Shown here piece after piece: positions 1-64,000 of a stretch of 64,000 bases of DNA; position 1 is the first letter of the stretch, and the number at the start of each line of letters is the position of its first letter. The notes beneath the pieces are model-generated. The model did no database searches and was not told where the DNA came from. It was given only the letters and a program-made list of their open reading frames with translations. Origin of the DNA: Epithemia pelagica (taxonomy: Eukaryota > Protista > Bacillariophyta); contig OX337228.1 of NCBI GenBank assembly GCA_946965045.2, positions 3,720,001 to 3,784,000 of the forward strand. Reading direction: 5' to 3'. Made by a program: the position numbers and the translations under genes.

Positions 1-1
1 T

Positions 2-241
2 GTCACTACCGATCGTCCCATCAAACGGCGGCGACGAACACGAAGTCGCCGTAAGTCATCTTCGACGAACAGTGGCACCAAAATAAGTGGTGCCCAGCCC
101 TTGACAGACTTCTACCGATTCCAAACGAAGGACAATCGGAAACGAACATTGCAAGAATTGCGACAAAGATTCGAACAAGATTTGGCGAAAGTGCAACAGA
201 TGAAAGAAGACAAGAAGCATTGCTATCGACCCTTTTCATGA
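2..241 (+). CDS. RRP7: 3' end of an RRP7-like ribosomal RNA processing protein (partial; 5' part lies outside the window)
   Basis: Frame 2 translated by hand: ...AQPLTDFYRFQTKDNRKRTLQELRQRFEQDLAKVQQMKEDKKHCYRPFS*. This matches the RRP7 C-terminal pattern (DFYRFQ...LR.RFE.D..K...MK...RP[FY]). Not in the ORF track because it has no start codon in the window. Confidence 0.75.
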   Translation, partial: VTTDRPIKRRRRTRSRRKSSSTNSGTKISGAQPLTDFYRFQTKDNRKRTLQELRQRFEQDLAKVQQMKEDKKHCYRPFS

Positions 242-291
242 ACGTAAGGAAGCGGGTTGAATGCGGCAAATCCTCGTACTGCAACGACTCA

Positions 292-1325
292 TCAACTTTG
301 GTCTAGATAGTTGGCAGTGTGACCAACTGTAAATCCAGCCAACAACAGCGGAGGGATCTCCTCCACGTCATTACGTGTTTTTCGAGAGTACAGACAGAGT
401 AGAACATACAAGGGAGGAAAAATGAAACAACGCTCTAGTATCAGAGAGCAACAGCATATAAAGAAAGTGCAGATTTCATGTTCTGTATGCCATTGCTCGT
501 TGACTCTGTTCTTGGGATAAACGGAGTTAAACACACGCGTTTGTTGCGTCTTTTGTACGAGAACGGCATGTGACATAATGTTTGTAGCATGGATAGATTC
601 TGGATACACATCGTACGACAGTAGATTGAGAATCCAACAGAATGCATCGTCGAAAGTTTCTTGGTTTTTGTCTAATTGTTTTTCGTCTTGAGCCGGTTGG
701 AAGGCATATCGGAATACGGGTGTGGTCGTTTCCACCCCATGGGTGGCGTCAAATAGGCTAAGAGCAAGGCACCGGCCGTGGCACCGACTGCAACATGCCA
801 CTGATCGGTATAGCGGTAGACAGCAAAGGGAAGGAGAAACAAGACAGTTGTCGCCGTATTAATCATGAGAGACTTGATATCATGGCCAGCTGAGATAAAT
901 TCAAGAGTGTGCGATGGCACAAACAACGCGAACCGACGAAGCGACAACATTCGAAAGAAAAAGAGAGAAACAATCACAGATACATGAGAAGATGGTCGTG
1001 CAAACATTGAGTTCTATTGAGGCTCATTCTTGGACTCACAATGATACGGCTTTTCTTCAGGAGAGGTAGTCGACATGGCAATCTGTGTAATTTTCGTGAA
1101 ATGACAGGATCTACTGGGAACAGCGCAAATTGCAATAAGGTTCTTAATGGAGCGACGTGACTGCTTGGAAAAGTATCTACTGCATGTGGTTCCTGGAGGC
1201 GTGATGCAGGCAAGCTGGAAGAAAAGAGTCGTTACCTTGCTTGGTAACTTGCAAGAATGATCATTGATGATGATGATGATGGGAGATGACGATTGCGACG
1301 ACAACGACACAGACACACAACACAT
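292..1325 (-). CDS. Possible multi-exon or degenerate gene for an uncharacterised membrane protein
   Basis: Three adjacent minus-strand ORFs (1014-1325, 672-1007, 292-801). Hydrophobic segments are present (TATTVLFLLPFAVY; VAVGATAGALLLAYL). No recognisable domain, and the exon structure is unresolved. Confidence 0.3.
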
Positions 1326-1459
1326 GCCCCGGAACCCGGAACTCCGACGGGCGTGGGGTAGAACCTGATCATCCCCCCACTAACACAAAAGATCCGTGTG
1401 TCTCATTACACTTCCGAGTTGCCCCCGAGATCGCCATGGTGATGGTGATGGTGATGGTG

Positions 1460-1570
1460 TACCCCTAGCGGAAGGGTGAGTCCTGGTCGTGAATGAGAGA
1501 GGGAGCATTCTGATACTCATTGCACACCACTGTCATTCACACGCACGACTCACCCTTCCGCTAGGGGGTA
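1460..1570. mobile_element. 111-bp MITE with Academ-like termini
   Basis: Left TIR TACCCCTAGCGGAAGGGTGAGTC (1460-1482) and right TIR GACTCACCCTTCCGCTAGGGGGTA (1547-1570); an imperfect match continues inward. A 10-bp direct repeat GGTGATGGTG flanks it at 1450-1459 and 1571-1580. The termini resemble those of the element at 41436-45911. Confidence 0.85.
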
Positions 1571-2434
1571 GGTGATGGTGATGGTTATGGTGGGTGCCCC
1601 CAAACGGACACAAGTCCGACTGGAAAAGAATGCTTTACGGCCCAAATTCCACGTTGCTCACCATCTGTGAGAAACAATGTTGTAGCAATAATACCTTTTC
1701 CTACGAGCAAATGTTCGATTGAAGACTGATGCTCTCTTCTTGACAGAGCATCCATCAAATACGAGAGGGCTGGGTGCCATGCCCGATGTTCCTACGTAAA
1801 ACATACTCCCAGTACAAACTACTCCTACAAAAAGAAGTAGGAGTAACAGTACTCTAGTAGATTGCTCATATAACGCTGCTTCTCAGACCCAACCTATCGC
1901 CTGGGGTGCCGTCGACCGAAATGCATGGCCTACAGATAGTACTCCTAATCATGGACTAACTGGTGTCGAAAGCGCTAGAAGTATCACATGCGACGATTCC
2001 AACAGTACTCCGAGAAGTAGATTACATCGACAAACGAAGAGAAGGAGGAGAAGGAGTAGAAGAAGTGAGACTATGACGAATGACGACGGAAGTTTGGACC
2101 ACGATAATACTCCTAGACCATAGGGACCATAGACAACTACCTAGGTAGACAAGCTAGAATAAGGACTATTGCACGAAGTTGCTTGTTTCGAGTAATGCCT
2201 ACTCCACTATCTACTACTCCTAGGAGTAGGTAGGAAATACAACCAATGTAGTATTTTCTCCAGTAGGCTCTGGGTGAAGGCAGTAGACGAGGTTGTGGTA
2301 TTGCGCGAGCACATAGTGGTATCTACACACTGCCCTCTTTGGACTACTGTGGTATATCATACAACCAACTGTCGTACTTTTGGCTGTTTTTTTAGGCCGT
2401 AAAAGACAACTAGTTTGACGCACGTACTGGTACT

Positions 2435-4744
2435 GTGGGTAAAAGTACAGTCAATACAACCTTACAACCAACCATCACAAATTCAAGAGAGCGACAAAAG
2501 AGCAACAATCATCCCTACTGGCGAACAACAAATTTCTACAAGACAAACAGGATGCCTCGAACCAAGAATGACTACAAACCCTACCTTGTTGCAATGATGA
2601 GCCATCTGGATGGATGGACCTACAGCCGAGGAACGCAGTTCTCAAGGGAGCAGTTGTTGCGACTCAAACCAGTAGACATAGTGAGATGGATGAATTTCAA
2701 GACGTTTGGGGTTGATGATCCACCAATTGATGCCAATCCAACACATGCACGCTCATCATCAATACTATATTGGAAGAAGGCCATTTCATCGTTCATGCCA
2801 TGCCGACTTCCGCACTGGAATGAAGAATCTTTGTCTGGCAACCCAACAAAGTCCCAAGAGGTTAATGACCTTATTACGCGCGTGAGAAAGAAGGAAGTTC
2901 GCAAGCAAGGAGTTGAGTCGAAAGCTCGCCGTCCTTTGACCGAGGGTGAGTTCCGCCAGGTGCAGATCATCCTTCGAGAGAGTCCAGAGAATGGCCACAT
3001 AACTCGGTATGGCATACCAGGTTTTGTGAATTTTCTAAGTCACATGATTGCACGCCCTGACTGCGTGAGCCAGTGGAAAAAAGAGCTCCTAGAGCCACAT
3101 GATGTTTATCCTGAGTTTGCTGTCAAGGCGCAACTCTCATGGGCTAAGAATGTGCAACAAGAGGGAGACGCACCATGGCAGATTGTTCTTGGCTCTCGGG
3201 ATCCATTTTTCTGTGTTTTCATTGGCCTTGCCATATGGCTTGAGTTTTATCTATCAAGTCAATCGGGCCCTTTATTGACTCCCTATGTTTTCGCATTCAC
3301 AACGGACACAAGAGTACCCAAAGGAGGTGAAGCAACAAATGACTATGTCCGAGAAGTGCTGACCAAACTCTATGCCAGCAGTGAATTTGTTAGAGAGCGT
3401 GGTGGGCTATTGGGAGCTTATAGTATACGCAAATTTGGCTCAACAAGAGCTAGGCGAGGAGGTGCATCAAAGGATGAAAAGGACTATAGAGGTCGCTGGA
3501 AGAAGAATCGCCGCGTTTCGGATGTCTATGATGACGCTGAACTGCCATACCCAGATGGCAAGGTTGCGGCATTGTTGTGTCCAGGAGGACCCTGCAGCTA
3601 CCGAATCAAGACAAACAGTTGTGTCACGAATGATTGGATACTAGATCATGTTGTGCCATCTATTGCTGGCTCTGTGTACGGAAGGACTTTAGCTACAATT
3701 TTGGGGAAGGCTCTTCTATGGGTAATTTTTTCAGACAAGAAACACTGGGTCCCTCCAGCAATTGTTGCCCGCGTAACTGATGCATATAGAGAGCTTGTGG
3801 GTGAAGAGGATACATCAGGAGCCCTTGCTAATCCTGTGGAAAAGAAACTTCTTGTTGTCACTGGTGATGACGCAACGCTTGTCATAACCGAAATCAATGC
3901 GACACCAGCTGCTGCATCACTTGGGGTTTCAACAGCTCCTGCACCAGCGCAAGACAATAATGTTGAAGGGCAAGCGCCCATTCCGAATGATGAACCACCC
4001 TTGCAGCAACCAGTTGTCTTGGGAGGACACATGGAGAGCCAGACTTCCCGGCAACTGCTTCATACGATTGTCAACCAACTCAACACAATCCAGTCTTCTA
4101 TGTCAGCAATGGCTGAATCCATTGTAGAAGGAAGAGAAACTGACAGAGCAATGATGCAGAGTCAGTTTCGAATCGTTCACTCAAACATGCGCCGCATTTC
4201 TCAGGAACCACTCCGCCTCTTGCGTCGTGCAATACGAGGAAACAATCAACAAAATGGAAATCAAAGAAACAATCATGCCAACAATAATAATGAGAACAAT
4301 GCACCAGTATATCAGAATAATTTTGGAGGTAATGGTGCTGGTGGTGCTGTTCTTGCGGGTGGACAGCCACTTGGTGAGCAGCATGGTGCAGAAAATTTTG
4401 ATGGTGATGCTGTCGGAGTGGCAAACCCACAAGTGCTTGCAGAGCTTTCTCCAACTCCAAGAAACTTGTACACTCTCTGGGAGGAATACATGGTAGGGAT
4501 TGGTGGTAGAAAACCTGCAAGGATGTTTAGCAGACAGGAAAGAGGCCGGTGTAAGCACAAGTATCACAGAAGAAAAATTGTTTGGGATCGGATTGCACTG
4601 TTAATCAATGCTGGACTTACTTCACACATGGCCTGTGACAGAATTTATGATGTGTATGGCCATGGAGCCACGGTCACAACAATCATCAATGCTCTCAAAA
4701 AAGATATTAGAGAGAATTCACTTGATGACAGGTTAAGAGTATGA
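2435..4744 (+). CDS. Crypton tyrosine recombinase with C-terminal GCR1_C-like domain (copy 1, 769 aa)
   Basis: YR-like motifs MIARPD (R), LGAYSIRKFG (HxxR position), RGRWK (W) and DVYDD (Y). The C-terminus LSPTPRNLYTLWEEYMVGIGGRKPAR...KYHRRKIVWD is typical of the GCR1_C-like domain of stramenopile Cryptons. Confidence 0.85.
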   Translation: MGKSTVNTTLQPTITNSRERQKSNNHPYWRTTNFYKTNRMPRTKNDYKPYLVAMMSHLDGWTYSRGTQFSREQLLRLKPVDIVRWMNFKTFGVDDPPIDANPTHARSSSILYWKKAISSFMPCRLPHWNEESLSGNPTKSQEVNDLITRVRKKEVRKQGVESKARRPLTEGEFRQVQIILRESPENGHITRYGIPGFVNFLSHMIARPDCVSQWKKELLEPHDVYPEFAVKAQLSWAKNVQQEGDAPWQIVLGSRDPFFCVFIGLAIWLEFYLSSQSGPLLTPYVFAFTTDTRVPKGGEATNDYVREVLTKLYASSEFVRERGGLLGAYSIRKFGSTRARRGGASKDEKDYRGRWKKNRRVSDVYDDAELPYPDGKVAALLCPGGPCSYRIKTNSCVTNDWILDHVVPSIAGSVYGRTLATILGKALLWVIFSDKKHWVPPAIVARVTDAYRELVGEEDTSGALANPVEKKLLVVTGDDATLVITEINATPAAASLGVSTAPAPAQDNNVEGQAPIPNDEPPLQQPVVLGGHMESQTSRQLLHTIVNQLNTIQSSMSAMAESIVEGRETDRAMMQSQFRIVHSNMRRISQEPLRLLRRAIRGNNQQNGNQRNNHANNNNENNAPVYQNNFGGNGAGGAVLAGGQPLGEQHGAENFDGDAVGVANPQVLAELSPTPRNLYTLWEEYMVGIGGRKPARMFSRQERGRCKHKYHRRKIVWDRIALLINAGLTSHMACDRIYDVYGHGATVTTIINALKKDIRENSLDDRLRV

Positions 4745-5156
4745 TTGTTGCTGCGGCTTCACCTGAAACTAGACTTTTATGTAATCTATGCTACCTGGAC
4801 ATGGAGTATCTTGATTGATGAGGGGATAGCCTAGCAAGATATTGCCAGTAGGAAATCTCCGTACACCATACATACGAGAACTTGTGTACTGTCTCTACTC
4901 TCTACACGGTTGCACTATTTGTTGCATTCGTTCACACTACCAAAGGAGTAGGTAGGAAATACAACCAATGTAGTATTTTCTCCAGTAGGCTCTAGGTGAA
5001 GGCAGTAGACGAGGTTGTGGTATTGCGCGAGCACATAGTGGTATCTACACACTGCCCTCTTTGGACTACTGTGGTATATCATACAACCAACTGTCGTACT
5101 TTTGGCTGTTTTTTTAGGCCGTAAAAGACAACTAGTTTGACGCACGTACTGGTACT

Positions 5157-7466
5157 GTGGGTAAAAGTACAGTCAATACAACCTTACAACCAACCATCAC
5201 AAATTCAAGAGAGCGACAAAAGAGCAACAACCATCCCTACTGGCGAACAACAAATTTCTACAAGACAAACAGGATGCCTCGAACCAAGAATGACTACAAA
5301 CCCTACCTTGTTGCAATGATGAGCCATCTGGATGGATGGACCTACAGCCGAGGAACGCAGTTCTCAAGGGAGCAGTTGTTGCGACTCAAACCAGTAGACA
5401 TAGTGAGATGGATGAATTTCAAGACGTTTGGGGTTGATGATCCACCAATTGATGCCAATCCAACACATGCACGCTCATCATCAATACTATATTGGAAGAA
5501 GGCCATTTCATCGTTCATGCCATGCCGACTTCCGCACTGGAATGAAGAATCTTTGTCTGGCAACCCAACAAAGTCCCAAGAGGTTAATGACCTTATTACG
5601 CGCGTGAGAAAGAAGGAAGTTCGCAAGCAAGGAGTTGAGTCGAAAGCTCGCCGTCCTTTGACCGAGGGTGAGTTCCGCCAGGTGCAGATCATCCTTCGAG
5701 AGAGTCCAGAGAATGGCCACATAACTCGGTATGGCATACCAGGTTTTGTGAATTTTCTAAGTCACATGATTGCACGCCCTGACTGCGTGAGCCAGTGGAA
5801 AAAAGAGCTCCTAGAGCCACATGATGTTTATCCTGAGTTTGCTGTCAAGGCGCAACTCTCATGGGCTAAGAATGTGCAACAAGAGGGAGACGCACCATGG
5901 CAGATTGTTCTTGGCTCTCGGGATCCATTTTTCTGTGTTTTCATTGGCCTTGCCATATGGCTTGAGTTTTATCTATCAAGTCAATCGGGCCCTTTATTGA
6001 CTCCCTATGTTTTCGCATTCACAACGGACACAAGAGTACCCAAAGGAGGTGAAGCAACAAATGACTATGTCCGAGAAGTGCTGACCAAACTCTATGCCAG
6101 CAGTGAATTTGTTAGAGAGCGTGGTGGGCTATTGGGAGCTTATAGTATACGCAAATTTGGCTCAACAAGAGCTAGGCGAGGAGGTGCATCAAAGGATGAA
6201 AAGGACTATAGAGGTCGCTGGAAGAAGAATCGCCGCGTTTCGGATGTCTATGATGACGCTGAACTGCCATACCCAGATGGCAAGGTTGCGGCATTGTTGT
6301 GTCCAGGAGGACCCTGCAGCTACCGAATCAAGACAAACAGTTGTGTCACGAATGATTGGATACTAGATCATGTTGTGCCATCTATTGCTGGCTCTGTGTA
6401 CGGAAGGACTTTAGCTACAATTTTGGGGAAGGCTCTTCTATGGGTAATTTTTTCAGACAAGAAACACTGGGTCCCTCCAGCAATTGTTGCCCGCGTAACT
6501 GATGCATATAGAGAGCTTGTGGGTGAAGAGGATACATCAGGAGCCCTTGCTAATCCTGTGGAAAAGAAACTTCTTGTTGTCACTGGTGATGACGCAACGC
6601 TTGTCATAACCGAAATCAATGCGACACCAGCTGCTGCATCACTTGGGGTTTCAACAGCTCCTGCACCAGCGCAAGACAATAATGTTGAAGGGCAAGCGCC
6701 CATTCCGAATGATGAACCACCCTTGCAGCAACCAGTTGTCTTGGGAGGACACATGGAGAGCCAGACTTCCCGGCAACTGCTTCATACGATTGTCAACCAA
6801 CTCAACACAATCCAGTCTTCTATGTCAGCAATGGCTGAATCCATTGTAGAAGGAAGAGAAACTGACAGAGCAATGATGCAGAGTCAGTTTCGAATCGTTC
6901 ACTCAAACATGCGCCGCATTTCTCAGGAACCACTCCGCCTCTTGCGTCGTGCAATACGAGGAAACAATCAACAAAATGGAAATCAAAGAAACAATCATGC
7001 CAACAATAATAATGAGAACAATGCACCAGTATATCAGAATAATTTTGGAGGTAATGGTGCTGGTGGTGCTGTTCTTGCGGGTGGACAGCCACTTGGTGAG
7101 CAGCATGGTGCAGAAAATTTTGATGGTGATGCTGTCGGAGTGGCAAACCCACAAGTGCTTGCAGAGCTTTCTCCAACTCCAAGAAACTTGTACACTCTCT
7201 GGGAGGAATACATGGTAGGGATTGGTGGTAGAAAACCTGCAAGGATGTTTAGCAGACAGGAAAGAGGCCGGTGTAAGCACAAGTATCACAGAAGAAAAAT
7301 TGTTTGGGATCGGATTGCACTGTTAATCAATGCTGGACTTACTTCACACATGGCCTGTGACAGAATTTATGATGTGTATGGCCATGGAGCCACGGTCACA
7401 ACAATCATCAATGCTCTCAAAAAAGATATTAGAGAGAATTCACTTGATTACAGGTTAAGAGTATGA
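5157..7466 (+). CDS. Crypton tyrosine recombinase with GCR1_C-like domain (copy 2, 769 aa)
   Basis: Same protein as copy 1 apart from a D/Y change near the C-terminus (SLDDRLRV vs SLDYRLRV). Confidence 0.85.
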   Translation: MGKSTVNTTLQPTITNSRERQKSNNHPYWRTTNFYKTNRMPRTKNDYKPYLVAMMSHLDGWTYSRGTQFSREQLLRLKPVDIVRWMNFKTFGVDDPPIDANPTHARSSSILYWKKAISSFMPCRLPHWNEESLSGNPTKSQEVNDLITRVRKKEVRKQGVESKARRPLTEGEFRQVQIILRESPENGHITRYGIPGFVNFLSHMIARPDCVSQWKKELLEPHDVYPEFAVKAQLSWAKNVQQEGDAPWQIVLGSRDPFFCVFIGLAIWLEFYLSSQSGPLLTPYVFAFTTDTRVPKGGEATNDYVREVLTKLYASSEFVRERGGLLGAYSIRKFGSTRARRGGASKDEKDYRGRWKKNRRVSDVYDDAELPYPDGKVAALLCPGGPCSYRIKTNSCVTNDWILDHVVPSIAGSVYGRTLATILGKALLWVIFSDKKHWVPPAIVARVTDAYRELVGEEDTSGALANPVEKKLLVVTGDDATLVITEINATPAAASLGVSTAPAPAQDNNVEGQAPIPNDEPPLQQPVVLGGHMESQTSRQLLHTIVNQLNTIQSSMSAMAESIVEGRETDRAMMQSQFRIVHSNMRRISQEPLRLLRRAIRGNNQQNGNQRNNHANNNNENNAPVYQNNFGGNGAGGAVLAGGQPLGEQHGAENFDGDAVGVANPQVLAELSPTPRNLYTLWEEYMVGIGGRKPARMFSRQERGRCKHKYHRRKIVWDRIALLINAGLTSHMACDRIYDVYGHGATVTTIINALKKDIRENSLDYRLRV

Positions 7467-8493
7467 TTGTTGCTGCGGCTTCACCTGAAACTAGACTTTT
7501 ATGTAATCTATGCTACCTGGACATGGAGTATCTTGATTGATGAGGGGATAGCCAAGCAAGATATTGCCAGTAGGAAATCTCCGTACACCATACATACGAG
7601 AACTTGTGTACTGTCTCTACTCTCTACACGGTTGCACTATTTGTTGCATTCGTTCACACTACCAAAGGAGTATCTACCGTAATTTTCAGAGTCCTGGTAG
7701 CTACTCCTACTAGAGGAGACAGTACTCCTAGCTAGCTAGCGCCCGGCGCACACACGAGTCAACAACCACCCGCTAAAAACGCGAACGAGAATCTGCAGCT
7801 TCTGGGGGATCTGTCTCTCCGCATCTTCTTCGTGGGGGAAGATTGCTTTCCTTCGTTCTTTCGGAAATTGCAGATGTGTAATGTGTACAAGACCGAACTT
7901 CGGCGGAAGAAACTTGGTCTGTCTGGCTTCTGGAGAGCCAACCAATGCAGGTTCCCCAATGCATTTGTGAAATCTTCCCACACGACCACGACTATCTTGC
8001 GGCACTCAAGTCTTGTAAAGACGAGAACCTGGGATGTGGAGCGCGGCATCTTGTATGAGCCAAAGAGTAGGACATCTTGATCATCCACGTCATCCAGTCG
8101 TACAAGGCCAATTTTTCAGGTGCGCCCGAGCCAAAATTGCCAGAGAGAGAAAGAATCGGCTCTGCCAGCACGCGCGAATAGATGGTACATTACAATACCG
8201 TTGAGTGTGACCAAACGGCACTTAGAGGTAATTAGGCACACACCATTCATTGGTCTTCTCATTTTGTTTGTTGGTAGCTCGGGTTTTGTTACATGGGTGA
8301 CACACTCTTTCATCGCCAACTCACCTCACAAGACAACGGCACAAACATACATAGCCACAACTGGAAACTCAACAAAGAAAGGCAGAAACCACCGAAAACA
8401 AACTAAACCACCAAAACCCAACCGCAGGTAACAACAAGTCACGCCTAGGTGGTTCCCTCCATTCGTGCTCATTGCTGGTCGTCGCATTCCACG

Positions 8494-9429
8494 ATGACAA
8501 TAAGGTTGGGCGCTGAATCTGCCACCATGTCCCGTCTACCCCCAAACGAAGCAACCTCAACATCAGCTACAACACAACGGGACAATCGTAAATCTGTTCG
8601 TTTTGCTAGAGGCGCAGATGTGTATATAACGACTGATGCAGAAGCAGAAAATACGTTATCGAGTGATGAGTTGTGGTATAGTCGCAAAGATTTGAAGCGA
8701 TTCAAGGCGCACACAGTTCAAATTGCCAGTGATATCATTCAAGGTGAACATGGCCACAAGGCCTCGTTGTACTGGCAACATGTATTGCAGCGTGCATATG
8801 AAGCAGTGCACGAACAAGCATGGCATTATCAACAACGACAACAAGAACTGCATGAGCAGAAACAAAGACTAGCGGCAAGTAAGGGCCACTGCCAAAGCCC
8901 CTTGTGTACTTCTTCCCTTGAGGATGAGGACAATGCAGCAACAATACGTGGATTGCTTTCAGACAGTGAGGGCGCCAATTTGCGCGACTTGTATTCTTAC
9001 AATTCGCTTTGTCCACTGGGAATGGAGCATTTGCTTGTGGACGTTATGGCGCACGATGCCGCCTGTCGCCAACATGAATTGCTGGACCGGATTGTGGTAA
9101 TGGAAGAACGGTGTGGCCACGCTTTGCCCGATCTGTTGCCTGACCTGATTCGCATGTCATGCCAGTCGTTGACACGCGGACCGCAATGGATGGCTCATCA
9201 AATTGCACTTGCACTGGCTGCCTCACAAGGGTATGTGGCGGATACTACGAGACCCAGACAAGCACAACAACAGCCACTGCATTTGGCTCCCGCATCCAAG
9301 TCTGCTAGGTTGTCCTCTCTTCCACCCAAACTGGTTCCTGTGGTCGATGACTCGTCCGTGTCATCTGGTTCCTCGACTTATTCCATCCCCAGGGAAACAT
9401 TATCGAACACGAGCAAGGCCGCATGCTGA
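8494..9429 (+). CDS. Uncharacterised diatom-family protein
   Basis: Long intronless ORF with the KSVRF...ELWYS pattern often seen in diatom hypothetical proteins. The first ATG is at 8494. Confidence 0.6.
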   Translation: MTIRLGAESATMSRLPPNEATSTSATTQRDNRKSVRFARGADVYITTDAEAENTLSSDELWYSRKDLKRFKAHTVQIASDIIQGEHGHKASLYWQHVLQRAYEAVHEQAWHYQQRQQELHEQKQRLAASKGHCQSPLCTSSLEDEDNAATIRGLLSDSEGANLRDLYSYNSLCPLGMEHLLVDVMAHDAACRQHELLDRIVVMEERCGHALPDLLPDLIRMSCQSLTRGPQWMAHQIALALAASQGYVADTTRPRQAQQQPLHLAPASKSARLSSLPPKLVPVVDDSSVSSGSSTYSIPRETLSNTSKAAC

Positions 9430-9593
9430 CACCTGCATCAAGTGAGCCTTGAACTCTGTGAAGTCTAGAGTATAGAATAGCATGTAAAACTATTGGAAAT
9501 TGCTAGGAGTTATGACTCTCCCAACTCATTTTTCGAGGTGCTAGTGGGGTCAAGATTCTACTACCGATACTCCTAGTGGCCAAGGTAGATTCT

Positions 9594-11231
9594 TTATGGG
9601 GATGATGTGCCAAGACTAGGAGAGCTCAAAAGTTCGTCGTACGTCCGCCAAGTCACATGAAGTGGACAGAAGGTCCCATGATTCAGACCCTGCTCCTTGT
9701 TAGGACTAAGAAGACCAGCAGTGGGAGAGGAACGTGTTGTCGATGAGGATAGAGGTCCCCAGCAGACACAGGCACACCCACGCGAATCGTTCGCTGTGTA
9801 ACAGTTGTGGGATTTCTCGTCATCCCAGAGCATCACAAAGGCAAACATCCACACTTCCTTTTCCATCCGATTCATAAAGTCAATAGTTCCCCTACCATAA
9901 ACAACAGTGTCCTGATGTATGGTTGTACATTCGGATGCGCTAGCCGAGCGAACAGCTTGTTGCCGCTTTTGATCATGCAGTGCCAACAACTCCTTCCACA
10001 GCGATGTGTCACTTCTCATTTCGCGGCTACTATCCAATGCGGCAACATCCGCATTGTCCTGGGACGACACCAGTTGCATGGAGATGCCAAACGATGCAAA
10101 GTCAAAACCCAAACCAACTCCCAAGGCTTTTGTGTAGGCTTCTTTCATGGCCCACAACAGATAAAACTCCCGCAACAGACAATCATCAGTGACGCTGCTT
10201 GATTCGCTTTCGTCCGACGGAGCCAAACTGAATCGGGCTTGTTCCATTGGCGTCATTTGATGAAAAAATACTTGTACAAACTCGTGGACGGAGGAATACA
10301 AGCGGCGATTAATGTCGTCAAAGGTAACAATATCGAAGCCCAAGGAGTAATACGGGGGCGACGATTGTTGACTCGAACTCATTTGTGCCATGCCAACAAA
10401 GGGAAATTGATGAGAAATGCTCAAGGGGTAGAACGAACACTCTGTCCTTGACGCGAGTAAGGCAGAAGCGTCATCCTCATCGTCCTGTCCCCCGCCTGGA
10501 GCACAATTCAATGGAGCGTAACGAGAGTAGTTTTGTTCTGGGGGTGGGCAATGAGCAGGTCGTGGAATGTAAGGCTTTTTGTACAGAGTTTGGTTCAATT
10601 GAACCAAAGGGAAGGGAGCAGTTCTTGATACCGCCCTCTTTGTTCTAATGATCAAGGATACACCATTAAGCTCCATACTCTCCGTGGCGTAACAAAAGGC
10701 TTGTCGCTTGAGCAACAACGATACAATAGCTGCATAGCGGTCCGAGAGACGAATGTACTTTGTCACGTTTTCAAAGTGTGACTGTGCGATATCCATATTG
10801 GTCTCTGTGGACCAAAGGCGGGGTGTTTTTGTTGTTGTTGATGATGTTGGCTCAGCCCATTTTGGTATCCATAGCGGGGACCACCACGGTGATCTTCGCG
10901 CCGCACTGTCGTTGTTACTATTAATGTGGGCCAACTGTTGTTCCTGCTGTTGCTCTTGCCACCATGATTCGGCCGTACATGAAGGGATCTCGTGCAACAA
11001 ATGCTTCAATCGATCCGTCAACGACCAGAGAGGCTTGGATTGGCATGTAGAGTGGTAGACAGTCTTTTCGCCACGACTGTGATTCGCACCAAATTTTTCA
11101 GGGTCTTCTTCTTCTTCCACTAGTGCTTGAATATTCACCAAGGTCAAATGTATGGGTGGGATTTGGGGATGATACGTCGCCGATATTGCAGCACCATTCG
11201 ATGAATCCGCTTGGCCTTTGAGGTAGGACAT
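9594..11231 (-). CDS. 4'-phosphopantetheinyl transferase (Sfp/AASDHPPT type)
   Basis: Motifs SISHQFPFVG, LGFDIV and FYLLWAMKEAYTKALGVGLGFDF match the PPTase WxxKEAxxKA signature. Confidence 0.9.
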   Translation of the reverse strand: MSYLKGQADSSNGAAISATYHPQIPPIHLTLVNIQALVEEEEDPEKFGANHSRGEKTVYHSTCQSKPLWSLTDRLKHLLHEIPSCTAESWWQEQQQEQQLAHINSNNDSAARRSPWWSPLWIPKWAEPTSSTTTKTPRLWSTETNMDIAQSHFENVTKYIRLSDRYAAIVSLLLKRQAFCYATESMELNGVSLIIRTKRAVSRTAPFPLVQLNQTLYKKPYIPRPAHCPPPEQNYSRYAPLNCAPGGGQDDEDDASALLASRTECSFYPLSISHQFPFVGMAQMSSSQQSSPPYYSLGFDIVTFDDINRRLYSSVHEFVQVFFHQMTPMEQARFSLAPSDESESSSVTDDCLLREFYLLWAMKEAYTKALGVGLGFDFASFGISMQLVSSQDNADVAALDSSREMRSDTSLWKELLALHDQKRQQAVRSASASECTTIHQDTVVYGRGTIDFMNRMEKEVWMFAFVMLWDDEKSHNCYTANDSRGCACVCWGPLSSSTTRSSPTAGLLSPNKEQGLNHGTFCPLHVTWRTYDELLSSPSLGTSSP

Positions 11232-11852
11232 TTTCCAATGACCATTTGGAAGAAGGACCCAACTGAGTTAGTTGATCTCCCATCGATTGACTGTGTCAGT
11301 TGCGAGAAAGTATGATCCGACAGGTGGTAGTTGAAGACCGTCAAAGATCTCTTTCCTAGATTACTTCGACAACAGTCTCCGTCGACTTCCCGGTACAAAG
11401 TTCTACTGTCAAATGTCGTCCTTTCTCTTCCTTTGTTCGCTCGGAATGATAGCAACAACGACGGTCTGATGCGTCATGGTATAGCTTCAGAGAGATACGA
11501 GTGACAGACAGTCTTCCGCTGTTTAAAAATCGTAAAAAGTAAAAACCACACGTTTTGGTCTTTTTCCCGCAAAAAGACGCACGGCAAGCCGGTTTTTGGT
11601 TTTTGCTGATGTGCAAGCAGACGGTAGACACACGGTTCTGTGATCTGTGATGTCTTTGATAGCTCCTCGTCTCGTTCCGACAGAATCCAATAAGAACGAC
11701 TTCTTGTGATTGTTTGCGTGACTTTTGATCAACGGTAGTAGAGATAAACCCCAAGTCACAAACATCGTTGCGACGAATCGAATTGAGAGTGAGGCTCCAC
11801 CGGCTAACGAAAATCCTCTTTGTGTTTGAGACCAACGAATATCGATACAACC

Positions 11853-12282
11853 ATGCCAGTGAGCAAGAATATTCGAATTACATTGGATATGTTGCAAAGT
11901 GTGCGAAGGGTGAGTCTTTTCTGGAATCCGATAATGTTGTTTAACCTATGCTCCTTGTGCTGATTGACACGTCTCTCATGAACTATCCGTTGGTGTTCTT
12001 CTCGATTTGGATTCCCATTCGTTTGGCGTGGTCAACCAACAAATACGTTTATAGCGGAGTCGTCGGGCGGGCTACAATCACCCCTGTTCAAAGTACATTC
12101 AACGAGTGTTGGATGGGTTAGAGGCGACGAATCACAATGTCGGTCCGATTTACAGGCAAGTCAAAGATATGGAAGACTGTGTCGCTTATTACAAGTACAT
12201 GCAAAAGAAAACCCAGGACAAGGATTCCACACTCTACTACCTCTCTCAATACCTCGATCGACAAAAGCACAAACGAAAGTAA
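11853..12282 (+). CDS. Small two-exon protein (about 94 aa) with a weak SANT-like motif
   Basis: Exon 11853-11909, GT-AG intron 11910-12054, exon 12055-12282. The join gives MPVSKNIRITLDMLQSVRR/RSRRAGYNHPCSKYIQRVLDGLEATNHNVGPIYRQVKDMEDCVAYYKYMQKK...; assembled by hand. Confidence 0.45.
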
Positions 12283-12537
12283 ATGCAAACAAAGATTTGA
12301 AAGGAACAGACGAACGCTAATCATAACAGATCCAGAGAAACGACTAGTACCGAATACTCCCACGAGCAGAAATGTGTTTAGTGGTTTGGATTAGATGCCA
12401 CCCCTCCGGTGTGGACGTTCAAAGTAGATCTAGTGTCCCAGCAATACAGACGTGGCTCGCAGAGATTCGCGCTTCCTCTCAACGTGAGAATAGATCCACT
12501 GATCCGAGTGTCCAGGAGCGCGCCAGTGCAGTGAATG

Positions 12538-13359
12538 CTATATTTCATCGGTTTCAAACAAGCCATCACCCAAATAATGAAGCAATTCAATGGCGACGCC
12601 CTTCTTGGTGGCCCGACTAAAATTCCAAAACACACAAAACAGCAACCAACAACGAGAGAGATGACACAAACTCTGGTGAGACCCCGTCTCGTCAAGAACG
12701 AGCCACTGTCGCACTTCGCAAACGATGCTACGCCAGAAACCCCAAAAGACGTTAAGTGCTACGTACATTTCGGCACTGTTCATGAGCATTAAACCAACTC
12801 CGATGGCATATTCTTTGCCTTCTGCAAAAATCACAACGCCATCGCCCTTGGACAATCCGGGTTTGCCGCCTTCGCCGTCGGCATCATCCGGTGGCATTTC
12901 TCCACCGGGATTAGTCAGTCCAGGACTCATAACATTGGCACCCCCAAGCAAAAAGGGAATGGCTCCTTGGTCGACGGTCACACGAGCGAATTCCAAGGTC
13001 GGATACTGGTGAACCAATTTCAGGGTTGGCATTATTGGTCCGTCTCGGTCTTGATACAAAATGGGCACATCACGAGGCGTGGTGCTCGTAGGCCCGTCCG
13101 ATGAGGTATGCTCGTGGGAAGAATCTGTCGTTGCACCGTGATTCATACTTTCCGAGGGATCCATACGTTGACAGTAAATCATGGTATAGGAGCCCAGTTT
13201 GTACTGAACCAGAGGACTTTTCTTAGGTAACAGGGCATCTAATTGCTCTTCTGTAATATGCGGATGTTTTTCCAACAACTGACTTTTTAGAGCTCGTTGT
13301 ACCGATGTCTTCACTTGGGTACTGGTAGAAATATTTTTGCGATCCAATCGTTTGAACAT
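12538..13359 (-). CDS. TMA20: MCT-1/Tma20 translation re-initiation factor (PUA domain); in-frame intron 12617-12766
   Basis: Motifs QVKTSVQRALK, DGPIMPTLKLVHQYP, VDQGAIPFLLGGANVMSPGL, GKEYAIGVG and GVAIELLHYLGDGL. A 150-nt GT-AG intron is read through in the ORF track. Confidence 0.92.
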   Translation of the reverse strand: MFKRLDRKNISTSTQVKTSVQRALKSQLLEKHPHITEEQLDALLPKKSPLVQYKLGSYTMIYCQRMDPSESMNHGATTDSSHEHTSSDGPTSTTPRDVPILYQDRDGPIMPTLKLVHQYPTLEFARVTVDQGAIPFLLGGANVMSPGLTNPGGEMPPDDADGEGGKPGLSKGDGVVIFAEGKEYAIGVGLMLMNSAEMYVALNVFWGFWRSIVCEVRQWLVLDETGSHQSLCHLSRCWLLFCVFWNFSRATKKGVAIELLHYLGDGLFETDEI

Positions 13360-13509
13360 GGTTGGAAGGCTTTCGTGGGTATAGCAAGTGCGTCAAAATG
13401 GAGTGAAATTGTGGATTGCTTTCGTTTTTGTCGTTTATTCCTTCAGAGGGCCGGTGTTTATTTCGGTTCGACAGAGAACTGTTGTTGCGTTACTCGGAGT
13501 ATATATTCT

Positions 13510-13732
13510 TGTTGAGGATAGCAGAGCAACCGGTGAATATAGAGGACCAAGGTGCGACTGGCGACGGGAAGAAGGATTCGCAAGATACGGAATCATGGAC
13601 ATTGGTTAGTCGACGTGGCAAAAGCAACGAAAGAACGAACAAGAGAGCCAACGCTCATTCAATGGAGAATACGTAGTTCGATAAGCCTATAAAGAGTTGC
13701 TTTTACGGCACGGCTTGTTAGAAGTTTCAACA
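13510..13732 (+). repeat. 5' LTR of Copia element A
   Basis: Direct repeat of 26514-26736 with TG...CA termini. Confidence 0.97.
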
Positions 13733-13799
13733 TATTCTCCATTGAAATATTATTCTTATCTTACACTAAGTACCTCCGTTGTTGACGTGAAGTACTCTT

Positions 13800-14483
13800 A
13801 TGAGTGAAGAGGGAACAAGTGACCGCGTTCAAGCTTTATTATCGGAACTGGCCCAACTCACTATCGAACAAGAGGATCTCTTACACGAAGCGGAACAGCG
13901 CTACCAACAACGCTTTCGCACCAAGGAGGTGCAGCATCGCGAGGCCATCGCTGCACTGGAGCGACAACGAGAAATCGAGAGAGACAACGACTACGAGGAC
14001 ACGGAGATTCGGAAACAGCTGATCTTCGAGCAGACGCAGGAAAAGCGACGCAAATTGCTAGACAAGATCAAGCGTGTTGAGCAAGGTCCACCAACCTGCG
14101 TAGCTACATACCCGGAGCACTCCGCTGAGGCGTATCTTGTGGAACCGAACCAAGAAGACAATTCGGAAGCGAATCAAGACCGTCGAGCATCTCCCGTGGC
14201 TCAAGTTGATCTGATCCGTGAAACACCTGACGGTGAGATTGAAACAGAAACAATCATTCCTGCTATTCTGCCACAAAGAGGCGCCCTCCCACGTTGGATT
14301 CCAATTGGAACTCGAGTCTGGGTGTTGAATACTCTCAAGTTGAAGGAAACAGTGGGACGAACACACCTCCAAGGCACAGTGTCACGACACGGAAGCCTAT
14401 ACCACTTCATCAAGATTTGGAATCCCATCACGAAAGATACTGAAGAACACCGCCGCCATCGTGACAGTATTGCGATTGTCTAG
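13800..14483 (+). CDS. Element A extra ORF1 (227 aa; coiled coil plus conserved C-terminal beta-rich domain), function unknown
   Basis: Lies between the LTR and gag. Homologous to 59276-59980 (IGTRVWVLNTLKL vs IGSAVWVLNPLKL). Confidence 0.75.
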   Translation: MSEEGTSDRVQALLSELAQLTIEQEDLLHEAEQRYQQRFRTKEVQHREAIAALERQREIERDNDYEDTEIRKQLIFEQTQEKRRKLLDKIKRVEQGPPTCVATYPEHSAEAYLVEPNQEDNSEANQDRRASPVAQVDLIRETPDGEIETETIIPAILPQRGALPRWIPIGTRVWVLNTLKLKETVGRTHLQGTVSRHGSLYHFIKIWNPITKDTEEHRRHRDSIAIV

Positions 14484-14488
14484 ACAAG

Positions 14489-17281
14489 ATGTCTCAACAA
14501 GGCAGCGCAGCTCGTCCAGACACGGTTGAGTCTAGCTCCCGGTCGAATGGACAACAACGTCAAGGCAGAGGCGGACGAGGAAGAGGACGAGGATGGCAGA
14601 ATCAGGCGCAACAATCCAACTCGCCTAGATTTCAAGGCCAAGAACCGTCACTGAAAGAATGCATATTCGATTATAGTGAGGATCCGCAGTCGAAGCGGTA
14701 TCTACGAAACGTCGAGTTACTGATCGGCTACGTCGGTAGTAATTTTGATAGACACAATCAAGAGTTCCAACAAGCACTTGAAGCATTGGAACTACCCGAC
14801 CCAGAAGAAGCAACAAAACCAAAAGACCCCACCGATATGATCCAGATGGAAGAATGGAAAATGGCGTACAAGGCACGCCAGGAGCAGATGGTCCTATACA
14901 AAAACTTTCGGGCAGCGCTATACAGCTTGATTATGGGACAGTGTACCCCTCTACTCAAGGATAAGCTGCAGGCTCACGAGACTTTTGGAGAGATCAAGAA
15001 GCTGCGTGATGGTGTAGATCTTTTGAAACTTATCAAGCAAATCACATTCACCTTTGATTCCGGACGCATATTCACTCTGGTCGCACGAGATAAGCTCAAG
15101 GAAGATTTCTATAGTCTGAGGCGACGAAACAACCAAAGTCTCCATTCCTATTACGAGGTCTTCTGAGCCAAAGTCAAGGTCATGAATGAAGCTGGGATCG
15201 TCCTTTACGATAAGGACATGCTGGAAAGAGTGGCCAAGGAAAAGAATCACACAGAACCTTCTGACGATGACCATGAGGACGCTCAAAATCGTTGCATTGC
15301 CATTCGATTCATCCGGTCTTGCGGCAACAAGGACTATGAAGCACATTTGCAAAATATGTTCTTGGATGGACAGAACGTGTATCCCAAGACGCTCGCCAAT
15401 GCTCGTGCGATCCTGGACAATCGAATGACAGGAAAACCAAAGAACAATCCTAGTCAGAGCAGCGGTCAGCCCGACAATGCCACCGGAGTGGCGTATATGA
15501 CAAGTGGAGAGACGAGTTTGCCAGATTCCACTCTGACAGGCCACTCCAATGCGACAACTGCAGCAAGAACACAAGCAAGTGGCTCTGAAGCAGCAACAAC
15601 ACAGAGTCGCACAAATCGAACCGACTCACATGCCGAGGGTAACAACGAATCCAACCGAGGTGGGCTAACCTCATCAAACAGGGGCTCCTCTATCAACTGC
15701 GACTCACCTGATTATGTTTTCTCTTCCTCTACCATGCAGGCTAGCATTCCCCCTCAATGGCTGTTACTGGACAATCAGTCCACCGTTGACATCATCAAAG
15801 ATCCATCCCTATTAAAAAATATTCATTCATCCGAGACTCCCATCGTCATTCAGAGTCATGCCGGGCAGAGGACCCTTCAGTTGCGAGGACTCCTGCCTGG
15901 ATACGGCATCGTATGGCATGACCCGGAGGGTCCAGCCAATATCATCTCCCTGAACAACGCACACACAAGATTTCACATCAAATATGACAGCGACCATGGA
16001 AACTCATTCGCTTTGCATGACCGAGCCACTGGCAGGCTAAAACACAAGTTCAATCCAAGCCCAGAAGGTTTATTCTATCTCGATACATCGATGTTACAGA
16101 GTAGCTTCGTAACCACTGTTAGCGAAAACGAAGACTCTTACTCACCAGAAGAAATTCGTAGAGCCAAGTCGGCCAGATCACTCCTGGCGAAGATAGGTAG
16201 GCCTTCTACCAAGGATTATCTTCATATCCTAAGGCACAACCTACTGCCAAACGCCAACATTACCACTGATGATGTGCACAGGGCCGAGAAGATCTATGGT
16301 CCAGATTTGGGAACGCTCAAAGGCAAGACAACTAGACGCAAGTCTCCATTTGTCGACACGTCCACGACAGTACCACCTCGCATTGCTGAGGAGCACAAGG
16401 ATGTCACGTTGACCATCGATGTCATGCACGTGAACAATGTACCCTTCCTTGTCACCACATCAAGGAAAATACATTTCGGGACGATGGACGCCATACAATC
16501 AACCACCGATGCCAATATCATACAATCCCTGAAAAAGACTGTGGCAGTTTACCAACGTGGTGGGATGCGACCGAGAATTGTGCTGGCTGATGGTGCCTTT
16601 ACAAGTGACGATATGCAAGCCAATCTCCAACTCCTCGGCATCACCATCAACCCTACTGCTAGGGATGAGCATGTAGGGGATGTAGAACGCTACATCAGGA
16701 CTGTTAAGGAGAGAATGCGTTGCGTTTATAACACGCTTCCTTTCAAAGCACTGCCAAAGGTCATGTTGATTGAATTGGCCAAATTTGCTACTTTCTGGTT
16801 AAACTGCTTCCCACATCATACCGGCATCTCCAAAACACAAAGTCCACGCCTACTCGTGACTGGAGAGCATGTCGATGTCAACAAACATTGCCGGTACGAA
16901 TTTGGCCAATACGTGCAGTGCCATGAGCAGCATGATAACACCATGGCCCCGAGAACCATCGGAGCTATTGCATTGAGGCCAACCGGTAATCGGCAGGGAA
17001 GTTATTACTTCCTTAGTCTCACTAGCGGCAGAGTAATCACAAGGAATCATGCCACCGCTTTACCGATGCCAGAAGAAGTTATTCAATGTGTGCACCAGTT
17101 GGCACAAAGTCAGGAAATGCAACCGGGCTTAGCGTTCGGCAATCGGGATAACAGAATCTTGTTCTTAGATGAGAGCAATGAACTATTTGAGGATGATGAC
17201 GATTTCTATGAAGACGAACAGGACATGGACGAGGATCTGCGATATGACGATGATCTAGTGGAGAACGAACTAGCTAATGAG
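14489..17281 (+). pseudogene. Element A gag-protease-integrase (5' part of polyprotein); premature stop at 15164-15166; cut by element B
   Basis: The gag is homologous to that of element C (YYEVF*AKVK vs YYELFRAKAQ). Protease motif WLLLDNQSTVDII; integrase motifs IDVMHVN, LADGAF and EHVGDVERYIRTVKER. Confidence 0.9.
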
Positions 17282-17549
17282 TATCAGCGTTCATGCGCCT
17301 CTTCCATTCACTCCCACACATGCAACAAAATATCGACCTCGCACTACACCCAACTTAGCTCCTAGTCATAATTTGAGAAGTAACAAAACTTGCACTACAG
17401 TTTACATTCGTCCCTAGCAGAATCTTACGAACTGCAAACCGGAACTTTTCCGAATGACCATGGGAACCTCCCTCAACGGAACGGCCGCCTCATTCGGACA
17501 TTCTACGAACAACTCGTCGGGTGGAACAGAAAACTCCTTCACAATGACA

Positions 17550-17561
17550 GGTTATGAGCCC
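17550..17561 (+). promoter_or_regulatory. Primer-binding site GGTTATGAGCCC of element B (initiator tRNA-Met anticodon-arm type)
   Basis: Immediately follows the 5' LTR. It is the reverse complement of GGGCUCAUAACC in initiator tRNA-Met, the half-tRNA priming mode of Drosophila copia and yeast Ty5. Confidence 0.8.
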
Positions 17562-17897
17562 AAGCGGTTCCACTGGGTTGTAACAGTATTCACCTTACTG
17601 ATGACCGTTTACTTACCGACAAGAATTGTTTTACTTAACGATTCATTCGTGGTACGACAAATTTCATTTGTGCCCCCTACACGAATCCGAACCCTGACGC
17701 GACCGACATTCGGCAACTGGGAGTCAACATTGCAGTTGGAGACTTGGTCCACCAACCAGAACACTCCGTTACTGGGCCCAACACAACTTGGAGCACGGGA
17801 ACTAACACTCACTTTTTGGTCTAAACCAAAACAGACTCAAACTTACCGCTTACCTTTGCTGTTGAGTTCCTTGCCTTTGCCTACTATCTTTGAGACC

Positions 17898-19307
17898 ATG
17901 AAGATCCCTACTCCTGTTTCAACGCCCAAGAAGACCTCTGGAGTCGGTTCCCTTTCAGCCGATACTCAGATGAATGGTATCACTTTGACTGCCGCCAAGA
18001 GTCGTACTTTTGAACTCGGAGCTTTCGCCGACACGGTCTCTCCAGCCTATCGCAGTTCCTTATCCGGGAAGACGCTGTTTGACTTTCGTAATGAAGCCGT
18101 TGTTGGACTTACTCCTCCCTTCAGTTTCACCTGGGCCGTTGTCAGTACGACCGATGACAAGTCCTTCTTCGACGACAACAACAAGATTATGATGCAACTT
18201 TATACACTCAAGACACGTCTTACGACGTACTGCATGCATTCGGTGTTTGATATCCTTCCTGTTGATGAAGAAACCGGCATTTTAGACTCGTCAGGTGCTA
18301 CTTTGAGCTTACTCGACCATGCTTGTTCGCTCTCCGAGGCTCAAGTCCGCTTGAGCAACCAGATCTATGCCGAACGCACCACCGATAGTCTGCACCCGCA
18401 GAATCTGTCTTGGACTCAGGATTTGTTGCTTGCCTCCTGTGATGGGACTCTTCGTGCCGATCTTGAAAATTGCTTGGTCACGATCCCTGACAACGAGCAG
18501 GGTGGGCCCTTGGTTCTTCATATGATCCTCACGCAACTCATGACGACTACTACCGACGCCGCTCGAGGTATCGTCCGCCGATTGGAGAAACACAGTGTCA
18601 CTGCCTATCCTGGTGAAAACATAAATCAGTTTTGCTCTACGTTTAACAATGTGGTTCTACGTTTGAACTTAAGTGGACATGTCCCGGCCGACATTTGCAG
18701 TATCTTCGTCGAACGACTTCTCACTTGCACGGTTCCAAAGTTTCTCAGCATGATGGACTATTTGGAGAATCATGACGACCCCATCCTTCAAGACTTTTTC
18801 GGATTACGCGAACGTGTCGTGGCAAAATACCATTCTCTTTTGTTGTCCGAGAAATGGCTTCCGACCGTCAAGACCGATACCTCCGCTTTTCCTGCTCTCA
18901 CTGAGACCAAGAAAGCTGCTCCGGTTGGAACCCCCAAGTCGAACAATGGTCGTCGTCCACCTTTACCGATCGACACTACTCCTCCTGGTCCTGGTGAGGC
19001 CAACTCCAAGCCTCATCCGACGAATCCCAAGCGCAAATTGTGGTGGTGTGCCTTGTGTCCGAATGGTACTCCAAACGGCATCGGCCGTTGGGGTAACCAC
19101 AGCACAGACCGTCATGACCCCACCAAGGTGAATTCCAGCCGCTCTCCTGCAGCCACACCCTCTGACACGGCTGCCATTGCGAACACTACGGATTCTCCTC
19201 CAGCCGCCGACACCCCTTTGACTGACAATGCCACTGCCACACCGACTGCTGCACCACCCCAGACTTACGCCAATGTTGCCCTTACCTCCTTGCGGGATTT
19301 TCGCTAG
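17898..19307 (+). CDS. Element B gag
   Basis: The ORF track gives 17454-19307, but that start lies inside the LTR; the likely ATG is 17898. C-terminal Cys/His knuckle-like WWCALC...WGNHSTDRH. Confidence 0.8.
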   Translation: MKIPTPVSTPKKTSGVGSLSADTQMNGITLTAAKSRTFELGAFADTVSPAYRSSLSGKTLFDFRNEAVVGLTPPFSFTWAVVSTTDDKSFFDDNNKIMMQLYTLKTRLTTYCMHSVFDILPVDEETGILDSSGATLSLLDHACSLSEAQVRLSNQIYAERTTDSLHPQNLSWTQDLLLASCDGTLRADLENCLVTIPDNEQGGPLVLHMILTQLMTTTTDAARGIVRRLEKHSVTAYPGENINQFCSTFNNVVLRLNLSGHVPADICSIFVERLLTCTVPKFLSMMDYLENHDDPILQDFFGLRERVVAKYHSLLLSEKWLPTVKTDTSAFPALTETKKAAPVGTPKSNNGRRPPLPIDTTPPGPGEANSKPHPTNPKRKLWWCALCPNGTPNGIGRWGNHSTDRHDPTKVNSSRSPAATPSDTAAIANTTDSPPAADTPLTDNATATPTAAPPQTYANVALTSLRDFR

Positions 19308-22300
19308 GGCGGGTGTTTCTCCAGCACTCCAATGCCCTCTATCCTCCTTGGTTGGACACCATTCTTTGTTGGCTATGCCTCTGTGGTTGGTTTTGTTTGA
19401 TCTCGACGGTTGATTGTTTTGTGTTGACTTTGGTTGGTTGTTTGTATCGGTTTACGTCGTCCAGTCGAGCTCACCTTCGTCACCTCAATCGATTGCTTCC
19501 CAAACCTCCGTTCCATTTTCCTCCTAGTGGTTTCGATAGTCGCCTTTGCTTATCCGATCACGTGATTTGTTTGACTCCACTTTCGGTCCTTTACCTTGCC
19601 TTTCATCTCCTCATGTTCACGTCGTCAACTTACCCTTTGGGAGTCATGAGTTTCACTCCTCCACGGGTCAGGGGCGAGCATGGTACGAGAACACGAAGAC
19701 GCACATGGTCCAAGTCAAGATCTGCCACGAATTGGAACCATTGGCCCACGATACGTGCTTTACGTTTGCACAATCACCCGGTTGATTGTTACGACAAGTT
19801 CAAGTTGTTACCTTTGTCAAGAGATCCCAAGATCTATACCCTTGGTCCAGATTTTAGCAACCTTTTACGTGCGAATTGTGAGACACCCCGTTTCACATAC
19901 CGTTATGCCATGCATCATATTGATCCGACCATGATCGTATCTCAAGTCGCTCACACTGACGACGCTCCAAGTGATCCAGTGGTACCCATCATCCTTGACA
20001 CTGGCGCCTCCAATGGCTTAACCATGCGTGAGGATGATTTTGTTGAGTTGGTATACGGCAATTACGGATCCATGTCCACTGCCGCAAGTGACAACCGCTT
20101 TCCTATCATCGGTACCGGTATTGTTGGATATGACGCCATTCACGAAGACGGCACTGTACGACGATGGGTCTATCCAGCCAACCTCTGTAAGGCAGCTGGT
20201 ACAAGACTTTGCTCTCCACAGATTAACGCTGCTTACCTCCGTCAAGACCAACGTTTCCCAACTTTCGTCAGCAACCAATCATTCGCAAGCATTATGATTG
20301 ACAAGGAATCCGAACGGCGTATTACTGTACCCATCGACTATTCCAGTAATCTTCCCATCGTTCGAGTGAAGCACATCAAGAATCACACTCAAGCAACGGC
20401 CCAGCACCGACCGGTTGATTGTCGTTGCGGATTTAATCAGTGGTGTCGATGTCACTTGGAAACTACATCTGTGACCAATAATCAGCTCACATTGCATCAG
20501 TTCTTGGCCGAACATGACGAAAATCCCTTGGACGAGATGAATCGGAACTTGAGCCGACCACAGAAACAATTGTTGTTGGATCATCAACGCTTGGGACATA
20601 TTCACATGCGTCGTCTCCAGAGGCTCTATCGTGACAACTCGAACTCTGACCCAAGCGATGGCACATCATCATGTCTACCTTGCACATTCAAGAGCAGTGG
20701 TAGTTGTGATGCACCACAATGCCTGGCATGTTTGTACGCCAAAGCTCGACGTCGGCCAACCCAGTCCAAGGCTAATGTACCACACTCCCAAGCAGGCCAT
20801 TTGACTCCAACAGACCGAAAACTCTCTCCCGGTGAATTGGTTTCAATGGATCACTTCGAGTCCACCGTTCGAGGCCGCCTTTGGCACACACGAGGCCGTG
20901 AAAGACCAGAGCATCGCTTTGTGGGTGGTACCATTTTCTTTGACCATGGTTCAAAAGCCATTTTCTGCTATCCACAAGTCTCCCTTGGTAGCAGCGACAC
21001 CATTAATTCCAAGAACCAATTCGAAGTCTCCCTCCATCAGGCTGGCCGACAGGTTACTCGATACCATTCTGATAACGGTGTCTTTACCTCAGACGCTTTC
21101 CAGGAATCTCTCAAGACCAATCGGAATACTTTTCCTTCTCCCTTGAGCACACTCTCTGGTGTCGGAGCTCATCATGCCAATGCAGGTGCTGAACGGGCGA
21201 TTCAAACAGTTACATACATGGCCCGAGCCATGATGATCCATTGTCACATTCGATGGCCGTCAGCATTTTCACCGTCTTTATGGCCCATGGCCCTTGAATA
21301 CGCCACCTGGATCTACAATCACGTCCCTCAAGAAGACAACGACATGTGTCCAATGGAAGTGTTCTCTGGCACCAAGATCGATTGTACTCTGCTGCGTCGA
21401 GTTCGTGTGTGGGGTTGTCCCAGTTACGTGTTGGATCCAAAACTGCAGGACGGTAAGAAACTTCCCAAGTGGGCACGCCGGTCTCGTCGTGGTCAGTTCT
21501 TGGGTTTCTCTCCCCAACATTCTAGTCTAGTGGGCATGATTCGGAATTTGGACACTGGCCACATTTCCCCCCAGTTTCATGTGGTGTACGACGAATTATT
21601 TATGTCTGTCAACAGCACGTGGTCATTCCCCCAAGACAACAGTTTACCCGACTTCTTTACCCGCGATCATTATCTCGACGACCACGACCCGACACGTGAT
21701 GGACCGTTACCCGACTTGGATTCAGTCTGGTCCCTTCCCAAGGTATCCTTCGACGACACTTCGTCCCTTCCAGTTCCGAATGTCCCCGAGGGCGAGCGAG
21801 CAGAGCAACCGTCACACGACCAGCCTACTACACCAAGCACACCATTAGATCTTGGTCGTAACCATCGCCGGACGACTCTTGAATCTCATCCTAACGTGAC
21901 ACCCATCCAATTGGACGATATCACTCCTCTGTCACCTCTTGCCGAGACTGACGAGACTGACTCTTTCGATTCCACTTCCGACGACATGCCTACCACACCT
22001 CGATCCAAACCGGGCGAGTCGTCACCCAGCTCAAAATCGGGCGAGTTGTCACCTCGTTCAAAAACGGGCGAGTCGTCACCTCGGTCAAAAACGGGCGAGT
22101 CGTCACCAAGTCCAGCCTCTGATGCGACGCATGAACCCACTACAGGCCGACCTCACCGTCAACGTCGCGCTCCAGTACGATTTCCAGACAATGTGGATTC
22201 CCATCAAGACAGCTCTTGGGCACACACAAGTGTCACAGAGCAACGTTTCTCCATGACGGCTATCAACGACGATCCAACAGCTTTTGGACACTATGCCAAC

Positions 22301-24049
22301 TCCATCAAGTGGGATTTTCCTAACGGACTAGACCCAGACAAGCTCACATCTACCTTCGATTCGCGACTCTTGGCTCAAATCCAGTCGCCATTAGGCATCA
22401 TCGACGATTGGCATCCACTCTACTTCAGTGCCAAAGCCATTAACGAAGACGCGCCATCCTACTTCGACATCCGTTTGTTGTCTCAGGAAGAACAGGACAA
22501 GTGGATTGCGGCTATGGACAAGGAGTTAAACGAGCTCGAGAACAAGAAAACATTCAAACTTGTCCCTCGTATCCAAGCGAAAGGAAAGGAGATCGTAGAC
22601 GTTATGTGGACCTTTGTACGGAAACGGAAACCAGATGGGACCATCTCACGGTATAAAGCAAGGTTGGTCGTCCGTGGAGATCAGCAGAAGGCATCTTTTA
22701 GCCGAGACGATACCTTCGCACCAGTGATTGATTGGCCAACCGTCCGTCTTCTTCTTAACTTGTCCATCCAACACAATCTACACACGGTCTCAATCGATTT
22801 CAAGAACGCCTTTGTCCAATCGGATCTACCCGAACCGATCTATGTCAATCTGCCACAAGGGTATGGGGCAGGCCAGAGCGACAAAGTCCTAGAAGTGACC
22901 AAGAGTCTTTACGGCAATTGCCGGACACCACGACTATGGTACGATTACCTACGCAACAAACTGGAACAAATTGGACTCAAACCTGACGGTTCCGACCCAT
23001 GTCTCTTCATCGGAATGGGCTGTGTGATGATCACGTACGTTGACGACGCAGTGATTTGTGGACACGACGAAGCAAGCGTCAATCGAATCCTCGAGGGACT
23101 GACACAGACGAAGATGGACTACGAACATCTCGGAGATCTTCCAACGTACCTCGGAGTTGAAATCAAGCATCATGAGGATGGCACCGTCGAGCTACGACAA
23201 CCGCACTTGACTCGTAGCATCATCAGCGCATTGGGACTCGAAAAATCCAATCCCAAGGCTACACCTGCCACGAAAACAATTGGAAAAGACCTGGACGGAA
23301 CACCACTCAACGCCGACTACAATTACCGATCCGTGGTGGGCATGCTCCTCTACCTCGGGAATAACACGCGACCCGACTGCGCATTCGCCATCAACCAAAC
23401 GGCACGATTCAGCAACAACCCCACAGCACTACATGGAGAGGCACTAAAACGAATCGGTCGCTACCTCATGGGAACCGCAGAGAGGGGCCTAATCCTAAAA
23501 CCATCCAAGGATCTGAGTCTGCATTGTTATGTGGACGCCGATTTCGCTGGCCTGTGGAGTAACGAGAACCCAGATGATCCAACTTCCGTACGGTCGCGCA
23601 CCGGGTTCATCATTACCATCGGTCAATCCCCCATCACATGGAGCAGTAAACTACAAACTGAGATTGCACTCTCAACCATGGAAGCCGAGTATATTGCTGC
23701 CTCAACCAGCATGCGTACACTCCTTCCACTACGCAATCAATTGGCCAAGATTATCACTCATTTGCATCTGAATCCAGCGGGCCCAAGTTTCGTTTGCACC
23801 GTCTGGGAAGACAATCAAGCCGCCTTACAACTGGCGACGAAAGATCCACCGCGAATGACACCACGTAGCAAACACATTGGAATCAAATATCACTGGTTCC
23901 GCGCACACATCAACTCACCCAACAGCACTGAACCAAACGGCATCTTCATGAAAGCGATCGCAACGACAGATCAACTTGGCGATGCCTTTACCAAACCATT
24001 GGACACAGGACCTTTCGAAACGGCTCGCAAAAAGATCATGGGTTGGTAG
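19295..24049 (+). CDS. Element B pol (protease, integrase, RT, RNase H), in the -1 frame relative to gag
   Basis: Motifs IILDTGAS; HQRLGH...CLACLYAK; SMDHF, YHSDNG, ANAGAERAI; YKARLVVRG, IDFKNAFV, YVDDAV; YVDADFAG, WEDNQAA, SKHIGIKYHW, QLGDAFTKPL. Confidence 0.93.
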   Translation, partial: GFSLGRVFLQHSNALYPPWLDTILCWLCLCGWFCLISTVDCFVLTLVGCLYRFTSSSRAHLRHLNRLLPKPPFHFPPSGFDSRLCLSDHVICLTPLSVLYLAFHLLMFTSSTYPLGVMSFTPPRVRGEHGTRTRRRTWSKSRSATNWNHWPTIRALRLHNHPVDCYDKFKLLPLSRDPKIYTLGPDFSNLLRANCETPRFTYRYAMHHIDPTMIVSQVAHTDDAPSDPVVPIILDTGASNGLTMREDDFVELVYGNYGSMSTAASDNRFPIIGTGIVGYDAIHEDGTVRRWVYPANLCKAAGTRLCSPQINAAYLRQDQRFPTFVSNQSFASIMIDKESERRITVPIDYSSNLPIVRVKHIKNHTQATAQHRPVDCRCGFNQWCRCHLETTSVTNNQLTLHQFLAEHDENPLDEMNRNLSRPQKQLLLDHQRLGHIHMRRLQRLYRDNSNSDPSDGTSSCLPCTFKSSGSCDAPQCLACLYAKARRRPTQSKANVPHSQAGHLTPTDRKLSPGELVSMDHFESTVRGRLWHTRGRERPEHRFVGGTIFFDHGSKAIFCYPQVSLGSSDTINSKNQFEVSLHQAGRQVTRYHSDNGVFTSDAFQESLKTNRNTFPSPLSTLSGVGAHHANAGAERAIQTVTYMARAMMIHCHIRWPSAFSPSLWPMALEYATWIYNHVPQEDNDMCPMEVFSGTKIDCTLLRRVRVWGCPSYVLDPKLQDGKKLPKWARRSRRGQFLGFSPQHSSLVGMIRNLDTGHISPQFHVVYDELFMSVNSTWSFPQDNSLPDFFTRDHYLDDHDPTRDGPLPDLDSVWSLPKVSFDDTSSLPVPNVPEGERAEQPSHDQPTTPSTPLDLGRNHRRTTLESHPNVTPIQLDDITPLSPLAETDETDSFDSTSDDMPTTPRSKPGESSPSSKSGELSPRSKTGESSPRSKTGESSPSPASDATHEPTTGRPHRQRRAPVRFPDNVDSHQDSSWAHTSVTEQRFSMTAINDDPTAFGHYANSIKWDFPNGLDPDKLTSTFDSRLLAQIQSPLGIIDDWHPLYFSAKAINEDAPSYFDIRLLSQEEQDKWIAAMDKELNELENKKTFKLVPRIQAKGKEIVDVMWTFVRKRKPDGTISRYKARLVVRGDQQKASFSRDDTFAPVIDWPTVRLLLNLSIQHNLHTVSIDFKNAFVQSDLPEPIYVNLPQGYGAGQSDKVLEVTKSLYGNCRTPRLWYDYLRNKLEQIGLKPDGSDPCLFIGMGCVMITYVDDAVICGHDEASVNRILEGLTQTKMDYEHLGDLPTYLGVEIKHHEDGTVELRQPHLTRSIISALGLEKSNPKATPATKTIGKDLDGTPLNADYNYRSVVGMLLYLGNNTRPDCAFAINQTARFSNNPTALHGEALKRIGRYLMGTAERGLILKPSKDLSLHCYVDADFAGLWSNENPDDPTSVRSRTGFIITIGQSPITWSSKLQTEIALSTMEAEYIAASTSMRTLLPLRNQLAKIITHLHLNPAGPSFVCTVWEDNQAALQLATKDPPRMTPRSKHIGIKYHWFRAHINSPNSTEPNGIFMKAIATTDQLGDAFTKPLDTGPFETARKKIMGW
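21998..22105 (+). repeat. Four 27-bp coding tandem repeats in the pol linker of element B
   Basis: Unit CCTCG.TCAAAAACGGGCGAGTCGTCA, encoding PRSK[PT]GESS-like 9-mers. Confidence 0.9.
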
Positions 24050-24335
24050 CCCTCGGTCAAGGGCGAGTATCAGCGTTCATGCGCCTCTTCCATTCACTCC
24101 CACACATGCAACAAAATATTGACCTCGCACTACACCCAACTTAGCTCCTAGTCATAATTTGAGAAGTAACAAAACTTGCACTACAGTTTACATTCGTCCC
24201 TAGCAGAATCTTACGAACTGCAAACCGGAACTTTTCCGAATGACCATGGGAACCTCCCTCAACGGAACGGCCGCCTCATTCGGACATTCTACGAACAACT
24301 CGTCGGGTGGAACAGAAAACTCCTTCACAATGACA

Positions 24336-26680
24336 ATGAGAACGTGCCTGGGGACGATAATGTCATAGACGAGCCAGAGCCCAACCATCCGTTGGATAAT
24401 CTGGATCTTGAACCTGTGGAAATCCAAGGAGTGGGGGCAGAAGCCAATCTGCCTGATCCGGTAGACGATGACCAATATTATGTTGAGCAAGAACAAGACA
24501 ATAACGATGCGATCAATGATGATGCTATGGAGGATGTGGACATGGATAATGATGATGAGGATGATGGGGGGAAGCTAGCCGGTGGATTGGAGGAGGAGGA
24601 AAAAGAAGAAGAAGCATCTGAGAAAGAAGAAGAAGCATCTCTCACAGTTGAGGACTTGGGGATGGATGATGCAGATCATGAACAGGAGAACAACAACCAA
24701 CCCGAAAATGAACTCCGATACAATTTACGGCCGAATCGACAAAGAAGCTATGCCCACCGTTACGGACATTCTTATGCCGCAGTGGACAAGCTTCAGCGTG
24801 GACGTGGTTACGATGGCTATTTGAGAGATGGAATCCTGTATTTGGTGTCAACGGAAATCAATATGGCTACACCACAAATGCCAATGAAAAAAGGCATCAA
24901 GTTGTTCGGTGATAAAGGCGTGGCTGCTGTGAAAGTGGAGATACAACAGTTACACGACCGCGGTGTTCTACGGGCTGTTCATAAAACTGATCTAACTTGG
25001 AACCAAGTGCAAGAAGCGTTAGGATATTTGATGTTCCTAAAACGCAAGCGATGTGGCAAAATCAAAGGAAGAGGCTGCGCTGACGGGAGAAAGCAACGAG
25101 CTCATATTGACAAACCCGAATCGGCATCACCCACAGTTGCTACTGAATCCGTTTTCATCACTGCCGTGATTGACGCTCTAGAACGACGCGTGGTTGCAGT
25201 AGCTGATATACCAGGGGCATTCATGCACTCCGACATGGACCCCAACGTATATATGCGACTAGATGGATTGATGGCTGAGCTGTTGCTGGAAGTGGACTAT
25301 GACACCTACGCTCCTTTCTTGACCTATGAGAAGGGTCAACCGGTGATTTATGTGGAGATGCTGAAAGCTCTTTACGGCACGCTTCGTGCCGCTCGCTTGT
25401 TTTGGGAGAAGCTTACCGCCGTGCTCAAGAGTTGGGGATTTCTTATCAATCCCTATGACTCGTGTGTTGCAAACAAACAAGTAAACGATCGGCAGCTCAC
25501 TGTGACGTGGCATATTGACGATTTAAAAGTCTCGCACGTTGATGGCAAGGTAGTTCATCAATTTTTGGATGACTTACGAGCGGAGTTCGGACAGTTGGGC
25601 GAGATCTCAGTGTCTGAAGGTACTCGACACGATTACCTTGGCATGTTCCTCGACTATGGGGAAGATGGTGTGGTTCAAGTGGATATGAGATCGTATCTTG
25701 AGACCATCCTACTTGACTTACCAAAAGAATGGATCGGTCGAGCCCGTAGTCCCGCAGCCAAACACCTTTATCACGTGAACCCAAAGGCTCACAAGCTGGA
25801 TGAAGCAAAATCAGACCGGTTCCACAGTGTGACCATGCAACTCGCCTACATGGCACAACGTGGTCGCCCTGATATACGGACTGCCGTAACTTTTCTGAGC
25901 ACCCGTGTTATGGCTCCTGATGATGATGACTATTGCAAACTTGGACGGGTTCTGAAGTATTTACAATCCACACGCGATTTGATCCTGCGTCTAGAAGGTG
26001 ACCCAATGATGCATCTGTGGTGGTGGGTTGACGCATCTTATGCGACTCATCCCGACCTAAAAGGACACACTGGGGGATTCATGACCATGGGAAAAGGAGC
26101 AGTGGTGACGGCATCATCGAAACAAAAACTCGTGGCCCGTAGTTCCACTGAATGTGAACTCATTGGGGTACACGATGTACTCCCGTCTATCATCTGGACC
26201 AAGAATTTCATACAGGCACAAGGCCATGAGATCAAGGACGTAACCTTACATCAAGACAATCAGAGTAGTATTCTATTGGCAAAAAATGGACGGCTATCCA
26301 GTTCGAAACGAACCAAACATATCAACCTTCGCTACTTTTATATCACGGACTGCATCAAGCGCAAAGAGCTGGATATTGCATTCTGTCCGACTGAAGAGAT
26401 GGTCGCCGATTTTTTTACCAAGCCATTACAAGGTCGCATCTTCTACCAATTGCGTGATATCATCATGAATGTACCATCGGATAGTAAATATCATTCCTCG
26501 GCACAAAGGAGTGTGTTGAGGATAGCAGAGCAACCGGTGAATATAGAGGACCAAGGTGCGACTGGCGACGGGAAGAAGGATTCGCAAGATACGGAATCAT
26601 GGACATTGGTTAGTCGACGTGGCAAAAGCAACGAAAGAACGAACAAGAGAGCCAACGCTCATTCAATGGAGAATACGTAG
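24336..26680 (+). pseudogene. Element A RT/RNase H (3' part of polyprotein), extending into the 3' LTR
   Basis: Motifs KIKGRGCADGRKQR, VADIPGAF, ALYGTLRAARLFW, WHIDDLK, WVDASYA, LHQDNQS, TKHINLRYF and MVADFFTKPLQG. The stop codon is inside the LTR. Confidence 0.92.
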
Positions 26681-26736
26681 TTCGATAAGCCTATAAAGAG
26701 TTGCTTTTACGGCACGGCTTGTTAGAAGTTTCAACA
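26514..26736 (+). repeat. 3' LTR of Copia element A
   Basis: Identical to 13510-13732. Confidence 0.97.
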
Positions 26737-27113
26737 ATTCTACGACTACGTTTGTGTTTACGAGAATTGTTCGTGAGACGGGGGGTTGGCTCGGACAAAT
26801 TTTAGCGCTTTTCGATCTCAAACCTTAAATTTAATGGGTTATGAGGGCACCTTTAAGTGCGTTTTTAGTTTAAGATTTTAGGTATAAGTATTGCAGTAGA
26901 GTCCCATTATGTGACAATGACGTGTACAGCTAACAGCTACAACAAATCTTTCGCAACCCCATCATAGGGGAAGACAACAGGGACGATGGACTTGCCCCTC
27001 CGTTTTCTATTTCGGCGCTGTAGTATCTAGAACAGGGATCAAACTTCGACGGTAACCACACAATCGGAAGTCTCCGCATCATTGAGAAGGTCTTCAGAAG
27101 AAAGATCCCAATC

Positions 27114-27702
27114 ATGTCATCGTCGCCATTTTTCTCATCGCTAGCACGCAAATGGCGCACTCATTACAGAACTTGGGGACTTCTGAGTGGACTAATCGTG
27201 GCTGGAACTGTTGTTAAGGTATGTGACAAGATGAGGCGGTATGGTAATATGTCCAACCCATTCAATGCTCATTTCATTCTTCGGATCATTGTAGGTCGTG
27301 TATTTTGCGAAGTTTCGTGGATGGTACAAACAAGGAATCGATCAGGTACATCGAGAAGAGGAGGCTCGTTTACGAGATCAGGAAGCTCAAAGGCAGACAC
27401 AGGAGGATGCAAACGCAGCTGGGGATGAATCATCGGAGCAACGACGTAAATCCCTCCCGCAGTTGACACCGGAACAACATGAACAAATGCAAAAATACTT
27501 AAAATTGGTTCAAGCACACGGAGTTCGAAAGATGCAACAATTACAAAGCAGTGCTGGCTGTATTGGTTGTCCTGCTCTTGATGCCACGGGTAAAGTTCTT
27601 TCCCGCCAGTCACAAACTCAAACACCGGAACGGAACACAGAAAAGGACGCTGCGCCCAGTGCTTGTCCACATGCCACGTCTAAGTTGTCTGAAGCTTCTT
27701 GA
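27114..27702 (+). CDS. Small single-pass membrane protein of unknown function (intron 27219-27294)
   Basis: Exon 1 MSSSPFF...WGLLSGLIVAGTVVK joins in frame across a GT-AG intron to VVYFAKFRGWYKQGIDQ... Confidence 0.6.
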
Positions 27703-28062
27703 ACACCGTTACCTGTTTAGGATGCAGTCATTCACCTTCTCATTGTGGGTTCTGTTTCTCTCCTGGTGATATATGGTCGCTCCATAAAGCTGAACACTTC
27801 GAAAGGAATTTCATCCTGCGGTCTCCCCCATTTCTCAAGTCGGCTGTCGGCTGGAGAAAATTGACTGGGACTGTGTTACGGGTCGAAACGGTTTCGTAAT
27901 TGGTGTGGATGTTGATAATCGCCCACTACGTGTGCGTTCAATATATCGTGTATTCTAAATTCTATATGGTATGAATAATGAATCAATTTTGGTTTTTGGA
28001 GATGGTTCGAGAGTCGAGAGTCGAGAGGTGTGCTTGTAACATCTGTAGTGTTTGCTTGTTTG

Positions 28063-29280
28063 TCACAGCCGAACATGTCCAGTGGCAATAGCCCATCGCA
28101 CCAGTTCTGTGCGATTGGACACTTGAGCTTTGCGAAGCATTCGAGTAATCAACTGTTCGACTCTTCTTGTGGATTGGAAAGACAATTCAGCCATTTCTCG
28201 CGTGCGTTTACCCTGACAAATCCATTCCAACACCTGTTGTTCGTCCGGCGCCAAAAAGACATTGGTGGCTCGAACAAACCCCGCCACTGAAGGTCCACCA
28301 CCACCCTGTTCCAGCAACAATCGTTTAATCTCTCCCAGTTCGCGTTCCAATTCTCCTATTGCAACCACCATCTCCGACGTCTGATCATCATCATACAGGC
28401 CCTGGTTCACTCCTGTAGCCTTGTTCAGGGTTGCTTGTTTCTTTTTGTCGAGGAGGAGCAACTGCTCTTGCCTGGAAACGAGATTGTCCACAATAGTCAC
28501 CAACTCTTCTGGATCAAACGGTTTGGGAAGATAGACATCCGCTCCTGCATTGTAGCCCTGGATGCGATCTTGCACCTGCCCCTTGGCAGTCAAGAGAATA
28601 ACGGGCAAGGCCACGGTTCGGGCATGACTTCGTAACCGTGAAACAAATTCCAAACCATCTAACCCGTCCGGCATACGGACATCGCTTATTATCACATCAA
28701 TGTTACTTCGACGACCACGATGATCAGCTAGTTGATTGTTCGACTGACCATCGTCACCTTGGTCGTTGTAATCGTCTTGCCACAACAGCTGCAGCGCATC
28801 TTCGGCATCCTCTAGGGTCGTCACTTGGTAGCCGGCCTCTTCAAGAAAACTACCAACAGCCAAACGAATAGCTTCTTCATCATCCACTAACATTACATGA
28901 TACAAGGAACGTTCTTGACGCAACAACGCATTATTGTCGTCTACGTAGTCCATGTTCTCGCTGGCAACGTCGTTCACTGTCATTTCCATCGGCGACAAAG
29001 GCATTCCGCTCGTTGCTTCAAGTATATCACTCGTCAAGTTGTTGTTGTACTCGTCTTCGGTGTTTTCGATATTGTCGCCATCTTCTCTACCCAAAGAAGA
29101 GGAAATAGAGCCTGTGAACCGTAAAAGCAAATTCAATGTTTCATGTCGTTGTCTATGTGGCCAGGGACGATAGACAATCCGCCGCGATGTATCAAAGGTA
29201 GCAAAACCAGAGCACTCAGGGGTGTAACGACTAAGCCATAAAATCGTACAAACCGTCCACCAAAACAACCATCGTCCCAT
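28063..29280 (-). CDS. ycf29: Ycf29-like NarL/LuxR-family response regulator with bipartite plastid-targeting presequence
   Basis: Receiver domain (VMLVDDEEAIR, DVIISDVRMP, VILLTAKG, GADVYLPKPFDPEEL) plus a LuxR HTH (EQQVLEWICQG...SNRTELVRWA). N-terminal signal peptide ends in CSG-F, an ASAF-like motif. Confidence 0.8.
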   Translation of the reverse strand: MGRWLFWWTVCTILWLSRYTPECSGFATFDTSRRIVYRPWPHRQRHETLNLLLRFTGSISSSLGREDGDNIENTEDEYNNNLTSDILEATSGMPLSPMEMTVNDVASENMDYVDDNNALLRQERSLYHVMLVDDEEAIRLAVGSFLEEAGYQVTTLEDAEDALQLLWQDDYNDQGDDGQSNNQLADHRGRRSNIDVIISDVRMPDGLDGLEFVSRLRSHARTVALPVILLTAKGQVQDRIQGYNAGADVYLPKPFDPEELVTIVDNLVSRQEQLLLLDKKKQATLNKATGVNQGLYDDDQTSEMVVAIGELERELGEIKRLLLEQGGGGPSVAGFVRATNVFLAPDEQQVLEWICQGKRTREMAELSFQSTRRVEQLITRMLRKAQVSNRTELVRWAIATGHVRL

Positions 29281-29949
29281 GACTGTGATGGGGTCGTCGA
29301 ACTTGACCGGCAAGGGAACAGCAACAGCGTCTGGCCACTAACCAGACGTACACGGCTCGGCTTGGTATGCCAGTTCCCTAACTTTCACGCAATAACATTT
29401 TGGGGTAAGTATGCTCCGATATTTGCAAGATTCCAGTATTTGATATGTACACATTCTGATTCTGGCTCAACATGATAAGATTTACCCCAGTGGTAAGGTG
29501 ACGTGTTGGAAATTGGAGTCCGTTTGTGTTTTGTACGTTCCGAACCGCGAACGTCAGACACGCTTGCTTGGCGGAGAACACAAAGAGCGTCGGCATCGCC
29601 TATAAGCACCTTCCGAGTTCTCAGGCAACTCCCCAACCGCACCGCCCCACTGAGATTGGAAATCGTCTGCAAACCAGATGGAGTACCGGATGGATAGGTT
29701 GTGAGAACTTTTATATTTCCTCATTGCAAAGAGTCGGACAGTGGTCTACAAATACAAAAACTACCTTCTTGCAATAGGAAAACTCGTCTCTTGAAGACCC
29801 GAGCACAAACCCACGTCGCCGTACAAAAGCACGTGGGAAAAAGACGAGTTGGGTAACTCGATTTTCGATGAGAAACCAACAAGAGGAAACGAGGATACTA
29901 CTCCACGTTTTGCTTGAACCGAAAGCGGCCAACCCTGCCGTCGTCCAGA

Positions 29950-32900
29950 ATGACCTTGGTGGCCGTCCACCATCAACCTCATCAACATCAACAACAGAAT
30001 CAACCGAGTACAGACAGCAGTAGCAACAGCCAACATGAGATGACAACGCTCACCGAACGAGAAAATTTAGACAGTTACGAACATCTAAGGTACGAAGCCT
30101 CTACCGACATTGTAACCGACGATGGTTTTCCAGATCACTACGGCAGAGGGAGCATGAAAGATGATGCCGATGCTCCTCTCCATGCGAAACGCTCTTTTCA
30201 GGCAACCTTGTCGGATGAAGCGTTCCTCGAATGTTCGCCTGGTGAGGACCAACCTGACCCAGGCGCACTGGTGCCAGACGAGTCCGCGGAGATTCTTCGG
30301 GCACCGAAGCGTGTCAAAACCACTGCAACCAGCCATGAGGAAACACCAAATTCCAACAATGGCAGTTCCGCATCATCGGCAACCAATAAACAATGGTCTA
30401 TAATGTTTGAACGCTTAAAAGCATATAAAATGAAACATGGTGTAAGTTCCCAACCTTGGTTCCATATTTTCATGGTACATCATGCAGATTCGTCATTCTC
30501 AAATTTTGCTATTGTTGCTAGGATTGTTTGGTGCCTAAGCGATACCCAGAAGACCCCAAACTAGGTACATGGGTGGAAACACAACGAGTTCAATACAAAC
30601 GCCTCGAACGAGAAGTAGATGCTACAAGCGGAGTTGAAGAAGTCTATCCAAATAAGAGATTGGACCACGAACGTCTTGCGAAGCTCAAACTGATTGGTTT
30701 TGCATGGAGTGCCAAGCATGTACGCAAGAACGTGGGCAAACTAGTTAACAAACCAGCCGCGTCTGCAACATCTGCAACGATAGTGGAAAATGTGACAGGG
30801 CCGACAGCTGGGTCACGGAAACCAGTAGCTCCAGTTTGTGGTGATTCCAAAGCTCCAAGTCGATGGAGTGATCATCAATGGGAAGAAATGTACTTGCGCC
30901 TCAAACGATACAAGGAGCTTTACGGCGACTGCCTCGTTCCTCGCAAATTCGACCAAGATCCCAAGCTTGCGACTTGGGTTGAGACGCAACGCGTCCTGTG
31001 GAATCGCGATCATAGAAGCTGCAAATCGTTTGCGGTGAATGAAGACTCGGCGTATCCGACAGACTGGCCTTCGTCAATTGATGAACCTAAACGGACTGAC
31101 GCTGAGGAAGCTGCGGCAGCTTTATCTGAAGAAGATGAAGTGGTTGCAGCTGCTGCTGTGGCTGCAGCGGAGGTTGTAGATGCTGCGGCCAAACCTATGA
31201 ACAAGAAACTGTCCAAAGAACGAAAGGAGAAACTGGATGCACTTGGATTTGTGTGGTCACTGCGAAGCAAGAGAATTGAGGATCATTGGGATGAAATGTT
31301 TCGACAGGTAAGGGACTTGGTTTGAAGCTCGCACGTTTTTCTCTGAACTTTGCATTTCATCTGACCATTTGTCTTCACCAGTTGGTTGAGTATAGAGAGC
31401 ATCATGGTGATTGTTTGGTTCCCTCTCGATACGAAAAGAACATGAAGCTGGGGAAATGGGTAGAAACTCAGCGCTATGAATACACCAAGCTGCAACGAGT
31501 GGCATACGCTAGTGGCACAGTTCCCGCCAGAGAAGCTGTGTGTATGGAGACTGAGACCAAACCTCGTGTCACCAATCCACGGTTAACGGAAGAGCGCTTG
31601 CGGCGACTCGAAAGCATCGGCTTTGAATGGAAAGTCCGAAACAAGATGAAGCGGTATTACGATAAGCAGTGGCAAGATATGTTTGAGCGACTCCTGAAGT
31701 TCAAACAAGAGAACGGCCATTGCATAGTCCCTAAACGCTACCCGGCGGACATGAAACTTGGAACGTGGGTCCACACACAGCGCATCCAATATCGCAAACT
31801 CGCAACAACCAAGAATAGCAAAGATGGAACAGGTTCCGAGGGGGAAGGCGCTTCGGACGAGATAATTCCCAAGGGAGAAGAAATGTCATATCGGCTCACC
31901 GAAGAGAGGCGGAAGCGACTTGAGGAAGTTGGATTTGTTTGGTCAGCCCGTGAAGGCGACTCGAAACCCGATCCTCAACAACGAATCTCTCGGAACTCCT
32001 ACGATGACTTATGGGATTCCATGTTTGACCGATTGGTTGCATTCAAAGAAAAACATGGGGTAAGTGTAACATTGACTACACATCAGGCATCGTTCAAATC
32101 TCATCTTACCTTTCCTGTGACAGCACTGTTTGGTCCCCAAACGATACCAAGAAGATCCGAAGCTTGGAACTTGGGTCGACACACAAGTAAGTCAGTGTTG
32201 GTGTTTCAGTTATTTTGTCAGATAGTTGGTTGAATCTCTCACCTTCTACACTACAGCGTGTTCAATACAAGAAGACGAGAAAGAAATCGGACGGGAAGGA
32301 GAAACTTCAATACGATTCTGATCCTAACAATTCAAAGACCGAGTATACTGAACCGACGGGTGATAGCAGTTTCCAGCAAGAGTACTCACTTGCCAAACCT
32401 GCTCCAGGTCGACTCACCGATGAACGTATTCAGCGTCTGGAGAATCTTGGTTTTGTGTGGTCACTTCGTGATGACTGGATGAAACATTTTGAAGAATTAA
32501 AGTTGTACAAACAGGAGTTTGGACATTGCAATGTACCCGCACGATATCCAAGTAACCGCCGTTTGGGTATTTGGGTGAGCGCCCAACGACAACAATACAA
32601 AATCCTCAAGTCCGCCGAATTTGAAGAAACCAAGAAACAACGCCCATCCTCGCTTACGCAAGAACGAATTGAGCTACTTAATCGTCTGGGGTTCACGTGG
32701 ACAATTCGCTCTCGTGATAGCTTGGGAGAATCTTGGAACCAACGCTTGTTGGATCTCAAAGCCTACAAAGATCTTCATGGAAACTGCCTTGTCCCATCGC
32801 GCTATTTACCGAACCCTGAGCTCGGTGTTTGGGTTGGAACACAGCGAACACAATACCGTCTTTACCAGAAAGCGAAAGAGAAGGGCCAGCAAGTGACAGG

Positions 32901-33081
32901 CGCGTCAGCCATGAATGAAGAACGCATTCAACAACTAGAAGATCTGGGCTTTGTTTGGGCATTGCGAGGGACTGAGGGAAATCGCAAGGACATTGGTCCT
33001 TATCAAGAACAGCATGCCTCTTCTTATGAACTAGAAGAGCGGGAAATGGTGGAGCAACTTATTGCCCAGACGGAAATTTAA
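29950..33081 (+). CDS. Multi-exon protein with seven helicase-associated (HA) repeats
   Basis: Seven units of W..MF..L..YK..HG.C.VP..Y..D.KLG.WV..QR...L..ER...L...GF.W. GT-AG introns at 30442-30521, 31308-31381, 32060-32123 and 32187-32256 join the units in frame. Confidence 0.88.
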
Positions 33082-33347
33082 GTGTCGAGCCGATTTTCGA
33101 ACACATTTTGTGCGTGTTTCCGGTCTCGATGCAATAAATGATAGAAGGACAAATTTTTATTACGAATATCCGTCACTTGATATACTACATTACACCCTAG
33201 ATACCAAACGATACTTTCTGATTATTTATGGCAATGATATAATCTCGAGATAGTGTCGAGATCTGGTTGAAATATCATTTAAACTCAACTCTATAGCGTC
33301 TCGGAGCGTTATTCGATGTGCGTTGAAAAAAGCATGACAGATCAGAA

Positions 33348-35567
33348 TTACGGCTTGTATCCCAAAAGGTCGGCGAGTGCCTGTTTGAGTTTCTGTTTGC
33401 TGCTATGAATGGTACGGGCCAAGATTTCTATCAGCAAGGTTTCGTATGGATCCAACATCGGGAGAGGGCCAGCATCGGCGGGGGTGATTTGGGCTCGCAA
33501 TCGTCTCTGGTGACGGGGTAATTCTTGCTTGACGCATTCATGATATAGATGCCGTTGCAACAGCGAAGGCGGCATTGCTGCGTCCTCCACGCCCAGGGGG
33601 TGAGAACCTGCGATAATGGGGCACGGCCGAACTGTATGAGCGGCAGTTGCAGAATCCAGTTCCAAGCCTATTGGTGGGTTGCCTCCCAAGAGTTCGGCAA
33701 TGGTCGACTTGGTGGAATTGCGTGGGTCAGATGGAAGTGTATCTTGACAAAATTTGATATAATGATCCACTTCCTTTCCGTCCAACATCAATTGTTGCAA
33801 TGCCTCATCTCCGATGGGGACAACGCTATGTTGTGGTTGTTGCTGTCGTAGAACAACCAGTTCTTGTCTCCAACGGGGTTGCAAGATGATCGCACAAAAG
33901 GCAATGACTGCAAGCTGATTAATAGAATGCACATTGGTTGTGGTGGCACGTTTCAAGGGCCGGGGGAGACCAGACATCCGCGCACGTCGTAACAATTTCT
34001 TCATTTCAAACGGGGATGAGGCAGACGAAGACGAGGGTTGTATTTTCCCCATGAGTGCCAAAGCGGTATCATAAACGATTTGGGACAAACCCAATTGTGC
34101 GCCAAGCTGTGCCAACACAACAGGAATGGACGTGGCCGAGAGTGTCCGAATCGAATGTTTGGCCAATTTGGGGGGTAAGTCGTCCCCAGGGGTGAAGCTC
34201 GAATCGTTGTTCCGTTTCTTGCTCCTTTTCAGAGAAATTGACGAAGTGCGAATGTCTGGTGCATGTTTGAGTTTGGCAGCCACAAGCAAGAGAGAGGTAT
34301 TGGATTGCAACCATTCCGCGGTCATGTTACTTTTTATATTTACAGGGAGACAAAAGGCAACCCGAGCAGCGGCTAGTTCTTTTTGTTGACGCGGAGTCAA
34401 TACTTGACGATAGGCATTTTGGAGTGGCACTGCCTGAGTCGAACAGATCCAATCGAGAAATTGAGGCGCGGTAATGCCTCGACGAATGAGGCTCACATAA
34501 AGAATGGTGGCAATCAATTCCATGCCTGGGGATGGCAATAAGAGTGCCGCTTGGCAACGGCCTATTCTCTTGGGATCCTCTTCTGCCGTGTGTAGACGGT
34601 GTTGCGCAACCATATGGCGCCATACTTGAACCTGGGAAGTTTTGTGACCAAGACGTAACCGAGGACGTTTGGAAGCGGGCATGGGCGATGCGGATTCATC
34701 GTTGTTTGGCCCTCTGCTGTGGGCGGAAGAAACGACCATGGGTTCGTTTTCATTTCCTTGTTCCTGTGAATCAGACTGCGATTGTTGTTCTTGTTTCATT
34801 TCCTCACATACGGCCTTGTGTAAGATGAGGGCGGTAACGATGCTTTGGTATTTGGGTAGCAAACAGGCATCGCGGAGACAAAAGCGAACATGGGGATAAA
34901 GGGGACTGTAATAGTCCGCTGCCTCGCGCCACGCATTAAGGTAAGAAACCCACAAGTGACGCGCCACAAGTTGGGCCTGGTCTCGTTCCTCGCGACTCCA
35001 CTCCAAGAGTTTTGTCGTTATAAGAAACAAACTCTGTTGCAACACGTATTGCAGTCCTTGCAAACAACTCAGCAGCGAGGGCAATTCGGTGGATTGATCG
35101 TAGGACGACAAAGGTCTTTGTTTATTGTTGTTGATTGCGCCTCCACCAGTACTTTTGCGTGTTACAATGTGTCCAGATTTCGTTTTGGCGGCGACTTGAA
35201 AGATGGTGTCAAAATCAATGCCTTCATTGTCGTTTCCATCCAACTCGGGTTGTTGCGACTGCGTAAAGCAAACTGTACAAACTTGTGATCCAGTGGTGGC
35301 ATCAAAATAAAAGTCAGTGCTCCCACAATTGTCACAGGCCACAATGGCTGTGTTGCTTTGCGACGATGTTGCCGGTTGGGATGGTCCACGTCCAATTGCT
35401 GCTGAGGCCGCCGTGACGGTCGACGTTTGAGTTCCAGGAATTAGGTCTGTTTGTTGTGACTGTGACTGTGATTGATGTTGACCACTGGAAATCTGCGATA
35501 GCTGACCCATTGGGTCATCATAGTCCTGAGACTGGTCCGCGTCATTGTCCTCTAACCAAAAGTCCAT
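33348..35567 (-). CDS. Rrn7/TAF1B-like RNA polymerase I initiation factor (TFIIB-like zinc ribbon)
   Basis: CDNCGSTDFYFDATTGSQVCTVCFTQSQ zinc ribbon followed by a GLQYVLQQ...VARHLWVSYL helical region, as in Rrn7/TAF1B. Confidence 0.55.
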   Translation of the reverse strand: MDFWLEDNDADQSQDYDDPMGQLSQISSGQHQSQSQSQQTDLIPGTQTSTVTAASAAIGRGPSQPATSSQSNTAIVACDNCGSTDFYFDATTGSQVCTVCFTQSQQPELDGNDNEGIDFDTIFQVAAKTKSGHIVTRKSTGGGAINNNKQRPLSSYDQSTELPSLLSCLQGLQYVLQQSLFLITTKLLEWSREERDQAQLVARHLWVSYLNAWREAADYYSPLYPHVRFCLRDACLLPKYQSIVTALILHKAVCEEMKQEQQSQSDSQEQGNENEPMVVSSAHSRGPNNDESASPMPASKRPRLRLGHKTSQVQVWRHMVAQHRLHTAEEDPKRIGRCQAALLLPSPGMELIATILYVSLIRRGITAPQFLDWICSTQAVPLQNAYRQVLTPRQQKELAAARVAFCLPVNIKSNMTAEWLQSNTSLLLVAAKLKHAPDIRTSSISLKRSKKRNNDSSFTPGDDLPPKLAKHSIRTLSATSIPVVLAQLGAQLGLSQIVYDTALALMGKIQPSSSSASSPFEMKKLLRRARMSGLPRPLKRATTTNVHSINQLAVIAFCAIILQPRWRQELVVLRQQQPQHSVVPIGDEALQQLMLDGKEVDHYIKFCQDTLPSDPRNSTKSTIAELLGGNPPIGLELDSATAAHTVRPCPIIAGSHPLGVEDAAMPPSLLQRHLYHECVKQELPRHQRRLRAQITPADAGPLPMLDPYETLLIEILARTIHSSKQKLKQALADLLGYKP

Positions 35568-35972
35568 TCGAATTCGAAGACTCGTTTACACCATCGGCAA
35601 CGACAAGGATCATCAACAGAAAAAAATGAAAGGAGTCTGATTCTGATGTGTGGCGCGGCAATGCGCGCGCCGGAGGGGTTTGGTGGTCAGACTCTATCGG
35701 GACCACGACAAAGAAGAAGGCTCGCGCGCACGCAGCATCGGCGTGCACGCGAGCGTATAGACGTTGGTGTGAGTCCGATGAGCCCGAGGACAACACTTTT
35801 CTGACATTTCTCGACCAATGGGTCTTCCTCAACTCTCTTGTTCGATGTCTACCAACAGAAAGGAAATCATAACAACCCATTTCTTCCTTCTCTCATTCTC
35901 AGCAGAGTTGTCGAACGGCAAACTGAATTACGCCTAACAGAGTCGCGGATTGTGGTTGTTCATGCACTGGCA

Positions 35973-37628
35973 ATGTCCGTTCCACAGCTCATGGCACTTG
36001 TGGGAAGCTGGACGACAACCATTTATTCTGCCGATTCTTCCACAACAACGACAGCAACAGAAGCCATGGGGAGAAATGACATATCACCCTCCTCGTCTTT
36101 GTCGCCGAGTGCTGGACGGGGGATCTCTGTACATTCGTCAGTCATAGATAACGAAGTTGACGACATCACAAGAACAACCGCCGACCCTTGCCAGCGTTGT
36201 TGTGACAGCCAGGGAAGTTTTGTCGAGGAAGGAAGACCACTTCATTCTCCATCCCCGCCACCATCGACACCATCATGCGTGTGTGAGAATACAAACGTGT
36301 CGTCTTTGTTCGGATGGAAGTCTTTTTGGATGAACCGCGTTCCAGCCACGTTGGTTGTGTCAAGGGGGAGAGTACCAGCTCGCAAATCTACCGAAACGGA
36401 CGACGGCACCCATAAAAATCACTCTCTCATATCACCACAATCTACTTCCACAAACACATTAGAAGACTCGCCGTCCCTCTCACTTTTTGAACTTCCAAAG
36501 AGTATCAAATTGTTGATTGGAACCGTTGGTATATCGGTTTCCTTCTTGTATGTTGGTTCTTTACAGGAAGATGTGTTTGTTTATGTCTCAGATGACGATC
36601 GAATGTTTGATCAAGCTTGGTTTCTGCAACTGATGGAATCAGTAGCCTGCCTCTTTATGGGATTTTGCGGAATTCTCTTTTCGGGTACCCGATCGTCACC
36701 TTCCTCTCCCGTTGTGACCGGCACATCGGGATCCTTCTTGCCATCCTTGCATTGGTTGGTTTGGTGGTCCGGTGCAGCTCAAGTCGCTGCCAAGGCCAGT
36801 GCCAACATGGCCTTGGCGGCTGGTTTGTCCTATCCTACCATGGTGTTGGCCAAGAGCGCCAAGCTCGCACCTGTCATGTTGGGAACAAGGCTCATGGGAG
36901 GAGCTTCCTATACCATACGACAGTATCTGCAAGTACTGGCCATTGTCATAGGGACAATCATGGTTTCCTTGTCGCAACAACAACAATCACACCAACTTAG
37001 CCCCGCCTCCTCCTCATCCTGGGGGGCTCTGTGGTACATTGGCTTGTCCTTGTCGTTTGATGGACTTGTGGCTGGGGTCCAAAAGCGACTGCAACGAGAT
37101 ATGGCGGAAGTGCAGGTGTACCCCACACCCGCCGAGTACTTGTTTTGGTTTAGTATCCCTATGGCGGTTCTTTCCGCTTGCTTTGTTGCTGGCAGCAATG
37201 TCTCGTCCACCCTAAACTTTGTGTTGGCAAATCCAGCCTTACAAACCAAGTTGATTCGCTATGCCACAGCTTCGGCGGTTGGTTCCAGCTTTGTATTTTA
37301 TACCTTGGCTCATTTTAACCCTGTTGTTGTGACCACCATCACGACAACGCGTAAATTGGGATCCATTGGTATCAGTCTCTTGTTCAAACAAGGTCACCAT
37401 TCACAACAGCCGCCTGTAGCATCGTCGCTTGCCTCTTTACCCTATGGTGGTGGTGCTATGGATGCCTACGGATGGATTGGACTCTCCTTGGCTGTGGGAG
37501 GTATTCTCTCTCAAATTCTCGCCAAACAACGAGAAAGGCAACCAAACGGAGCCAAACAACTTGAAGGAGCGGGGCGGCCGTGGTACATTGGGAAACCAAA
37601 GCAACCACCAATCCTCCAAGTACAATAA
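35973..37628 (+). CDS. UAA-family nucleotide-sugar transporter (SLC35B1/UTR-like)
   Basis: Multiple TM helices; motifs LSYPTMVLAKSAKLAPVMLG, LSLSFDGLVAGVQKRL and TTITTTRKLGSI. Confidence 0.88.
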   Translation: MSVPQLMALVGSWTTTIYSADSSTTTTATEAMGRNDISPSSSLSPSAGRGISVHSSVIDNEVDDITRTTADPCQRCCDSQGSFVEEGRPLHSPSPPPSTPSCVCENTNVSSLFGWKSFWMNRVPATLVVSRGRVPARKSTETDDGTHKNHSLISPQSTSTNTLEDSPSLSLFELPKSIKLLIGTVGISVSFLYVGSLQEDVFVYVSDDDRMFDQAWFLQLMESVACLFMGFCGILFSGTRSSPSSPVVTGTSGSFLPSLHWLVWWSGAAQVAAKASANMALAAGLSYPTMVLAKSAKLAPVMLGTRLMGGASYTIRQYLQVLAIVIGTIMVSLSQQQQSHQLSPASSSSWGALWYIGLSLSFDGLVAGVQKRLQRDMAEVQVYPTPAEYLFWFSIPMAVLSACFVAGSNVSSTLNFVLANPALQTKLIRYATASAVGSSFVFYTLAHFNPVVVTTITTTRKLGSIGISLLFKQGHHSQQPPVASSLASLPYGGGAMDAYGWIGLSLAVGGILSQILAKQRERQPNGAKQLEGAGRPWYIGKPKQPPILQVQ

Positions 37629-38303
37629 TGGCCATCCAAGCCATGAGAAGAGTTTTTCTGCTATTGCCACAGAACGCAAGAGGGCGATCCCTAGAAGAAT
37701 AGATGCAATGTACATGCACACATTCGTTTTGTACTCCTAGTAAAATGAGAATTTTGCCAATCGCCGACCCCAACCAACCTGAGCAAACAGTAGCGTTCGT
37801 TTTATTAGGAATTTAGAAGGTAATTAGAGAAGTCATTCGACGGGCTGAAAACGACAAACAACCACCAAACGCTGGATAGAGAGATCCAAGCCAGAAAAAG
37901 TCGATAGCAAAACAACCCACAAACACACACATGTCGAAAAGAGAGAGAGAGAATGGAAAAGTTGGAGAGAAAAGACCGAAGAGGACATGGTATGGATCCA
38001 TGATTGACAATTTGAGAGAACCCCCAATATCCTGTTTCTCGTTATCATCTTCTATCGCCGTTCCTCTTATAAAGCTTCAGTCAAGAAACAATGTTGTTGC
38101 ATTTCTTTCAAAAGTCCACGTTAGGTCGGGATAAACCACAATAGTATGGTCTCTGTGAAAGTATCACTTTCAATCGTCCCACAGTACGTTGTGTCCTCTC
38201 TCCTTGTAGTAGTTGCTGTTTTATAAAATGAAAATGTAAAGAATGTGTGTTGTGTGTGTGTGTATGGTCGTCGGTGTGCATACATAGCCTGTCCTCGTCA
38301 CTG

Positions 38304-39656
38304 TCATGTGGTTGGTACCGGCGAAGTGGAATTCCGCGGTGGATGACTATTGTTGGTCCCCGATGTGGGTGACGGCTGAGTGTTCGTGTCGGCCTTGTCA
38401 CCTGAAGGTGGTGGAGGTGTACTGCTTGAAGGTGACGTCGAGGACTTTTTCGACTGGTTGTTCTTGGTGCCCGTGGGATGAGTGGAGGTATCCATGTCTT
38501 CCATATTGTTATTGTTGTCATCGTCACTGTCCATAGCATCGTCTTGGTCGGCAGCTGCATCTTCCGCCCCCTCTTCGTCGTCTACCATCGCAGTATTTGC
38601 TGCCGCCGCCGGGGTGGAGCTATCATTATCGTCCAAATGGTTGTCATCATTGGATTCTGCATCCAACTGGGGTAAAAGTCCCAATTTCCCTGTCAAATCA
38701 AATCCCCAGGCGCGCAAGGGATGCGTCAAATCACGAAGAATCAAGGCTTCGTCATCATAGTAATCGTCGTCGTCTTCCCCATTGCTTTTGTTTAGGCCAT
38801 TCGTAGCCATTTCTTCGTCCCCATAATATCGACGATAATAATCCTCTTCTTCGTCAAGGGAATCTACAGATGCTTCCTCGTCGTCCTTGTGTAAACTAGC
38901 GGAGGGTTTCGACGCCCCTTCGGGCGTCTTGGCGCCGTTGAGCATGGTACTGTCCGTTTCCGTTTTGGCCTTTTTAGCCTTTTTGGATTTGGGCGTTCCA
39001 CCATCTTTGCTGTTGCTATTATTGGTGTCGCCACTGGCTCCCGCTTTTCGATTTGAGGCACTTGCTTCCATGGCTTCTCCCGCCGCCATGGCCTTGAGAT
39101 TAGCCGCCTCTCGTTCTTGGGCCGATTCAGCTTTTCGTCGTTCTCGATCATCTCGATCTGCCACAACTTGATCCAAGTGCCGTTTACGCGCTCGCGCAGC
39201 CGACCGTTGTACTTCGGCTCCCTTTAATCTCTGATCTCGGCAAGCCGCTGCTTGCTGCAAGACTGTGGCCAAGAATCGGTCTGCTGCTGCCGAAGCCATT
39301 GCGGATACGGTGGAATCCAAAAACCCGGCACCTTGTCGATGAAGGATGCGTCGCGACAAAGCCGTCGGGACTGTGGGGACTCTTAGGGACAATTCATGGC
39401 TGTCATCACGCTGTACCAATCGTTGTAGAAAGCAATCCAATTGCTCATCGTGTAGACGTATGGCGGCGGCGGCCTTTTGCTGTGGCGTTTGAGCCGTGTG
39501 TGGTGATTGTTGCTTTGAGCCTGCGTTCGAGCTGCTCGAAGATCCTCCTCCCTTTCCCACCACACCATTGACGGCATTCGATCCAGCCGAAGTGCGGTTA
39601 CCCTTCCCAGCTGCCAACAAACGGGCCCGTTGCAATTCAATCATTCGTTCACTCAT
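38304..39656 (-). CDS. TAF10: TAF10-like histone-fold protein with long low-complexity insertions
   Basis: VPTVPTALSRRILHRQGAGFLDSTVSAMASAAADRFLATVLQQA matches the TAF10 histone fold. The distal ALILRDLTHPLRAWGFDL matches the TAF10 C-terminal helix. Confidence 0.6.
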   Translation of the reverse strand: MSERMIELQRARLLAAGKGNRTSAGSNAVNGVVGKGGGSSSSSNAGSKQQSPHTAQTPQQKAAAAIRLHDEQLDCFLQRLVQRDDSHELSLRVPTVPTALSRRILHRQGAGFLDSTVSAMASAAADRFLATVLQQAAACRDQRLKGAEVQRSAARARKRHLDQVVADRDDRERRKAESAQEREAANLKAMAAGEAMEASASNRKAGASGDTNNSNSKDGGTPKSKKAKKAKTETDSTMLNGAKTPEGASKPSASLHKDDEEASVDSLDEEEDYYRRYYGDEEMATNGLNKSNGEDDDDYYDDEALILRDLTHPLRAWGFDLTGKLGLLPQLDAESNDDNHLDDNDSSTPAAAANTAMVDDEEGAEDAAADQDDAMDSDDDNNNNMEDMDTSTHPTGTKNNQSKKSSTSPSSSTPPPPSGDKADTNTQPSPTSGTNNSHPPRNSTSPVPTT

Positions 39657-40744
39657 GATGAGAAAGAGAGAGCAGGGTACAGCGAATGGGTGGAGAACGG
39701 CACTTGGAAGATGAAGTATTACCGCCAATGACTTGAGGCGCAAGACAGAATCGTCTCCTTTCACTTCCCTAGTGCCTCCACCGAAAAAAGAAGAAGAGAC
39801 TTTCTCCTCTTTTGGAAGTCAAAAGAAACGCGCGGCAAAGTTCAATCTACAGCCACATAACCTTCAATTCTGAGGATGACCACCACAATACTTTTCCTTC
39901 GAGTTGATATTTGATACAGAGGACAGAGACTTCGAGTTTCTGATCCCAAACAGAGTTTTAGTAGTTCTAACACAGCCAAGGGCGTGGTTGTGCTGTGAAT
40001 TGCGTTGATACAACCACCGTGGACAATTGAGCGGGAGCGAGAGAAAACCAATTGCACAATCCAACAACAACAGGCAATGCCCTCGTCTCCTTTCGTCTCC
40101 AGTCACGAGCGGTGGTAAATGAACTTCTTCCTATGCTGTTTGCCTCGTTCTTCCTCTCGACACTAGTGTTTTTGATTCAACGCAACACTCCACACTGCAC
40201 TACACCATCCAAATTCGGTTGGATGCCATGGCCGATGAGAGAGGGAGAGACGGACAATATACAGATGGGGTGGCTGGCTGTGGGGACAGGGAGACACGCA
40301 CACGAAGAAAAAAGAGGGGGAGGAATGGCCTCCGACCAGGAACGTCAAACGTTACTGTGGAATATTCTGTGAGTGAGACATTCTACGTCCAATACACTGA
40401 CGAATGAGACATGGACATATTTAATTATAGTGTAGAACCGACGCATGTCGGCTATCGCGGGACAAGTTCGAACGGCGTGTTGACGGTCATCATAGCAACA
40501 CCCCCCCTCCAATTCCAATAAGTAAAATTGGCGCGCCCTCTTCTATTGTCGTGACCTTCAACAGGACCACGACTAAGATCTACACGCCATGACCATGACC
40601 AACTTTGGAATGGGTGGCGCGCGGGGGTCCATACGCTTACCACGCGTATGAGGTGTATGCAGTGGACGATGGATCAAAAGCGAACAAAAGCAAAAAAGAA
40701 TAAAGTCAATCTAATACGACAAGAAACACGAAACAATTGTCACC

Positions 40745-41227
40745 ATGGTGGTGTTCACGGATACAGCAAAAGTTTCACCTCAAGTGGTATGGAATACATG
40801 CGTAGCACCCATGGAGTGGGAATCTTGGGATCCTGATATACAGGGTTTGTTGGACTTGTCTGGGGGGTGTGAGACAGGTACAAGGCTAACGTTTCATATG
40901 AAGGATGGCGCAAAATATCCTGCTGTTCTGAACAAGGTTGTGAAGCAAGAGTTTGTCTCTTATACCGCCAAACTATTGGGTGGAACAGTCGTTATTGATG
41001 GCTCCATAAAGTTACAAAAGGTGGACCAAAGTGAAGAAGCAACTCGAATTACCTACTCTTTCCAGCTAAAGGGACTTTTGGGGGGACTTGTTGGTTCGTT
41101 GAAATCAAAACTTATAACTGACGGAACGAGAGACGGTCTCCAGAATATCATTCGACTCTCAGAACAAGCTTCATCGAAACGAGGGATAGGCGACGAATCC
41201 AATGCCTGTGGTGCCAAGAGCAAATAA
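40745..41227 (+). CDS. SRPBCC/polyketide cyclase-like protein (paralog 1)
   Basis: 160 aa: TAKVSPQVVW...WESWDPDI...G.G.RLTF...TRITYSFQLKGLLGG. Paralog of 49208-49660. Confidence 0.75.
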   Translation: MVVFTDTAKVSPQVVWNTCVAPMEWESWDPDIQGLLDLSGGCETGTRLTFHMKDGAKYPAVLNKVVKQEFVSYTAKLLGGTVVIDGSIKLQKVDQSEEATRITYSFQLKGLLGGLVGSLKSKLITDGTRDGLQNIIRLSEQASSKRGIGDESNACGAKSK

Positions 41228-41464
41228 GCACATAGATCACACCCCAACTGGACGTATTCTCCATCAGAAAGACTGGCTAAGGAGCCCCAATTCTTCCTTC
41301 CAAAATTAATTCTCGTTTTCGTTCTAGGCTCGTAATGAGAAACCCAGGGTTGAAAGTGGACAAGGTGCCTTCATGGCCGCTTTTGTTGATTGCTGTCTCT
41401 GTCAAGATTCTCGATAGCTTCTTACGGATAGGAATTACCCCCCAGCGGGGGCGAGTATTTACCG

Positions 41465-43726
41465 GTGAATTCCTATACTCGCGTCCCTCGAAATCGGCGA
41501 TTTTCCAACTTTGAGACAAAACCACATTCTGCACAACACATTCATCACGGAGCCAACCTTGTCGTCCATATAACAACCACCATGGACCCTCCCAATCCCA
41601 TCCGACCACATAACATCGTTCCTTCGGCTGTTACAGAACATTCGACGCACTTGGATCCGCACCCTTTCCATCCGACGACGTCCTCCCAGCACACTGAATC
41701 TGACACGGAACGAACAGCCAACAACGAAACGGATGTCCCATCCTATGAAGCCACCATCGATGCCCTTTCCTCATTCAATGCCTTCTCGACCATCCCTTGT
41801 GATCCCTTGTCCAACGTTGGTGACCATAGGAAACTCTCCGAGTCCATAACGATGTGCTTCAGCGATTGGCATGGCAAGACTGCGCGACAATGGCAAATCA
41901 AAGCTTGCGAAGAAGTTCTTTGGCGGCACCTCCACCGCCCGTCTTCTGCCCTTTTGCGTCCTCTACTGCTTGTCCGGTCTACAGGCGGCGGAAAGTCGGC
42001 TGTAAGGGATGTCAGTGGTTTTCTCTGTGGCGGCATTACGTTAACCATAGTCCCTCTGCTAAGCTTGTCAGCCGACCAAACGGCAAAGCTCTCCCAACTC
42101 GCAAGCGATCAACAATTAACCGGTCGGCTACATATTTTTAACCTCGACGTACTCCGATCCAAGTCTCTCAACGACACCCTTCGTTCCAATCTGGAGAACT
42201 TATCGTACAAGTCAGCAACCAGAGTGTCGTTGTTCTCCTCCCCTCAGAAATTGACCAACGACCCCTTGTGGCAAGAAACAATCTGTACTTGCTTCCGGAA
42301 CGGTACCCTCCGGTTGATTGCGATCGACGAATGCCACCTTTATGCCTCCCATGGTGTGGAGTTCCGATCGGAATTCAGCGAGTTGAAGAAGGTTCTTTTC
42401 GCAGTTGCCAACCGGCGGATCATCAAAGAACCCGTCCCAGTTCTTTTCATGACAGCTACCGCTTCCTCTTTGATGCTCCACGATCTTGAATCATTGACCG
42501 GTCTCTCTTTTCACCCAACCGACGACCTTGTGTGGCCGCGACACCATTCCGGTGTCCAAAGACGCAACATCTTTCTTGATTTGACGTTCCAAGACTCGCC
42601 CCTTCGGCGAATCAAAAGGGACGTTGTAAAAACCTGCCACGCCTCTGGAGGTCGGAAAGTTATGGTTTATTCTAATTCGAGAAAGGCCATCACTCATCTC
42701 TACGAGCAAACCCGTTCTCATCTGAATATGCTCGGCATACAGAAAGACCTATTGCTTGTTCACGGCCTTATGTTCCGTGAACAAAAGTTCCATAACACGG
42801 AGCTGTTTGTGGGGAAGCCACTAGTGGAGGAATGCCCCAGCTCGAAACGGATCCTGCGCTTCAACCCAGTGGCTTACTTTGCAACTGCGGGTACTTCGAG
42901 CTCAGGTGTAGACTGCCACGAAGTTGACCGTGTGTTGTTTCATGGATTTCCTCAGTCCATAGAGGATCTCCTACAATGTTCTGGGCGATGTGGCAGAGGC
43001 CCGGACGCCACTGCCCATAATTCTTCGTTCTGTCTCATAGTCAGTCTGAACAGCCTTGTGTCCCTTCTTACTCGAATCTTTATCTTACCCAAGTATGCGA
43101 CAGAACAAAACATCAAGCAACCCCCTTCCAGCGAAGCAACAAACTCTATTTTCTCTCGTGAAGCTCTTGCTATCCGTCAATGGTATAATGTCCGCCAAAT
43201 TCTTGCTATCTTGTGCTTGGATGATGGTCAGTGTGTCCATTACCGTCTTGAACAAGAGATGCTTCATCCTCATAGCGATTCGGTTTGTGATCTACCAACG
43301 CATTGCGCTGGGGCCTGCTGGCGCTGCCGTACACCTCGGATTGCCACACCTTTTGATGCTCCTATCAATATCCAACAACTCAAACGATACCTCATTATGA
43401 TGTTCATTACCCAAAAGCTTCCCCCCTCCCAACTGCTCCTACACAAGGATGTCTTCCTTGATGCCGTGATTGGATTCGAAACGGTCAATGCTGAAGGAGC
43501 CTCGACACGAGTCTTTCCTAAATCGGTGTTTGGTGTCACCACCAAACATGTCATTAAGCAACGAACGAAAGCGCTCATTTTGAAGTGTTTCTGTGCTGGG
43601 ATCCTTGAACCCGAAGTAGATGGTTCCAAGTTGCTCGCTAAACTCGGGTACTGCTCCAATGGCAATCCACGCCTAAATGACCCAATGATCTGGCAAGGAT
43701 TCAAGGAACTCGATCCATCGGTCTAA
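41465..43726 (+). CDS. Transposon-borne RecQ-like SF2 helicase (likely ATG at 41581)
   Basis: Walker A RSTGGGKS, IAIDECH, FMTATA, FATAGTSSSGVD and LQCSGRCGRG; C-terminal Cys cluster (C...CAGACWRC) resembling the RecQ zinc-binding region. Confidence 0.88.
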   Translation: MNSYTRVPRNRRFSNFETKPHSAQHIHHGANLVVHITTTMDPPNPIRPHNIVPSAVTEHSTHLDPHPFHPTTSSQHTESDTERTANNETDVPSYEATIDALSSFNAFSTIPCDPLSNVGDHRKLSESITMCFSDWHGKTARQWQIKACEEVLWRHLHRPSSALLRPLLLVRSTGGGKSAVRDVSGFLCGGITLTIVPLLSLSADQTAKLSQLASDQQLTGRLHIFNLDVLRSKSLNDTLRSNLENLSYKSATRVSLFSSPQKLTNDPLWQETICTCFRNGTLRLIAIDECHLYASHGVEFRSEFSELKKVLFAVANRRIIKEPVPVLFMTATASSLMLHDLESLTGLSFHPTDDLVWPRHHSGVQRRNIFLDLTFQDSPLRRIKRDVVKTCHASGGRKVMVYSNSRKAITHLYEQTRSHLNMLGIQKDLLLVHGLMFREQKFHNTELFVGKPLVEECPSSKRILRFNPVAYFATAGTSSSGVDCHEVDRVLFHGFPQSIEDLLQCSGRCGRGPDATAHNSSFCLIVSLNSLVSLLTRIFILPKYATEQNIKQPPSSEATNSIFSREALAIRQWYNVRQILAILCLDDGQCVHYRLEQEMLHPHSDSVCDLPTHCAGACWRCRTPRIATPFDAPINIQQLKRYLIMMFITQKLPPSQLLLHKDVFLDAVIGFETVNAEGASTRVFPKSVFGVTTKHVIKQRTKALILKCFCAGILEPEVDGSKLLAKLGYCSNGNPRLNDPMIWQGFKELDPSV

Positions 43727-43769
43727 CAAACTTTCTTAGTATTAACTACGAAATACATCGTCCATTTTT

Positions 43770-45734
43770 TCACGTTTCCATGTCCTCCTTGTACGAAGCC
43801 AGCATATCCATGCAACGGTCTAGACGATTTGCAACGCCTGTTGTCTCCCTTGTATTCTCTGTCCATTCCACGTTCGACTGATCCTCCTCCATACCTTCCA
43901 GCCTATGGTAAAGCTTGTAGCGCAGGAAATGATGGTCTCTTTCCTTTCGCGCTGCATCCCATTGAAGGGACGTTACAACTTGCTTTTCCCCCATACGTTC
44001 CACGGCTCCTGCAATAAAATCTGTCGTTGCCATCCTATTCATCTCCACAACCTTCATTCCCTTTATTGATGATTTCTCACGTAGTGTCTCCTTTGGTGAA
44101 TCTTTCTTATCCACGGAATTGTCTGTCTCTGGAGCACCGTCACTTCCCTCATCATTATCATCGTTGTCATCATCTTCGTTCGGAATTTCGTCTGCCTCCG
44201 CCTCCATATCATCAACTTGGGTTTCTTGCACTTCATCCTCGTCTCTTTCGTCTCGGACTTCGTCATGTTCCATGTTGCTTGTTGCCTCGGTATCCTCCAT
44301 CGTAACTGTTGTATCAACAACAGTCTCTTCGTCCTTGTAGTAACAAGGAGCATCCTTCTCGACTTCGACGAATACCGATTCGTCGTCACTAAAGCACGTG
44401 AGTTCATGGTTTATCGATGAACCATCGTCATCCATTACTTCAGCCAAGTCTATCTCTGAGTTCTCATCTGTTGTATCGCCCTCTTCTGCCCCATTCTTGC
44501 TCCCCTCCTCTTCATCTGGACCCTTGTCTTCATCTTCCTTGCACCGTTTAGATTTCCTCATGTTACGCATCATTGCGTCAACTTTCACTAGAACATACTT
44601 GTCCACCGCGTCGTTTTCAATTCGACCTTCGCCATTACGCCTCACTTTCTTATGTACCTCCATTGTCGTCGCATCCAAAGCCCTCCAAAAGCGGTCTTTG
44701 TCGACCACAATATTGAGGTTCTCCCTTACTTCGTGGCATTTCGCAAGCGTCAAAATTTCTGTCACTAGAACACGATTCAATCGACTGCTTGGACGAGTTG
44801 TTGTTTTATTGCGTTGTCCTGGGTCCGCCAGTGGTCCAGTCTCAGTAGTATTCGTGTCAATGTCAAACGAATTCTCTAACGACCGTTCGTTGTATTCGTA
44901 CTCAGCGTCGGCTCTCGTACGAGTGTAGAATTCCACGAAATGCTTTGCCCTCTGGCAGGCAGTGAGCATTTTGGAAACACGAACAAACGAAGCCTCAGTT
45001 CCGTTATGGTTCATACCTTTGAAAAAAGGCATTAAGCGCTCCATAATCTGGTCAAGCGCACTCTCTTTCTGGAACGTGTAAGGTGACCCTTTCTTTTGAA
45101 GTTTGGTTCTGTTGAGCCTGATGAGTTGCAGGATAGAAATAGGGATTCGATGATAGTACATCTCAATAAGACGAAGCTGAGTAGCGAACGATTTATGTTT
45201 CTTTGTTGCGTAGAGTACTGGCAAATAATCAACAACAACAGCTTCCATTGTCACCGCATCACCTTCTTGTTCTGCTTTACAAAATGCCAGGTACTTTCGC
45301 ATAACAACCAGATAGTTGCATAGGTACCGGTGCAACCAGTCCTTTGTCTCACGGACTTGGCGGTGCAAATAAGCCACGTAGTCGTTGGCTACAAAGATAG
45401 CCAATCCATCTGGCCCTTGTGATTTGAGGATTCGCTCAATCTTTCCAAACGTCATGGTTCTGTTGATGAAGATGTCAACCATAAGACGATCCAGTTCCTC
45501 GAAAACAATAACGGCAAGTCGATGAGCTAAACGATAGGTGTGTGACACATCTTGGGCATCGAGACGCTTCCATTTGAGCCTGTGCTGGAAGCACTGGAGG
45601 AAGCCTCCATAGAACAAGCGGTAAACGGAATCCAACATATGAAACCTAACATGTAGGTCTCCGTTAATAGGGACAATCCGGTGTAGGACCTGAGTGATTG
45701 CCATGGCCTGTCGGTATGCATTGCGAAATGACAT
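43770..45734 (-). CDS. Academ-like (DUF6589-like) transposase, apparently N-terminally truncated, with acidic tail
   Basis: IVPINGDLHVRFHML and ALDQIMERL resemble the G[LF]H and D...E motifs of Academ transposases. It lies inside the TIRs, opposite the helicase. The assignment is from recalled motifs, not a search. Confidence 0.6.
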   Translation of the reverse strand: MSFRNAYRQAMAITQVLHRIVPINGDLHVRFHMLDSVYRLFYGGFLQCFQHRLKWKRLDAQDVSHTYRLAHRLAVIVFEELDRLMVDIFINRTMTFGKIERILKSQGPDGLAIFVANDYVAYLHRQVRETKDWLHRYLCNYLVVMRKYLAFCKAEQEGDAVTMEAVVVDYLPVLYATKKHKSFATQLRLIEMYYHRIPISILQLIRLNRTKLQKKGSPYTFQKESALDQIMERLMPFFKGMNHNGTEASFVRVSKMLTACQRAKHFVEFYTRTRADAEYEYNERSLENSFDIDTNTTETGPLADPGQRNKTTTRPSSRLNRVLVTEILTLAKCHEVRENLNIVVDKDRFWRALDATTMEVHKKVRRNGEGRIENDAVDKYVLVKVDAMMRNMRKSKRCKEDEDKGPDEEEGSKNGAEEGDTTDENSEIDLAEVMDDDGSSINHELTCFSDDESVFVEVEKDAPCYYKDEETVVDTTVTMEDTEATSNMEHDEVRDERDEDEVQETQVDDMEAEADEIPNEDDDNDDNDEGSDGAPETDNSVDKKDSPKETLREKSSIKGMKVVEMNRMATTDFIAGAVERMGEKQVVTSLQWDAARKERDHHFLRYKLYHRLEGMEEDQSNVEWTENTRETTGVANRLDRCMDMLASYKEDMET

Positions 45735-46091
45735 GCGACGACGACGACATGGAGGAAGGCATATCAGGGAGCGGCACCTCCACTGCCGTGATAAAGGAGG
45801 TGAGATTGTGTGTGTGGTTTGGAGTTTTGTCTCAAAGTTGGGAGTTTCAGGACGCGCCGTGGGGGTGAGAAAGAGAATTCACATCGAAATTTCCACCCCC
45901 GCTGGGGGGTAGGATAGGAATTACGGATAGGAATTACGGATAGGAACACACGCGGCTCGCGCGCTCGTTTTTCGCCATCCCATCTCGAGTGTTGTCGCAT
46001 TTTTTGCGAAGCGAAGATCAAAGATATCTTTTCCATTTTCTTTCTCGCATCTCCTATTGACTGCAAGCTCTGACTGTTGCTGCTGAAGAAG

Positions 46092-47132
46092 ATGGGAAAC
46101 GCGGCATCATCAACGATCAATGATGACGAGATGACGCAAACAACACTTATCTTGGTCGACTGCCAGAAAGACTTTCACCCAGGTGGAAGTTTGGCTATTC
46201 CCACCGCCAACGACGACGCAGAAAGGATTGCGCAACTCATTAAAGACAATGGCACCAAAATCAATCGTATCATTGCTACCATGGACACTCATCTGAAGTT
46301 ACATATTGCTCATCCCTCGTTTTGGGAAAAGGGTTTGTCAGACGAGGATGCCCAAAACCTGCAGAAGCAACACCCAGACCCCTTCACGATCATTACGGCA
46401 CAGGATTTGAAGAATGGTGTGTGGAAACCTCGAACGGATTTGGTCTTACCGTGCGACAACTTGCATCAAATAATGGATCCCACTGTATTTGAGGGCTTGT
46501 CGGATGTCCTGATGCATTCGAGCGAAGGAAAAGACGATGCAACATCGCAGAATGATGCACCAGAATTGGACATGGAGAAGTATTGTATTGAGTATGCCAC
46601 TCGTTTGGAAAAAGGAAATCAGTTCCAGATTTGCGTTTGGCCCGAACACTGCTTGCAAGGATCGGATGGACATGGTCTTGTCCAGGTAATTCAGGAGGCG
46701 CTGCACCAATGGAGCGAGCAAACAGGACGTAGTGTGGAATTCGTTTGCAAAGGGCAGAACATCCTGACGGAAATGTATTCTTGTTTCAAAGCCGAAGTCC
46801 CTGTATCGGCGGAAACAGCCTTGAACACGGCATTGTTGGACTCTGTGTTGACAGGGGGTTCAAAAGGTGGACAACATCCACAACATATTCTTGTTTGTGG
46901 GCAAGCCATGAGCCATTGTGTAAACTATACAGTGAGAGACATGGTGGATTACTGGGAAACTACATCTACTGCGACAACGAAACCGAGCGAACGGACTACG
47001 CAGATTGCGGTCCTGACGGATTGCGCTTCTGCCGTCCCTGGATTTGAAGATGCGGCCGAAACCTTTTTAAAAGATATGAAAACCAAAGGTGTACATCTTC
47101 TCACAGCTGCTCAGGCATTCCCGTCGTCCTAA
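46092..47132 (+). CDS. Nicotinamidase/isochorismatase-family cysteine hydrolase
   Basis: Motifs LILVDCQKDFHPGGSLAI, ATMDTH...HIAHPSFW, VWPEHC, FVCKG and GQAMSHCV. Confidence 0.9.
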   Translation: MGNAASSTINDDEMTQTTLILVDCQKDFHPGGSLAIPTANDDAERIAQLIKDNGTKINRIIATMDTHLKLHIAHPSFWEKGLSDEDAQNLQKQHPDPFTIITAQDLKNGVWKPRTDLVLPCDNLHQIMDPTVFEGLSDVLMHSSEGKDDATSQNDAPELDMEKYCIEYATRLEKGNQFQICVWPEHCLQGSDGHGLVQVIQEALHQWSEQTGRSVEFVCKGQNILTEMYSCFKAEVPVSAETALNTALLDSVLTGGSKGGQHPQHILVCGQAMSHCVNYTVRDMVDYWETTSTATTKPSERTTQIAVLTDCASAVPGFEDAAETFLKDMKTKGVHLLTAAQAFPSS

Positions 47133-47388
47133 ACCATGGTTTGGAAAACAAAAGTAGTGTTGCCAGGTTGGTGATTCGTATCCATAGAAAATCGCAAGAA
47201 GAACGGCGTTGACCGGTATTCAATTCTATACAGTATGAAATCTCGCCGTGCAAAGTTAATTCTGTCAGCACGTCACCATTGTATAGCATATATTCATCTA
47301 TTTACGTTCATTTAGGCGCTTTTCATAGAACTTTTACTCACTTTGACCAAAAGCATCTTCTGCTATCTGGTGAAGCATTTTTCTAACA

Positions 47389-48714
47389 TCAAAACGGATG
47401 TTCAAGCAATGGGATACCAATGGAATCAACGCTTTCCACGCAAGCATAGTATCCATGCCCGGGGAACTGTTCATGATTCTTCCCCACTAGTTCAATTTCA
47501 ATGACATTGGCCAGAACCCCAACGCCAGCACCAATGACGGGGAACTTGAATTCATATGGGTTGTCACTGTTGGGAGGCAGGACAAATGGTTCTGATTCAA
47601 ACACTGGACGGAGTCCCTCAAGTGTAGCGTCAATGGTTGCTTGATCCGGACGAGCACGAGACAAGCCCATGCGGGAGGGGAAGACGTCACCATGGTTGTC
47701 GTTGGCAGTCGGACTCGAAATTGGAAAGCTACACGGAAACGACGGTGATAGAGCGGAAATATATGAAGCTTTTTCTTTTGATGGAGGAGACTGTTGTTGC
47801 TCGTCTGCATTGGAACCTCCAGTAGAATGGAACTCTCTCAAATTGAGTGCTGCACCATGACCTGGTCGTTGCGTGAGCAGAAGCTGCTGGATAGGCAACC
47901 GATACGCTCTGATCGTAGTTTGCCGCCAGGTGTAACACAGATTTCGATTGATTGGATCAGCCAATGGCTTTATCCGTAGACTGGTCAAAAGAACCAAAGG
48001 ATGCCGAGTGGCAAACAATAAGGTTTCTTTTGAATCCTGTCTAGGGGACGGCTTGGAACTCCACCAATTCTTGTGTTCGCGTCGTCGGAATCGACCAAAT
48101 AATCCCAGGGCACCGGGAAGTCGAGATAGAGCAGACAAGGCACTTCTCGGATCGGCATCAGCTAGATGCTGGGTGACGAATCCGTCCAATATATCCGGAG
48201 TACTGTTTTGGTCCTCATGCACCGGTAGCACATTGCGAAGTTCTTCGCCAAAATGATCAGTTGTCGAAGCGACACAGCACCGGCGATGAAAAAAGTCACA
48301 TACTGCACCATATTCGAGATAAGCTGCTTCCTTTGCGGTTGGAAAAACCGACTGGGGACGTACCATTGGCGGTAATTTCAGACCTGTGGAAGAAGAATCG
48401 GCGTTGTGACTTCCACTGTTCTTGGCGTTCGGGAGATCGGCCTGACACCCCGCGATTGCTGAAACGGTGGCTTTGTACAGACAAATTCGTTGAATTTGAT
48501 GCATGTTGAGTTCAAGGTCTCCTTGTTGGCATTCATTATCCTTGTTATGACCGTTTTTGTCATGCTGTGGAAGGAGAGGATGATTGTGCCAAAACTGGGA
48601 ACTGGAAAGCACAGCAGACCATCTCTTGCAGACTACTCCAACGCGACACAAGAGATCTTGTGGTGGCACGAAAACAAAGACGCTAAACAGCAGTTCTTCC
48701 GACCACTCGTCCAT
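47389..48714 (-). CDS. F-box protein
   Basis: N-terminal EWSEELLFSVFVFVPPQDLLCRVGVVCKRWSAVLSSSQFW matches the F-box consensus. Likely ATG at 48714. Confidence 0.8.
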   Translation of the reverse strand: MDEWSEELLFSVFVFVPPQDLLCRVGVVCKRWSAVLSSSQFWHNHPLLPQHDKNGHNKDNECQQGDLELNMHQIQRICLYKATVSAIAGCQADLPNAKNSGSHNADSSSTGLKLPPMVRPQSVFPTAKEAAYLEYGAVCDFFHRRCCVASTTDHFGEELRNVLPVHEDQNSTPDILDGFVTQHLADADPRSALSALSRLPGALGLFGRFRRREHKNWWSSKPSPRQDSKETLLFATRHPLVLLTSLRIKPLADPINRNLCYTWRQTTIRAYRLPIQQLLLTQRPGHGAALNLREFHSTGGSNADEQQQSPPSKEKASYISALSPSFPCSFPISSPTANDNHGDVFPSRMGLSRARPDQATIDATLEGLRPVFESEPFVLPPNSDNPYEFKFPVIGAGVGVLANVIEIELVGKNHEQFPGHGYYACVESVDSIGIPLLEHPF

Positions 48715-49207
48715 GACCAAATTGGTTTTCTTCAAAAGATTTTCACGATGAAACCTGTGGCGATAGCCAAAGGACTTTGAAATGCCATCAGAATCAGACG
48801 TGCGTCTGTTGTTCTGTTGAGAAGAAATTCGGCTCATTCATCGGCACTCGGCACCTCGAAGAACCTCGAGCGGTGTGGCTAGCAGGACTTTCTGTTCATT
48901 TGGGACAGGTAGGAGTGCAAGGAGTAGCTACTCGCCTAACAGGAGGTAGTTTGATGAACCAGTTTTTGTTGACATACTCGTAGGAGTGCTACAAAACACA
49001 CCAGAGGGGAGCAGTCAATGACTATTCTACATGTAGACACAATTTTTGCGCCTTATGTTATGGTACGGAGTGAAGTCGAAGAAGGATGGATAGTAAACAG
49101 TGCAGTCGTTATTTTGTCGTATCTCTCTGGAGAAAGGGACGTCGTGCCATGAACGTTGCTGACCATGAAAAACCTAAACGCGACAAATAGCAATGAGGAA
49201 TGATGGA

Positions 49208-49660
49208 TTATTTTGTGTGATTGGGTTTTGCAGTTCCAGATGCTTGTTCCGAAAGACGAATAATGTTGTCGAGGCCTGCCTGGGTACCTTGAGCGATTTG
49301 CTTAGACCCGGCCGCACCGGCCATAGCTCCCAGAATACCCGTGAGACCAAATGTATAGGCAATTTTGGTCGTCTGCTCGGGCGATTCTTCCAATAGGATG
49401 GTTCCTTTTACCCCAATGGCGCCGCCCAAGAACTTGCCTGAGAAAGTTAGAGACTTTGGCTCTTCCACGTCCGAAAGAACAATAGGAAGCATCTTGTCAT
49501 CGTTCATATGAAACTTGAACGTCGTCCCACTTTCACATCCACCAGAAACGTCCTGCATTCCTTTTATGTCAATATCCCATGTTTCCCACTTCATTGGCTT
49601 GAAGCATGTGTCCCAAATCATTTGTGCCGAAGATTTGGCAGTACCTGTTATTTCTATCAT
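49208..49660 (-). CDS. SRPBCC/polyketide cyclase-like protein (paralog 2)
   Basis: MIEITGTAKSSAQMIWDTCFKPMKWETWDIDI...SGGCESGTTFKFHM aligns with 40745-41227. Confidence 0.75.
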   Translation of the reverse strand: MIEITGTAKSSAQMIWDTCFKPMKWETWDIDIKGMQDVSGGCESGTTFKFHMNDDKMLPIVLSDVEEPKSLTFSGKFLGGAIGVKGTILLEESPEQTTKIAYTFGLTGILGAMAGAAGSKQIAQGTQAGLDNIIRLSEQASGTAKPNHTK

Positions 49661-50057
49661 CGTCCAACGCTTCCACTGCAACAAAATTTGACTGTTCTGT
49701 CTTCTGAGCGCCAGTGTGCTTTTGGTTTCGCTTCTTTGTTATTTGTTTGTGGCATCTGTTGCATTGTGCCAAAGGTTCCATTGAGATTCGACGGCCGAAT
49801 GATCCTTTTTAGTCATGTATTCTTATGACTGACAAGTGCGATCGAAAGAGGAGAGTCCCCGCCCCGGCGCCCGCACCTCTTCGCCCCGATCGCCTGCGTG
49901 ACACGGACATGGTCCTGATCCCGATTCGACGTGACATGCGAAAACACACAGAGGATCGTTTACGGATATTAGAGCAAACCATCACGCAACAATTTTTGTT
50001 TGTCCATGGAATCCATGGAGCTCCAGAAAATCGAAAATAGAAATTGAAATCGCAGAC

Positions 50058-52115
50058 ATGAGCAGCATTGGTGGAGGACAGCGAAGAAAGGTAAGTTGGC
50101 CTTGCCATAGAAGCAGTGAGGATTACCGGTATCGCGATCAACTCTTGTTCTCTGAGACGGTCTCTCACGCATTCGCTTGCTGGATTCTATCTCAGCCCTC
50201 CGGGGTAGGTGGTAAAGATCAGACTCGCTTGAAGATCGAAAGGATGGAAGCTGAACGTGAAGAACGACGCAGAGCAATGCAGGAAGTAAGTCGGACTGGT
50301 TCTACATGAGCATTCACGAATACGAATACGAACTCACTTTACGCTATGTTGTTGTCATTTATACTTTTTAGCGTAAGCAACAGCGAGCTGCGGAGGAGAA
50401 GGCAAATCGTGAAGCTGGAAATCCAGGCGATGTTGATTTTATTGGCATGGTTCGTCGCTGGCGTAAAGATCATGAACACGAAGGTAAACCTCACGAAAGC
50501 AGCATCATTGATAGCAACAACATTCGGACCCATCCAGCGCTGTGTATATGTGTAAGGAAGCGTCCTTTGAGTGATAAGGAGCGATCGAAGCAAGACCATG
50601 ATTCTGTAACGGTGCTAAATCCTGCGGTGTGGATTCACGCTGCGAAACTGCGTGTCGATGGAATCACAAAGTACCTCGATCACACCTCTTTTCAATTCGA
50701 CTATGCCTTTGATGAGGAGAGCAACACCGACAATATCTATCATACGACCGCGCGACCCTTGCTTGAATTCGCGTGTCAAGGAACGGGAGGTCGAGCGACC
50801 ATCTTTGCATATGGTCAGACAGGAAGTGGGAAAACTTACACAATGTCGGGTATCCAAAACTATCTCGTGGAAGACTTGTTTCAGCTGATTCAGGAACCTC
50901 AGGATACAAACAATGACGATGATGACTGGTGTACTGTGGACAACTGCCGTGTAGTTGTGTCTTTTTTCGAACTTTATGGAGGCTGCATTCAAGATCTCCT
51001 TAACCAAAGACAACGTCTTAAAATTTTGGAGGATGGCAAGGGTGAAGTTGTGATCACCGGATTGGTTGAGCGACCAGCAAATGATCCTCGCGAGTTGCTG
51101 GATGCCTTGGCCGAGGGCAATGATGCTCGCACAACACATGCTACGGAGGCGAACGATGAAAGTAGTCGATCACATGCCATTTGCCAAATCATGCTTCGAG
51201 ACGTGTACACAGACAAGATGCGCGGCAAAATAAGTCTTGTCGATTTGGCAGGCAGTGAGCGCGGAACCGACACAAGGGCCCACAATTCCCAACGACGCGC
51301 CGAATCCGCTGATATAAATACGTCCTTGCTTGCGTTGAAGGAGTGTATCCGTGCCTTAGATCGTAACAGCAAAGAAAACAGTACCAAGGATAGTCGGGAG
51401 AGGCATGTTCCGTATCGCGGATCAAAATTGACTCTCATTCTGAAGGATTGCTTCACTTCGGCTAATGCCATGACGACTATGATTGCCACCGTGTCCCCCG
51501 GAGTATCCTCAGTGGATCATTCTCTAAATACGCTGAGATACGCTGACCGCATCAAAGAACAAAAGGTTGGGAGTAGCCATGGCACGAACAACAGGAACGT
51601 TATGATTCGGGTCAAACGTAAAGGGAACGATGGCGGTACGTCATCCTCGACAGACCTGACCACGAATCAGTTTGAGAACGAGAGAGCTCAGGTTTTGGCA
51701 CCAACTTCCAGTGCAGAGGAAGATGAACTACAGGAGCTTGTTGAGTACCTGTTGGAAGAAGAAGTAGAGATTTTGCATCTCCATTTGGAGTAAGTTTGGT
51801 TTGACCATGTGACACTGTGGCATACAAAGGATTTTCTAACATCCTTGTCATCTTGTAAGGACTATCCGACAAAATGCTGAAATACTTACCGAGGAAGGCG
51901 ATATGATGGCCAATATTCAGCAAGTCACCTCGTCATTTCACTACAATAATCAAGATGTCGACGAATACATGGATTCGTTGGAAATCATGTTGGATCGCAA
52001 GGAAAAATTGGCGATCGCTTTGCAAGAAAAGATGGCCTTGTTTCGAAATAATTTGCGGAAGGAGCAAGAGTTAGCCGCCCGAGTATCTTCGGCAACAACA
52101 ACATCGCAACAGTAA
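50058..52115 (+). CDS. Kinesin-13 family motor (multi-exon; exon boundaries approximate)
   Basis: Motifs ICVRKRPL, FAYGQTGSGKTYTM, SFFELYGG, NDESSRSHA, LVDLAGSERG and HVPYRGSKLT; internal motor with an upstream neck and a C-terminal coil exon (51903-52115). Confidence 0.9.
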
Positions 52116-52178
52116 AGTGTACGATGCCTAATCATTCGGCTTTCGGCTCCGAAATCCATATGATGAAGTTGATGGGAC

Positions 52179-54002
52179 TTAAATAATTGTAGTTATGATT
52201 GATTGAAGGATCGTATGTGCCGCTGTGGCTCCAGAAAATGACGCGGAATGTAATGATGACTCTTTATCTCTGTCGTTGAAATGCGTCTCCTCCTCATCAC
52301 TACCTGTAATATATGTTTTTTGTAATATTCGTGATAAGGCGTGCGGCCATAATCCGAGTGGTATTGAACAAGATGATACAACAGATTCCTCGTTCTTACT
52401 GCAGTTGGCTGCATGAATCGTTGTTCTTGACAGCAAGCCCTGTGCACGCTGCAACAAGACATTTCGCGTGGTTAGGGAAATCATTCGTTGTTTATGAACC
52501 GAGGCTAACCACCCAGAACCATTGAATTCCGTCAAGGACGTTTGATATTGCATTGCTACGTTACAGAACTCGTTGAGTAGCTGGCCCAGACGGAAGAGAT
52601 CATCATTGATACCGCTTCTTGCTTGGTTGGATACACCGATATTTTCACCAACCGAACAAACAATACTCACGGATTCAAGCTCGTGTAACAAGGGCAGCGT
52701 ATGAATCAACTGCCGTACTCCAGATTCGCCCAAACGAGCCGTACTAACACGTAGGTCCCTCAATCTGTCCGCTTTGGATTCCAGCGCCTGAAGAAGGCTA
52801 GCGACAAATGAGCTTGGTAATCCACAACGATCAATTTCAAGCGACTCCAAAGATCGATTGGTTTCAAGCGCTTGAATGAAGTCGTTCCTTATCATGGATC
52901 GACCGTTGTTTATGATATCAATGGCACTTTCATCGTCCACCAAAAAGAGAAATGGACTATCACGTAAGCTCAGATGTTTCAGTGCTTGAGAACGTTGCAA
53001 TGCCTCAGCCAACAAAGGTAGAATATCAGAGGGAGGGGATCGATTCCGGTGCAAACCTAGCGATAGAATCGAACTCTCTCGTCTGCCCACATGTCGGACC
53101 AAATCAGCCACACCTGTGTCATCGTCCAGGCTGCAGTAGCGAAGTAGCAAATGTTCTATTCGACCTCTTCCTTCAAGAGAACACTGAGAAGCAGGTGGGG
53201 TGGAGAGCGAAGTTTCCGGTATTTTTGTCATGGCGTTACACAGTTCCCGTGATCCGAGGGGCCCTAGAATGCTCTGATACATTTCCAATGTGTTTGTCAG
53301 TGGACTCTTGGCAAAGAACTCTGCTAGAAGGGCACCATCTGCTGAGCCTGACAAATCAACATTTTGAAGCGTCAGTTTGTGCAAGGCAACGGGCTCGTCC
53401 AGTGAAAACGGGAATTGCTTCAAAAATGGTCGGACCGTACAAGAATAGGCGGTCGGAAAGCTGGCATATTGTTTATCGTTGTTCTCTGTGTTGTCAGGGC
53501 TCTTCTCTTCCTTCAGTACTTCAACTCCTGTGAAGCATATTGAATATAAATGACACGTTTCTGCTTTGTTCAAGAACTTCATCAATGGAACAATAACATC
53601 CATGCGCTCCAGAAGACACGATTTAAAGGTAAGAGTATGAACTGGTTGTCGTCGTTGCTGTTGTTGTTCGGAAGCCAAAAATCGAACTATGGCACTCATG
53701 TCGGTTTGAGCTAGGCGTGTTCGGGAAATCACCAATTCTTGCATGGTTCGACAAGCAGCCGCAGAGGACAAAATGGAGCTGATACGCCGACTCACTTTGT
53801 CGCAAGACAATGGCGATAATGATGACGATGACGTCGTTCTGCTTCTGCCGTTGGTGGCCCTGCAAGAGTTACCATTGTAGTTGTCTCGTTGCAGTCTCAA
53901 CACACGATTGGTTTCCCGAAATTGATAACTCATAATGAATTCGCGTCTCGGGAAAATCGAGGGACATTGGCTTCCATTTTGTTGGTACTGATGCCTACTC
54001 AT
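52179..54002 (-). CDS. RNI-like leucine-rich-repeat protein
   Basis: Repeated LxxLxL units (LHKLTLQNVDL, IEHLLLRYCSL, LKHLSLRDS, LESLEIDRCGL) and a C-terminal LWPHAL motif. Likely ATG at 54002. Confidence 0.8.
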   Translation of the reverse strand: MSRHQYQQNGSQCPSIFPRREFIMSYQFRETNRVLRLQRDNYNGNSCRATNGRSRTTSSSSLSPLSCDKVSRRISSILSSAAACRTMQELVISRTRLAQTDMSAIVRFLASEQQQQRRQPVHTLTFKSCLLERMDVIVPLMKFLNKAETCHLYSICFTGVEVLKEEKSPDNTENNDKQYASFPTAYSCTVRPFLKQFPFSLDEPVALHKLTLQNVDLSGSADGALLAEFFAKSPLTNTLEMYQSILGPLGSRELCNAMTKIPETSLSTPPASQCSLEGRGRIEHLLLRYCSLDDDTGVADLVRHVGRRESSILSLGLHRNRSPPSDILPLLAEALQRSQALKHLSLRDSPFLFLVDDESAIDIINNGRSMIRNDFIQALETNRSLESLEIDRCGLPSSFVASLLQALESKADRLRDLRVSTARLGESGVRQLIHTLPLLHELESVSIVCSVGENIGVSNQARSGINDDLFRLGQLLNEFCNVAMQYQTSLTEFNGSGWLASVHKQRMISLTTRNVLLQRAQGLLSRTTIHAANCSKNEESVVSSCSIPLGLWPHALSRILQKTYITGSDEEETHFNDRDKESSLHSASFSGATAAHTILQSIITTII

Positions 54003-54145
54003 TGATCTCTTTTCTTTCCTTGTCTCTATTGTCCTCGTATCTTCGTGATGTTCGAGCAATCTGAAATAATACTGCGTGTACAATCAATATAATTGTTGAA
54101 ACCTGTAACGAACCGTGCTGTAAAGGCAACAATTCCTATAACAAA

Positions 54146-57100
54146 TTACGTATTCTCCTTAGAATGAGCACTGTTGTTCGTTTCGTTGCTCTCCTGTCCA
54201 CGTCGTTTTACCTCTGTCCATTCGTCATCATTTGCAGATGGATCTTCGCCTTGCTCAGTCGCTGTTTTCGTTTGTTCTGCGACTCCTCGCGGGACTTCCT
54301 TCAACACACTCCTGCGCGACGAATGGTATTCACTATGAGGAGCGATATTCATAATGAGGTCCCGCAGTTGATAGAACAAGCGACCCTGCAGCGGCTTGGT
54401 AAAAAAATCTGCAATCATTTGTTCAGTTGGGCAAAATTCAATTCGCAACTCTTTCTTGTTGATTCGATCGGTAACAAAGAAATAGCGGACATCAATATGT
54501 TTGGTTCTTTTCGAGCTTGAGAGACGCCCATTTTTGGCTAGGAGGATGCTGCTTTGGTTGTCCTGGTGGAGTATAACATCCTTTACAGCAATTCCCTGCG
54601 CTTCCATGAAATTGCGGGTCCATAACAGTGATGGCATCACATCATGGATCCCTATCAGTTCACATTCGGTGGAGCTTCGTGCCACCAGTTTTTGTTTTGC
54701 CGAAAAGCCGATGACAGCTCCTTTACCGAGAGTCATGAACCCACCGGTATGACCCTTTGTGTTGGGATGGACTGCGTATGACGCGTCCACCCACCATTTC
54801 ACGATCCACTCGGGTTTTCCTTCAAGACGCAAGACAAGGTTCATTGTGGTTTGTAGATATTTCAGAACGCGGCCCAGTTTCCTCCGATCATCTTCGTCTG
54901 GTTTAGAGACTCGCGTGGAAAGGAAGGAGATTGCTGTTCGGATGTCCGGCCTCCCACGGTGAGCCAAGTATGCCAATTGCATAGTGATACTATGAAACCG
55001 ATCCGCATCATTCTCGCTCAGTTTTGTTGCATGCTCATTGACATGGTACAGATGATTCGCTGCTGGTGTTTGTGCTCTGCCTTTGAATGATGAAGGCATG
55101 CCGTCAAGGATGGTCTTGATATACGGGCGCATGTCTACTTGCAATACTCCATCCTCTGAATAATCGAGGAACATGCCCAGGTAGTCGTGTCGCTTGCCTC
55201 GCGACACTGAGATATCACCCAAACTCCCAAACTCTGCCTGTAGGTCCGCCACAAATGCTTCCACGACTTTCTGATCAACATGTGAGATCTTGAGGTCGTC
55301 GATGTGCCATGTTACTGTGCATTGTTTGCCATTGATAACCTTGTTGGCAACGCATGAATCATATGGGTTGATAGTGTACCCCCAACTTTTTAGAACGCCG
55401 CTCAATTTGATCCAAAACAATCGGGCAGCTCGTAGTGTCCCGTAGAGTGCCTTGAGCATCTCTACGTAGATTACTGGTTTGTTGTGTTCATACACTAGGT
55501 ATTTTGTGTACATATCTGGGTCGACTTCCAACAGCAATTCTGCCATGAGACCCTCAACCCTCATGTGCACATTGGGGTCCATATCCGAGTGCATGAACGC
55601 ACCCGGAATGTCCGCTACGATTACATGTCTTCGTTCCACTGCATCCACAACCGCTGTGATGAAAACAGCCTCGGTGGCCACGGTTGGCGATGCGGCGTCT
55701 TCTTTGTCGATGAAATCACGTTGCTTTCTCCCATCGGCGCACCCGCGCCCCTTGATTTTCCCACAACGTTTTCGTTTTAGAAACATCAAATAATTCAGTG
55801 CTTTTTTGATTTGTTCCCATGAGAGGTCCGTCTTGTGTACCCCTCGCAGAACGCCGCGCTCGTGAAGCTGCCTAATCTCTTTTTTAACTGCTTCGCGCCC
55901 CTTGTCACCAAATAGTTTGATGCCCATACGCATTGACATTTGGGGTGTGGCCAAGTTTGTTTCGGCCTCAATGAGATATAGAACTCCGCGCAGCAAATAT
56001 CCATCGTACCGTCCTGCTGGTAGTGTATCGACTGATGCAAAGGTGTGCCCATACCTATGTGCATAGCTTCGCTCTCTATTCGGCCGCAGATCGTATCGAT
56101 TTTCGTTGGTTGTTGTTGTTGTTGTTGTTGTTGTCGATGAGCTTGCTTTGTCACTGGCATCAGGACCAAACACGATCTCCATTTCCTCATCGTCATTCTC
56201 GTGTCCGGTTGCATTTGATGCGTCATTCCGGTCCTCCTCTGTTCCCATATCCACCTCGTCCAACATACCCCCGTCCGCTGCGACATGCTCTTCAACATAA
56301 TCAGCATCGTCCTCGTCATCCTCCTCCACATCAACTCCATCGACGCCATCTTCGTTTATAACCACTCCTTGGTTTTCCACTCCTTGGTTTTCCACTCCTT
56401 GATTTATCGGTGGGACAAGGATATCCATGAGTTGGTTTTCGTTTTGATTCAGTCCTAATTCGTAAAGAGGACCTGGTGGATTGTTCATATCATAGTGATC
56501 TGTGTCGTCCAATGGACCGTGGTTTGGGTCATCATCAGCATCCAATTCGCCATCCACATATGCGTCGTCATAGCGGAGGACATCATCGTCCTCGTCAGGG
56601 GGCTCATCATACACGCTTCCTTCGTCGTCGTATAATGGATTGTCCTCTTCCATTGCCAGAATGCGATTGTCCCGATTACCAAATGCCAGTCCTGGCTGCA
56701 TTTGTTGTGCAGCCGCTAACTGAGCGACACGCTGAATGACTTCATTTGGCATAGGGAGGCGTGTTGCGTGGTTTCGCGTGATGATTCTTCCGCTCTCCAG
56801 ACTCATAAAGTAGTAGCTACCTTGACGGTTGCCGGTCGGCCGCAAGGCCAGGGCACCAATTGTCCGTGCTTCCATATTGTTGGAGTGCTGTTCATGACAT
56901 TGAACATACTCCCCAAACTCGAATCGACAATGGCGGTGATAGTCCACGGTTTCTCCGGTGACAAGTTCTCTTGGACTTCTTGTGGTTGACAGCTGATTGT
57001 TCTGGTTGGGAAGTCCATTCAGCCAGAACGTCGCAAATTTCGCCAGTTCAATCAACATGACCTTTGGCAGGGCTTCGAATGGTAGAGTGGTATAGACACT

Positions 57101-57784
57101 CCGAATTCGTTCCTTGATCGTGCGAATGTGGCGCTCTATCTCACCGACATGCTCGTCTCGAGCTGTTGTATTAAGTTTTATTCCGAGCTCCCCTGTTCCC
57201 GCTTCCATGCTGTCACTCGCAAAGGCACCGTCAGCTAGGAGAAACCGAGGGCGCAGACCGCCTCGTCGAAATACAGCGATGGTCTTCTTGATGGACCGAA
57301 GTAGGGTTCCTTCTTCTTTGTCTGCGATTGCATCCATGGTGGAGAATCGAAATACGCGAGATGTCGTGGCGAGAAAGGACACATCATTGATATGCATTAC
57401 GTCCATGGCAATGGTGACGTCTTTATGTTTTTCTTGAATGGGTGGTGGTATTGTGTCCGTTGTGTCCACCTTGGGTGGTCGTCTCCTGGTGGTCTTCCCT
57501 TTTAGGGAACCGAGGTCTTGTCCATAGATATGTTCTGCCCGCCTCACATCATCACTTGTATAAGGGGCGTTGGGTAAGAGCTTATGATTCAGAATATAGA
57601 TAAGGTCTCTAGTTGACGGTCGGCCAATTTTGGCTTGTAGTGCTCGTACCTCTCTAGCTCTACGAATCTCAGATTCAGTATAAAGCGCTTCGTTGTTATT
57701 AACCGTGGTTAAGAAGCTACCATGTATCGAAGAGAGATTCATATAGAAGAGGCCTTCAGGACTTTGCACAAACTTGTGCTTCAA
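54146..57784 (-). CDS. Element C pol (integrase, RT, RNase H), ending inside the 3' LTR
   Basis: Motifs MDVMHIN, LADGAF, EHVGEIERHIRTIKER, VADIPGAF, WHIDDLK, WVDASYA and MIADFFTKPLQG. Confidence 0.93.
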   Translation of the reverse strand: MKHKFVQSPEGLFYMNLSSIHGSFLTTVNNNEALYTESEIRRAREVRALQAKIGRPSTRDLIYILNHKLLPNAPYTSDDVRRAEHIYGQDLGSLKGKTTRRRPPKVDTTDTIPPPIQEKHKDVTIAMDVMHINDVSFLATTSRVFRFSTMDAIADKEEGTLLRSIKKTIAVFRRGGLRPRFLLADGAFASDSMEAGTGELGIKLNTTARDEHVGEIERHIRTIKERIRSVYTTLPFEALPKVMLIELAKFATFWLNGLPNQNNQLSTTRSPRELVTGETVDYHRHCRFEFGEYVQCHEQHSNNMEARTIGALALRPTGNRQGSYYFMSLESGRIITRNHATRLPMPNEVIQRVAQLAAAQQMQPGLAFGNRDNRILAMEEDNPLYDDEGSVYDEPPDEDDDVLRYDDAYVDGELDADDDPNHGPLDDTDHYDMNNPPGPLYELGLNQNENQLMDILVPPINQGVENQGVENQGVVINEDGVDGVDVEEDDEDDADYVEEHVAADGGMLDEVDMGTEEDRNDASNATGHENDDEEMEIVFGPDASDKASSSTTTTTTTTTNENRYDLRPNRERSYAHRYGHTFASVDTLPAGRYDGYLLRGVLYLIEAETNLATPQMSMRMGIKLFGDKGREAVKKEIRQLHERGVLRGVHKTDLSWEQIKKALNYLMFLKRKRCGKIKGRGCADGRKQRDFIDKEDAASPTVATEAVFITAVVDAVERRHVIVADIPGAFMHSDMDPNVHMRVEGLMAELLLEVDPDMYTKYLVYEHNKPVIYVEMLKALYGTLRAARLFWIKLSGVLKSWGYTINPYDSCVANKVINGKQCTVTWHIDDLKISHVDQKVVEAFVADLQAEFGSLGDISVSRGKRHDYLGMFLDYSEDGVLQVDMRPYIKTILDGMPSSFKGRAQTPAANHLYHVNEHATKLSENDADRFHSITMQLAYLAHRGRPDIRTAISFLSTRVSKPDEDDRRKLGRVLKYLQTTMNLVLRLEGKPEWIVKWWVDASYAVHPNTKGHTGGFMTLGKGAVIGFSAKQKLVARSSTECELIGIHDVMPSLLWTRNFMEAQGIAVKDVILHQDNQSSILLAKNGRLSSSKRTKHIDVRYFFVTDRINKKELRIEFCPTEQMIADFFTKPLQGRLFYQLRDLIMNIAPHSEYHSSRRSVLKEVPRGVAEQTKTATEQGEDPSANDDEWTEVKRRGQESNETNNSAHSKENT

Positions 57785-59316
57785 GCGCCCGTGGCTGGGT
57801 CAAGTAGTTGAAATTGATTGCCTTCATGGCTGTCGTAGGTAATGCGGTATCTGTTTTGAGCGGTGTGGAAAGATAAAATATTGGCAGGCCCTTTTGGGTC
57901 ATACCATACCAAGCCATATCCTGGCAATATTGCTTGTTGGTTCAGGATTCGTTCTCCGGCATGGCTGCTGATGGTGATTGGTGTCGTTGCTTGATGGATG
58001 TTGTGTAGAATGCTTGCATTGTGGATGATGTCCACTGTCGATTGATTGTCGAGCAGGATCCAGTCAGGGGATATGTTAGACTGTAAGGCAGAAAAAGAGC
58101 AATGTTGAGAAGATGCGTTTTGGTTCAACATGGATTGGTGGTAAACTGTACCGTTTGAGTTGTCTCTGTTTCTATTGGTGGAGTCGGTTCCCTGAGCTGA
58201 CTGTCGCCCATTTTGTGATTGACTCTGACCAGTAGTGGTCATTGTGGATCCTGTTAACGTGGATGCATCGTCGCCTGGCGTACTGGCGTTCTCGCGCGTG
58301 TGATAGGCCACACCTGTGGCGTTGTTCTCGTTGCTTTGTGTCTGGTGGCGACTATGCGTCTGCATTCTGTTGTCTATGATGGCACGCGCATCGGCCAGTG
58401 TCTTTGGGTAACAGTTGCGTTTGTCCATGTCCAAGTAGGCGTTTTGTAGATGCGATTCATATTCGCGAGCGCCACATGTTCTGATGAAACGGATGGCCAG
58501 ACACCTCTGTTGAGCTTCTTCTTCGTCAACCGTTGTTGCTGACCCAGCACGACCATTGTCAGCCGCTACTTGCTCCAGTAGATCCTTGTCGTATAGCACC
58601 ACGTCCAGTTCCTCCAGGACTTGCGCTTTTGCGCGAAACAACTCGTAATAGTTGTGCAAACTTTGGTTTTTACCCCTGCGCATCGTGTAGAACTCTTCCT
58701 TGAGCTTGTCACGACCGACGAGAGGATAAATGCGCCCGGAATCGTAGGTAAAAGTAGTTTGTTTGATCAATTTTAACAACGCTATCCCGTCGCGCTTCTT
58801 CCGAATGTCATCATATTGCGTCTTCGCCTGTAGTTTGTCTTTCATCAACTGGGTACACTGCCCCAGGATGAGACTAAACATGGCGGCGCGGAAATTCTGA
58901 TACTCCATCACCTGCTCTGCTCGCATTTTATACTTCATCTTCCACTCTTCTACGGCAAGGGTGTCTTTGTCATCTTTCGGCATTTCTACCTGGTCGGGTT
59001 CATTCAGTGACAATTCCTCCACTGACTGCTGGAACTCCAGATTATATCGGTTGAATGTTGAGCCAATGTAACCAACCAGATACTCCACATTGCGCAAATA
59101 CCGCTTGGACTGCGGGTCTTCGGAGTAGTCGAAGATGCAGTCTTTTAATGTAGGTTCTTGTCCTTGAAACTTGTTTGAGTTTCCTTGTTGTCCTCTGCCT
59201 CCACGTCCTCGACCACGACCACCACGTCCTTGTCCGCTTCTTCCTCCGCGTCCGGTCATGCCGCCGCTTAAGGACTCAGCTTGATCGGGCCGTGGTCCTT
59301 GCGGGGGTGTACTCAT
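57781..59316 (-). CDS. Element C gag plus protease, separated from pol by a 1-bp frameshift near 57787
   Basis: Aligns with element A gag; protease motif WILLDNQSTVDII. In element A the junction reads ATGRLKHKF in a single frame. Confidence 0.88.
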   Translation of the reverse strand: MSTPPQGPRPDQAESLSGGMTGRGGRSGQGRGGRGRGRGGRGQQGNSNKFQGQEPTLKDCIFDYSEDPQSKRYLRNVEYLVGYIGSTFNRYNLEFQQSVEELSLNEPDQVEMPKDDKDTLAVEEWKMKYKMRAEQVMEYQNFRAAMFSLILGQCTQLMKDKLQAKTQYDDIRKKRDGIALLKLIKQTTFTYDSGRIYPLVGRDKLKEEFYTMRRGKNQSLHNYYELFRAKAQVLEELDVVLYDKDLLEQVAADNGRAGSATTVDEEEAQQRCLAIRFIRTCGAREYESHLQNAYLDMDKRNCYPKTLADARAIIDNRMQTHSRHQTQSNENNATGVAYHTRENASTPGDDASTLTGSTMTTTGQSQSQNGRQSAQGTDSTNRNRDNSNGTVYHQSMLNQNASSQHCSFSALQSNISPDWILLDNQSTVDIIHNASILHNIHQATTPITISSHAGERILNQQAILPGYGLVWYDPKGPANILSFHTAQNRYRITYDSHEGNQFQLLDPATGA

Positions 59317-59980
59317 GGTGTTCTTGACGCGGTGCTAGGTTTTGTCGTTGTCTACGGTGTTGCTCTTGGTCGTGGGTGAAAGGGTTGTATACCTGGATGG
59401 TGTATACAGTTCTTCGACCGTTTGCCTTTCCTCGCGACAACACTATTCCTTTTAGATGAGACCGTTTTTGCACTCGAGCCAACTTGAGGGGATTCAGAAC
59501 CCAGACAGCACTGCCGATAGCCAGGACCGGTGGAATGGATGATGCGTTGGCTGGCAAAACGGGGATATTGTAAATAATCTCCACTCGTCCGTTCTCGTCT
59601 CGTACCACTTCTTCGGCGTCGAGAAAACCGGATGCGTCCCGCGACGACTCCTCGTCTCCACTGGTGTTGTCCGGCACGACGGCGGCTGCCGCTGCAGTTC
59701 GATTCTCCTCGGTTTGTACGTCCACAATCAACGCGCGACGTCTTGTCTGAAAATCGGATACGATCCGTTCTCGTGATGCTGTCAGCACCGTGTTATCGTG
59801 TTCGACCTCCGCCTGATGTTGTTGTTCCAACTCGGCTCGGTGTTCACGAAAGGTCGCCTCGCGCAACTGCACGTTGTGCTGGTGCCGACGATGCACCTCT
59901 TCAAGGCGTTCTTGTTCTTCAATGGAAAGGGCGGTGAGTTGGTTCAACAACGTAGTCAAACGACTGGGATTCTCCGACAT
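59276..59980 (-). CDS. Element C extra ORF1 (234 aa), homolog of 13800-14483
   Basis: Shared N-terminal LL.[EQ]L..L.IE[EQ] coiled coil and C-terminal IG..VWVLN.LKL...HL.G.V domain. Confidence 0.75.
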   Translation of the reverse strand: MSENPSRLTTLLNQLTALSIEEQERLEEVHRRHQHNVQLREATFREHRAELEQQHQAEVEHDNTVLTASRERIVSDFQTRRRALIVDVQTEENRTAAAAAVVPDNTSGDEESSRDASGFLDAEEVVRDENGRVEIIYNIPVLPANASSIPPVLAIGSAVWVLNPLKLARVQKRSHLKGIVLSRGKANGRRTVYTIQVYNPFTHDQEQHRRQRQNLAPRQEHHEYTPARTTARSS

Positions 59981-60402
59981 GCAGTGTACTTCACCTCAAA
60001 ATGAGAATCAAGAGGTAGTTAGTTTTCTAAGGAGAATATGTTGAAACCTGTAACGAACCGTGCTGTAAAGGCAACAATTCCTATAACAAATTACGTATTC
60101 TCCTTAGAATGAGCACTGTTGTTCGTTTCGTTGCTCTCCTGTCCACGTCGTTTTACCTCTGTCCATTCGTCATCATTTGCAGATGGATCTTCGCCTTGCT
60201 CAGTCGCTGTTTTCGTTTGTTCTGCGACTCCTCGCGGGACTTCCTTCAACAATAATCAATAATAAAGAAAAAAAGATTCCATTTCTAGTCGCGGATATAT
60301 TTCTTGCCGTCGCTCCAGGCGCCCTGCTCTATTCTCATCGCGGTCGCAACTTTTCGTCCACGATGGCGAAGGTTGGTGTTTTGACCGACGGAGCGTTTGA
60401 CA

Positions 60403-61887
60403 ATGATCTTCAGTGTGATCTGTCTCTTGCTGAATCATCGGACGGTCGCCTTCTTCCTAACGTCATCTCGATCGTTTTCCGAGCTCTATCAGCAGCGGCA
60501 TCTCCAAGTAAATTGTGAAAATGGCATCTCAGAAACTCATCAAACTGAAGAACATCCCAGTCCTGTTGCCAAAGACTTTTTGTTGAAGCGCCAAATTCGT
60601 GTACGCCCACCATTATGTGACAATTCTGGAATGCTACCACTTTTGATGTATCGAGGGGCAAGACCTGAAGCTATTGTACAGACGAACGTCTCAGTTCCTG
60701 TTTCCATGTCCTTGTCCTCATTCCTTCTGCCACATGAGAAAGAAGAAGGTGATTCGCCTTGTGTAAAGAAACTGGAAAAAGATCTTGGTGTCTCGTTATC
60801 GAAGTCCTCTGTAACGATGTTATCGCAATGGAACCAACTTTCTATCATAGATCGACAACGACTGGACCAAAAAATCATGGCGGAAAGGCGTGCATCCCAG
60901 CCTTTGGATCCATCTCAGTCTTTGAACCTTCTGTATGTAGACAGCGACATGTGTGTAGCGTACAAGCCGTCGGGTATTCTCAGTGTACCTGGACCTCGTC
61001 GCAATCCTTCCTTGCTAAACCTGGTGCACGACCTCATGGCACCTTCTCCTCAAGTGAAGGACGGTAACGAGAAGGTGGCTACTGAGAGTTCAACAAATGC
61101 ATCCTTTCTTGGTCAGGATCAAATGGTAGTACACCGACTCGATATGGATACCTCTGGCTTGATTGTGTATGCACTAAACCACATCGCTCTATCGAAACTC
61201 CATGAGGACTTTCGAAGCCGCAATATCAAAAAGACTTATGAGGCATTGTTGGTGGGACATGTACATGTCGCGGAAATGGAAATTGACTTAGATTTGGAGC
61301 GAGATCCAGACAATCTACCATTCATGAGGATTGCACAGCCAAAAATAGGACTCTCCGACAAGATACAATCAGGCGGTCAAACGTCCGATGGATGCACCAC
61401 TTCTACTCTAAAGTCATTTGCAAAAAAGTTCACAAATCAAGCACCAAAACCAAGTAAAACGTTTCTTACCGTGTTAGCATGGGACTACCTGGAGACCCAA
61501 ACTTCCTCCAAAAATGTTTCTGATCGAGATCAAGACATCAATGTGCCAACCACAACAGGACTGCCTGTAACCAGGGTTCGACTTATTCCACATACAGGAC
61601 GGACACATCAACTACGTGTCCATTGTTCCGCTGTGGGGTATCCAATTGTTGGTGACGATATTTATGGCCTTGGAGGACGTACTAGTACTTCCCCGCCGCT
61701 AGATCCTGTGAATGGCAACGACAAGAGCTATTCAAAAGATCCTTCGGCTCCAAATCGTGACATTACCAAATATCATGAGATTCACGAATCTCTTAATATT
61801 CCGTTGTGTCTGCATGCTAAGCAGTTGTGTCTGTTCCATCCTCGAACGGGTGCTCCCCTTTTGTTAGAATGTGAAGCACCATTTTGA
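60403..61887 (+). CDS. RluA-family RNA pseudouridine synthase, probably plastid-targeted
   Basis: Motifs AYKPSGILSVPG, VVHRLDMDTSGL, PHTGRTHQLRVH, GYPIVGDDIYG and LCLHAKQL. Signal-like N-terminus MIFSVICLLLNHRTVAF. Confidence 0.9.
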   Translation: MIFSVICLLLNHRTVAFFLTSSRSFSELYQQRHLQVNCENGISETHQTEEHPSPVAKDFLLKRQIRVRPPLCDNSGMLPLLMYRGARPEAIVQTNVSVPVSMSLSSFLLPHEKEEGDSPCVKKLEKDLGVSLSKSSVTMLSQWNQLSIIDRQRLDQKIMAERRASQPLDPSQSLNLLYVDSDMCVAYKPSGILSVPGPRRNPSLLNLVHDLMAPSPQVKDGNEKVATESSTNASFLGQDQMVVHRLDMDTSGLIVYALNHIALSKLHEDFRSRNIKKTYEALLVGHVHVAEMEIDLDLERDPDNLPFMRIAQPKIGLSDKIQSGGQTSDGCTTSTLKSFAKKFTNQAPKPSKTFLTVLAWDYLETQTSSKNVSDRDQDINVPTTTGLPVTRVRLIPHTGRTHQLRVHCSAVGYPIVGDDIYGLGGRTSTSPPLDPVNGNDKSYSKDPSAPNRDITKYHEIHESLNIPLCLHAKQLCLFHPRTGAPLLLECEAPF

Positions 61888-62095
61888 GGGATTTTTGTTT
61901 TTGCTATGCCGCCAAGCGGATCCTAAAAGTAGTTTGGGTCACGGAAACGCTTTTGCACGACTGGAGCGCATGACCAAGACCGAGCCAAAGTCGAAATTCG
62001 AAGCGCGTTCACAACAAGGAAGACGAACGAAGGTCGTAGTTTGTCCTTCTCACAATTACCACGTGCAAAAGAAGTAAAAGAGATTCTCCACAGAT

Positions 62096-63481
62096 ATGTT
62101 TCGAAAGTTTGCTGATCGAGTGAGCGCGGCTGCGTCGAATGCCTTCTCTACCTCATCGGATCGAGATGTGCAGCGTTTAACCGCAATGGGATTTGACCGA
62201 ACTCAAGCGACTCAAGCTCTGCATGCAACCAATGGAAATGTTGACCAAGCGGCCGAGCTACTTCTGGCGTCGGCTCAGACGGAACCGTCACATAACCATC
62301 ATCAACAACCTCCAACGGCACATCAGCTACCAAACCAGCAGCATCGTCCGCAACACAACCATGCCGCTCGAGAAGAAGAAGAATTAAGAAGAGCATTAGA
62401 AGCGTCGTTGGAAGTTTCAAATCTGCCCGCACCAGCTGCAAATCCTCAACCACAGAAACGGACCGCGGCAATGCAAAAGGCTGCTGAAGCAGCGGAAGCA
62501 AGAAACAAGACTCAACCAAAAGGAAAAGGCAAAACATCTCCAAAGTACCAACCGAAACCTACAACGACTGTCAATATCAATTATACGAACAATGGTGCGA
62601 AAATTTCTGCAGCTTCACGGGCTTTGGCTGTGAACCATCCAGGAGTCAAAGTCATCCCCAAACTGCAAGACAAGTCAATAGAGGAACAAATTCTACGGTG
62701 TGCGGATCGTTTAAAGTCCAGCCCAGCAGCAGTGGATACGTTGTACAAAGCTTGTGTAACCATTCAACAAAACCCTCAAGAATCAAAGTATCGAACAATC
62801 GATACTAGCGCCCCTGGATTTCAGCGAAGTTTAGCTCCGGCACCTGGAGCGCTCGACTTTCTTAAGGCATTGAACTTTCAATCGGTTGGCCCTCACAAAT
62901 TGGTTCTTAGTTTGGTGGATCCTGCATGTCTCTTTCTCGGCGTTTCAGCGTTGGAACAGACGAAGCTAACACCAGAATATGTCACAGGTAAACAACGGAT
63001 ACAACATACTGCTGAACTCGCCAAAATACACACAGAAGCTGACCACTCTGAGGAGGAAGCTTTGAAACGTGCAGCCTTTTTGGCAAAGTGCCCCACCGAA
63101 CCACCGGAAGGTCGTGGTGCCTGGATACAAGTGGCTCTCGCAGATCACGAAACCATTCGAAGGCGCTTCGATGCCGACGATACATTACAAGATGTACTCT
63201 ACTGGATGGCTGCTAGCCATGGGTCCATTTTGGTCGAAAAGTTGAGGACGCGAGAGTGGATGCTTCAGGATCTTAATCGTAATCCGGCCGCTCCTTTAGA
63301 CTGTGTCAAACACTCTAGTTCGACTTTGCAGTACTTGGGATGTTGGCCTAGCGGTCGTTTGGAATTGGTTGTGAGTACAAACGAATGGAAAAGTAATGAT
63401 CCGTCGGTACCGAACAACGGGGAAGATACAGTAAGAGGATCGGCACGAGGCCTTGGAGCTGCACCCAAGGAGGCTTTGTAG
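62096..63481 (+). CDS. UBA-UIM-PUB-UBX domain protein (probable p97/Cdc48 adaptor)
   Basis: UBA (LTAMGFDRTQATQALHATNGNVDQAAELL), UIM (EEEELRRALEASL), PUB (NPQESKYRTI...ALDFLKALNF) and UBX (IRRRFDADDTLQDV). Confidence 0.85.
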   Translation: MFRKFADRVSAAASNAFSTSSDRDVQRLTAMGFDRTQATQALHATNGNVDQAAELLLASAQTEPSHNHHQQPPTAHQLPNQQHRPQHNHAAREEEELRRALEASLEVSNLPAPAANPQPQKRTAAMQKAAEAAEARNKTQPKGKGKTSPKYQPKPTTTVNINYTNNGAKISAASRALAVNHPGVKVIPKLQDKSIEEQILRCADRLKSSPAAVDTLYKACVTIQQNPQESKYRTIDTSAPGFQRSLAPAPGALDFLKALNFQSVGPHKLVLSLVDPACLFLGVSALEQTKLTPEYVTGKQRIQHTAELAKIHTEADHSEEEALKRAAFLAKCPTEPPEGRGAWIQVALADHETIRRRFDADDTLQDVLYWMAASHGSILVEKLRTREWMLQDLNRNPAAPLDCVKHSSSTLQYLGCWPSGRLELVVSTNEWKSNDPSVPNNGEDTVRGSARGLGAAPKEAL

Positions 63482-63730
63482 ATGTAATGTTTTAGATGAG
63501 TTACAGCTTTCGCTTCGTGGCGTCGCATTTCTAATTTCTAGGAGTACTGTCACCCAACAAATAGCGTTAATTTGTTGGGTAACAGTACCGAAGAAGTTGA
63601 TAGTGGTACTTCTCTAGGAGGTATCTAGGTACTCCTAGGAGAGCATAGTTTCCAATATACTCCTAGCTATGCGTCTGCTTGCGCATTCCCCGACCATGGC
63701 GATGGAAAAGTTGGTTTCTCGTGTCGGATA

Positions 63731-64000
63731 ATGATGGATGAATGCAATGAAGATTTATTGTTGGATTATGGGGTTCTTCGTGTTCCTCTTCCAAAGGAAT
63801 TCGATCGGGTATATTGGGCCACGACTCTTTCTACGATGACGCCTATGATTATGGCCGGCGAAGGCGACGGTGACTATGCGTTCTATCGCAACATACTGGA
63901 AGAACCCGACTTTCCATTTGAAATGTTAATGGAGTACTTTGCATCCGTGCTAAGCAAGCATTTTGATGTGTCCGTTTCACCTGGTCATGAAGCAAACAAT
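63731..64000 (+). CDS. 5' part of a hypothetical protein running off the window
   Basis: Open frame from ATG 63731 to the end of the window (MMDECNEDLLLDYGVLRVPLPKEFDRVYW...); translated by hand. Confidence 0.5.
   Translation, partial: MMDECNEDLLLDYGVLRVPLPKEFDRVYWATTLSTMTPMIMAGEGDGDYAFYRNILEEPDFPFEMLMEYFASVLSKHFDVSVSPGHEANN

Follow-up and report, generated by a model that had tools for sequence, protein, structure and literature searches.

The AcademH lineage of Academ transposons was reportedly described from animals and fungi by Kojima in 2020. PMC10045372 gives target-site duplications (TSDs) of 9-10 bp for AcademH and of 3-4 bp for AcademX, and PMC10799480 reports AcademH from Basidiomycota, Ascomycota and Mucoromycota. 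Kolobok transposons, one of which is known from a diatom, include lineages that carry RecQ helicases, in one case on the opposite strand (PMC9587614). Literature searches combining Academ with diatoms, Phaeodactylum or stramenopiles returned no report of Academ there, and a search on DUF6589 turned up one paper, which makes no connection with transposons; no paper tying the domain to Academ was found. The Pfam accession of this domain, PF20231, is absent from the supplements of PMC10799480.

The element described here is 4,476 bp long and occupies positions 41436-45911 of the window, that is, the whole 64-kb stretch of Epithemia pelagica DNA that was analysed. We consider it likely that it is a non-autonomous, internally deleted copy from a pennate-diatom family of cut-and-paste DNA transposons and that this family fits the AcademH lineage of Academ, or a close sister of it. 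The first-pass annotation had suggested a probable diatom host and either a stramenopile AcademH or a new sister lineage. The host is a pennate diatom, and the suggestion agrees with the features found here, namely a RecQ-fold helicase, 9-10-bp TSDs and terminal inverted repeats (TIRs); the family's transposase is a DUF6589 DDE enzyme. The window locus corresponds to ctg1329l of ENA ERZ21939226, with 99.98% identity over 16.5 kb. Coordinates of the features are listed in Table 1.

Table 1. Features of the element and of a miniature element in the same window
Feature	Positions	Strand	Remarks
Miniature element, 111 bp	1460..1570	.	Related termini (TACCCCTAGCGGAAGGGTGAGT); GGTGATGGTG on both flanks; within GGTGAT microsatellite
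Left TSD copy	41426..41435	.	GGATAGGAAT
Helicase-side TIR and subterminal region	41436..41550	+	Outermost 16 bp TACCCCCCAGCGGGGG
Helicase ORF, intact	41582..43726	+	714 aa, RecQ-fold SF2
Transposase 3' remnant	43770..45734	-	654-aa ORF; DUF6589 DDE gene
Internal deletion junction	45733..45735	-	Loose ends at 45733 and 45735; read-contig graph branches
Native transposase start region	45748..45762	-	ATG at 45762 and 45750; MPSSMSSSSH; compared with the starts of L002, L003 and L006
Transposase-side TIR and subterminal region	45787..45911	-	Conserved blocks all present
Right TSD copy	45912..45921	.	GGATAGGAAT

The outermost 16 bp of the two ends are identical (TACCCCCCAGCGGGGG). This sequence was found exactly twice in the window, at 41436-41451 (+) and 45896-45911 (-), against a chance expectation of about 0.15 matches in 64 kb with up to 3 mismatches allowed. 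Farther in, the ends can be aligned over about 115 bp, in which the inverted repeats are patchy with conserved blocks; the long imperfect TIRs proposed from the first reading are therefore present. A block conserved at both ends in the family is 11 bp shorter at the helicase-side end, where CACCCCCACGG is missing after 41479. A perfect 10-bp TSD, GGATAGGAAT, directly abuts both termini, as had been noted, and the right flank consists of a 13-bp tandem, (GGATAGGAAT+TAC) x3, at 45912-45950. The duplicated site of the window copy lies in, or is the source of, this short tandem repeat.

In the window copy and in family members the termini read TACCCCC...GGGGGTA and the TSDs are 9-10 bp long, none of them TTAA. 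These ends bear on the possibility of a KolobokH-like element, meaning a Kolobok that bears a RecQ helicase, for which the helicase-carrying and diatom Koloboks mentioned above offer a precedent; in addition, the best structural matches of the transposase (P element and hAT, see below) belong to a group said to share Kolobok signatures (PMC9587614). Kolobok has 4-bp TTAA TSDs and RR/YY termini (PMC9587614), whereas here the TSDs are longer, the termini are TA...TA and the transposase is DUF6589 by Pfam. This reading is contradicted by TSD length and sequence, and we regard it as very improbable.

The search for other TIR-bounded copies, which the first-pass annotation had proposed as a check, was carried out and recovered three full-length loci: L002 (7,757 bp, 10-bp TSD CCGAGAAATT), L003 (7,236 bp, 10-bp TSD CCACCGATGC) and L006 (7,526 bp, 9-bp TSD TGAGTCCAT). 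With the window copy, TIRs and 9-10-bp TSDs were thus seen in four independent copies. The TSDs of L002, L003 and L006 are perfect and unrelated in sequence, which makes a TSD of 9-10 bp a family trait rather than a product of chance. Full-length members, 7.2-7.8 kb in size, carry convergent genes for a DUF6589 DDE transposase of about 1,670 aa and a RecQ-fold helicase of about 700 aa, both starting about 150 bp inside a TIR. In L006 both genes are intact: the helicase has 677 aa and the transposase, in one ORF, 1,673 aa. A sister copy, L001, matches the window copy at 98.2% identity across 4.3 kb; its transposase is 237 aa longer and its flanks are different.

The helicase, predicted in the first reading to be a RecQ-like SF2 enzyme, is encoded by an intact ORF containing the motifs GGGKS, DECH, TAT and QCSGRCGRG and a C-terminal Zn/WH-like region. 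In the PDB, sequence search (best E 9e-9) and fold comparison (E about 1e-18 across about 630 columns) alike matched it to the RecQ family alone. Pfam detected only DEAD and Helicase_C, without RecQ_Zn_bind, RQC or HRDC. About 20 paralogs of the helicase in the genome form one clade, and at all loci examined a DUF6589 transposase gene lies beside the helicase gene inside the TIRs. The phylogeny against cellular RecQ that had been called for was run with 14 RecQs, the diatom host's RecQ not being among them; a long branch, supported at 100%, set the helicases of these elements and their relatives apart from RecQ. The number of paralogs in one genome, this branch and the Pfam result speak against a canonical cellular RecQ.

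Standard annotation would be expected to read such a locus as a host RecQ paralog and a hypothetical gene lying between chance repeats and not mobile. The intact helicase ORF and the ordinary host genes on both sides of the element are in keeping with that reading. The identical inverted termini and the TSD speak against it, as do the 98% copy elsewhere with different flanks, the occurrence of the gene pair inside TIRs with their own TSDs at three more loci, the single clade of helicase paralogs and a roughly doubled read depth inside the element relative to its flanks. Host RecQ genes at a syntenic locus were not what was found, the paralogs sitting inside TIRs beside DUF6589 genes. The multi-copy structure bounded by TIRs and TSDs refutes the host-gene reading, to which we attach practically no probability.

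The minus-strand gene of the window copy is incomplete. It had been described, together with the helicase gene, as one of two convergent genes each starting just inside a TIR; this holds for the helicase ORF, but the minus ORF is a remnant, and the native ATG lies upstream of it, across the deletion junction at 45733-45735 and out of frame with it. The first Met of the remnant ORF is an internal residue, corresponding to M238 of the 98%-identical P0001, and the N-terminal part of about 1,000 aa of the intact paralog is missing. Compared with full-length relatives, the gene has lost about 2.7-3.2 kb from the 5' part of its coding sequence, and the junction has a microhomology of about 2 bp. The other internal continuation in the reads at 45733 had no match among the protein sequences compared. 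The remnant retains the catalytic-E helix (ESALDQIMERL) and an acidic C-terminal part; the first D (DNxQ) is missing from it, and so is the second (GDGLS). Its match to DUF6589 is limited to the C-terminal half of the domain (profile positions 178-386 of 410) and scores 17.4 bits, the gathering threshold being 27 bits. With an internal first Met and two catalytic Ds absent, the minus ORF was rejected as a complete transposase gene.

As the deletion took two of the three catalytic residues as well as the frame with the native start, the window copy is a non-autonomous, internally deleted derivative. It holds no complete ORF for a transposase with the full catalytic triad. One may ask whether the 654-aa ORF still acts as a functional short transposase, which would leave the copy autonomous, since it is long and open and its dN/dS against L001 was 0.32 (0.58 for the helicase). 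Each of these values is based on about 30 substitutions, however, and is too thin to show selection on the window copy. The first and second catalytic aspartates lost with the N-terminal part are invariant, the frame does not connect to the native start codon and one of the conserved end blocks is partly deleted, so that autonomy of this copy is hardly conceivable.

That the minus ORF derives from a transposase, as proposed at first, was borne out by its full-length paralogs. P0001, P0003, P0005, P0006, P0007 and P0179 scored above the DUF6589 threshold, at 30-41 bits. An AlphaFold model of the transposase core (P0176, residues 657-1359; pLDDT 85, pTM 0.84) predicts an RNase-H-like fold into which a large helical domain is inserted. 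Within the core, D104, D347 and E602 are invariant among the aligned sequences covering them; in the model they lie behind strand 1, behind strand 4 and on a helix past the insertion domain, respectively. Foldseek of the core against PDB gave no significant match. VIA-align ranked P element transposase first (Z 8.4, middling by the tool's own scale, with 355 residues aligned), followed by Hermes (Z 7.2) and then by retroviral integrase cores, ISCth4, Tn5 and RAG1. The dominance of DDE enzymes in this list and the conserved triad are the grounds for reading the core as a DDE enzyme. An Atlas shape search with the core returned DUF6589 clusters of Basidiomycota (TM 0.60), Mucoromycota and Cnidaria, then IS66 transposases; the nearest DUF6589 clusters also take in Arthropoda.

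The profile search yielded 681 relatives at E<=1e-3, including transcripts of Pedinella, a dictyochophyte, and a metagenomic locus with the same layout of helicase and transposase genes. A distant metagenomic relative, L007, has an 8-bp TSD, outside the 9-10-bp range.

The assignment of a DUF6589 transposase with a helicase to AcademH was drawn from matching features and taxon range, named Academ sequences standing outside the comparison. The elements could instead form a separate, superfamily-level DUF6589 lineage, outside Academ and AcademH, that acquired a RecQ-like helicase by itself; DUF6589 may then not be the Academ transposase. Besides the scope of the comparison and the silence of the papers searched on DUF6589 and Academ, this possibility draws on the very long transposase (about 1,670 aa), whose N-terminal region of about 650 aa matched no Pfam family or PDB entry by sequence, on the 8-bp TSD of the distant relative and on the independent recruitment of RecQ-like helicases by Kolobok lineages (PMC9587614). 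On the other side, the taxa of the nearest DUF6589 clusters coincide with the range of AcademH as given in PMC10799480, and PMC10045372 gives the combination of a helicase and 9-10-bp TSDs as the signature of AcademH. We regard a separate lineage as unlikely and keep to AcademH or a close sister.

In the read-contig data, flank contigs end exactly at 41438 and begin exactly at 45912, and the contig of the filled junction has a depth of 58 versus 119 for the flank. From these breakpoints and depths, the insertion is probably hemizygous, with an empty allele in the sequenced strain. A joined contig across the empty site was not present in the read-contig tables. The sole long contig joint, 41469 to 45878, has a shorter side of 30 letters and links the two TIR arms; a short miniature relative, rather than the empty site, is its probable source. 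Among RNA runs, none contained the element.

The following course of transposition would be consistent with these results. The transposase would bind the conserved terminal and subterminal blocks, excise the element and integrate it via cuts staggered by 9-10 bp, and the helicase may serve as an accessory factor in end processing or repair. The deletion in the window copy, with its short junction microhomology, could have arisen from abortive gap repair. This copy could move only with the enzyme of a full-length relative having matching termini; L006, whose helicase-side 16-bp terminus is identical to that of the window copy, might be such a source.

A multi-copy, partly intact family of this kind in a diatom would extend the range of helicase-carrying Academ elements from animals and fungi to ochrophyte algae, in agreement with the Pedinella transcripts and metagenomic relatives. 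Few groups of DNA transposons have been studied so little; the loci of such elements would otherwise be annotated as "RecQ helicase" and "hypothetical protein". Diatoms are transformable, and the family could provide a system for asking what role the helicase has in transposition and whether it sets the 9-10-bp stagger. The window copy itself brings no new biology of its own; it is a degraded representative of an already known type, in a group of hosts that is new, and an example of family decay, with an internal deletion, one end block lost and probable hemizygosity. A bolder proposal, which we hold to be quite unlikely, is that the diatom and ochrophyte elements make up a distinct lineage, sister to AcademH and still active, whose long transposase has an N-terminal half of a novel kind and whose TIRs double as mirror-image promoter/leader regions for the two inward genes, with start codons 147 and 150 bp in from the ends. 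If so, the (GGATAGGAAT+TAC) x3 tandem would be the trace of several cycles of insertion and excision at a single site, each of which left behind the TSD and the first three bases of the element.

Compared with known systems, the family shares with the P element and hAT (Hermes) an RNase-H-like fold split by a large helical insertion domain, but no sequence similarity to them was detectable, identity in the structural alignment being 7-11%. P element and hAT transposons make 8-bp TSDs and, to our knowledge, encode no helicase. KolobokH and Kolobok-1_CCri resemble the family in joining a DDE transposon with a RecQ-type helicase, the red-algal one being on the complementary strand, and differ in their TTAA TSDs and RR/YY termini (PMC9587614), neither of which occurs here. 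AcademX presumably has a transposase of the same superfamily; it has a nuclease (XPG) in place of a helicase and 3-4-bp TSDs, in contrast to the RecQ-fold helicase and 9-10-bp TSDs found here. AcademH differs in host range, the present family living in a pennate diatom and having dictyochophyte relatives, and the family is set apart from it by the length of a transposase with an uncharacterised N-terminal half, by one distant relative with an 8-bp TSD and by the internal deletion of the window copy. What the two have in common is the following: a TIR-bounded DDE transposon with a RecQ-like SF2 helicase besides the transposase, TSDs of 9-10 bp (10 bp in the window copy, L002 and L003, 9 bp in L006), and nearest DUF6589 clusters in Basidiomycota, Mucoromycota, Cnidaria and Arthropoda, groups with reported AcademH.

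Inverted termini were found at both borders of a 4,476-bp segment of the window (41436-45911). In the whole window there are exactly two copies of the 16-mer TACCCCCCAGCGGGGG, one per strand, at the two ends of this element (about 0.15 matches with up to 3 mismatches are expected by chance), and the ends can be aligned over about 115 bp, conserved blocks included. Directly abutting the termini, GGATAGGAAT is present at 41426-41435 and 45912-45921. The terminal inverted repeats (TIRs) and 10-bp target duplication proposed in the first-pass annotation were both recovered, and the element is a real transposon. Its right flank is a 13-bp tandem (GGATAGGAAT plus TAC) repeated three times (45912-45950), and its left flank (41422-41435) reads TTAC plus GGATAGGAAT; the element itself likewise begins with TAC. 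Given the right-flank tandem, the duplicated site either belongs to a short repeat or gave rise to one. The units of this repeat may have been left by successive excisions at a site used more than once, or may just be those of a 13-bp minisatellite that was there before.

The locus corresponds to contig ctg1329l of ENA ERZ21939226 (99.98% identity over 16.5 kb), and the element, present in 3 contig sets of the source organism, has a Polyketide_cyc2-like gene on one side and an isochorismatase-like gene on the other. The best named relatives of a flanking kinesin are from Epithemia (73%), Entomoneis and Fistulifera, then other diatoms. These matches identify the host as a raphid pennate diatom, in agreement with the probable diatom suggested earlier. 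Elsewhere in the window, two tandem ORFs of equal length (769 aa each) were observed at 2435-4744 and 5157-7466.

Breakpoints of read contigs were assessed with 31-letter words. Flank contigs stop exactly at 41438 and start exactly at 45912; a short contig unique to the filled junction (41409-41463) had a depth of 58 versus 119 for the flank, and a window-specific internal contig had 87 versus 160. Such breakpoints are expected of a second allele lacking the element, from which we infer a hemizygous insertion; an inference it stays, since none of the contigs listed is joined across the empty site. Depth within the element was about twice that of the flanks, consistent with a few near-identical copies. 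One read contig shares 45733-45911 exactly, but is flanked by CCCGGCACCACATGAT, which differs from the flank in the window, and, inside 45733, diverges from the window sequence. Both differences indicate another copy with the same end in the genome, which may be either the full-length parent or a further derivative.

Coordinates of the ORFs of the window element and of its full-length and metagenomic relatives
Feature	Sequence	Position	Strand	Length	Remarks
Helicase ORF	window	41582-43726	+	714 aa	DEAD and Helicase_C domains; helicase motifs intact
Transposase remnant ORF	window	43770-45734	-	654 aa	DUF6589 match to profile positions 178-386 of 410 only
Full-length relative	L002	5030-12786		7,757 bp	target duplication CCGAGAAATT
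Full-length relative	L003	4594-11829		7,236 bp	target duplication CCACCGATGC
Full-length relative	L006	4858-12383		7,526 bp	target duplication TGAGTCCAT (9 bp)
Metagenomic relative	L007	7636-14998			1,401-aa transposase and convergent 806-aa helicase

The minus-strand ORF had been described as a putative transposase gene starting just inside a TIR. The search against the DUF6589 profile suggested for it gave the partial match listed in the table, and the ORF shares 98% identity with P0001 (residues 238-891), a paralogous transposase encoded elsewhere in this assembly; it therefore begins at an internal methionine. The ORF is the remnant of an internally deleted gene. Compared with L002 and L003, the window element still has the end and leader on the transposase side, after which its sequence resumes in the middle of the transposase gene, approximately 2.7-3.2 kb being absent. 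The native start MPSSMSSSSH (ATG at 45762 or 45750) lies upstream of the junction at 45733-45735, past which its frame differs from that of the 654-aa ORF. At exactly 45733 and 45735 the read contigs split between the window form and the longer form of L001, a 98% sister copy in the same genome, so the deletion junction is real. The remnant is without the invariant DNxQ and GDGLS, and of the catalytic parts only the E-bearing helix is kept. At the helicase-side end (41479-41480), 11 bp (CACCCCCACGG) are missing from the block ACTCACCCCCACGGCGCG, which every subfamily retains at both of its ends and which L001 also has; the window copy may here have lost a site at which the transposase binds. 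The window copy is a decayed, non-autonomous family member. The two inward-facing genes have their start codons 147 and 150 bp from the respective termini (41436-41582 and 45762-45911), and the intervening sequence consists of blocks conserved across subfamilies and end-specific spacers, so that the TIRs may double as promoter and leader regions of both genes.

The same genome contains many loci at which a DUF6589 gene is paired with a convergent helicase gene. The other TIR-bounded copies anticipated in the first-pass annotation exist: three full-length members (L002, L003 and L006) were delimited, each with its own duplication. Frameshifts are present in both L002 and L003; in L006, the transposase (1,673 aa) and the helicase (677 aa) are encoded by a single ORF each. 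Across subfamilies, conservation at both ends covers the termini and 3 subterminal blocks; the spacers are end-specific. L001 is truncated on the transposase side, with no second TIR within 6 kb. Its transposase ORF starts abruptly, with 237 aa extra before residue 238, and a Copia (RVT_2) element lies upstream (L001, 1-6000); this truncation is a different event from that of the window copy. Two miniature elements were also observed. One, 111 bp long (window 1460-1570), has related termini (TACCCCTAGCGGAAGGGTGAGT) and GGTGATGGTG on both sides; it is flanked by a GGTGAT microsatellite, and its duplication is therefore ambiguous. The other, of 33 bp (TACCCCCAGCG...CTGGGGGGTA; L003 11883-11915), is hardly more than two termini, lies just outside the full-length L003 element and is flanked by GCAGGGCTG and GCAGGGCCG.

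The plus-strand product was confirmed as a RecQ-like SF2 helicase both by sequence, with PDB matches to RecQ-family entries only, and by fold, its model (pLDDT 82.5) aligning with whole RecQ catalytic cores (E about 1e-18). In a quick maximum-likelihood tree, computed without a diatom host RecQ, element-linked helicases and 14 RecQs fell on opposite sides of a branch with 100% support. The window helicase was sister to that of L001, followed by that of the intact L006.

A search with a profile of the diatom transposases, run on 1.84 billion representatives, yielded 681 relatives at E<=1e-3. Among these are transcripts of the dictyochophyte Pedinella sp. CCMP2098, indicating that the family is present and transcribed in a second ochrophyte class; the MMETSP transcripts P0263 and P0324 encode relatives of 1,366-1,376 aa. 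Also among the 681, a distant relative on JGI metagenome contigs of a eukaryote (L007/L008) has the transposase followed by a convergent helicase, as in the diatom; the L007 helicase is 29% identical to that of the window, and the TIRs of this relative, of approximately 180 bp, begin CACACTGTAG and are flanked by an 8-bp duplication (ACTTACTC). The core of the transposase P0176 was modelled with AlphaFold from a 34-sequence alignment (pLDDT 85, pTM 0.84). Foldseek gave no significant match to this model in the PDB. With VIA-align, the top match was the P element transposase (Z 8.4, 355 residues aligned), then came Hermes (Z 7.2), followed by retroviral integrase cores, ISCth4, Tn5, RAG1 and Sleeping Beauty; these matches form an RNase-H-like DDE set. 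The modelled core, P element and Hermes have a large helical insertion domain in common. By shape, the Atlas search matched the core to DUF6589 clusters of Basidiomycota (TM 0.60), Mucoromycota and Cnidaria, then to bacterial IS66 transposases. Core residues D104, D347 and E602 (D760, D1003 and E1258 of P0176) are conserved in all aligned sequences covering them; D104 and D347 follow strands 1 and 4, respectively, and E602 is on the helix that comes after the insertion domain.

Literature searches for Academ in diatoms or other stramenopiles yielded no report. What is new is the host group, for an already known kind of transposon; interest is modest, and the window copy is of less interest than the intact members. 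KolobokH was ruled out for the diatom family because it makes TTAA duplications. PMC10045372 gives duplications of 9-10 bp for AcademH and 3-4 bp for AcademX, a difference seemingly tied to helicase versus nuclease, and PMC10799480 places AcademH in Basidiomycota, Ascomycota and Mucoromycota. Of the four features taken as defining AcademH, drawn from papers citing Kojima 2020, the fourth, transposase homology, is linked to the diatom family through DUF6589 and the shared taxon range only; the helicase, duplication length and TIRs agree, supporting the AcademH-like assignment made in the first-pass annotation.
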